A DNA stretch of 63,386 nucleotides, counting the filler, from Bonamia ostreae (Eukaryota): assembly GCA_040357525.1 (NCBI GenBank). It is 41 parts of 41 records of this genome, joined end to end, with 100 filler letters (N's around TTAATTAATTAA, not from the genome) between each part and the next. Parts side by side here need not be neighbours in the genome. Positions count along the whole stretch, not along the records: positions 41,892 to 43,337 come from JBDODL010001793.1; 40 more parts are not named here. The stretch is one strand, 5' to 3'. A program made the translations under genes and the position numbers. Numbering within the stretch: the stretch's first letter is position 1; the number at the start of each line of letters is the position of its first letter. The notes under the pieces were generated by a model that was not told where the DNA came from, ran no database searches, and was given only the letters and a program-made list of their open reading frames with translations. Shown piece after piece: positions 1 through 63,386 of the stretch.

Positions 1-723
1 TGATAAAAGAAGTTTTCGTCAAATTTCTGTTGTTGTAATTTTTTTGTAGATTTTTTGCGATCTAATTGATTTAAAAAGTTAAATTTTACATCTGTCTTTT
101 ATATTTCTAAAATCTGAAAATAAATTTTGATATAAGAAAATGAAATTAATTTTTAAGTTAATGATCAATTTGAAGAAAACTGTTCGATGAATAATATTCA
201 GATCATTTTGGGTTGATTGGATAACGTTTACATAAACATTATTCATCTTATAGCTCAGAACGTCGTTTTGAGACATATAACAAAGTGTCATTACAAAGAC
301 GATTTTTTTGCGATGTTCTTTTTTGAGATAATAATCTACCGCAGAAAACATTCTTGTCTTATTAAATTCATCAATAGAACAAGAATTCTGGCAACTTTTT
401 AAAAATAATCACAAAATTTAATAAAGATTTAAAAAAATTATAATTAAGTTTGCGAACCTTCTATTATAATTTTCGCTGAAATAAAAATTATCTACATCGA
501 AATAAATCCCAATAATTTTCATATAGAAATTGTTTATCTTGAACATTATCTTTCTAGTGTCCTCTTCAATTTTTCTTTTTTCAATGCCGTCATGATAACA
601 AAAACTGTACATAAATTTTATAGGGACAACTAAAATATTGTTAATATTTTTGCAATTTTTGTTGGATAGATTAAATTTTGGGAGTAACAACAGAACCATG
701 AATTTTTTCAAAAAAGAATGCAT
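1..723 (-). CDS. Hypothetical multi-exon protein with hydrophobic N-terminus (3' partial), protist
   Basis: ORF 418-723 joins the 79-351 frame through a GTTCGC...AAAAAG intron. No recognisable domain. Confidence 0.45.
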
Positions 724-1121
724 TTTGAAATTCTTTTGTTCGTTTTATAAAAGATTTAAAATAATATCAATTTTTATTGTTTCGATAATTTTTTTATATT
801 TTTCGTTGGGATAAATTGTAATCGTTGTTAAATTTACAGGAATTTATTGTTTTAGAAAGGTTGTTTTTTAATCATTGTTACATCATACATAAACTAGAGT
901 TAGATTCAAAAAAATAAAATATGTTATAAACGAAAATTATGAAAAATAAACGAAAATGAGACAAATCCTCTCAATAAAAAATATATTTATCTATTTGATC
1001 AATCTATGGAATCAAAAAGGGTCAGTTTTTAAAGGAGACATAATTCAGATATTACCAAATTTATAAAATAATTGCAATTAAAGTTTTAATAAAGCGAAAA
1101 TTTAAAAAGTCTGTGTAAGAT

Positions 1122-1461
1122 TTAATATTGGTATTCTCTTTCCATTTGCTCTCTCTTTTTTTTTATTTTTATAATTGCTGTCATAATTCCGAAAGATGCT
1201 ATTAACATCAAACAGAATAGAGCAACAACAAAAACAGATATCGATAATGGATCTCTTTCGTCATTTACAACCAAAGAATTGTTATCTTCCATATTTTCAT
1301 CCATATTTTTGCTATTTTCTTCGTCTTTATCTTTATCTTCCATATTTTCATCCATATTTTTGTTATTTTCTTCGTCTTTATCTTTATCTTCCATATTTTC
1401 TTCCAAATTTTTGTTATTTTCTTCGTCTTTATCTTTATCTTCCATATTTTCTTCCAAATTT
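1122..1461 (-). CDS. C-terminus of a type I membrane protein: acidic 16-aa repeats, TM helix, basic tail (5' partial)
   Basis: Repeats ENMEDKDKDEENNKN(L/M), TM ISVFVVALFCLMLIASFGIMTAII, then KIKKKR...YQY*. Confidence 0.7.
1283..1461. repeat. 48-bp coding tandem repeat (about 3.7 copies, runs off the contig)
   Basis: Unit ttatcttccatattttcatccatatttttgttattttcttcgtctttatct-like, repeated. Confidence 0.9.
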
Positions 1462-1561
1462 NNNNNNNNNNNNNNNNNNNNNNNNNNNNNNNNNNNNNNN
1501 NNNNNTTAATTAATTAANNNNNNNNNNNNNNNNNNNNNNNNNNNNNNNNNNNNNNNNNNNN
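1462..1561. other. Artificial contig linker N44-TTAATTAATTAA-N44 (first of 40 identical linkers; last at 61848-61947)
   Basis: An identical 100-bp block recurs about every 1.55 kb. TTAATTAATTAA gives stops in all six frames. The flanking contigs decrease from 1461 to 1439 bp. Confidence 0.99.
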
Positions 1562-1579
1562 GTGAGACTTGATAAATTC

Positions 1580-2320
1580 TGGTTTACCTTCAACATTTTG
1601 TGGTGGATCTGTCTGGACAACAGTCTACCCCTAAAGCAACTGTTGATGTTACAACTCTTAGTGGTGATTCTGCTGGATTCTTGAAGTTATGTTTGGTCTG
1701 AAATCCAAATCAATGTATTTTATTTTTTATTAGTCAGATGTTCAGCCTTACTGGAGCGGTTTTACAACTTCAGGGTTTGTCATGTCTAAAACCTTTATTA
1801 TCTCACTCACACCATTAGTGGATCTGTTGTGGACAACGCCAAAACTTTTGCATCAGGAAGAGCAATTGTTTTATTCCCCGAAACACTGGAAAAAAGTTAT
1901 GTCCCCAATCTAAACTACAATGGGCCTCATCAACAACATTATGCATAACAAAGGAATGTTCTGCAAGACTGTTCACATCTACATGTACTTTCCTAACAAC
2001 CGCTCTTGGCTGTGCAAATATATAAAAAATTCATGGCCATGGACATCTTTCAAAAATTCAAACGAAATACTATTTTTAATAAAAGAAATGACACATGTGT
2101 TAGGTGCTGTAACTGTTGCTCACAACTGCAGCTTTTTTTTTATTAAGCTCTAAGTGATAAATTGGTAGAAGTTCATAGATACAACTTTTCCATATCCTGT
2201 AGGTAAAATGTAGAAAACATGATGTTTAATAACACTGTCTATTGACGTTTGGTGTTGTTGTTTTAATTCCATGATATCCTGGTCCTAGTCAAAGATATCA
2301 TTGCACTTCTGTAGAGCTCT
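1580..2320 (-). pseudogene. Decayed RecQ-like SF2 helicase (animal, likely transposon-borne)
   Basis: The minus strand reads HVFYILPTGYGK (motif I, ~2186-2222), VVDEAHCSLDWGHNF (motif II plus aromatic loop, ~1893-1938) and LRVVTSTVALGVDC (motif V-like), with stops and frameshifts. Confidence 0.8.
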
Positions 2321-3121
2321 AAAAGAAATAAAAGAGATGATCATGCTTTTAATAATAATAGTCTCATAGTTAAAACAATGTTTAATACAAAAGATTAGCA
2401 GGTTATAGTTCTTATTCATAATTAACAGCATTACAATGCACATGCATGTAGAAACATAGACACACATACACATGTACTCAAACTTTGTCATTATATTCTT
2501 AATTGTGAACAAGTTAATGATGATGCTAATACATGTAGTATAAAAGTACATGTTGTTTTTGGCGGTTTATCATTTTAGCATATAACGGATTTTCTAAGTT
2601 TAAGACAATTAAAGATGAATGATGAAGACACTTTCAGAAATTTCAAGGAATTATCATTATATATTTCAATTCTTTCAGCAAATTATCTCGTATTTCTGTA
2701 CACTATGCAGCACAATGTAACAGAACGTGTTCTTTATCTTCAATATCAATTAAAAAGCCTTTAATATTAAGATAATGAAAAATCCATATTAATAAAATTA
2801 CCTGATAGAGATGATTGAATGTAATGCATTTAACCTATATATTTTCCCTAATTCTAGGGACCCTGGACGGTATCTGAAAATATTAGCAACCCCTGCAAGT
2901 TCTCCGCTCCCTGGATTTAAACCAGGATCTACTCATTCATATTTATTTTGTATTTTAGAAATATATTTACAGCTTGAATGAGGTGTGTTACTTATTAAAC
3001 CAAAACAAACCTACGTGTGCANNNNNNNNNNNNNNNNNNNNNNNNNNNNNNNNNNNNNNNNNNNNTTAATTAATTAANNNNNNNNNNNNNNNNNNNNNNN
3101 NNNNNNNNNNNNNNNNNNNNN

Positions 3122-4076
3122 TTTCGTAAAATTTTGTTGTTCTTTATAATTCGAAAAATCTTCGTTTTTTCTTTTTATCGTTGAACTGTAATTATCAAAC
3201 GACAAATTAGCAAAAACTGCCCTTTCTAAAAATTTTAGTGCTTTTAGCAACTTTGGGGCTTCGTTTTTATCGATCTTTTGTGTGTTAATAATTTCGTCTT
3301 TTTTGTCGCTTAGCAGATTCACCAAACTTTTTCCGAGTTTAAAAAGTTCTTTCAAAATTTGGTTTATCCGACATTCTAAAACTGTTTCTACTTTTTCTTC
3401 TTAAAAAGTTTTTGTTTAGGCAACTTTTACCAACCGGATTTTTGCTTTGATGAATTTTTATTCTTTTTTCGAAAGCTCTTTTGATCTTAATGACGAAAAA
3501 ATGGAGTTTTGTGTGTTTTGGGGATTTTGAGAGTTCGTACGTCACATTGTTCCACATTATTTTGATGTCTTCTTAAAAATTTTTATCGATTAGACAAAAT
3601 TTAAAAACGGAGAAAATCTTTTTCGTTTTCATATTTTTTCGAGTTGGCCATTTTAATTATCTGTTCTAACGTAAAAAAATTTGTCTTTTTAGAAGTCATT
3701 TTTGAAATTTTTTGCATTTCTGGATAAGAAAATAGTTTTTTCAACAATCTTTTTTATTAAATTCAGAATTTTTAAGAAAATTTAAAACTTCAAATAAAAT
3801 CGGATTCGCTTATTAACGCAATTTCCAAAAACATTATTTTCCTCCAAAATTTTCTTTTTTGGACAACATTCAAATTCAACCATTTTTATTACAAAAATAC
3901 AATCTTTCTGCAGTTTCTAAAATACAAAATTTTATTAAATCCAATTTCAAAAAACAGCTAAAATGGCCTCTAGGAAAAAGAAAGTTGTAACAATCTCTTC
4001 TCTTTTTAATAAACTTCGCATCGATAAAATGTTTCGTCAACAAAATTGCGGCGATGAAGATAATATCAATGGTCAT
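3122..4076 (-). CDS. Hypothetical multi-exon protein with signal-peptide-like N-terminus (3' partial)
   Basis: MTIDIIFIAAILLTKHF start, followed by successive minus ORFs 3876-4076, 3339-3557 and 3122-3355. Confidence 0.4.
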
Positions 4077-4198
4077 AATTTTCTAATTTTCAAATTTGAA
4101 TTTTTTAAAATTTTTAAGACGTCAAAAAGAAAATCACAAAATCTGAAAAGAGGAAAAAATCGGTTACTTTTGAAAAAGAAAATATTCAGAACGGAAAA

Positions 4199-4580
4199 AT
4201 GATTATTGATTCAAAATTCAACGCTAAAAATAAAAACGACATTAAAAATGTTCTCAAAGAAAAAAATTGCAACAATTTAAATCTAAACGGCGAAAATGTT
4301 GAGAAGATATGTAACAGCGATAAAATCGATGAAAAGATATGTAACAACAAAGAAAATGTTAAGAAAATATGTAATAACGATGAAAAAACTGATTTGACAT
4401 TAGACAAAAATGCCTTAAAAAACATTGTAAAAGACTTTATTAAAAAAAGCTTAAACAACAAAATGAAAAATATAAAAAACGAAGACTTTTTAAAAGCCGT
4501 CAAAACTGAAATAAATAAAATATTTATTGAAGAAAACGATATTTTTGAGAATGTTAAGGACGCCATTGGTAACAATGAGA
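4199..4580 (+). CDS. Hypothetical Asn/Lys-rich protein with short EKICN repeats (3' partial)
   Basis: ORF open to the contig end; divergent from the previous gene. Confidence 0.5.
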
Positions 4581-4771
4581 NNNNNNNNNNNNNNNNNNNN
4601 NNNNNNNNNNNNNNNNNNNNNNNNTTAATTAATTAANNNNNNNNNNNNNNNNNNNNNNNNNNNNNNNNNNNNNNNNNNNNCCCCACCGCGATTGTACAAA
4701 ATACACCCACCAACCATAACACAATAAAACCACCCACTGAACTGTTAACAACTTTCAGTAGAAAAGAACCA

Positions 4772-6111
4772 ATGATAATTATATTTCCAGATCTTAAAAA
4801 AGCCTATGATATGGTCAATAGAGAATTATTAATAGATATTCTTAAAAAAATTGGTATTAATGGTAAATTAATGTTTTACTTAGAATGTTTTCTAAGTAAA
4901 AGATTCGCGCTTGTTGAGCACAATAACATTAAAAGTGATATAAGAGAGCACCGATATTATTTAATATTTATATTAATCATTTGTCGGTTTTAAAAACAAA
5001 AAGTGTTAAAATAAAATTTTACGCAGACGATATATTTTTATATTTAAGAAGTAAAAATATCAAAAAGCTTTGTAAAGATATAAAATCTTCCTTGGATTAT
5101 ATCTCAAACCAAATAGATATATTAAATTTAAATGTTTCAACAGAGAAATCTGTTGGAATGTTTGTGTCAAACGTCTATAAAAATGAAAACCCAGAAATAT
5201 ATTTGAGACAACACAAAATAAAATTTGTTAATGAATTTAAATATCTTGGTATTACCTTTGATAACAGATTAAAGTTTGATAAGCATATAAATAATACCTT
5301 GAATAAATGCAGGAAAAGATTGTATATGCTTAAATTTTTAACAAATAAAATTTCAGGATATAAAAAAACACATTTAATTAATATATTTAAAACTTTTATA
5401 CGCCCTATTATAGAATACGGATTTTTAATACTTATGGGCTTAAATAAAAGTCGGATAAAACGAATTGAATGTTTTCAACACATTGCACTATGTTATCTTT
5501 GTAATATAAATGTGCGATCAAGTTATGACCTGTTATTATTATCTTTAAATATGATGAATATTGAAAAAAGATTTTCATTTTTATTTAATAATTTTTATAA
5601 AAAAAATAATAAATTGAAATATAATAATGATGTAAAAACATTTTATGGAAAAAAGAATTTGTTAAATTTTTGTTTTAATCAAGCGAAAAAAATAAAAAAT
5701 AATAAAATTTGTGAGGGCAGCACAAATTTTAAAAACAATTTGATTAAAATATCTTTTGAAGAAATGAAACAAAAATATAATAATAAAATATCAAACTTGA
5801 ATATGCGATTTTCGATTGAAATTTTTGAAAATTATTTCAAAAATAAAATCAATGTTTACAACATGCTAAAGAAATTAAATAATGAACAATTTATTGTATT
5901 GCTTAAAATTCTGTGCGGATGTTTAAACAGCAATTATTTTTTGTATAAAATGAAAATAACAAATACAGAAAATTGTGATTTCTGTAATTCATATGACACG
6001 ATAAAACATATTTTATTTTACTATAAAAAGTTTAGAATGATCGTAAAGAAATTTTATCTCTTACAAAATAAAAAACAAAAAACAACAATTATCAAAACTC
6101 ATGAATTTTGA
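4772..6111 (+). mobile_element. Non-LTR retrotransposon reverse transcriptase (ORF2), disrupted
   Basis: Motifs FPDLKKAYDMV, PILFNIYIN, FYADDI, KYLGITFD, YKTFIRP-like and a C-terminal CxxC..H. The GVPQGS motif is deleted with a frameshift near 4945. Confidence 0.92.
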
Positions 6112-6237
6112 TGGTATTATGAAATTAATAATTTTTGNNNNNNNNNNNNNNNNNNNNNNNNNNNNNNNNNNNNNNNNNNNNTTAATTAATTAANNNNNNN
6201 NNNNNNNNNNNNNNNNNNNNNNNNNNNNNNNNNNNNN

Positions 6238-6480
6238 TTTTATCGATTTTTAAAAATCTGGCAATTTTCCAGCAATTAAATTTTGCAAATTCTACATTTT
6301 TTTATCGATTTTTAAAAATCTGGCAATTTTCCAGCAATTAAATTTTGCAAATTCGACAAATTTTCATCACTTTTTTTTATCGATTTTTGCTCAAAATTTA
6401 CATTTTTTCAGCAATTAATTACAAATTTACATTTTAATCAATTTGCGATATTTTAATAAAATTTAAGCAATAAATAAAAC
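6238..6480. repeat. About 63-bp tandem repeat (2 clear copies plus degenerate ones) inside an intron
   Basis: tttatcgatttttaaaaatctggcaattttccagcaattaaattttgcaaattc is duplicated and lies downstream of the GT donor at 6480 (minus). Confidence 0.8.
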
Positions 6481-7694
6481 TTTTTCCTCGGTGCGGCAGC
6501 ATTTACTTGCGACACAGACAACTTTCCCACAAAGAAGACAAAGTGCTGGTTTTTGTGGATTTGTGTTGCAATTTTCGCAAATTGCATCAAAAGCTAACTT
6601 TTTATCCAATTTAAAATTTTAGAAAATTTAATCGGATAGAACAAAAAAAAATTTAAACCTGGAAAAGATGATTATAGTCTTTAGGCAAACGAATCAAAGA
6701 AGGTTTCACAGCGAAAAAAATCTGGTCGAATTTTAGTTTGTTGTTCAGATTGAAAGTGTTTTGGCTATTTTTGGTTTCAAGAAAAATAGCCAAAATATCA
6801 GAAAAATCGGTTTGGAGCATTTTTTCCATTGAAGGAAGTTTGAAAATATTTTCCAATTTTTTGTATTCCAGAAAAAAATCTTTTTCGTTAATCTTTTCAT
6901 TTTTTATTAATTTTTTGTCGATTTTTGTAAATTTTTTTCGACTAAAATTTGATTATAAAAATACAAAATTTTTTGTCAAACTATTTTTTCCGACTTTAAT
7001 AAATGGACAAAAAAATTGTCGATCATGAAAAACAAATCCCAAAACAACGAAGAGCAAAGCAGTCCTTCTAATAAATCTCTCTGCAATGTTTTCTATAAAC
7101 GGAAGAGCATTAAAAATCGACAATTTGATCGTTTTGTTTAAAATCGCTTTATATTGCGCCAAAATCCGATCTTCGGACATTTTGAACATTTTCTCTTTTT
7201 CTGTTCGATTTTTAGTAGTTTCGGTTTCATAAATTTTAGCTTCCGAATTAAGAAAATCGCGCCATTTGGAGAGATTTTGCAGTTTTAAATAATTGTTGGA
7301 ATCGGTTTTTTCGGGAAAAAGAGATTTTTCGTTTTGGATTGCGATCGTTTTTATCAAAAGTTGAACTGTTAACAATCGCCAACACAAATTCATTGCTTCG
7401 ACTGTGCCATCGTTTTTTGATTTTAGAGAAAGAATGCAATTTAAGAGAATTTCAAACGGTTCTGTCGTGAAATTTGTTTCGATCAATTGATCCTAATTTT
7501 ATTGAAATTTAGAACAAATATTAAATTTAATTTTTGGTATTTAAAGCTAATTTTAGATTTGCAAAATGAGGATATTTTATTTCAAACCTTCCATTTGTGT
7601 AAAGCGCTATGATTTTCGTCGGGGTCCATATTATTTGAAATTATTTTTATAAAGTTTGACATATTTTCTGTATTGGCTTTCGTTTCGTTTATAA
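6481..7694 (-). CDS. UBR1: E3 ubiquitin ligase UBR1/UBR2/PRT6 family, C-terminal region (partial, multi-exon)
   Basis: FIRRTALL, LIRLPKDYNHLF and CENCNTNPQKPALCLLCGKVVCVASKCCR match the UBR C-terminal LP.DY..L...C.....P.LCL.CG...C....CC motif. Confidence 0.85.
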
Positions 7695-9350
7695 NNNNNN
7701 NNNNNNNNNNNNNNNNNNNNNNNNNNNNNNNNNNNNNNTTAATTAATTAANNNNNNNNNNNNNNNNNNNNNNNNNNNNNNNNNNNNNNNNNNNNGAAGCT
7801 GGTGTTTGCATTAAATACCTCTTCATGGGATACAAAGTTGACCTCGACAATATATTTTCATCTATTTAATTCTGATTGTATAAATCGGCAGAAAGACAAA
7901 GAGTGAAAGTATTTTTTCGTGCTTTAAAATATTGATAACTTAAGCTACACCCTAACCTTAAATCTACAGCTAATATCTAGATTCAGATGTTAAAAATCGC
8001 AAATGTTTCCCATATTTAACATTATTCAGGACTTTCTAGAAAAGACGCATTCATAGCGATATTCAGTAATTGTGTGTAAAACGTTGCTTTGTTTGCTGTT
8101 TATCTAGATTCCACGAGATAGAGTATAAACGAAGAAAAATCACATTACTTTTATACATCAATATAACGGAATAAATAATACTTTCGATGTAAGAAATTAA
8201 GAGCAATACTTACTAACAATCAAATTCAAAGGTAAACCAAAGATGTTTAGAGTTGGTAGTAAATTTCCAAGATTTCTACTATGATTCGGTTTGTTACCGT
8301 GTTTTCCAACATGCATATATTTTGTTTATAACAGGAACATATTGATAATGGTGAAAGTGTGCATATAAAAAATAGAACAAATATTGGAAACTACATCTAT
8401 ATTGTTTTCTAGTGGACAACAATTGAGAATACTTAGGATATCCGTAATTTTAATTTGCTTTTTCATTTGATTTATTTCAGATCAGAAGATGATCGTATAT
8501 TAAAGAAACGAATGTGTGAATCTACATCACTGAGTATCATTTCACATTCCAATTTGTTATGGTGCGGTACTTTTTCCTTTGATCTTGACAATACTATTAA
8601 TCAGACAATATTAACATACAATGACTTCTAGGGGTGGAGCTTAGTTGTACTACATGCTCCACGGAACTGTACTACAACTTCCAAAATATGAACATAGGAA
8701 ATCATTTTTTTAGCATTCATCCTTTGATGAAAACAAAAAAAATTATGCAACATGTAGATAAAAGCAGTGCATGATGTCGCTTCGCGACTCCACTGTATAT
8801 CACGCCCATCTGTATAATAAATTTCACACACACGAAAGAAAATACTGTAATTATAACATGTATTTGAACTCTTTAGAATGATTTATGAATACCTGTAAAA
8901 TGACTGACCTTGTAATAAAACACATTTTGCTTTGCGTTCTCTTATTTCTAACATTGAAAATTATAATTTTGGAGGCGTATGGACAAAAAAGTGAAGATAT
9001 TCAATTTTTATCTCATAATTCGTATAAAGAATATGACATTAAGGTTAGTGCAAACACGAAACTACACCAGAAGTGGGATACGATGGTGCCTATTAGGAGT
9101 AAACATCACATGTTGACTGGTCAAACCTGCCGTTAACACTGTATCTTGATGATGAGGTTAAAAGTAGCCGGTAATCAAAATTAAACTTAGCAATTGCTAT
9201 GAAATACATCACATATAATTCGACTTAAACAGGTTCTATTGCCAAACTAGNNNNNNNNNNNNNNNNNNNNNNNNNNNNNNNNNNNNNNNNNNNNTTAATT
9301 AATTAANNNNNNNNNNNNNNNNNNNNNNNNNNNNNNNNNNNNNNNNNNNN

Positions 9351-10804
9351 GAATCACTATAATTCCTATTACATCGATCGATGGCGACTTTCAATTTATC
9401 CAATTCCTCTGTAAGGGTTTTATTATTATCACGTTCATGGGTCAATGACTTGCTAGTGGCAGTTAATTTATCGTTTATAGTTCCCGCTTGTTCCATAACT
9501 CTACGCAATCTACCCTCCAAATCTGTCACTGTTTCTTTACGTGTCTGTAAATCTTTAGCATTGGCAGTATTAACACCTTCTAAGTTTCTTTTTACTTTTG
9601 CCAACTCAACTTGTGCAGCATTTAATCTGGTAATCTCACTATTGCGCAATTCGTTAGTATTTATCAGCTCCTCTAATTGCGAATGCAACTGCGAAACAGT
9701 ACTATCGTGATCACGCTGTCCCCTATCTAATTGTTCACGTAACTGGCGAATATTATCATTCGTACTTGATTGTAACGTTTCATATAGTTCCTCTGTATTT
9801 TTCAAGTGTTCATTTGTTTTTTTTAGTTTGTCTCTGAGACCGACATTAGTATCGTTCAACGATCTATTAGTTTGCATAGTGCACGATATCTGTTGAGAAT
9901 AGTCAGTCGTTTTTTTTTCAGCCTCGACAACTTTTTGTGATGCGAATTCGAGTCGCTTATGTAAATCAGCCACGATCCCATTAGCCTTATCCAACTCCTC
10001 CCGCGATACCTTCGATTCGTCTGCCGAATCCATCCGTATTCTATTACACTCAGATGTGAGCTTCTCGTGCGAATCGTTAATTTCGGATAGTTTCGTATTC
10101 AATGCGTTATTACTTTCTAGAAAACTCGTGCATCGCGCATTCGAATCTCGCAATTGACGTTCGAACATGTCCGCTCTAATCTGTAAAGTTTCGAGTCCCG
10201 ATTGATGCTGATCGATAGATGTGTCTCTGATACCAATTTCTGTCTTTAGTTTACCTATTTCCACATTTGCATTTGCTATCTCTGTATTCAATCTATGATT
10301 CTCAACTTTCAAGGTACCCAATTCTGCTTCATATTTGTCTTCCACCACTCGTAATTGCTTAGATAATGTTAGTTTCTCCTTTAACAAAGATGCGTTATCT
10401 GCTTTAAATTTGCTAAGTTGTGATGCTTTTTTATGTGTTGCAGTATGTGAGGCATCCGCTCGCTCATTCGTCCTACTAATATCATCCCTTAGTTTACTAT
10501 TCGATTTGAATAACGCAGTCATTTCGTCACACACTTGGTCTACAGTAGATTCTAAATCGCCTTCGTTTAGTTGCTTGGTATACCCTCGCTTATTGTTTTT
10601 TACAATGCAGGCATTCAATTTATTCAAACATCTAGTCGCAATCGCTAATTGCTGTTGGTTACCCATTTCGAGATCTCCACATTTATTATTTGTCTCACCC
10701 AATACTTTATTAAGTTCATAAATTTCCGAGTTTTTTCTTGTTAATTCATTTGTCACTATTGCGCATAGATTATAGGAGTCCGTTACACTTCTATCTTGCT
10801 GTAG
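9351..10804 (-). CDS. Long intronless coiled-coil protein, open across the whole contig (partial at both ends), origin uncertain
   Basis: About 484 codons without a stop, heptad-rich L/E/K/N/T composition, higher GC than the protist contigs. Confidence 0.85.
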
Positions 10805-11306
10805 NNNNNNNNNNNNNNNNNNNNNNNNNNNNNNNNNNNNNNNNNNNNTTAATTAATTAANNNNNNNNNNNNNNNNNNNNNNNNNNNNNNNNNNNNNNNN
10901 NNNNGTAATTGAATTATCATTTGGAGTACTTGAAAAATGTTCTGATAAATTTTATGATGGATAAAACTCAAAGGAAAGATCTCTTCCCGGTGCGGTGCAC
11001 CAGTTTGGGGATAGAGGAAAGAAATAGAAAAGATATTTTGGAGCGAACAGTAAATTTTACTATTTAATTTGTTAAATAGTTTGACATTTATTAACGAATT
11101 GCCAATTTTATTTTCAAATTTTCTATTAAAACGATTTTGCGGGAAAATCAACCGCGAAAAATGAAATTTAACTTTTTTGGAAAAATGGTGAATTTAAAAC
11201 TTTGATAAAATCACAACACAATTTTTCCTATTGCATTTTTTCATTCGACATAAAAAATTAGTCAAAACGATAATTAATTAAATAAAATATAAAAAGTTTA
11301 GCCAGA

Positions 11307-12358
11307 ATGGATTCAGAAATATTAAATCTACATTTCAAGAAAATGACTCCTGGCACAACAATAAAATTAGACAACGGGTTTTGTAATAAATTTTAAGCTT
11401 ATTAAACAAAAAAATTGATTCACTTTCAATTGTACCAACCGAAAGTCCGAAACCCAACAAACTGAAATCCAAAAATTTTTACAATTTCCAAATTTTTCCG
11501 TTAGAAATATCCAAAATGTGTCCATTTGATTCAACAAGAAAAAGCAAATTTTTAAGTGACAACAAAATAAACAAAAAGCCCAAAAACATTAAAAACACGA
11601 AAAAAAGTGTTCCGAAAACAGTCAAAATTCCACGAAAAAGGAAAATTCGTTTTAAAAAGAAAACGACAAAAAACAACAATAACCACAAAATGGGCACTCC
11701 TTCCAACCTCAAAACACCGAGAATTCTTACTCGTCTTAAAAAGAGGATGCAAACTGAAAAGGTCGGGAAAGAAAAGAAAAAACTCATTAAACAACAGAGC
11801 GCGCAGAGAGAATCTTCAGATTTTTCGGAATGTCTAAATTTTGCCGATTTTTCCAGTTTGACAAACGAAAAAGTCGAAAGCACCGCCAAAAAGTTATTGA
11901 CGCGCGTGAAAAATTTTTTGACGCCCAATTTTGATTCAATTGATAATAAAAGCGTTTTAATGGAGAAGGAAGAAGGAAGACTTTTGCATTTTAATGACTT
12001 GAAAAACGAAAAATCTGCAAAAATAAACGATTCAAATGATGTCAAATCTGGCAAAAACAAAAGTGAGAATGTTCTAAAAAACAAAAATTTTGGAGAGAAA
12101 ATAGGTTTAAAAGAAGAAGAGGAATTTTTAAGAACGCCAAAAATAAAATTTGTGAAAAACAAAGAGAAAAAACAAGTCGAATCAATTTCTAATTTGTTGT
12201 ATAAAATAGACGAAAATGTCGTTCAAAAAAATCTTTCAAATCCGTTAAGAAATTTGAAGAAAAAAGTTTATAAAATATTTTTTAGAAAAAGGAATTTTTG
12301 TTCGATAAAAAAAGAAAAATAGAAATCAAAAAACAGTGAAAAAAATTAAAAAATAATA
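11307..12358 (+). CDS. Hypothetical Lys-rich protein (multi-exon, probably 3' partial)
   Basis: ATG 11307 (MDSEILNL...) joins ORF 11516-12322 in frame through a 20-nt intron at 11378-11397 (GTTTTGTAATAAATTTTAAG). Confidence 0.65.
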
Positions 12359-14282
12359 NNNNNNNNNNNNNNNNNNNNNNNNNNNNNNNNNNNNNNNNNN
12401 NNTTAATTAATTAANNNNNNNNNNNNNNNNNNNNNNNNNNNNNNNNNNNNNNNNNNNNATCATTAATCATTACTTTCTTTTATTTCGTATGACAACTGAA
12501 TCATGCTACATTTCAGAATCTCATAGCACCCGGTGAAATTTATGTGTGAATTTCGCTTCTATTAAAGATATAGAGACTTGTCTTCATTTTCCCTAAAATA
12601 TTCTACCTCAAGATCGTCCATAGGTCGTCGTAAAGTTATGATGATTTTTACCATAACTTAAGAATTTTATAACACGTTTATTTTATCCTCACTTAATAAA
12701 TATACAAAGAAATCTTGAACTTTTAAAAAATATATAATTCATGTCTGCGCATACTTAATCAGACTATTATCACAATCTGTCTACAATCTTCAATTTGGTT
12801 TATGTTTTGAACAAATATTAAAAACAATTAATAACTTGCCTTTTCTTCTCCGAAAATAGCATAGAGCTGAACTTATCAGGATTATAACCACAAGAACAGC
12901 CAGACACACAATCCACAAACTGAAATCATAATATAATAGTCATTGCGTTTATTATTTTTTTAGTTTGGGGTAATGATATAATACATCACATCTACATATT
13001 AATATTCAGCGAATCGAATGATAGAAAGAAGCACATAATTAACTTTTTTGTAGCGGTGATATATACATGTATCATATAATCAATATCATAGTTATAAAAA
13101 TAAACATACTCGTCATGTATAAAGACATCGTTCTTTGACGCTGTATCAATCGTAGGCGATGTGGTGATTTCGGCTGAAAGGGACGTTGATGGAGTCGAAT
13201 TCCCACGCCCTTGTACGAGTTCATAACAACCAGTGACTGTAAAATTATCTCATTAAAACATTTGTGTTCTTCATCGTACATATGAAGAACTGACTCCGAG
13301 TCTGAAAACACCCGCCGAAAATTTGTTTCCTATATTACATATACTATTTCTAATTCATTGATGTTTACAATGACACCTCTGCAGTTCCATGTAGAAGTTC
13401 AGTATGAACTACCTTTGTATAATTATAAAAGCTGTAAGTGTAGTAGGTTTGTTGTGACCTTAACTTTTGCACTCATGACAAAAAACCCTTTTGCTCCGTT
13501 TTTTAATGATCAACCTTCTTTGTATTTAATACGAAATATTTTGCTGAAAAACTATTTACAATACCAAGTCACAACGAAAGTGATAGCGATAAAACAGAAA
13601 GAGAGACGTTCTTAATCTCTGAGTACTTTTTTTTCATAATAAACTTTCTGAAGAATATGAAAGTTGTATTTGAAAAACTTTTCAAGGTATTGTGTAACAT
13701 TGAAATCTGTTCAAATTTCATTGAAGTCCTGCTAACCATAACCCAATATATAAAGGCGTCTCTATTCGATGGTGAAAGCACGGTGAATGAAGATGACCTT
13801 GACCCTTTTCAGTTTTAATGATCAAAATTTGCTTTCTAATGGGCTTTACGTTTTCACCTAAAAGTAAGGTTATATATTACCAGTCAAAAAGGGATGCTTA
13901 CTTCTCCTAGGNNNNNNNNNNNNNNNNNNNNNNNNNNNNNNNNNNNNNNNNNNNNTTAATTAATTAANNNNNNNNNNNNNNNNNNNNNNNNNNNNNNNNN
14001 NNNNNNNNNNNAAATTTTAACTTTATAATTTTTTTGATTATGAAAAATGAACATTTTTTGTACTCGAAAGGGTCGGTTTCGATGAATGTTTAAGATAGAA
14101 ACAATATTTTTCATCCCTCATCTTTTCTTTATTGACGAAATTTTCTTCTCTTGGTCATTTAAATATTTTTGCTTTCACACGATAAAACGTGTTGTTGCAA
14201 AATAATTTGGGACGGTTTTAGAAGAGAAATTTTAAATCTCAAAATTTTTAAATCTCAAAAATTGCAATTCAAAAGAGATTTA

Positions 14283-15464
14283 TCAAATATCAGCCATTAT
14301 CTCTCCAGCAAAATTTCCTTTAACCAAAATAATCTCCAACAAATCTTCTTCTCGCGAAGCCACGAAAACATCGCTAATCCAGATCTTTGCTTTCCCCAAT
14401 ACAACAAAAACGTATTTTAGACCATCCGAAATTATCCCGAACAAAGGCAAAATTTTGTCAATATTTGATTTCTTGTCAAGATCTAGTCTTTTGCATTTAA
14501 CAGAGTGTAACAATAAGAGTTGCATCACAGTTTGGGAAAAAGCGTCACTAAAATTTCTTCCGAACCGTTTTGCTTCGACTAGTCCCAAAAAATGCGTCGC
14601 GTGTTGAATTAATGGCGGCTTTCGCCCTTTCAGATGTTCTGTTTCTCTTATTATCAAATAATCAAATCTCGCTACTGGAAATTCGCGAGATCGAAGTGTT
14701 TCTTCCTATTTTTAAAAGAAAATTTAAAAATTGCAAATTTTAACCAATTCAACGGAAACACCGCAAAACGTCGAAATGTTTAAGATAACGGCGTCGATGA
14801 AAAGACGACTTGTCGCTTCCAGATTTTGGAGAGTTTTTAATTGGTTTAATCCTGTAAACCCGTTCTGACAATAATCGGAATTCCAGCCCAACGCAACGCC
14901 ATTTTTCTTCGCAAAATTTAAAATTTTCGTAATTAAATTTTGTCCATTTTTTGTGTTCGAAACGATGTCTTCTGTTAAAGGTCGAAAGCGTTGGATTTTA
15001 GAAGGAAATAAATGGTTTGCTTAAAATCGTTATTGAAATTTATGTTAAAAATGGTTGAAATGAAAAGTTTATTGTAACAGAGTCTATTCAAATTCCAATT
15101 GGAAGAACTGATAAACAGATCGCATTCAAGTTCTTGTTTTTCGTAAACGATTTGAATCAAATTTTTAATTTTTTCCCAAAAAACAGAAAAGTTGTTCTTT
15201 TCTACAAAGTCTTTTCGTATTTGTTCTTTTATCGAAGTTATCTCGTTTTTCGCTTTCTTTTAATTTAAGATTTTCTATTTTTGCAAAAACGGAATATAAA
15301 AATTGAGAGATTTAAACAGTGTTTTGAATGGAAGATTGAAAAAAGTATTCTTTTTTGTTTTTATTTAACGATTCTGCGATTTTGTAAGTTAATGTGTTTT
15401 CTGGGACATTAAAACTATTTTTTTCTCTTTTTTTTATTTTTTAAATATTTTCTGACAATTTTTA
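14283..15464 (-). CDS. PD-(D/E)xK restriction-endonuclease-fold protein (HsdR-N/Crinkler REase-like), multi-exon, 5' partial
   Basis: Spliced (intron 14706-14744): EATSRLFIDAVIL...VELEETL...ARFDYLI...LGLVEAKR...AFSQTVMQL...LFGIISDGLKYVF. Confidence 0.72.
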
Positions 15465-15657
15465 NNNNNNNNNNNNNNNNNNNNNNNNNNNNNNNNNNNN
15501 NNNNNNNNTTAATTAATTAANNNNNNNNNNNNNNNNNNNNNNNNNNNNNNNNNNNNNNNNNNNNATTTATCAACCAATTTTTTTAGATTTTTCGAAGTTA
15601 TTTGCCATTTCGCCAATTTTAGTAATTAAATTTTGATTAGAAAAATTGCAAAAATTA

Positions 15658-16399
15658 TCATTTACTTTTTAGAATTCGCCTCGCGCCATGCAGCAATTCA
15701 TGAAATCTACGCCTATAAGCTCGCGGAACTGTTTTTGGTTTTGTTTTCCGGTTTTTCCTATTTTTAGCCATTTCCAAATTTTCAACTCCTTCGTCTCCGT
15801 AAACCGATCTTACTTAAAATTCAATTTTAAAAAAGCCAACTTTGTTCTATTTTATACAAGAAATTTCTGTTTTTGACGACATTTTTTATTCTTCGCAAAG
15901 ATTTCTCAACTTTGTGAAATCGTTCAGATTTGTCATCGTCATATGCAATATCGGCATTTCTGCGATACCAGCGATCAGTTTGAAGACGGTTTCGCTCTTT
16001 GACCAAAACGAACCAAAGTTTGTGCAAATCATCGAAAGATTTATTCTCCAAAAATTCTTTCGGCCACGCATCACCGATTTTTCCTTGAAGATGTTTTGGT
16101 CTTAAATCCAAAAAATCTGAAATTCCGCCGAAACCTTTTGATATTTTCCAAGGTTGTCTTTTATTTTCGGCTAAATTTTGGTTGTTTTCGTTCGAATTTT
16201 CTGTTAAATTTTTGGTCGAGTTTTCAATTTTTAGTGTTTCTGTGTTTTTGTTTTGGACTGTTTTTATTTTGTTATTTTTGCTGTTTTTCAGGCCAAATTT
16301 GGGATTTTTGGCTAAATCTGATTTGGTTTTGTAATTGTTTTTTGGAATGGAAAGTTTTGATTTAACTAAGTTTGTTTTCGACAAAAGTTTTGTTAACAT
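15658..16399 (-). CDS. MRPL47: Mitochondrial ribosomal protein uL29m (L47)
   Basis: GDAWPKEFLENKSFDDLHKLWFVLVKERNRL signature and a basic presequence-like N-terminus. A 28-nt intron at 15813-15840 extends the CDS to TGA at 15658. Confidence 0.92.
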
Positions 16400-17115
16400 T
16401 GTTTTTTGCTATTTTTTCTAAATTAGCTTAAATATGTGTGGGTTTGTTTAAAAAATTAATGGAAGTTTTTGCATTTGTTTGATTTCGACAGTAAAAATTA
16501 TAGGAATAAAATGGGTGGAAAAGGTTTGGTATAGAAATTGGTGAATCGGTCACCAGTAGAAGAAAGTATACCAGAGGAAGATTGAAAAATAGTCGGAGCT
16601 AAATGTCGTTCTACAAAAAATTTTCGTCGAAAAAGTAAATCTAGAAATGCCAAAGTTTATCGAAAGATGAATCGAAGAATCTTTACATAAAACTTACTAA
16701 TTTTGGGATATGTCATTTAGTCGTCAATTTTAAAAATTTATTTGAAAAAATTTAAAAATATTTAAATGGCTCCATTATCAAATTTTAAAGAGCCGATCAG
16801 CAAATCGTCATTGTGGCTAATTTGTTGAGGCGAAATCGTGTTGATAAATCGTTCAAAATTTTTTAAATTCGAACTTTCTTCTAAATTTGATCTTTCACCA
16901 AAAAACTTTTCTGTGTATAAAGCAAGTTTGTTAAATTTAAGTAGTCCTAATCTTCTTGCTTTTTATTTTGACCAAAATTTTAATGTACAAATTGTTTCAA
17001 AAAATCGTTTATAAANNNNNNNNNNNNNNNNNNNNNNNNNNNNNNNNNNNNNNNNNNNNTTAATTAATTAANNNNNNNNNNNNNNNNNNNNNNNNNNNNN
17101 NNNNNNNNNNNNNNN

Positions 17116-17718
17116 CGATTTATAAAATTTGTTGTTTAAAAAATGAAGTGGTGACAATGAACATTTGTAACAATAAGATTTATTCTCAAACATAAAAATC
17201 TCTCAGAAGGAAATTTTGTGAATGAAGCCAAATATTGAATTCGGTTATAACATCTGACAAACATCTTACTCTGGTGATTTGCAAATTATCATCTTTGGTC
17301 ACAATAACATAATCTTCCATTAAAACTATGTCAGCGTTATCATAATAATCGCTCTCTTCTTGAAGTTGTTCGTTTCGTCCAATGTAATCTTGATATGTAA
17401 CAATAAAAAGAGTTGAAAATTTTTCATCAATAAAAATGTCGTTGTAGCTCTGAAAAAACTGTTTGTGTAGAGCCATATTTTGTTGAAATGGAACAAATCA
17501 AAATTTGCAACATAGTTAGTGTTGTCAAGAAAATGTTTAATTGGCTCAAAAAAGTCATAATTGTCGAAAATAACGAATTTCAGGCTAACAGTACTCTGAA
17601 CTCGGTTTCTCAGTTCAAAAAACAATTTTTCAGAATTCGGAAAGGTATAATCGATGGTGCTTTCTTCAATTGTTTGTAAATTTATGATTTTGATAAAAAA
17701 TATCAACAATTTGGACAT
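17116..17718 (-). CDS. Hypothetical multi-exon protein with hydrophobic N-terminus
   Basis: ORFs 17326-17718 and 17186-17476 can be joined by a 53-nt GTTGCA...AAACAG intron. Confidence 0.5.
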
Positions 17719-17926
17719 TTTTGAATTTAAATTAACGAAAAAAGAGTTGAAATTTATTGAAATTTTGTTATTTCCGGCTATTTCGGATTATTTTTACTTT
17801 TTGTTACCAAAACTTTGATTAAGATAAAAAAGCGTTACCATTCGCAAAGGATGAAATGTTTTTAACTATTAAAAGAGTTTTTCAATTTTCCGTCTTTCAA
17901 AAATATTTTTAAAAATATCACAAAAA

Positions 17927-18001
17927 AGCCCCGTACGGGACTCGAACCCGTGACCAGCAGATTAAAAGTCTGTCGCTCTAAACCGACTGAGCTAACGAGG
18001 C
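17927..18001 (-). tRNA. tRNA-Lys(UUU)
   Basis: GCCTCGT/ACGGGGC acceptor stem, GCTC/GAGC D stem, CTTTTAA loop, ACGGG-TTCGAGT-CCCGT T arm, followed directly by a T6 Pol III terminator; no encoded CCA. Confidence 0.96.
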
Positions 18002-19075
18002 TTACAGATTTGAAAAAGTTAAATTATAAAACATATTTCTATCATCGGCTATAAAATTTGAAAAGTTTATCGGCTCAATAAATTAAAATAATCGGCTCAA
18101 TTAATCAATTTAATGTCTACGAATATTTCAAGTTTTGATAATTTAAATTGAAGGAGATTATTTTGAGAATACGATGTCACTTAATCAATCAATTGTATCA
18201 GGGTGTAACGAACAAGAGATAAAATCAACACAAACTATAAAAAAGCACAAAAAATTTAACATATTTTACATCGACCCAATCAGAACTTCTAGTTATTCCA
18301 GTTTTATTTTTTTATTTTCGACTAATTATCTTTTTCATTTTCGATTTAATTTTCATTTGAACATTTGTTACTAAACATTCAATTTTTTGTCTACAGCAAA
18401 TGGGGCAGATGGTTTGCAAAATAACAAAGTTGATACTTATTCTGGTCTCAACACTGAACCTGTTTACGAAAACTTTAGAAGGCAAACAAATAAACAATCA
18501 GACTGCACAAAGGATGACACACTGTGAAAACTGTAGCTGATGAAAACAAAGAAAATGGATGGACAGNNNNNNNNNNNNNNNNNNNNNNNNNNNNNNNNNN
18601 NNNNNNNNNNTTAATTAATTAANNNNNNNNNNNNNNNNNNNNNNNNNNNNNNNNNNNNNNNNNNNNGGTGGAATCATGTGTCTAGTAGGAGTAACCATCC
18701 TCTGTAGACCGGTTACACCCACTGTGAAATAAAAAAATAATACTATTAATGATGATAATGATAAATAGTATGATAACGATAATTTGATCAAGATAAAGGT
18801 CTCTGTAATCGGTCAACACGTGAATGTGTTCTCTTCTTAGGCACAAGGTACATGTACAGTGTACATGAAGTTAACAGGGGGTTGTGTTTACCCTACTCTT
18901 CATTTTGTATTATTGATCTGTCTTTATGTTTATGACATTAATCACTATTTGTTATCCTTGTTTTTCATGTAAATACTGATCTCATCAGAATATTGAAGTG
19001 ATTAGATACCCCCACTGTTCACCATTAGATAAATAGCGTTATAGTATTCACATGTTTTTACTGCTTGATATCTAG

Positions 19076-19344
19076 GTGTACAAAAAGCTGTACCCGCTGC
19101 AGAAGTGGTATATCATGGCATAACGTGGGAAGAAATTAATCTAAACAACATAAAACGCTATAATCCAACTATACATTTCGTATGTCATTTTACACCTATC
19201 AGTGATGACAGCTTGTTTTACAATATTGAATGGATGATTGAGAATGAGTTTGTGAAAAACTACACGGTCGATAAGAATACTATTGATCAACTGTCCTTCA
19301 CTACTGACGACATGCTTGGAGTAAACAAAAGTATGGGTGAAAAG
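19076..19344 (+). CDS. Internal exon of an animal extracellular protein (VWDE-like, mollusc-type)
   Basis: tctag acceptor and gttagt donor. HFVCHF....LFYNIEW pattern recalled from bivalve VWDE-like proteins. Confidence 0.5.
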
Positions 19345-20624
19345 GTTAGTCACGATTTTTTGCAAGTATGAAGATTAATCATCTAAAAGCTTGCGGTAAT
19401 TATGGGAATAAGAAAAATTGTTATAACATAATGTAAAAGAAAAGAAAAAGGTCTTTAAAAATATGTTATACCTTAAAAGAACTTTCGCCATTGTCACCAG
19501 ACCGCTTTTCAAGCCTAGGATTGTTTCTATTGAGAAATGTTAATCCAATTATACCTTCCTCAAAAATAAATAATAAACCTCTAATGATATCGACATTTGT
19601 TGTCATAAATTCAAACTATTCATCTTTAACTTCTGAAAATGACGAAAGATTGGAAATAGAATCAAAGCGACATATTGATAGAGATATCCCTGTCAATAAA
19701 TGTGCAGCGCTTCTCTTTGTCAACGGTCAACGAAAATATATATTTAAAAAAAGAATTGTACACTAACATGTAAAATTTCCCTACACTCATCAAAGAAGTT
19801 TAATGTCAACATTTCTCTTTGTGATATTAGATTCATTGCCTTGTTGGCGCAAAAAAAGCAGAAGCTGGGATAGCATGCGTTTATCAGTCGAGTACACAGT
19901 TCATCGTAGGATTTGAGGTATTATCTCATTTTGACATTAATTTTGGTATCTTTATATTACTTTTCACATATCGCATATGCTGATTTTATCTGTCAGCGTC
20001 CGTTCGTTGTATGTATTTTATCTTTCTGAAACATTTCACATTGTTCATTTCTTTTCAAGAACACGTCAAACGAAAACATAAAAAAAATTAAGGCAATGAG
20101 TTTGAAAATGAATTCANNNNNNNNNNNNNNNNNNNNNNNNNNNNNNNNNNNNNNNNNNNNTTAATTAATTAANNNNNNNNNNNNNNNNNNNNNNNNNNNN
20201 NNNNNNNNNNNNNNNNATATAAACACTCAAAATACCTTTTAAAAATTAATAGCTTCCTCCATCTGTGTTGGGACATATTTTAAAAAATGTACAGTTTACA
20301 TATAAAAGTGGTGTATGACCTGCTTTAACATACCCGCGTGATTTTTATGGTGGTAACATCTACCGTAATATCGTAGATCTCTTTGTAAGGTCATGACCTT
20401 CACCTCCTCTAATACAGGGAATTTGGCTATACTTTTATATTGATATCACTGATATGAAAATAGCGTATGTAATGTTGTGTATAAAATCATATATTTTCCA
20501 CATTCGGCATACCAAAACTTTATAAAAAATCTTTTTAAAGTAATTAAAACATTGAAAATTCACAATTGGAACAAAATCGGGGTTGATCTGATAATAATCC
20601 CATTCCTTTAAAATTACATTAAAG

Positions 20625-21356
20625 GGAAAGAACCATCGATTGCTGATAAATATGTGACAAGGAAAGCATGTGTCAACCAGGGAAATTCTTGTCAGTGTGC
20701 AAAGTGGTACAACATAGAGATACGGAACTGTACTACTTACCTTGTCTATAATCTTACATCGACGTCTGGCTGTCCAGAACGGTATTGCTTTGGTGAGTTG
20801 TAAACATGACTACCAATTTCTTCATTATATTACATGCATATAAACTTTTCCTTTCTATCTATGTTGCATTCTTTATAAATACAATTTATGAGAGTTGCCA
20901 CTGTTTTTTTTATTTTGCAATTGGATAACACGATTGCAGACATTCACCATTATCTAATTTCAGGAGACAATGGAATTTGTCATGAAGAGAAGAACAACAG
21001 TAAGTTAATGTGATAACAAAAAAATGACCTTTTTTCCAGAAAAGAATATATCCATGCAATTAAAACAAGAAAATCATTTCGCATTTTTTAGAGACTGATG
21101 TTGCCTTTTTGAAGTATGTTTATATTGCTACTGCGTCAGGCGTAGTTTTGGTTGTCATTGCATTCACTGGAGGATATATCTGGTACAAAAAGTCTTTGAA
21201 GTAAGTTACCCATTGATAAATTTTTACTGTAGTATTTCATATAAGTAAAATATATTTGCAAATTCCAATATCCTATTTCCTTGCAGATTTAAGAAAACGC
21301 GGAGCAATCAAAATCTCAAGAAAAGCAACATGAAAGAGATAGGACAAAAGGCTTAA
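20625..21356 (+). CDS. Last four exons of an animal membrane protein with a UMOD/GP2/OIT3-like D8C domain
   Basis: Exons 20625-20792, 20964-20999, 21092-21200 and 21287-21356 splice in frame with GTGAGT/GTAAGT donors. VTRKACV...C..IEIRNCTTYLVYNL.....CPERYCF, then TM IATASGVVLVVIAFTGGYIWY. Confidence 0.85.
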
Positions 21357-21808
21357 CTGCGTCATTTCGAAATGTTTCTATCAGTTTTAGTGTGAAGACA
21401 AATATGCAATCATCTAATTGATGATAAGTGTTCCCATAATATCCTTATTCCTAAAGATGTATTAATGCATAGTGTTTCGTTTGTTGAACATTAAATGAGT
21501 AACGTATATCTCTATATATCACTTTTATGTGAATTGCATTGATTAACGGATTTATGAAATATATACATATATATGTACATGGATGTATTTGTTGTGGATC
21601 TGTAAGTAATTGTATCAAACACAGTGTATCTTGACAAGTCTTATCTAGAATAATAATTATAATATANNNNNNNNNNNNNNNNNNNNNNNNNNNNNNNNNN
21701 NNNNNNNNNNTTAATTAATTAANNNNNNNNNNNNNNNNNNNNNNNNNNNNNNNNNNNNNNNNNNNNCGATGTGACCCATGAGCCTCTTCAACTTACAACT
21801 TTAAACGT

Positions 21809-22817
21809 GGGGTAAAATGGTTAAATTTCGACCACTTTTGTTCAGTTGATTTTGCGATCCCAAGTATTTATTTTTGGCCTTTCATCAAATCGACCCTAAT
21901 TATACATTCAGATTTGGAACTGGTCCAACCTTCATTTTGTGCGACTCTCTTTAGGAAGAGATCCCAAACAAAATATCTACGAGATACATCAGAAGAAGAT
22001 GCTGGTCAATTTCGACCAGATCGTTCTTATTTTATCCACAACAGCATTGGATTTTGACAAGCATCAGTTATTCACGAACAAAATCAAGATCTTAGAAAAA
22101 ATATTTCATAAAAGTTCAATTTGTAGTCCAGTATATTCAGAAAATCAAATACTGTAATGGATTGGTAATTATAGTGCAATTGTTTAGGGAAGTTCTTGAT
22201 GAAGAGGGATAGTTTTGAATTTCAAATCCATCAAAGACCTTGCTTTAAAATGGCCTAGGGATTTACTTGTAAGATTTATCCTTACTGAAAAATACAAAAC
22301 ACTTCTTATTCTGAATTTAATGAGACATCTACGAATATTAAAAGTAAATTCAGTTGTGTTTACATTCTCGAATTCAAATGGTCGAATTTACTCCGTTATA
22401 TGAAAAGACATGAAGGTTATTTCGACCGACTTCTAATTTCATAATGTTTACAATAACCCAAGACAGAACAAAAAAGAAACAGTAATGAAAATTATTTCTT
22501 GAAGTGTAATCATTGTTAAAATATATTCAACTGTTTAAAATGCATACCTTTGATGCTAACAAAAAGGTTGAATGCTATGAGTTCTGATTTAGTATATACG
22601 TTTAGACTTTGACGCCCAAAACACAAGCATGTATGTGTTGATGACTTTTCGATGAATGCTTGACAAAGATTGATTATTAGTTAGAACGATATCAAAATAT
22701 ACATGTGCAGCTTTTGATGTCTTCGTCAGCATTCTTTGTCATCTATGGTATCTATTATAGGTGTGTTTCTAAAGTGGTCGAAATTAACCCAGTGGTGGAA
22801 ATTTTACTATTTTATCC
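21809..22817. mobile_element. Non-autonomous DNA transposon/MITE with imperfect terminal inverted repeats
   Basis: The left end GGGGTAAAATGGTTAAATTTCGACCACTTT matches the reverse complement of 22771-22817 (GGATAAAATAGTAAAATTTCCACCACTGGGTTAATTTCGACCACTTT). Internal ATTTCGACC copies; no transposase ORF. Confidence 0.7.
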
Positions 22818-23443
22818 TAATTAGCAACATCAAAACTTTAACTTTTCTGCTATTTGTAAATTTTGTTATAAATTATTTATCTTCCAAATAAAGTCATCGA
22901 TTTATATCATAGTTACTTTTGCAAATTCCTCAAAAGTGAAAATCCAAGAGCAAAGCTCATGCTCAAAACTGATCAATCAATATAGCATTGAAACAAGAGG
23001 AAAAGTCAAACCTTTATTACATTACAAATACCAGGCCTGCCCAAAAATCGCATTACCTTCTTCTTTGTAGAAATCGAAAACTTTGCGATAGCTTCCTTTT
23101 TAGCCAATAGTTCTAACATAAAACTTGACTTATATTTTTTAAATAAACACTCTACATTAGCGAGAAACGCAGTTATGTTTGATTCAGCCAGAATATTAAA
23201 GAATACAATGCGATGCNNNNNNNNNNNNNNNNNNNNNNNNNNNNNNNNNNNNNNNNNNNNTTAATTAATTAANNNNNNNNNNNNNNNNNNNNNNNNNNNN
23301 NNNNNNNNNNNNNNNNCTGGCTCGGTTATTAATATTGATTTTTGCGACATTTAAGATTAAAAAGTTTATTGAAAACAATTGTATGAATGAAGATTTTGCC
23401 ATTTTCATAGCAGTGAATAAATTAACGAATGCAATTTTAAAGG

Positions 23444-24025
23444 TTATTTATTTTCAAGCAACTCTTTCAAGGCTTTGACTCTGTGATATTTTTCTCGCTC
23501 ATTTGAAAAATCTTCGACGAATTGATTTAAACGAATGTCTTTTCGCTTAATTCCGGATTCGAGATTCTCGGTTTTTTCCGATATTTCGACTAAAGAACTT
23601 TCGAATTTGTCGAGTAAATCGCTAACAGAATTATTATTGTGCAATTGTTTGTTATCTGTCACCAGCTTGTTGTAACTTTGGACGAGTTCGATGTCTTTTT
23701 CAAAGTTTTTGTCGTATTCTTCTTTAAAAGACAAGTTTTCTTCTGTTTTTAGAATTAGCAAATTGTTGTATTTACGACATTTATTAGATAGGTAAACTCG
23801 CTAACATTATCAGATTTTCGTGAGCTTTCTCGATTTTGGCTTCGAAGTCTCTGACGCCATTGAGATTTTTAATGAACTCTTCCAACTTGGAAGGATCGTT
23901 GTATAGACAGACTAAATCTCTTTCACTAAGAATTTAAATATTTACGTTGCGTATTGAAGAAGATTATCCGCTTCGTTTTTCAAGACTCTTATTAGATTGT
24001 TTTGATCGCTATTTGGATTGTTCAT
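23444..24025 (-). CDS. VPS37: ESCRT-I subunit VPS37 (Mod(r) domain)
   Basis: Introns 23926-23945 (20 nt) and 23743-23797. ERDLVCLYNDPSKLEEFIKNL...LAKENL... and C-terminal LNQFVEDFSNEREKYHRVK. Confidence 0.78.
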
Positions 24026-24075
24026 TTTGTCGTCGTTTGTTTTTAACTGCTTTTTATATATTTAATGGCTTGATT

Positions 24076-24523
24076 TATATTTTGTTGGCTTGTGATATTT
24101 TCATTTTGATATCTACAGTAGTTTTGTATAGTGACCGTAAACAACTAAAAAATTATTAAATTTTGTTCAATCAAAAGAAATGACTTTATCAACGATGTTA
24201 AATATTTAGATTTAGTTATTTTGTTTCCCGAGTAAAAAGATGTAAAAATTTTAACAAGCCACAACTTTAAAAATTTTAAAAATTATTTAACAAAATCTAT
24301 TCCGCTTGCTGCGACGCAACCCGTTCGTATCAATATTGTAATTAGGCTCGTCAAATTTTGCCTCGCCAAATAAGGGCTTCTCGAAAATTTTTTTCATTAA
24401 CAGAAGCGTGACAGCGGAATCGTGAATATCCTCACTAATTAAACCGTCGGACGAACTGGTAAGAAAGACTTTAAATCGACCGCATTTTTCACGTAAATCA
24501 GCATCCAATTTTTTGTGAGACAT
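24076..24523 (-). CDS. Small hypothetical multi-exon protein
   Basis: ORF 24287-24523 plus downstream exons probably ending KISQANKI*. Confidence 0.4.
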
Positions 24524-26416
24524 TACTTTATAGCTATAAAACTAAGCCAAATTTTTAATTTCGCCTAAAAGCAATTATCAATAAAATAATAATACACTTT
24601 ATTGATTTCAATATATGAAAACATCAAACCTACTCTTTTCAAGTATATATTTTATTAGTTTACATTTGTCGTATTCATATATTTGTTTTATTTGTATTTT
24701 GCAAATAATTGTGTAATAAAAATGAAAATAGTTGTTTACCATGCAAATGTTAAAACAAATTAAAGCNNNNNNNNNNNNNNNNNNNNNNNNNNNNNNNNNN
24801 NNNNNNNNNNTTAATTAATTAANNNNNNNNNNNNNNNNNNNNNNNNNNNNNNNNNNNNNNNNNNNNCAAGTTCTAAAATTGTGGCTTTCTTAACTCAAAT
24901 GTATAAATGTGCTACAAATAAGGAAAATACACACTTGAATAAACCGTTCAATGATTAACATGGCAAGCGCATGTATAAAATGAACCTAGTTCTTTTTTTG
25001 TGTAAATTAGCTAAATTTAATATCGTGTTAATTTACGTGCCTTGATATCATTCTCTACAGTGCAGTCGCCTTCACTCAAAGTCATCAGTGGTATCTCCAT
25101 TTAAAGGTAAAAAATGATTATACACATACGTCATCATTGTACTATAACATATATTACATCGATTATAAGGGTTAAGGCAAAACAAAAGAAGCGTGTGTAG
25201 TAGTGGACTAGATATACCCCCGCATTTTCCATAATAATACAAATATTCACAGAAAATATATATGTTTCAACTTCAGAGAATAACATTACTTATCAAGTCT
25301 ATGACATTTTGTTGTGAATTTTAAAATAGAATTATGATTACTTTTTTGTTTAGATTTTTGCAGTTGAAATGTTTGTTTTATAATTCGGGAGAGCGGGGTG
25401 GGTGGGGGGGGGGGCTATTTTTCCCCTTCTTATATCTGTTGCGCTTCGTCACCTTTAAATTGAATCCTACTGGTCTGCGGAACATACTGTAATATTTATC
25501 ATGTACCTTGTGGTCATTATCAAACAACGTGTGGCAATATTGATCGGAATTGTGTTAACACCCCTTTTTCTATAGAAAATGTAATGATATAAGAGCGTGA
25601 TTTTTTTTATCAAATAACATTAGATGTTCACCATTTGTCTGTAAAGTATTCTGTAAAGATTTCTTGTTTGTGTTCTTACATTCCAATATTTTCAGACACC
25701 ATTTACAAAAATTAGTAAATGTTATAAAAGTAATAAAGAGTGCCGATTATGAAAAGAATATTTCGGATGATTTATAGGAATGCTTACCTTTGTTTCTCCA
25801 TGCCTGTCAATGTCATTTAGATGTTTTCCGTCCTGAAATTATCGTACATATTAATAATGTATCATTGAAAATGTTTCTTTCTACCGACGTGTCTAAGTGA
25901 CGACACGCATTTTTTTCTTTTTGGCTTTCTATCAATGTTATGCTTTAAAATAGCATTTTATATTATTGATTCTATACAAATCATATATCAAAATGCAGTT
26001 CATGAGTGATGTTTACATAATGCACAAGATGCCATACACATTGTAATACATGTATATGAATAACAAACTGTTGTTGATCGAATAATGCTTTCCGTTTTAT
26101 AAGCATTTTAAGTCTTTTGCGTTTTATACATACCCGATTATTTAAGTACCCATGGTAATCTATATCATCACATATCTGTAATAAATGCGGATATTTACAG
26201 TAATTATCGTTGACATTATTCTTTAATGGCTGGTATTGCTTTTAAAACGCAATTAAGCTTAATGAATTATGACGTCTTTCTATGATTTCTAAAATTCAAA
26301 ACATGAACAAAAGCATNNNNNNNNNNNNNNNNNNNNNNNNNNNNNNNNNNNNNNNNNNNNTTAATTAATTAANNNNNNNNNNNNNNNNNNNNNNNNNNNN
26401 NNNNNNNNNNNNNNNN

Positions 26417-26943
26417 GATCGATTTATTTATTCGACTTCAACGATCTTCTGTTCTCCGTAGAATGCTTATTTCGAGCCATTTCGGGAATGCCTCATGGCA
26501 TTTCATTTCAAGGCATGTTTAGACAAGTTCCCCAATTTGTTCTTGTTGTGTTCCAGCTCGATATCGCCTTGCACGAGTTCAATCACCTCTTTCAACTTCG
26601 CCATCAAACTATCGAAGTTCCTCTTGTTCATTATCCTCCGCTAATTCAATTCTTCAACCTCTTGCACGAGTTTGGCTTCGGTTGTTCGAAGATTCTTAAT
26701 CTAGTTGTTGTTTTGTTATTAAAAAAAAATTCGTATTCTACTTCTTTTACTTTTTAATTTTCAATATTTGTTTTTTTAGATTTCATATTGTTCTTTTCAA
26801 AATAACTCTTTTTTTAAGATCTAAGGTTTTATTATTATTTTTAGAAATTTGTTTATATATTAATGGATTTTCGTTATTTACAAATTTGATTTTTATGTTA
26901 AATTTTGTTTTTTCGAATTTTATTGATTGTTTTCTCTATAATG
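26417..26943 (-). other. Coiled-coil-like coding frame containing in-frame TAA, TAG and TGA (variant genetic code or pseudogene)
   Basis: Reads ...KELF*KEQYEI*KNKY*KLKSKRSRIRIFF**QNNN*IKNLRTTEAKLVQEVEELN*RRIMNKRNFDSLMAKLKEVIELVQGDIELEHNKNKLGNLSKHALK*NAMRHSRNGSK*AFYGEQKIVEVE**ID. Confidence 0.5.
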
Positions 26944-27965
26944 NNNNNNNNNNTCATATGTTCGCAATTAAATTCTGTTGAAGTCACTTTGGCATCTATT
27001 CGATTATTATTATACAACACCTATAGTGTTATTCAAAGGCTGTAACAATTTAGGATGATACTTTAAAGTGTTTGTTCAATAAAATTTTTTATTAATTGAT
27101 AACTTAGAAATTGGAATAGTAATAGTTTTAGTTGCAATAAAAATTTATGAAATAGAAGTGATGTGTAAAAAAATTTTGTTTAAAATTAGATTAATTATTT
27201 ATGAAATAGTTAGAATCCATCCTCTATGTTGGTCCATCAAGTTTTTATACCGTTTTTGTTGAAGAGAAAATCAACCAAAGTCATGAACTGCTGGAAATTA
27301 TATAATTTTCTTGAAAGTAAAATCACAGCGATACGGTTGTACGTGGTGCAACTCCAGATAAACTCCAATGGTCTGCCATTTTTAGGAGGGCCATTTTCTA
27401 TAAAAGTTAACAATAAGCATTTAATACTCGCACAAAAATGTCATTAAGTTGCTAATGTGTATATTGTAGCGATTGCCCAATTCCTTTTAATATTTGTTTT
27501 ACGCTAGGAATGGCAATTATAATCACATATTGTAGATAATTTACCCTATTTTGTGTTTATTTTACATCAATCTCATTTAGGGCGATACACATTCAAATTT
27601 CCTTTAATTTTCAATTATTTAATTTTCAAAACTAATTTTATAAAAAATGCAACGTCCAACCTCTTAAGTTTTATAAAAATTAAGTTTAATAATTTATTTT
27701 TAAAGCTTCTTAATTATATTGAATAATTTTCTAAAAAAATATTATTTGTCATTAAAAAATTCTTACCTCTTTTTTTAAATATTTTAAATTTTAATTAAAT
27801 GATTTTTCATTTTTATATTATAAATTAAATATTTTCCAATATTTTCTTTTTTAAAAAATTATTAANNNNNNNNNNNNNNNNNNNNNNNNNNNNNNNNNNN
27901 NNNNNNNNNTTAATTAATTAANNNNNNNNNNNNNNNNNNNNNNNNNNNNNNNNNNNNNNNNNNNN

Positions 27966-28200
27966 AAAACAATTTTTTGCAGTTCGTTTTTAATAAAACA
28001 ATTTTTTGCAGTTCGTTTTTAATAAAACATTTTTTGCAGTTCGTTTTTAATAAAACAATTTTTTGCAGTTCGTTTTTAATAAAACAATTTTTTGCAGTTC
28101 GTTTTTTTAAAACAATTTTTTGCAGTTCGTTTTTATAAAACAATTTTTTGCAGTTCATTTTTAATAAAACAATTTTTTGACAAAATAATTTACAAAAACT
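27966..28200. repeat. About 29-bp minisatellite (about 7 copies), probably intronic
   Basis: aaaacaattttttgcagttcgtttttaat repeated to the contig end. Confidence 0.92.
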
Positions 28201-28209
28201 TATTTTAAC

Positions 28210-29285
28210 AATTCTAAAAACTTTTCTGTCTTTTAACAATCTTTTATTATCGTTTGTAAACGCTTCGACCAAATCAGAAATCGTTTCCGACATTGTGGCC
28301 GAGTTTTCTCTGGAAAACAATCTCTCCGAATCAAGCAATAAGAATTCAAACGCTGAAATTTACATTAATTCAAAATTTAAACATTCGACAAAAGCGCCAA
28401 AAATTGAATCGAAAACGAACGCGAAATCCAATTCATTCAAATCGCCTTTGAGCGATTGCAAAGCCAACGGGATTTCTTTCAAAAGCGATTTGCTTTCAAA
28501 AGAGCTTTTCCGAAACAGATTTCCGAACAGACTTTCGCCGAAGCTGAAAACGACGAAACAAAATCCGCTCAATTTGAGCAATTTTTCGATTTGAACGTAA
28601 ATTTCGGCCGCGATGTTCTGATCCGACAACTTTGAAAATTAGCGCAAAAACCGTCCAATCCATTCCAATTTTTTCGATGTCTTCGAAAAGCTGGTTTTTG
28701 AACTTGGGCAAAAAAGTGTTGACGAAGCGCAGATTTTCCAATCGGTCGCAAATGAATTTTATCGATAAACAGTCGTCGCTTTTATCGCTTTTTATTTTTA
28801 AAAATTTAAACATTTTCGAAGACGATAATTTTTGCAAAGACGACACAAATTTGTCGACAAAAAATCCGCCATTTTCATTATAATCTTTTTCGGACTTTAA
28901 TAAAGCTGTTTTGAATTGTTCGACCAAATTGGAATTTGGGAAATTGAGTTCGAAGAAGGAATCGATGAATTTGGCCAGATATTCGAAGAAAATGAAGTCC
29001 GTCCCTGACGGGTGGATTCCGATCGGAATTTGACTCAATGTCGTCAGGGCTCTTTTTTTGTAGCTGATCAACATTTTTTCGAAGACGGCGCAGTATTTCG
29101 AGTGCCGGTTTATATTCTCGCCGGCTTTTTCGGCGAATTTTGGCTTTTTTTTTGATTTGATAATAATAAGACAAAACGTCAGAAACGACCGATTTTAGTT
29201 TTGTAAATGCTTTTTCGAATTCGATTTGGAAATTTTTGCGGAGCAGTTTTTTCAACGCTTCGTCATAGTTGGGCAAAACATTCAT
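28210..29285 (-). CDS. Hypothetical alpha-helical protein, multi-exon (possibly a CATCHR tether such as RINT1/TIP20)
   Basis: Overlapping ORFs are joined by a 34-nt intron and a 22-nt intron (28630-28651). Only weak resemblance in the C-terminal ...RLFSRENSATMSETISDLVEAF. Confidence 0.5.
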
Positions 29286-31063
29286 TATTTTTTGATAATA
29301 TTGGAAGCCAATAGGAGAGACTATTTTCTTGCCGTTTGTATTTTCTTTTTATCGTATTAAATTTTAAAAAAGTTTCAAAAAAAGTTTCAAAAAAGTCTTT
29401 TTGAACGACTTTTGNNNNNNNNNNNNNNNNNNNNNNNNNNNNNNNNNNNNNNNNNNNNTTAATTAATTAANNNNNNNNNNNNNNNNNNNNNNNNNNNNNN
29501 NNNNNNNNNNNNNNTGTTAATACATAGTATCCAATTTCATTAAATTTGAAAAAAAAATGTCTAATGTCATGAAACTACTTGAATATACCGATATGTTTAT
29601 GTAAAACACATTTATGGATTTTCAAACGTGTATTATTGATCATGTTATTATAACGTACAAGTTCCTGTCATAGATATTTGTCGGGGAAGTATATAGCCAC
29701 TTCTGTGCCCGTCCCGCGTCCCATAATAACAATCCATCACAACTATTCCATGGGATAGGGAGTGAGTGACCTTGGCAAACCTTGGTCCAAAAGATAAGTA
29801 TATATTTAAATATTGTTGAAATGAAGTAGTGTTTATATTCTGAGTGGCATAAACCTTTACAAAATGACATCAATTGACCTCTTTCTAAACGGCATTTACC
29901 CAGTTATTCAATTGTATCATACATGAAACAATACATGTTCGACGACTGTTGAAGTAATGAACCGTTTCCTTATATAAGGTATATGTTTTGAGTGGCCTTA
30001 ACCTNNNNNNNNNNAGATATGAGCTCAGACTGACGGTCGAACAGACACGACGACCTACGAAAAAGAAAATCGGGGAGCATAAACAATGTGAAATTCATAT
30101 AACCAATGTTTTTACGATTTATGCCCCAGAATGGTGGTATGGTCAACATAAATGTTTATTGAAAATGCATTATACCGTAGAAATTTTCTTTTGGTTCTAA
30201 ACATCAAAATGACGTGTTTCCATAGTTATAATAAGCATTGAGTCACTTACGAAATCGGAAATTCATAGCCAATGGATTCAGACCTGGAGTAGGGCTAAGT
30301 TGCTTATATAATTCAAATGCATTGTATGTCAGAAAATCTTTATTACTTTTGACAAGAAGGAGGCAAAATATTTTCATGATTATGATGGACATGGATACTT
30401 TTATACCAAAATATTGAAATTCTAAGCCCAAAGTTTAGGTGTGAAGACAGAGATCAATACGCAAATGGGATGGGCTTGAACATTTTTTATCACTAAGGAG
30501 TGAGACTGCAACGCCTAATCACACAGTGGTATGTATCGTAAGCGTTTGGCCATCAAGATATTTATGTCCACAATTTTGCCCAACAATGTAAGAAAAATAA
30601 TTCTGGTAATTCGCAGTATGTTTTTCTGTACAATGTATATAAAGGAATAAGAAAGAATGCCATTGTGTGTATCTGTCATTTATTAAACTAAGCAATGAAT
30701 GGAAACAAAATATCATAATTAATTTACTGTGATTAAATCAGAAAATTGACTAATAGCTACGAATTGACTAGCTAGGTGTTATAACAAGGTAAATAATCAC
30801 TTTACACAAAGTAGCTTAGCCAATAAAACATGTACATCTGGTAAAAACACTACATCACAGACATATGTGACGGCCCCACCTATAACTTTGCAATTCCAAT
30901 GTATTGGTTTCATACGCTGGTGTTCATTTCAATTTATTTCATTCCTATTATAGAGATTGTTCTNNNNNNNNNNNNNNNNNNNNNNNNNNNNNNNNNNNNN
31001 NNNNNNNTTAATTAATTAANNNNNNNNNNNNNNNNNNNNNNNNNNNNNNNNNNNNNNNNNNNN

Positions 31064-31487
31064 TATTTGAACAAATTTCTCATTATTTTTATCTTTATTT
31101 TCAATCAAAAGATCAATGTGGTTTTCAATTAAATGGTCTGCACGAAAACATTCGTTTGTTATAACATCTTTAACCATCAAATCTTCAAATTTTTCAACAT
31201 GCCCAGAAGTCCTTATTTAAAAAAAATTGCAAAAAATTACAGAAAAATTTGCAAAACTTCAAAACGATTTCCGGAGTTAAAGTCATCGTTTCGATTTCAA
31301 AAATATTTTCTTCGAGAACAAAAAAATTGCGCCAGTAATTAATTATATTCGTTTTTAATTTGCAGCCGAGCGGGCCATAATCGTAAAGGCCAGAAACTCC
31401 GCCATAAATTGATGCCGAAGGCAAATACAGAAAATGTTTGGCTGTCAAACGTTCTACTGCCTTTCCTACATTTTTTGGGTACGCCAT
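31064..31487 (-). CDS. GARS1: Glycyl-tRNA synthetase (eukaryotic alpha2 type), N-terminal part
   Basis: SIYGGVSGLYDYGPLGCKLKTNI; intron 31212-31257; VLK-TSGHVEKFEDLMVKD...CFRADHL. Confidence 0.96.
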
Positions 31488-31781
31488 TATAAATTATCTT
31501 AAAAATAATGTTTTAACTGTTTTGATTTACCTCTTTTTGTTAATCGCAGAAATGCTAAAATCGAAATGCCTTTTTTGTGCACAAATAATAAAAGTTAAAA
31601 TCTGTCGCAAATAATAAACATTAAAATGCGGCGTAAATAATAAACATTAAATAAATGAAAAAATTGATAATATCAGAAGAGGAAATACAATTTTCGAGAA
31701 TGTGATGAAATCGAGACTAGAAAATTTGGCAAAAACATATTAAAATGCTAAATTTTAATTTTTAAAATTTGTTATCTAAAA

Positions 31782-32213
31782 ATGCTACAATATTTTGCGA
31801 TTTTTTTGATCATTTTATTTTCTTTGCCATTATTATGCAAGAAAACAGAAAAACCAATTCGAAAAGTAAAAAAAGAAAATTTAAAACTTAATTTAAAACA
31901 ATTAAATAAATTTAACGGTATCGACGACGAACGAATTTTTATATCGATCAACAGAAAAATTTACGATGTTTCTAAAAGTTTCGATTTGACAAAATTTTAC
32001 AAAGAAAGAACATATTATGGCCCGGATGGTCCTTATAGTCCGTTTGCTGGCCACGATGCGACTTTAGCGTTTGCTAAACATTCTTTGGACGAAAGTTTTT
32101 TGGATTATTTTGGCAAAATGGATTTGTCTGAAGACGAGAAAAGCAATTTGGACAGTTTTTTGGAATTGTTCGATTCCTCTTATCAAATTGTTGGCGATTT
32201 AGTTAAAGAATAA
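31782..32213 (+). CDS. Membrane-associated progesterone receptor (MAPR/Dap1/PGRMC)-type cytochrome b5-like heme-binding protein
   Basis: N-terminal TM; IFISINRKIYDVS...YYGPDGPYSPFAGHDATLAFAK. A likely 27-nt in-frame intron at 31978-32004 restores family spacing. Confidence 0.92.
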   Translation: MLQYFAIFLIILFSLPLLCKKTEKPIRKVKKENLKLNLKQLNKFNGIDDERIFISINRKIYDVSKSFDLTKFYKERTYYGPDGPYSPFAGHDATLAFAKHSLDESFLDYFGKMDLSEDEKSNLDSFLELFDSSYQIVGDLVKE

Positions 32214-32245
32214 AAATTAGTAAATGAATATTTTTTGTAATTTTT

Positions 32246-32511
32246 TTAAAATTCGTCAAATTTCCAAATTTTGACTAAAAAATCGTCTCCTGCGCTCGCA
32301 AGAAAATTGTTGTTTTCTGTTTTGACTTAAATTAGTTAGAAAACTAAATTGAACAGAATTGACATCTTGGTTATGTGACTTTAGTTTTGTTATTCTCTCG
32401 TTTTTTATTGAATAGTCTTTTTCAAACTTTATCATTGCTATTTCGTTATCTCCTGATGCGGTTGCTACATAACTATTAAAATTTTTCAAAATTTGTCGAA
32501 AATAAAATATT
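32246..32511 (-). CDS. CIAO1: WD40 cytosolic Fe-S assembly protein CIA1, C-terminus
   Basis: VATASGDNEI...SHNQDVNSVQF-[19-nt intron 32326-32344]-...FLASAGDDFLVKIWKF*. Confidence 0.8.
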
Positions 32512-33149
32512 NNNNNNNNNNNNNNNNNNNNNNNNNNNNNNNNNNNNNNNNNNNNTTAATTAATTAANNNNNNNNNNNNNNNNNNNNNNNNNNNNNNNNN
32601 NNNNNNNNNNNGTTTTTTCCAAGCTGTAAAGTAGAATTAGAGAGCTATATTGTGTAACATTGTATATCACCTGTTTACTTCCATATTCAATGTGATTGTA
32701 TGCAAACTTCATTGTGTATTTAATAAATGTGCACTCCGCGTGACGTCTTGACATACTACATTATACATGTATATCAATGCTGTAAAAGAAATATAGATTC
32801 TCGCTGGCATATCTTTATTAACATCGATTCTGTGGATGCGGTAATTTGTTTTACTATACGTCTAATTTGAGTATATATTACTCATTTAGTGTCGTTACCA
32901 GCTTTGAGTGAAGTGCCACATGTTTACCTATGCATGTTGTTAACAGTCGTAGCTCAAATGAGTGGCCGTGACACGCGCCCTCCGCTTTTATTAGAACGAC
33001 ATGACTTTCCCTCCCTATGCCGGGCGTTTGGCGAATGAACAGACACTACTGAAGTTAAACTTACTAGATTTGAAACGGGAAAAAAAATCGAACCCGTGCG
33101 AATTCAACAACCACTAGTGACTGTTCCTTTGTCACTAGTCTATAATGCC

Positions 33150-33385
33150 GGTGCTATGGATGATGCTTACGGCCTTAACTGTTGGGTGTAAATGCCTACC
33201 GTGACACGGGGTGTTGGTTTTTTTAAATGTTATATCCAAAAGTCCCTTGACTGTCACTTTTAAAAGCACACGTTTGACAAAGAAACAATAACTATTTTTG
33301 TTAAACGTTTCAGGTTTGACACTGTCCCGGGATCGAAAATCCAACCCAATATTTTCCAATGGCGAAGCGAGCGCCCTGACCACTA
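33150..33385 (-). mobile_element. Degenerate tRNA-derived SINE of bivalve/oyster type
   Basis: Minus strand AGTGGTCAGGGCGCTCGCTTCG (A box)...TTCGATCCC (B box)...CCCCGTGTCACGGTAGG...GGCCGTAAGC resembles a common oyster SINE as recalled. Confidence 0.65.
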
Positions 33386-34158
33386 AAATCCTGTTTATTT
33401 TATTTATTGGTGATATGTTGTCCTGGTAACTTTGATGCTATTTATAAAGGGATACACTTGTAAAAGGATTGTGTCTCATGTACGTATGAAATATAAAAAT
33501 TAAAACAATGGACATTTCTTACACAAGTACATATAACTAAAGTAATTTCTTATTGTTTCGAATTTTTGTTTTATGACCATATTTTTCATCTCTAATGAAA
33601 ATATATTCCAGTCTTGAAAAAAACTAAAAGACTCCTCTTACCGCTTTATCTTAGAAAATTATATGAAAATTTCTATTTGTAATACTTCTAGTAATGATAT
33701 TATTTGGTACAAAATTATCACCAAAGTAAGCTGGCTTGTTTCCATAATAAATATCAAAAGCATGATGTACTCTCTGTGATCAATTCTTCACATCTTTAGA
33801 GTGCCTAAAATTTTCTCTTGGACCTCGGTTTATAATAGTTTCAGTTCCATGTAGATGTAATCTAGACTTACGTTGCGATGTTGACTATTTATTTAATTTT
33901 ATTTTTACATTTCTCATTTTGTAAATTTTGAATGTACCGTGTGGCAGAAAATAACAAGTTTACTGTATATAAATTTTGTATCTAACTCAAACATTACAAT
34001 ATGACATATTAACAATCGTTATAATACGTTTTCTTCCGTTAATGATTCACATTCGCATNNNNNNNNNNNNNNNNNNNNNNNNNNNNNNNNNNNNNNNNNN
34101 NNTTAATTAATTAANNNNNNNNNNNNNNNNNNNNNNNNNNNNNNNNNNNNNNNNNNNN

Positions 34159-35174
34159 AGAAAGAACATTTTCTAGGTTTGTTGTAACTAAAGAAATCGC
34201 GATAATTCTTTGTGTCTGAAGTCACAATTTTTTCTTTTGGGTCAGACCAAAGCAGATCGCTTTTTTAAAAAAGACAAACCAAAGCCCTCCATTTCTGGGG
34301 ATTTCAACGACTCTCTCGATTCTTTCGATTCCATTGACCTTTTAAACTTAGATTTAGAACTGATAGGATATCCGGAGATAACCCGCCATGCAGACAAAAA
34401 TATTTGTCGTCGATGATGGCACAAAGCGGCAGTCGATCAAAAACTTTCATAAAGTCGTTATAGACGTCGAGGGAATATTTGTAGACGCCTTTTGTTTGTA
34501 AAATCGTTACAAAAATTTGCAATAAAACATTCGTCTTTAAAGTTAAAATAATTGGTCATTTTTCTGGTTTCATGATTCCCCCTCAACAGGAAAAACGCTC
34601 TCGGATATTTAATTTTGAGGCAGAACAAGAGCAAAATGCATTCACAAGAAAAGCAACCTCTGTCAACATAATCTCCAAGAAAAAGCGTTTTCTTCCTACC
34701 AAAATCACAAAATTTCTTCAGACCATTCGACAAGTCGTAAAATTGGCCATGGACATCCCCAAAGACTTTCACCGAAAATTAAGTCGTAACAAAAAATTAT
34801 GAAGATAATAACATTGGAACCTACAACGGGAGAACCTAGTCGCAGAACATTTTTCTCTTTTTCGAAAATCGCCATTACTGAAAGCACTATTTTTTTGACA
34901 TTGTTTTCTGACAATTTTCCCTGATGCCACAAATGCTCATGGATGGTTTCCTGCTGATTTAATAAAAAAACTATTTCTGGCACACCGTCTTTCCATGAAG
35001 CATTCGTACTCAAAACATTCCTTCGATTTTAACCAAAAACGTCTTTAAGATGGGGCATTCTTCTTTTGACAGTACTCTGTCTGTGTAGCAGGGGACCATT
35101 TCTTTAGTCGGTTTACTGCTGAGGCTGTCTCGACGAGAAAACAAAGTGAAATTTGTTTTAAAGCTGCTTGTCAT
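34159..35174 (-). CDS. PPP3C: Calcineurin A (PP2B catalytic subunit), 3' partial
   Basis: GDVHGQFYDL, LFLGDYVDRG, LLRGNHE, HGGLSP and CDLLWSDP after removing introns 35021-35040, 34951-34971, 34766-34820, 34489-34528, 34339-34360 and 34260-34279. TDRV N-terminal motif and YFNFKDEC-VYKYS are calcineurin-like. Confidence 0.93.
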
Positions 35175-35211
35175 ATTTTTTATATCAATTTTATTGCGAA
35201 TTACTAGAATA

Positions 35212-35474
35212 ATGAACACAGAGTCTGATCGAAAATCTGATAATTATGAAGAATATGAACGTTTTAAAAAAAGGCGGTCGATTTTAAAAAAGGAATATGA
35301 AATTGTTTTCTGATAATTTTAACAAAACAGATTAAAAAAGCTAAACACGAGGGATTGCTGCCAGAAGACTCTTGTATAGAAATAAACGAGTCTTTTAAAA
35401 CGATGGACCCGATAAATCTCCCGAATAAATGGAACAAACGTTTTCTCAAAAAAGGCTGTTTGTGGTGTATGTAA
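35212..35474 (+). CDS. 78-aa heterotrimeric G-protein gamma-like (GGL) protein, absent from the ORF track
   Basis: A 26-nt intron at 35305-35330 gives MNTESDRKSDNYEEYERFKKRRSILKKEYEIIKKAKHEGLLPEDSCIEINESFKTMDPINLPNKWNKRFLKKGCLWCM*. Confidence 0.62.
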
Positions 35475-37506
35475 ATACTCATTTCAAAATTTTGAAATTT
35501 TACAAATGCATTGCTATTTTCGAATCAGAAATGATTATTTAAAATGTGTAGCAGTTGACCCTGATTATTTAGAAATGATTATTTTAAGATAAATGGGTAA
35601 ACGTGNNNNNNNNNNNNNNNNNNNNNNNNNNNNNNNNNNNNNNNNNNNNTTAATTAATTAANNNNNNNNNNNNNNNNNNNNNNNNNNNNNNNNNNNNNNN
35701 NNNNNAGAAAATGAAATCGGCGGCTATTTTTAACCACTGTTTAGGACTTTACATACCTACTAGAGTTTGACTGAAGTGAACACAGTATTAATGCAAAGTC
35801 GCTATTGAAAAACAGTTAATCACATGTTTATCTTTATGACAGAGGTTAAAACCAAGAAAGCACCGCGTTAAGCTAGCATTTCGAAAAACCGGGCTATGAT
35901 CGGTAAAACAATGTCAAATTACTTGTAGGTATGATACAACGCTAATACCCTTCAAACTCGCTAGTGTCGTGAGTGAACAGACATCTTTAAAAACCTGATA
36001 ACGTTTACATATGAGTAAATATTTCGCTAATGAATCCAACTAAAAGATTTATCTCATATACAATGACGGTCACGTGTTAACAAATTCAAATAATTACGTC
36101 AATTACGATGTGCATGTTTGTGATTTAAAGATAGCAAATTATTTGTTGCTATTTAGATAACATTTCCTTCTTCAGTGGAAATTTCACTATGAAGATGTTG
36201 TAATTGAAGATCATTAGTTGACTACCTTTAGATGATTTAGTATTCAATTAGGAAACTGTTTAATGTACCAGTCCGGGATTTTATATGTTACATCGTTGTT
36301 TGCACCACACTATTAATTGTAACAATTTCATGATATATTCTTTCTATTCCGTTACTGATTGTATCCTCCAAAACAAACAGGGAATACAAGCATTCTGCAT
36401 GCCAGCCAAACAAGAATGCTACGTATCCAGTTTGAATACAACTATATATCCAAATGCTGGTAGAATGATGGAGGGATTCGCACATGTGTGGGTACGTACC
36501 AGAAACAAAGGAGGACGTGAGAGAAAGAGAAGTAGAAATAGTTTTATGTGTAACAATTTTGTGCCTTTATATTTTGGGGAAATATTTTGTATATCAGTTT
36601 TCGTGACGGCATACTAACTTTTGATTGTTAAAGTTCCGCTCAATTGCAGATACGATGTAATATACTCTTGTATAGTGTGGCGATAAGGTATCAAATTAAC
36701 ATATTATATGATATAATACAAGTCAAACGTCTGCATACAATTGTTTTATATTTTAGATAATGACTTCAAACCCCATTACATGTCATCCATTTTCTGCAAT
36801 TAGATAAATAATGAAATTGAAATATTTAATGCTTCGATGTATACCTTTCGACTTTCCTATAACTCTTCAGATTGTAATCAAACTTTGTTTAGAAATAATT
36901 CGTTTGCAAACTTGAAGGACTTATTTTGCCTGGTATTAACTTGCTCAGGCCGTTGTAAACAGGTGGTATTTGCCATTTCTAACGGAAAAATACATCTCAT
37001 GAACTTGATGGAAAATGTGAAAGCAACAATCAATATCCTAGAAACAATGTAAAATTGAAAACGAGGCAAAACAGACCCCTGGAAAGAACAAAAATATTAT
37101 TAGGTGACTACGGAGTGTAACCATCACGTAGTGTACACTCACACCGCCGCCANNNNNNNNNNNNNNNNNNNNNNNNNNNNNNNNNNNNNNNNNNNNTTAA
37201 TTAATTAANNNNNNNNNNNNNNNNNNNNNNNNNNNNNNNNNNNNNNNNNNNNTGCATTTCGTTCAAAGACGAAATCTTTGAAATTTCGATTTTGTTGATT
37301 TCTCCAGCAGAAATCTCAGACAATATTTTATCACCAAATATCGGTGTGTTGAGAATGTCGTATGGCAGATTAAATATAATTTTAATTATAACTTTCTACA
37401 ATTTATATTTTAAACGTTATCTTTTTTCGACATTATAATGAATGTGGTATATTCTTTAGTGTTTCCAAGTTTACGTTTCTTGAAAAATATAAACGGTTTT
37501 ATAAAT

Positions 37507-38340
37507 TTAACAAGCACATTCTAATGGTTGCCTGACAGGGTGCTTTAAAGATGAAGGTACTTTCAGTCTGTTTTGGAAGAAAAGGGGTGGAGTGGCACAG
37601 TAACTACGTACATTCAATAAATTCTTTATTCTTACAATTTCGTTATCGATCGGAAGTTTTAGAGGGAATATGTTTTCTAAGAGCTTTTCGGCAAAATCTC
37701 TTGTAACTGCGTACGCATGACTTTTATTATAAAGAATTAAGTTGGACGAAAAAGTTTGTACACATACAACAAATTAAAAACAGACAAAGAGGATTTTGAC
37801 AAAGCACCAGCCCGTGATAAATTTTGATGTCTTGGCAACAAACATCCCAACATCTTGCCAAATTCAACAGTCCCCAATCTGGAGGAAGATGTCGAAACAA
37901 ATTGTAAAATTGTTTTTGTAAATTTTTCAAATTCCCTTGAATACCCAGATCATCTTCGAAAATTACACATGTTTCAGCACTTTTATCTTTAAGAAACATT
38001 TTAAGAGTTTTTATATGTGAAAGTGCGCACGCGATTTCAGGAATACTAAGGGTTGTAGTTTTTCTTAATATCTTTTTCTCTACAAACAATTTGAATGGTA
38101 CTTTTTCGACAGTTTTCTTTATTTTTAAGACAAAATTTTGGTACACATGTTTTTCTTTCTAAACACATTTATTAGCATTTAACAAAAAATTACAAAAACT
38201 GTTAAAATGGCATCGACATAAATAGGATCTATTTCTAATTTTCTCATTTCTTTTTTTATATATTCTCTTCTTTCGGGAATGCTGATAACAAAAACTTTTG
38301 AAAAATAATTCTTCAACCAATTATACTTTTTATTGCCCAT
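37507..38340 (-). CDS. Glycosyltransferase family 25 protein (multi-exon; true start may lie upstream)
   Basis: KVFVISIPERREYI, EIACALSHIK, CVIFEDD, LPPDWGLLNL, HAYAVTRDFAEKLL, LPIDN, PPLFFQ. Confidence 0.88.
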
Positions 38341-38447
38341 TTTTACGGTTTTATCTATTCGCTTTTGATATGTCTTAACAGAAGTTTTACGTTTTTACAC
38401 AGAATAATTTTATTGGTTGATGTTTTTGACGTTTATTTTTTGTTTGT

Positions 38448-38696
38448 TTACGCCAATATTGTCATAAAAAAATATAAGAATTGAAATTTATTCGTGGAAA
38501 GATATGCCATATGTTCTTCAGATTTATGGTTTTCTGAATTGTAAAAATTATTCTGATGTGTTTGGTTTTCTGTTGGTCTCAAAATTCTGCAAAGATAACG
38601 TTCCTTGTAGAGAGGAGTAGTCAAATTAATTAAAATAATTATAACATTCAATACTACTGGTATGTATACCATAACTACCAAAATTGATCTGCTCAT
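38448..38696 (-). CDS. Signal-anchor ORF, possibly the type II TM exon of the GT25 gene
   Basis: MSRSILVVMVYIPVVLNVIIILINL. An in-frame splice to GT25 was not resolved. Confidence 0.4.
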   Translation of the reverse strand: MSRSILVVMVYIPVVLNVIIILINLTTPLYKERYLCRILRPTENQTHQNNFYNSENHKSEEHMAYLSTNKFQFLYFFMTILA

Positions 38697-40345
38697 AAAN
38701 NNNNNNNNNNNNNNNNNNNNNNNNNNNNNNNNNNNNNNNNNNNTTAATTAATTAANNNNNNNNNNNNNNNNNNNNNNNNNNNNNNNNNNNNNNNNNNNNA
38801 AGACCCGTCAAGAAATATATACATTGTGGGTTGGCAGATCCCCCATGGAGACCTGTTTCAAAAAGGTCGACACGAAGAATGTCAAACTAAATGAATGGTC
38901 TGGGAAAATCTTACTCTCTTATCGAGAATAGCGAAAATCAAAGTACTGAGAGTACGGAAGCATGTTGTGGGGTACAAAAAAAAATGTAATTCATATTTGA
39001 TATGATAATCAGTAAAAATCATACACTTTTTAAGAGCAACCACTGTCTCAAATCAAATTATCGTCAATCCCCCAAAACTGTTAAATTTGGACTTAATAAT
39101 AATAATAATAATAAAAAGCTGGTTTTTGACCTTGATTTTCTTATCTGTCACAATCTATTAATGCTATTATTTCAAAGTATTTGTCATCATGAGATGAAGA
39201 ACATGACACTGAGAACAAAGCTCTAAAGCGTTTAGACTTAAAAACGAGTTTATTAAAACGCTTAAAAATGACAAAGTCTAAAATCACAGTTGTAGGGGGT
39301 GGGGGTCTTTATTATACATTCTCGATATATATGTATCCTCGTGAGGACAAGACAAAGAGTTTAGTTTAAATATCTTTTAAATCATATTAGTAAAATAAGA
39401 TTGTTGAGACAATTTTGTTCTCAGTATTTACCCGCCTAGGAAACGAACAGTTTTTAAGCAATGCTTATTCTCTCTTGTAGTTATTTTAATATGCCTTATA
39501 CCAATTTTTTTATGTTGACAAATCAAAAAACATGGTGAAATATTTTTTTAGGGATGAAAAGTAAACATTGTATTCCCCTAAAAATTGTCAAACTTTGGAA
39601 TAGGGAAATTTTCTGCGAGCCATAAAAATGCTTTTTGTCTCCAATTTTCTTATTTATTACAATATATTAATGTTTCAGATCATAAGTTTTGACTCCATGA
39701 TATTAACAAAATGACACCCTGAAGAAAACTCAAGGTAGAAAAATAAAACTTTTAAACCCCATTTTCATTAAAAAGCTTGAACATAACGAAGTCTAAAATC
39801 ACATTTGTAGGGAAGAAATCTTTACTATACACTCTACATGAAATTATATTAACAAAGATTTTAGTATAAGTATCTTTTAAAAATATTAATAAAGAAATAT
39901 TTAAGGTGTTTCGCTACTGATATAATTAAAAATATTTCAAACATAATTCATCATTTTAGACCGAAAATCCACATGTGCAGGACTTACTCTTTAAGATGTA
40001 GCGTTCTGTATACAAGGGACATAATTGTCAAAGATTTAGAGAGAAACATTAAAAAGAAAAATCAATTTTAGCCAACGAAATCTTCTCAATTTGTTTTCAA
40101 TTTTTGTAATCCTTTTTAAAAAGTGACAGGAAACTGAAATATTGATACAATAATCATGTAATTCGCTGAAAATTAAAAAGAAAATTTAATGTATTTATTT
40201 TCTTGGAATGTTCTTGGCAGACTGATTTTGACCACGGATGGCTCCNNNNNNNNNNNNNNNNNNNNNNNNNNNNNNNNNNNNNNNNNNNNTTAATTAATTA
40301 ANNNNNNNNNNNNNNNNNNNNNNNNNNNNNNNNNNNNNNNNNNNN

Positions 40346-41791
40346 TGTTTTTTAAATAAATTGAAATTTGTTTTTTACAAAATAGTTTTTTATAAACTTC
40401 TTTAGCGACATGTTTAGAATCGCTTTCAAAATTTTCGAGCAGTTTCAATATAATTTTAACAATCGATTTGGCGTGATCGGATTCAGAACGGAAAATCGGT
40501 CTCGTGATGTCCGTAACGAGCGCAACGAATTCATTTGAAACATTGAGATTAATCAAAAATGTTTCTAAATTTAAAATTTTGCAACTTGCTTTATCGATTA
40601 TGAAATTTCTATTCGATTCGTCTTTGAAATCCAAATATTTGCATATTCCCAATAATTGCTCTTTTTTGTTAAAAAAAATTTGTTTTGGCAAATTTTTGGA
40701 ATAATTGAAAAACTAAAAATAAAGTGATTTGAAATGTTGTCCTCGAGTGTTTTGGCAAAATCTCTCGGGTTAATCAAAACAGAATCCAATTTTGTCCAAT
40801 TTATTGGCTAAATTTTAAGTTTAAAACTTTCTGTTTGTTTATTTGAGCGCAAATGATTTTCCAGAGAAAAGCTTTTTCGTTATCGACTTCGCCAGTAAAA
40901 GGCGGGTTCGATTTTGTGTCCATTTCATGTTTTTCTGCAATGTGTTCTGTTATTATGGTCGCGTCAGTTTCATTTTCTTCCACATCGATCAAACTCAAAA
41001 ACTTCAAATTGCGATTTTTAGGCCAAAATTTGGTTTTTGAAATCGCGATTTGGAAAAATGAATAAAAGTTTAAATTTGACTCAAACAAACTTCTAAGACA
41101 GAACCACAAGAAGGAAGCCAGAAATTTAGCAACATGTCAGAGCATTCCTTTCGAACATCTTCGTTTCGATCGCGAAGTCCGTTTCGCAGAACGTTGTTCC
41201 GCTGCGATATCGATAGACTTTTAATCCCAAGTTTCTCTTTCATCAACGTATAAGCGCTTCCTTTTTGACCAAAATTTCGATTTTAATTTATTCAAATTTT
41301 GCAATTTAAATCTGTGCAATCAAAAATGGAAAAAGCAAAATTTTGCAAAAGTAAATTTAAGGGACTTCGGACCAACTCGGATGAATCTCTTGTTCTTGTC
41401 AAGACATCCGGCAACGTTTTGTTGATGATCCCTATATTTCTTAAACAAGCTTCTCGGACTTTTTTGCTAGGGTCGCCAGTCAACATTTTGTTGAGACGGG
41501 AAGTTATTTTGTCGTTTGGGTCTTGGGGCTGTTGCAACCTGGAAAGGGACGCGATTGCTTGGAGTCTTACGGTGTCCAACGGGTCCTTTAAAAGAGGATA
41601 AACGCTTTTGAACAGAGCGTTGTAGACCGTTTCGCTGTTTTTATTCAAATTTAGATTTTTTATTAAAGTTTTTTCACCTCAATGCAAAATCGTCTGGAAG
41701 GTCGTTAAGGACGACTCCAATTAGTTCCAATGAGCGTAATTTGGGAGTTTTGTTTGAACATTTTGTGAATTTTAGACAAAATCTATTTTTA
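40346..41791 (-). CDS. NCAPG: Condensin I HEAT subunit CAP-G (partial, multi-exon)
   Basis: LKDPLDTVRLQAIASLSRLQ...DPSKKVREACL...TLPDVLTRTRDSSELVRRSAY...GLRDRNEDVRKEC. Confidence 0.92.
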
Positions 41792-41891
41792 NNNNNNNNN
41801 NNNNNNNNNNNNNNNNNNNNNNNNNNNNNNNNNNNTTAATTAATTAANNNNNNNNNNNNNNNNNNNNNNNNNNNNNNNNNNNNNNNNNNNN

Positions 41892-42095
41892 TCCACATGA
41901 TTTTACCATATCTTCTATCTCACACTTATAAAGATCACATCTCTCTTTCTTAAAATTATAGTAAGGACATGGATCAATACATAGCTCCAGGCTATCAAAA
42001 TACTTTAAGGGAGTATAGCAATATATTCCCATTGGGATATTATAAATTATTTCCCTTCTCTTCTTAAAACTCAACTTCTTCTTAAATAATTTCAT
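41892..42095 (-). CDS. Phage-type Cys-rich hypothetical protein (3' partial)
   Basis: IPMGIYCY...CPYY...C...DMVKSCG pattern, recalled from small hypothetical proteins of large phages; intronless. Confidence 0.6.
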
Positions 42096-42128
42096 AGCAA
42101 TAAGTTACGAAAAAATCACGACATATCA

Positions 42129-42158
42129 TTGCTTCTTTTGTATTATTTTATACTTTTG
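42129..42158 (+). promoter_or_regulatory. Bacteroidota-type sigma-A promoter TTG-N19-TAnnTTTG
   Basis: TTG 42129-31 and TACTTTTG 42151-58, then an A-rich leader without Shine-Dalgarno to ATG 42172. Confidence 0.6.
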
Positions 42159-42171
42159 AAAGAAAAAAAAT

Positions 42172-42543
42172 ATGGAAGATGAAATAAGAAAACAAGTAAT
42201 GAAGAAGATGCTAAAGATATTTATTCTTTGGCAACAAATGGTGTTACATGATACATTTTTGTGTTGTGCCCTTGGTTATGTAACAAATGTAATATCTTAT
42301 TATTCTAAGATAGCTGGATTCATTATAGGAGTAATACTTTGTATTGGTTTTATACATGCAGGGAATAGGAGAATAAGAGATAAGTTTACTGTTGTATTAG
42401 CTCTTAATGTAATTGGATATTGTCTTCTCATTGATATGTTCATCTTTTTCCATCAACCTTATCTAGATCATTCAAATATACTTGTGAATGCTACAGGATT
42501 ATTGTTAGGATTATTTAAATCAAAAGTTAAAGATTATAAATGA
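42172..42543 (+). CDS. Hypothetical multi-pass membrane protein (phage/bacterial)
   Basis: 123-aa intronless ORF with 3-4 hydrophobic segments. Confidence 0.7.
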   Translation: MEDEIRKQVMKKMLKIFILWQQMVLHDTFLCCALGYVTNVISYYSKIAGFIIGVILCIGFIHAGNRRIRDKFTVVLALNVIGYCLLIDMFIFFHQPYLDHSNILVNATGLLLGLFKSKVKDYK

Positions 42544-42556
42544 TTTTATACTTTTC

Positions 42557-42586
42557 TTGGTTTTATTGTATTTTTGTATATCTTTG
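42557..42586 (+). promoter_or_regulatory. Bacteroidota-type promoter TTG-N19-TATCTTTG upstream of a noncoding structured tract
   Basis: TTG 42557-59 and TATCTTTG 42579-86; no ORF of 60 aa or more follows until 43199. Confidence 0.55.
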
Positions 42587-42590
42587 TAAA

Positions 42591-43075
42591 AGTATTTAGA
42601 ATGTTTTAGTTAATATCATTCTTTGAATCCGTTAGTTCTGGAGGTTAAGGATGAGCTGTGGACAAAACAAGTCTGTTAAAAATGTTAATTAACAGACTTG
42701 TAAGTCCATAGTTGTTCCGTCGGAATCGGAATCGCATACAGGAGGATAGTTATACAAGTCTATGAAGAATCACTATCTCTTATCTTATGTTTTTCTTGTG
42801 CCTCAAACGATTAAATGCCTCTGGTTTTATCACCACTTGACTACGACCCAAAAATTTATTCCTTCACAAAAAGACCGCAACGAAGAGACACTACTCTCAT
42901 ACTACAACAATGGTAATGACAAGCGAGGCTTTTATATTTAGGTTCGTGAGCAGACCCTATATTTATTCTCTATTATAAAAGTAAGGAAAGTTTTACTGTG
43001 TTCAAAATCAGCACATTAAAGCGTGAACATATTATATAAGAAGTAAATTATACGATGTTATACTACTTCTTATTA
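42591..43075 (+). ncRNA. Candidate structured noncoding RNA, family unknown
   Basis: Several stems, including a long 42649-42718 hairpin with G-U pairs on the + strand. Locally higher GC; preceded by a promoter-like element. Confidence 0.4.
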
Positions 43076-43198
43076 TCTTTGATTATTTTATACTTACAAT
43101 GTATACATTGTCCTAAAATAGGACAATAAAAATATTTCAAAAAAAAGTAAAAAAAATGAAAATTTTTTTATCCCACTGCATTTTTATATATTTGTTAT

Positions 43199-43337
43199 AT
43201 GAAAGAAACTTTAAGAGGAGTAGCAAAATTATTAACCTGTTGGTTAGGAATTGTATTGATATGTTTAGGAGTATGGGGATTTATTTATGACTTTAATCCA
43301 CTGTGTTTTTTAAATAGAAAGATGTATCTTTGGTGTT
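43199..43337 (+). CDS. Small membrane protein (3' partial), phage/bacterial
   Basis: TM LLTCWLGIVLICLGVWGFIY; a TATATTTG box at 43187-94 lies immediately upstream. Confidence 0.55.
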
Positions 43338-44982
43338 NNNNNNNNNNNNNNNNNNNNNNNNNNNNNNNNNNNNNNNNNNNNTTAATTAATTAANNNNNNN
43401 NNNNNNNNNNNNNNNNNNNNNNNNNNNNNNNNNNNNNAATTGTCACTTATTAATATAATGCTAAACAAAATTGGTTTTTTTTAAAATGCCAGTTTTCTTT
43501 TTCAATTTTTTTTGCTAATGGAATTTTAATTCAATCCCCAGAATTTTCATTTAAAGCTTTTTCTCATACACCAAAAAAAAATTGGTTTAAATTGGTTTTT
43601 TAAAAATTGTTGGTCCGGCCCCCCCCCCCCCCCCCCCCAATTAAAAGAATTTAGTCTGTAACGTTTTGCATCAGATCAGGTCTTACGGGTTTTGATTGCT
43701 ACACTGTAGTATATTAAGCAATGAAAATGATCTCTTTGCAATGGCTGTGTCCAATACAATGAAAGGCAACCATCATAGTGTGGGTGCCCCATTGAGCGAT
43801 ATCATCTATTATATAAGTCTCTGATTTGATTAAAATATCATTCTAATATGATGATCTACTTGTTAAGGGGTGGAGCTGAATGCCCTGCTTTGAAACATTT
43901 TGTATCTTACTAAATCAGTAGTAGTTTGTCAAACACTCAAGCGGGTAGTGTGCCCTTTTTATTTTTCGCATTTCCCTCTCTCACTGAAACGGATAGCGTT
44001 TCGTACAACACACGATACTCATTGTCGGTATCGCCAGGACAGGATACACTCCCGCAAATGTATCCGATTTACACTCCAGCTTTCTTCTAACGCGAAAATG
44101 TGATGAATTATCAAATGATGTTCGGCTCGCCCATACCACTACAGTTACATGTAAAACATTTATTACTTATACCTGCTTACTATTTTTTTGTTTTTTGAAT
44201 TTCCGTAAGGTCTCACTTCCTTGATTTGATTTAAATATGANNNNNNNNNNTGTTTTTGTGTTCTATTAATTTGATCACAATTAGATTGAATTTTAAAAAT
44301 CGACATTTCATTAAGACGATTGTAAGATATTAATTGTTTTCGTGCAGTATCTTCTTTAAGACTAATTAAAGAATCTGTTCATTGATGATTATATATGTAG
44401 TATTTATGCATATGTAGTTTAGTACAAGTAACAACAAAAATAATCATAAGAAAGAAGAAAGGGGGGGGTTAGAAAGAAATGCGTATTTTATCATTATCTA
44501 TTATTATTTTGTGTATTCCCATAACTTCGTTTCGTTTACTTACTTGCATTATCATAGAGTTATCGAACTTTGGTTTATTTGCAAAACAACATCGTCATCA
44601 TCATGTATACACCTGTGGAAGATCTAGAGCGAGGCTATGTGGATTGCACTACCACCCTCCCCCGCCTTCTCCACTCCCTATTGCTTGAACATTTTGAATA
44701 AAGATTGTCACTGTTGCCATTTTTTAGTCTTCAATTATCCCTCAATTCTGGACTAAAAGGTTCAAACCTGAGATGAGCCCCATACTGATCGGTGGCTCAG
44801 TGGTTCAAACAGCTATTGACTTCGTGATGACATCAGACATAAGACGCAGAAATACGTAGTGATACTCAGCGCCTGCCCATGTNNNNNNNNNNNNNNNNNN
44901 NNNNNNNNNNNNNNNNNNNNNNNNNNTTAATTAATTAANNNNNNNNNNNNNNNNNNNNNNNNNNNNNNNNNNNNNNNNNNNN

Positions 44983-45268
44983 TTTATTAAACGGCGAAAT
45001 TTAATTTTATAAATCGAAAAAAAAAATTAAAACACAAAAAGCCAAAATTTTTATAAAACAAAATTTTGTTTTCAAAATCATCAAAATGGCGCGGAATATC
45101 GTTCAAATCGTCAAAATTAGTTCTAAGCGCGCCTTTATCTATAACCATTTCTTCGTTACCAAATCCGCTATTTAAAAAGAAAATGTACAAATATCCGACC
45201 AAATAACAAATCCACGAATACTTATTAGCCGCGGCAACAATTTTCCTGACAAAACTGTTATGCGCCAT
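44983..45268 (-). CDS. GPAA1: Probable GPI-transamidase subunit Gaa1, N-terminus
   Basis: Basic N-terminus, TM ICYLVGYLYIFFL, then MVIDKGAL resembling the TYxSENAL motif. Confidence 0.5.
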
Positions 45269-45337
45269 TTATCGATTTTTGTACAACTTTTGCTAATTAA
45301 TTTAAAATTGCTAATTTGCAAAAATTGTTTTTCTAGT

Positions 45338-46427
45338 TTATTTAATGGTTGATTTGATAGCCCATTTTTCTATTCCGCTTCTAAGTCGGGTCAACTCGCT
45401 GTTGCCTCCCACAATCGGTTTTATCCACGCCATTTGAAGCGTTCGCGAGATGCTGTCGATTCTTCCTCTCACCAAATCCTCGCACATCAAGTCAAGAACC
45501 ATTTCTTCGACCTTTTAAAATTTTAACTTCGAAAAACATATTAACTTCGAAAGCATTTAGAACTAATTTATAACAGGTTAACAAAGCCATTTACAAAATA
45601 AGATTAAAACATATTGATATAAATTTAAGGCTCTAAAAATCCGATATTTATAAAAGCTCGAAAATTAATGTCTTTGAAAAGATTCAAAAACATCTTTCTC
45701 TGGCAATTTGCAATGATTGGAAATTTCCGCCAAACTAACGACGTTTTGCTTTTGAGCAACTTTGTTAGCGCAGATTCGAAGGAAAACGACTTTTCTGATT
45801 TTTTGCATCAAAATATCAGAATTTTTGTTTGCAAAGTCGTTTTCGTTTTCCTTTTTGGTTTTATTGGAAAACTTGGTCGTTGAACAGTGCCGCTTCAAAT
45901 TTTTCAATGTCGCATTCATTCATCGCTTTTAAGGCGACGTAGAGCCATTTTTCGGCGGTTTGTTGCAAATCCGTGATAATCGGGTGATTTATCTAATTTT
46001 TACTTGAATAGACCAGTTTTTCGGGAGCGTAGATTTTTCCAACCAAAGCAGCTTTACAAATGTCTGTTCCTAAAATAAGTCGATCATTTGGTCTTAGACT
46101 TTCGATATCTTCATAGCGAAGATAGGATAAAGCGGTTTCATAGAACTCGGTGGACATATCGTAATGCTATTTGTGAATAACCTAACTTTGTAGAATTCCA
46201 TTCGAACGCGATAGAAATAAGCTTTGGTGGGATTTTTGAAGTCTTGGAGATGTTTGGACAAAGTCTGACTAGTTTCATGCAAATGTTCGTCGACAAAGTT
46301 GAAATCGGTGGTTAAAAAATCGATTTTAATATCTGTGACTTCGATCAAAAATAACGCTTCAGGACTGTGTTTTATTGCTGGTTGGATTTTGTCTATGAAC
46401 GATGTTTTAAATTCTTGCACTGTGGAA
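45338..46427 (-). CDS. PSMD13: 26S proteasome lid subunit Rpn9 (5' partial)
   Basis: EFYETALSYL, AALVGKIYAPEKL-INHPI, LMQKIR and PCI VEEMVLDLM...LVRGRID...WIKP. Introns include 46167-46186 (20 nt) and 45993-46013 (21 nt). Confidence 0.9.
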
Positions 46428-48072
46428 NNNNNNNNNNNNNNNNNNNNNNNNNNNNNNNNNNNNNNNNNNNNTTAATTAATTAANNNNNNNNNNNNNNNNN
46501 NNNNNNNNNNNNNNNNNNNNNNNNNNNTAATATATTTTATCTTATATGTGCAGAACATGATATTTTTTCTAGATTTCATAGCACCTTGGGCCTAGCTTTA
46601 GTGATACTTGTAACAAATATTCAAGTGGCCAGTGAGGCCTGTTGATCTCTTGTCTTCCTAATGCACCACCTTCGCCGATTGTATGATATATTTCTATTGG
46701 ATCGGAAATGACGATATGGGAATTTACCCAACGAAGAACTATATCGTCTGACAAATATGCAATCTTCTGCTGTTTTCTCTCAATGATATCTTATACAGAT
46801 TGTATCACCTTATCCTAAGAATACACAAAGATAACAATGTAACTGAATATTCCTAATCTTATTTTTTGAAAAAGTCAAATTAGTCTCCTTTGACCTTTAA
46901 ACAATGATTGGGTACTGACAAATCAATTTTCGGAAGCAATATGACTGTAACAATTTATATGATATTCCATAAGTCATATACTACCATTTCAATCAACCAT
47001 AGGTTTTTTCTTCATTGCAATGAAAAATAATATCAAATGAAGCTAATCTCTATTACTAATAACATTTTCACCGCACGAAAATCTTACCCGGAACTACTTT
47101 ATACCCCTCTTGTAATTTTGTTATTTTCTTCAGCGTATTTAATGTTCCGTAGTTGGATTATTGATTTGTTTCCTATTTCACTTGTATTTCGATATTGAGA
47201 TATTAGGCCTATAAAAACTTACAGGTCTCCTTCTAGAAATAAATTTCACATCAAATCATGTAGGTATAATACATAACTTGTTGTTTCAAATAAGAGGGGC
47301 TACGAACAAATCCTTATTATCAATGCTATTTACTACACTTGACATGCTTTAAACGAAATATGATTTACAAATATTTTGAAGAAAATAATTTAGAGCAATG
47401 GGAAAATGTTCATATATTCTCCATCGATTTGCCTTTTGATGCTCCTTAAAGAATGATAAAATATCATTATCTATTTGCAAAATAGGTAAACACGTGAACG
47501 AAATCGTCTTTTCACTGTTCTTTATACCTGTTTTAGCATATTCCTTCTTAAAAACTTTTTGAGATTTGGGGTCATGATAATTACAAAGTTAAGAAGTCGC
47601 TGTGTATTTGTATGCACATTACATGTTGTCAGACTCTTTATAAGATTTTTCTTAATCAAAAGTATCAATGATTAGCAAAATGTGTTTTTGAATAGCATTA
47701 CTAATTGTTCCATAATTGATCAGTGTTTCTATCTAAACAATATCAGTAATGAGATAATGAACAATAGGTAGAAAAATGTAGTCGGGGATCAAATTATGTC
47801 ATATGTGGAGAGTACATTCTTTTTGTGTCATATTTAGTCTACTATACTCTACCTTGTGATTTGATTATGATCTCTACCTGAAGGATGTTCCTAAAGTTGA
47901 TTTTTACATATGCACTAATGTGTGTAGGAGCAGTGGATCCCACAGGGTCTGAGGGAGTGGGGTCAGGAGTCTNNNNNNNNNNNNNNNNNNNNNNNNNNNN
48001 NNNNNNNNNNNNNNNNTTAATTAATTAANNNNNNNNNNNNNNNNNNNNNNNNNNNNNNNNNNNNNNNNNNNN

Positions 48073-60408: not shown

Positions 60409-61847
60409 TTTTTAGTTAAAAAAGTTCGAACATCAAACCAATTTTGACAGCTTCAGTCCATATTTTTTCATCGGAGAGATAAGAAACTGTGGACATTCTT
60501 CCGTAGAAAATTGGTTCTCTTATTTGTCCCAAGACTATTGCAATTCCAAACATCGCATTTTGCGATTTAATCGAATCCAATTTTTCTATTTTAAATAACA
60601 TTTAGCCAAAAAAATTTAGCCGAAATGAAAATTTTTAAAAACGCCAAAACTCAACAAACAAATCCTTTTCAAACAAATTTGCCATTTTAATTGCAGTCAA
60701 AATCAACTGCTCAAAAAGCTCCAATCTTTGATCTTTGTCGCGCATGTTTTCAATGAAAAATTTTTCGTTTCTTGCGAAAAATTGATTTTCAAACGACGGC
60801 TCAACAATTACTGAATGCCCCAAAATCGTTATTTTTTTCGCCATTTTCTCACAATTTTGCTTTTTTTTTAAAGCGGCGATAACGAAAATTTATGTATATG
60901 TTTTCAAAGTAACAGTGACAAGAAAATTTTGTGAAAGTTTCAGAAAACCTTTGAAGAAGAGAAAAGAACGGCTTTCCCGTTTTTGAGAACAGACTTTGTG
61001 ATCATTTTCTCAAATTCCTTCTTTTTCCACAAAGGCCAAAATCTCATTTTCGCCGAAAATTGAATTCCGTTTTTCGAGTCTTCTTCGAATTTCGTCTGCA
61101 GCAATGGCGAAATGTCGATTATAAACTTAAAAATTGAGCGATTGAAATAAAAAAAAAATTAAAAATTTGCAATTCGAAAAAGTTACTTTATCGATTTTTT
61201 TCTGCGTATTCAAAAAATTTCCGAAAACGACAATTTGATATTTGTTCAATTTTTTCGGCGTTTTCGATTGTTTGTCTAAAGTGCCCAATTTTTCGTTTTT
61301 GTCGATTTTTATGTTTTCGTTTTTTGTAACATTTTTGCTCAATGAACCGATTTTAATCAAAATCGAGAGCAATCCGTCGTTTTCGAGTTTTCTGTCGTTG
61401 TTTTTGAAGATTTTGTTTATTTCTGTTATTAATCGTGTCGCTGGCTATATTTTTACAATTTTTTATCGTCAAATTTTTACTTTTTTTTTCAGAGCTGTTT
61501 TAATAAAAATATTTTTGTTATCAAAACATCCACAATATAAATATCCGTCCAATTATGCACGAAAAAAAGCGCTGTTTTGATTAAACGGGAAAATGTCTTT
61601 TCAAAACCGCAAATTTTTAAATTTAAAATTTGCAAATTTTTGATAAGAAAAATAGCCATTAAAAAGAGAGAATGCAATTTTTCTTCAGAGCAGATTTTGT
61701 TTTGTTCAAAATTTGTGATTTGTTTGCTCAAATGATTTGAAATGATTTCGAAAAAGATTTTTGTGTCGTCGTGTTTTTTGACTTTTGTAGACATTAACAT
61801 TGTTTTTGCAAATCTAAGAGTGTTTTCTCGCAGTAATCGACATTTTG
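60409..61847 (-). CDS. Hypothetical large helical protein, internal multi-exon fragment
   Basis: Series of co-oriented minus ORFs with protist-like codon style. Confidence 0.45.
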
Positions 61848-61947
61848 NNNNNNNNNNNNNNNNNNNNNNNNNNNNNNNNNNNNNNNNNNNNTTAATTAAT
61901 TAANNNNNNNNNNNNNNNNNNNNNNNNNNNNNNNNNNNNNNNNNNNN

Positions 61948-62085
61948 AATTGAAAAAGAATTTTAAAAATCGAAAATTGAAAAAATTGAAAAAGAATTTT
62001 AAAAAATCGAAAATTGTAAAAATTGAAAAAGAAATTTAAAAAATCAAAAATTGAAAAAATTGAAAAAGAATTTTAAAAAAATTGA
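61948..62085. repeat. About 38-bp A-rich minisatellite, intronic
   Basis: aattgaaaaagaattttaaaaatcgaaaattgaaa unit, about 4 copies, downstream of a GTTTTT donor (minus). Confidence 0.8.
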
Positions 62086-62108
62086 AAATCGGAAAAGAGA
62101 TTAAAAAC

Positions 62109-62918
62109 GTTGACACTATCGGGAGAATAATATTTGACAAATCCGTATCCTTTTTGACGACCGGTTTCTCTGTCTTTGGGAACAAAGCACTCTTCGATCG
62201 GTCCATATTGCTTAAAAACGTCTTTCAGCGTTTCGGCGTCGATTTCGTCGCCCAAATTTCTTATGAAAATCTGATGTTCGCGTCGTTTATCCATTTCTGA
62301 CGCTTCAAATTTAAAATATTGAAACTGACAATATCGTAATTTTGGCCGTTGCCATTGCTGTTGGCGTTGGCGAATTTCGGCGACTTTCTTTTTTCGCTCC
62401 GATAATTGTACTCCGCAAAGTGGACATAAGCCGTTCTGTCGCCGATTGTGACTTTTCCTTCTTTTAGAGCATTCATCGCGCCAGAATAGTCGGCGTAAGT
62501 GACGAATGCAAATCCTTTCGGCGTTTTGGTTTCGGGGTCCATTACCATCAGACATTCTTCAAGTTTTCCGTACTTTTCCATGGCGGCTTTGAAATCTTTT
62601 TCTTTGGTGTTGAAGCCAATAGAGCGCACGAAAACCTTTCGCAGCTCTTTCTTTTGATTGATTTTTTCCTTTATTTGTTAGTTTTGTAAAAATTAAAGGG
62701 CGGTTTTTATTATATGTAAATGTGTTAATGAAGACCATAATGGCTTTAAGAAATTTTTCGTTGTCCTTTTCGAGTGAAAAGAGAGTGATGAAATCGATCA
62801 GTTCCTCGAAACCGATTCTTTCGACGCTCTTTCTCAGAACAGCGAAGGATTTTCCGCTTTCGGAACCGGTTTCTGGCTTTTGAGTTTCTTCATCAACTTT
62901 ACGCTTTTTGCTGTCCAT
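62109..62918 (-). CDS. Two-RRM RNA-binding protein (UBA2/hnRNP A-like), 3' partial
   Basis: RKVFVRSI/KGFAFVTY and QIFIRNL/KGYGFVKY; helical N-terminal extension as in UBP1-associated protein 2; 23-nt intron at 62303-62325. Confidence 0.88.
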
Positions 62919-63386
62919 AGTTAGAATTAAAATTTAGCAGAGCTTAAAATACTTTTAATGTTTTATTAATATAACTAGTTTTTTCGTTGTTTGAAGTTTG
63001 TTATATAATTATTGGATCAGTTGCTGAAGTTTTATGGCTCGATTTTCATATAATAATTGGTTATATCAATAGTAATTGATCATTTAAAAAACAGTTTTTT
63101 TTAAATTTAATGAACAAATTTCAAAATGGTTTGAAGAACGTTTTTAATGTATTTTTTTATCGATAGCAATTTTTCATTTTGGGAATATTTGAAGATGCGC
63201 CATTTTAAACATATATTAACATATTGCACATATTTTTAAATTTTTATTTTTAATATTTATCTCATGGCGATTTGCTTTAAATTGACTTTCTTTTATTTGA
63301 TGACGAGTTATCGACTATTTTTTAACTTGATTTTTTCAAACTTTTTAAATATGTTTTAATGATCTTATTTTCTAAGCAATCCTTTA

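Follow-up and report, generated by a model that had tools for sequence, protein, structure and literature searches.

A conserved, ORF-poor tract between small orphan genes on a contig of the Bonamia ostreae assembly may be a small transcription unit

The contig and its genes

The tract described here lies on a 1446-bp contig (JBDODL010001793.1) of the Bonamia ostreae assembly GCA_040357525.1. The analysed window, 63,386 nucleotides including filler, is a string of ~41 unrelated contigs of ~1.45 kb each, separated by N/TTAATTAATTAA linkers. Most of them carry eukaryotic genes, and the families recognised on contigs other than the one of interest include MRP-L47, Mod_r, PSD13_N, RRM_1, Cyt-b5 and HEAT. 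Because this pseudo-molecule joins unrelated pieces of 1.45 kb, arguments from the character of “the contig” are void, and the phage-like setting proposed in the initial annotation is not supported: none of the three ORFs of the 1446-bp contig (Table 1) has a family match, the flanking ORFs yielding zero hits in PHROGs (E up to 0.1), Pfam and NCBIfam. The contig displays no phage hallmark, nor any T4-like or other phage gene, and no relative was found in IMG/VR or in the phage and plasmid collections searched. The only match there, 46 nt long, AT-rich and to Staphylococcus plasmids, was rejected as chance. The hairpin pattern was not matched in viral, metagenome and genome contigs, nor were two more DNA patterns in viral contigs, and no part of the tract recurs in the rest of the window. 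Locus searches guided by protein sequence (the Cys-rich ORF, the 123-aa ORF and alignment A1) returned no relative beyond a match in a Zixibacteria MAG (37% over 40 residues), which was dismissed as low-complexity chance because no ORF covers the matched site.

Table 1. Positions, along the window, of the contig and of the features discussed in the text
Feature	Positions	Strand	Description
Contig holding the tract	41892-43337		1446 bp, N/TTAATTAATTAA linkers at both ends, unrelated contigs adjoining
Cys-rich ORF	41893-42095	-	first 67 codons, truncated at contig end (ORF call)
Promoter-like motif P1	42129-42158	+	TTG-N19-TACTTTTG, 13 nt upstream of the 123-aa ORF ATG
123-aa ORF	42172-42543	+	small membrane protein (ORF call, relative cluster)
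Promoter-like motif P2	42557-42586	+	TTG 42557-59, TATCTTTG 42579-86; predicted start near 42592
Candidate small stem	42616-42654	+	42616-23/42647-54 around a 4-bp hairpin, 42628-31/42639-42 (MFE)
13-codon mini-ORF	42651-42692	+	GGAGG 42640-44, 6-nt spacer; traverses the 5' arm of H1
Hairpin H1	42655-42713	+	13-bp perfect core 42667-79/42689-701, 9-nt loop, -28.6 kcal/mol
Conserved core	42712-42951	+	higher GC and C, best-conserved part, no excess folding
59-aa ORF	42762-42941	+	in the core; longest ATG/GTG/TTG ORF of the gap
Divergent segment	42952-43018		at least 19 substitutions and at least one 1-nt deletion in 67 nt, versus X3 and X4
Hairpin H2	43036-43095	+	perfect 10-bp stem 43036-45/43064-73, 18-nt loop, then T-rich tail
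Hairpin H3	43107-43127		perfect 9-bp palindrome 43107-15/43119-27, 3-nt spacer, operator-like
Third small hydrophobic ORF	43199-43337	+	start only, truncated at contig end (ORF call)

Relatives, 87-92% identical, were found in three further sequencing runs (X2, X3 and X4). At a depth of 5-9, relatives occur both in two metagenome runs from salt marsh and in runs of two organisms bearing different names. X4 contains a 9.8-kb contig that runs collinear with 41893-43319 and differs from it by 155 substitutions and 36 gap letters. The X2 and X3 alignments span 42506-42963/43062 and skip the 123-aa ORF. Of the 179 substitutions and 32 indels in the comparison with the relatives, 40 and 12, respectively, are listed by position, and “listed” is used below in this sense.

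The Cys-rich ORF is probably a real gene; third codon positions account for 7 of its 12 listed differences from X4 (counted by hand), and neither a family (PHROGs, Pfam, NCBIfam) nor a homologue (word-based protein searches at near and longer lengths) was found for it. The 123-aa ORF is a real gene and is hypervariable among relatives. A single relative cluster (54% identity, E 2.4e-35) was retrieved from 1.84 billion representatives, and ESM Atlas scores for it are only 0.84. The alignment of the X2 and X3 contigs is lost across this ORF, from about 42157 to 42506, while its flanks remain ~90-92% identical on both sides. The third, hydrophobic ORF has no family in PHROGs, Pfam or NCBIfam. Between the stop of the 123-aa ORF (42543) and this next start (43199) lies a gap of 655 bp, rightly annotated at first as ORF-poor: its longest ORF encodes 59 residues, none is convincing, and translation with genetic code 4 or 6 does not yield a convincing one either.

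Promoter-like repeats and three hairpins

The motif TTG-N19-TATCTTTG is present at the head of the tract (P2), where it had been annotated, and a second copy precedes the neighbouring 123-aa gene (P1). The initial call of a Bacteroidota-type promoter thus holds at the level of a promoter-like motif, as P1 and P2 both consist of a TAnnTTTG box with a TTG 19 nt (accepted range 17-21) upstream. Conservation of the TAnnTTTG -7 box has been described for Flavobacterium and Bacteroides (PMC7641319). P1 and P2 are 76% alike across 33 nt, and the two boxes of P2 contain zero relatives-shared differences among those listed. Over the window (59,346 bases, both strands), TTG-N19-TAnnTTTG occurs five times, two of these on the 1.4-kb contig, both on the + strand; 13 more TTG/TAnnTTTG matches, at N17-21, fall in the mostly eukaryotic rest of the window. 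The motif is enriched on the 1446-bp contig as compared to the other contigs. A promoter-like repeat is found in three copies at gene borders (42133-42158, 42540-42589 and 43073-43095).

These motifs are what points to a possible Bacteroidota origin of the contig. Shine-Dalgarno sites are largely unused by Bacteroidota, and such an origin is weakened because the tract harbors two cases of a GGAGG motif before an ATG, which fit Shine-Dalgarno-using organisms. To note, the Mimivirus AAAATTGA promoter was not seen by eye in the sequence.

Only three stems of the tract stand above chance, with 13, 10 and 9 perfect base pairs (H1, H2 and H3). None of 1000 dinucleotide shuffles of the tract contains a perfect 13-bp stem, and the probability of at least three stems of at least 9 bp in such shuffles is 0.001. 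H1 is the long hairpin already annotated, a perfect 13-bp inverted repeat enclosed by an outer helix of 9 bp with two G.U pairs (42655-63/42704-12), and it is extendable to about 42627-42730. The stem of H2 had also been annotated and was recovered. H3 was absent from the initial list of stems; it is devoid of a T-run on both strands, and H1 has no T-run either. The remaining stems that had led to a description of the tract as packed with them, AGAATG/CATTCT, GGAGGATAGT/ACTATCTCT and TGTGTTCA/TGAACATA, are all at chance level, and the first is broken in three of three relatives by T42620C. H2 and its T-rich tail, which contains the third copy of the promoter-like repeat, form a candidate terminator. 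A terminator scan of the contig reported 0 terminator-like sites, H2 included; H2 was missed because its stem is AT-rich (2 G-C pairs) and its loop long.

The whole tract folds with a z of -3.29, because of the three hairpins. For 42592-42730 the two strands score -6.24 and -6.11, and 43025-43140 scores -3.81. The strand had been chosen from G.U pairs, an argument that adds nothing beyond base composition because both strands score nearly alike. The test against dinucleotide shuffles thus came out in favor of H1 and H2/H3, and against the body of the tract (42731-43030), whose z is -0.24, with 69 of 200 shuffles folding as well. Likewise, 42714-42960 has a z of +1.06, and the remainder of the tract, with H1 kept intact, scores +1.52 and +0.14. 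No folding in excess of shuffles was observed beyond H1 to H3. One 5' and two 3' hairpins are all that stands out, the evidence for a structured RNA comes down to them, and the original reading of the tract as a hairpin-rich, structured phage RNA of 400-500 nt is not supported. The absence of a match to known RNA families was confirmed: Rfam 15 covariance models reach at best 12-22 bits on the contig, against thresholds of 45-80, and the Rfam pass detects in the window only one tRNA, away from the contig. ARAGORN finds a single tRNA or tmRNA gene in the window, a tRNA-Lys at 17926-18002.

Upstream of H1, a candidate small stem is predicted in the MFE structure, while a competing fold lacks it. 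T42620C, found in X2, X3 and X4, changes a U.G pair of this stem into C-G. In X3, at the loose end of one contig, C42630T and G42640A convert a C-G pair into U-A, while the G42631/T42639 pair of the same 4-bp helix becomes a mismatch. X3 also displays a T to C change just after the 3' outer arm of H1, turning G.U into G-C, and its 13-nt 3' arm of H1 is unaltered, with a loop 2 nt shorter. The outer arm of H1 carries the change A42708T, the pairing partner of which is not among the listed positions. Support from covariation is anecdotal and derives from the loose ends of individual contigs.

Each of the three strongest stems is a perfect Watson-Crick palindrome (13, 10 and 9 bp), H3 having a 9-3-9 layout, and H1 scores alike on both strands. 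These features would suit an element acting as DNA through cruciforms or protein-binding sites, be it a small palindromic repeat element, an origin or a site of packaging or recombination. Such an element is nevertheless highly improbable: iteron-like direct repeats and further copies in the window are absent, replication, integrase and transposase genes were not seen within the visible 1.4 kb, and integron attC core sites were not found by eye at the ends of H1. A retron msr/msd was also considered by eye; an adjacent reverse transcriptase was not seen within the 1.4 kb.

The conserved core and the coding question

The core has a GC content of 35-40%, as compared to 29-33% in the flanking ORFs and 18-23% in the spacers. 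In X3, two differences are listed for its 240 nt and up to 12 more may lie outside the listing (2-14 in all), while a stretch of the Cys-rich gene carries 20-21 per 261-265 nt; by this count the core is no less conserved than the coding stretch. Heavy divergence sets in from 42952 on.

Just before this divergence cliff, the sequence TTTAG/GTTCGTGAG (42937-42950) resembles an exon/donor junction. The contig could be nuclear DNA of the AT-rich eukaryote that accounts for most of the window. The core would then be exonic or UTR sequence, the hairpins would be incidental, and the promoter motifs would be chance occurrences in T-rich DNA. The eukaryotic families on the other contigs, the similar GC content of this one (28.6%) and the depth of only 2-4.5 in X1, the best-matching run, agree with such an origin. 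It is nonetheless very unlikely, as the Cys-rich and 123-aa ORFs are intact and divergent across a 76-bp spacer, whereas the eukaryotic contigs show split ORFs, as the promoter-like motif is enriched here, and as the occurrence and depth of the relatives better fit a small-genome microbe or virus.

The gap may also be an ordinary spacer between small ORFan genes, assembled from regulatory modules: copies of the promoter, a hairpin resembling a terminator and a palindrome resembling an operator. The repeated promoter and stem-loop modules would double as anchors for cassette swapping, and the core would be a decayed gene or a neutral hitch-hiker. Several observations are consistent with this doubtful but possible explanation: the three repeat copies lie at gene borders, the third directly after H2; the hypervariable ORF is located between copies 1 and 2, within well-conserved flanks; the left alignment break (42153/42157) coincides with the end of P1; the body is devoid of excess structure. 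Conversely, a neutral spacer in 29% GC sequence should be more AT-rich, while the GC content of the core exceeds that of the genes and its conservation equals or exceeds that of the coding stretch. The right break (42506) falls 34-50 nt upstream of a repeat copy, and the contig harbors no phage gene. No trace of a decayed gene was found either, tblastn of the neighbour proteins against the tract yielding nothing below E 0.3.

The 59-aa ORF is probably not coding. C occupies 27% of its third positions, as compared to 4-7% in the neighbour ORFs (three), and is enriched at the first and second codon positions as well. ESM recognition scores it at 1228, whereas 91 of 100 known-family proteins reach 2300, and a word-based search among proteins of 32-104 aa returned no homologue. 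In X4 it is hit by 1-nt deletions at 42819 and 42927, which may be compensated by some of the 20 indel rows outside the listing.

These same data stand against the view that the tract gives rise to an mRNA for a small hydrophobic peptide of 59 residues, with a regulated 5' leader, working as a leader-peptide translational switch. By this logic, translation of the mini-ORF would occupy the 5' arm of H1, and the freed 3' arm would pair beside the peptide ATG. Two observations speak for a coding reading: both listed relatives-shared substitutions in the ORF are synonymous, third-position changes (42836 CAC>CAT and 42914 GGT>GGC; by hand), and the cliff follows 11 nt after its stop. Besides, the ORF sits exactly within the conserved core, is preceded by AGGAGGA at 42740-46, and opens with ATG AAG, as the neighbouring ORFs do; its N-terminus is hydrophobic, another feature of the adjacent small membrane ORFs. 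The 8-mer ACAAGTCT, part of the H1 5' arm, recurs at 42754-61, and pairing is possible between the 3' arm (42694-42702) and 42753-42761, abutting the ATG; this alternative pairing is present in the MFE structure once the 5' arm is omitted. Its z is only -1.47, however, 14 of 200 shuffles equalling it, and the AGGAGG-to-ATG spacing of 15-16 nt is long, the neighbouring genes being devoid of such a motif. The GGAGG of the mini-ORF reads AGAGG in X3. On balance, the peptide mRNA is possible, with the odds clearly against it.

A possible transcription unit and its resemblance to known systems

From the motifs, hairpins, composition and conservation we infer transcription, its strand, both RNA ends and a function. 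The best explanation, to which we assign a probability of about 0.35, is that the contig is an orphan organised like that of a prokaryote or virus and that the tract is a self-contained, promoter-to-terminator unit, giving a noncoding transcript of roughly 0.5 kb with one 5' hairpin. P2, of Bacteroidota type, would start a + strand transcript near 42592; in a Bacteroidota host, transcription is expected to begin about 5-8 nt past the -7 box. Its first ~130 nt would fold as one strong, extended hairpin, H1, possibly preceded by the small stem, and would be followed by the GC- and C-richer core, essentially unfolded. The AT-rich H2 and its T-rich tail would end the transcript at about 0.45-0.5 kb. 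The conserved part is envisaged as single-stranded and acting by base pairing or protein binding, with H1 as a 5' stabilising or regulatory stem. The product would most likely be a noncoding RNA because no ORF of the tract looks like a gene of this genome. An antisense regulator of the neighbouring start regions was rejected, the duplex energies with them being at shuffle level (z +0.37, -0.12 and +0.91).

Counter to such a unit, a 0.5-kb RNA devoid of structure or recognisable partner would be unusual. The runs listed as containing the stretch include no RNA run, which speaks neither for nor against expression. Should the core prove to be a functional RNA, it would represent an uncatalogued RNA gene, in a lineage nearly without relatives in public protein and genome collections, and one indicated by base composition and conservation, not by folding energy. 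A more ambitious proposal, unlikely as a whole, is that of a new RNA family of ~0.5 kb, carried in salt-marsh communities by a mobile element or virus that is as yet unsampled and uses promoters of Bacteroidota style, and combining a conserved, C-rich single-stranded core with a switch in which the 5' hairpin is coupled to the 13-codon leader ORF.

Several known systems share parts of this arrangement. As in intrinsic (Rho-independent) terminators, a T-rich run comes after the H2 stem-loop on the + strand; however, such terminators combine a G+C-rich stem, a short loop and a T-run, whereas the stem of H2 contains 2 G-C pairs and its loop measures 18 nt. In leader-peptide translational attenuators of the ermC/cat type, a short leader ORF controls a downstream start via hairpin arms. 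The mini-ORF with its Shine-Dalgarno-like motif similarly runs over one arm of H1, the other arm of which can reach the downstream start. However, the downstream ORF is doubtful here, the alternative fold is not significant and the logic would be inverted, leader translation closing the downstream start. Under the Mimivirus “hairpin rule”, palindromes mark transcript 3' ends. The contig resembles that system in being AT-rich, in its ORFan genes and in having perfect palindromes of 9-13 bp between genes, but it has no giant-virus gene or promoter motif, nor any relative in IMG/VR.

Compared to the Bacteroidota housekeeping promoter (-33 TTTG / -7 TAnnTTTG), the -33 element is here only TTG, and the likeness is a sequence match to a consensus that may not be the host's; the -7 box and the spacing are the same at two + strand sites, P1 being correctly placed before a real gene and P2 at the head of the tract. 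Finally, PeSLs are described as small composite terminator/promoter sequences that mediate gene-cassette exchange in T4-like phages (PMC4122927). The contig departs from them by its promoter type, by having no T4-like or other phage gene, by only three copies visible in 1.4 kb, and by the 400 nt of conserved non-ORF tract between modules, which PeSLs do not explain. In part, it resembles PeSL cassettes: a stem-loop is joined to a promoter-like repeat (H2 and 43073-43095), copies of which lie at the edges of small ORFan genes, and the 123-aa ORF between copies 1 and 2, where the left alignment break falls at a copy and the right one does not, is swapped or hyperdiverged in close relatives.

Make-up of the window and the contig carrying the tract

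The 12-mer TTAATTAATTAA occurs 40 times in the window, about 1,550 bases apart and each time within an N run, and cutting at N yields 45 pieces, corresponding to about 41 contigs with sizes dropping steadily from 1461 to 1439 bases. Given these regular linkers and falling sizes, the window is a pseudo-molecule in which small, mutually unrelated contigs are set in size order with 40 N/TTAATTAATTAA linkers between them, and features should not be read across the linkers. ORFs on the other contigs are few and split, and match eukaryotic families (MRP-L47, RRM_1, HEAT, Mod_r, Cyt-b5, Metallophos, PSD13_N). The initial annotation had spoken of a phage-like contig, a label that is groundless in such an assemblage. 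To note, the neighbouring contig in the window (40346-41791) carries HEAT-repeat ORF pieces on the minus strand in differing frames (41292-41648, 41070-41246 and 40801-41109), which look like one eukaryotic gene with short introns and, by eye, resemble a condensin-type subunit. Contig 58869-60308, with 41.5% GC as compared to ~30% for the window and a 335-aa ORF lacking a Pfam match, may originate from a different organism within the assembly.

The tract, a 655-bp gene-free gap between 42543 and 43199, sits on a single 1446-bp contig (41892-43337) with three ORFs, none of which has a meaningful match in Pfam, PHROGs or NCBIfam. The 123-aa ORF represents a real gene; exhaustive HMMER searching of 1.84 billion representatives returned exactly one relative (54% identity, E 2.4e-35), in a cluster whose two members come from Logan assemblies. 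As for the Cys-rich ORF, it too is probably a real gene: 7 of the 12 differences listed for a related sequencing run, X4, fall at third codon positions. These two genes are divergent with a 76-bp spacer, an arrangement resembling prokaryotes or viruses and contrasting with the split ORFs on the eukaryotic contigs. Eukaryotic nuclear DNA, to which those other contigs point, is a very improbable identity for the tract.

Features of the contig and the window, with folding z-scores against shuffles
Feature	Position	Strand	Remark
Cys-rich ORF	41893-42095	-	truncated at contig end
123-aa hydrophobic (membrane) ORF	42172-42543	+	one relative cluster
Third ORF, hydrophobic	43199 onward	+	start only; ORF scan
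tRNA-Lys (anticodon TTT)	17926-18002	-	sole Rfam/ARAGORN match in window
P1, promoter-like motif	42129-42158	+	ends 13 nt before ATG of 123-aa gene
P2, promoter-like motif	42557-42586	+	at head of tract
H1 core stem	42667-79/42689-701		13 perfect pairs, loop 9
H2 stem	43036-45/43064-73		10 perfect pairs, loop 18
H3 stem	43107-15/43119-27		9 perfect pairs, loop 3; not in initial annotation
Folding	42591-43130	+	z -3.29
Folding	42591-43130	-	z -1.28
Folding	42592-42730	+	z -6.24
Folding	42592-42730	-	z -6.11
Folding	43025-43140	+	z -3.81
Folding	42731-43030	+	z -0.24; 69/200 shuffles fold equally well
Folding, H1 kept, flanks shuffled	42592-42960	+	z +1.52
Folding, H1 kept, flanks shuffled	42592-43085	+	z +0.14
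Folding	42714-42960	+	z +1.06

Conservation among related sequencing runs

A search of sequencing runs found four, X1 to X4, that were compared along the contig; difference counts for X3 within the tract are bounds, since of the 179 substitutions and 32 indels, 40 and 12, respectively, are listed. X1 contains identical pieces (depth 2-4.5). Along 41893-43319 a 9.8-kb contig of X4 is collinear, differing by 155 substitutions and 36 gap letters. The two runs X2 and X3 are salt-marsh metagenomes from a single study, and their contigs align over 41893-42157 (20-21 differences) and over 42506-42963 or 42506-43062. Viral, metagenome and genome collections, scanned by DNA patterns and neighbouring proteins, yielded no relative, their sole match being spurious, and phage and plasmid collections yielded none.

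Being unalignable in X2 and X3 while both its flanks align (~90-92% identity on each side), the 123-aa ORF is, as judged from these alignments, hypervariable between conserved flanks; the loose ends of the X2 and X3 contigs show a much-diverged version. The left alignment break coincides with the end of P1, and the pattern is reminiscent of cassette exchange or of diversifying selection. Within the tract, X3 displays 16 differences over 42506-42623 and between 2 and 14 over the 240-nt core (42712-42951), so that conservation of the core equals or exceeds that of the coding stretch. Its GC content is 35-40%, versus 29-33% for the ORFs and 18-23% for the spacers. Directly after this highly conserved core, 67 nt (42952-43018) exhibit at least 19 substitutions and a deletion in X3. 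The 19 substitutions listed there are common to X3 and X4, making the window's version the odd one out.

Promoter-like repeats and folding

The TTG-N19-TATCTTTG motif reported at 42557-42586 is present. Its general form, TTG-N19-TAnnTTTG, occurs five times in the window's 59,346 bases, two of them in this contig and both on the plus strand (P1 and P2, 76% alike across 33 nt); further partial copies lie at 42540-42555 and 43073-43095, and relaxing the spacing to N17-21 gives 13 further matches in the remainder of the window. A passage of PMC7641319 describes the TAnnTTTG -7 box as conserved in Flavobacterium and Bacteroides. The motif supports P1 and P2 as putative promoters of Bacteroidota type and names no organism.

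The stems listed in the initial annotation do exist, but only the 13-bp and 10-bp ones exceed chance, as does the unlisted 9-bp stem of H3. None of 1000 dinucleotide shuffles of the tract reaches a 13-pair stem, 0.1% contain three stems of at least 9 pairs, and perfect stems of at least 10 pairs occupy 2 sites in this contig versus 12 in the other 44 pieces (~58 kb). A sliding scan confines the whole folding signal to 42612-42771 and 43012-43211, with the body at shuffle level; the tract is therefore not packed with stems, but comprises a strong hairpin at its 5' end and two more at its 3' end, with an unfolded body, and the description as structured fails there. Nor do G.U pairs favour the plus strand over and above the effect of base composition; 42592-42730 folds almost equally on both strands. 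A DNA-level element is a most improbable reading of the tract. H3, whose two 9-bp arms form a perfect palindrome around a 3-nt spacer, lies ~70 nt ahead of the third ORF start; it resembles an operator, and a T-run is absent from both strands. The absence of a known family holds: Rfam gives no gathering-score match in the contig, a permissive search of it nothing sensible (best 12-22 bits versus thresholds of 45-80), and ARAGORN nothing.

The proposed AGAATG/CATTCT stem is broken by T42620C in all three relatives (X2, X3, X4); this change turns U.G into C-G in an alternative stem of the predicted fold (42616-23/42647-54). In X3, C42630T and G42640A retain a pair in a 4-bp hairpin of which the neighbouring pair, G42631/T42639, is lost; H1 keeps its 13-nt 3' arm intact, with a loop shortened by 2 nt, and the closing G.U of its outer helix becomes G-C. 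A42708T, in the outer arm of H1, is seen in the alignments without its partner base. Such changes are in line, anecdotally, with a folded 5' part of the tract (its first 130 nt).

A candidate noncoding transcript and its alternatives

We tentatively favor, at a probability of about 0.35, a tract that is its own transcription unit giving a noncoding RNA of ~0.45-0.5 kb, its transcription, both ends and function being inferred from sequence. Transcription would start at P2, pass the 5' hairpin H1 and the conserved unfolded core, and end at H2, whose T-rich tail would complete a terminator. The initial observation and interpretation survive in part, stripped of "structured" and "phage".

The tract contains, as annotated, no ORF above 59 aa. 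The 59-aa ORF itself (42762-42941) lies exactly within the core, and the chance that it is coding is about one in four. In favour of coding, both substitutions common to the relatives are synonymous, and the divergent segment begins 11 nt past its stop. Conversely, its third-position C is 27% versus 4-7% in the three neighbouring ORFs, with C raised at all codon positions; its ESM recognition is 1228, short of the 2300 attained by 91 in 100 real families; a protein search found no homologue; and X4 has 1-nt deletions inside it, although hidden compensating indels are possible since X4 also has a 1-nt deletion inside the third ORF. Genetic codes 4 and 6 opened no convincing frame in the tract, and comparison with the neighbouring genes ruled out a decayed copy of them.

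Two GGAGG motifs occur in this 29% GC tract (42640-42692 and 42740-42764), followed by ATG 6 nt and ~16 nt further, and the three flanking ORFs have none. The first, with its 6-nt spacer, precedes a 13-codon mini-ORF (42651-42692) traversing the 5' arm of H1, whose 3' arm could alternatively pair with 42753-42761, adjoining ATG 42762. As this alternative fold reaches a z of just -1.47, the modeled switch is only a lead. An mRNA for a small peptide, with such a switch in its leader, is a rather unlikely account of the tract.

Besides the favored noncoding transcript, the repeated promoter-like motifs and hairpins would also suit an ordinary spacer of promoter/stem-loop modules, a similarly doubtful reading next to the conservation of the core. 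The modules of such a spacer might also anchor the exchange of cassettes such as the 123-aa ORF, as PeSLs are described to do in T4-like phages (PMC4122927).
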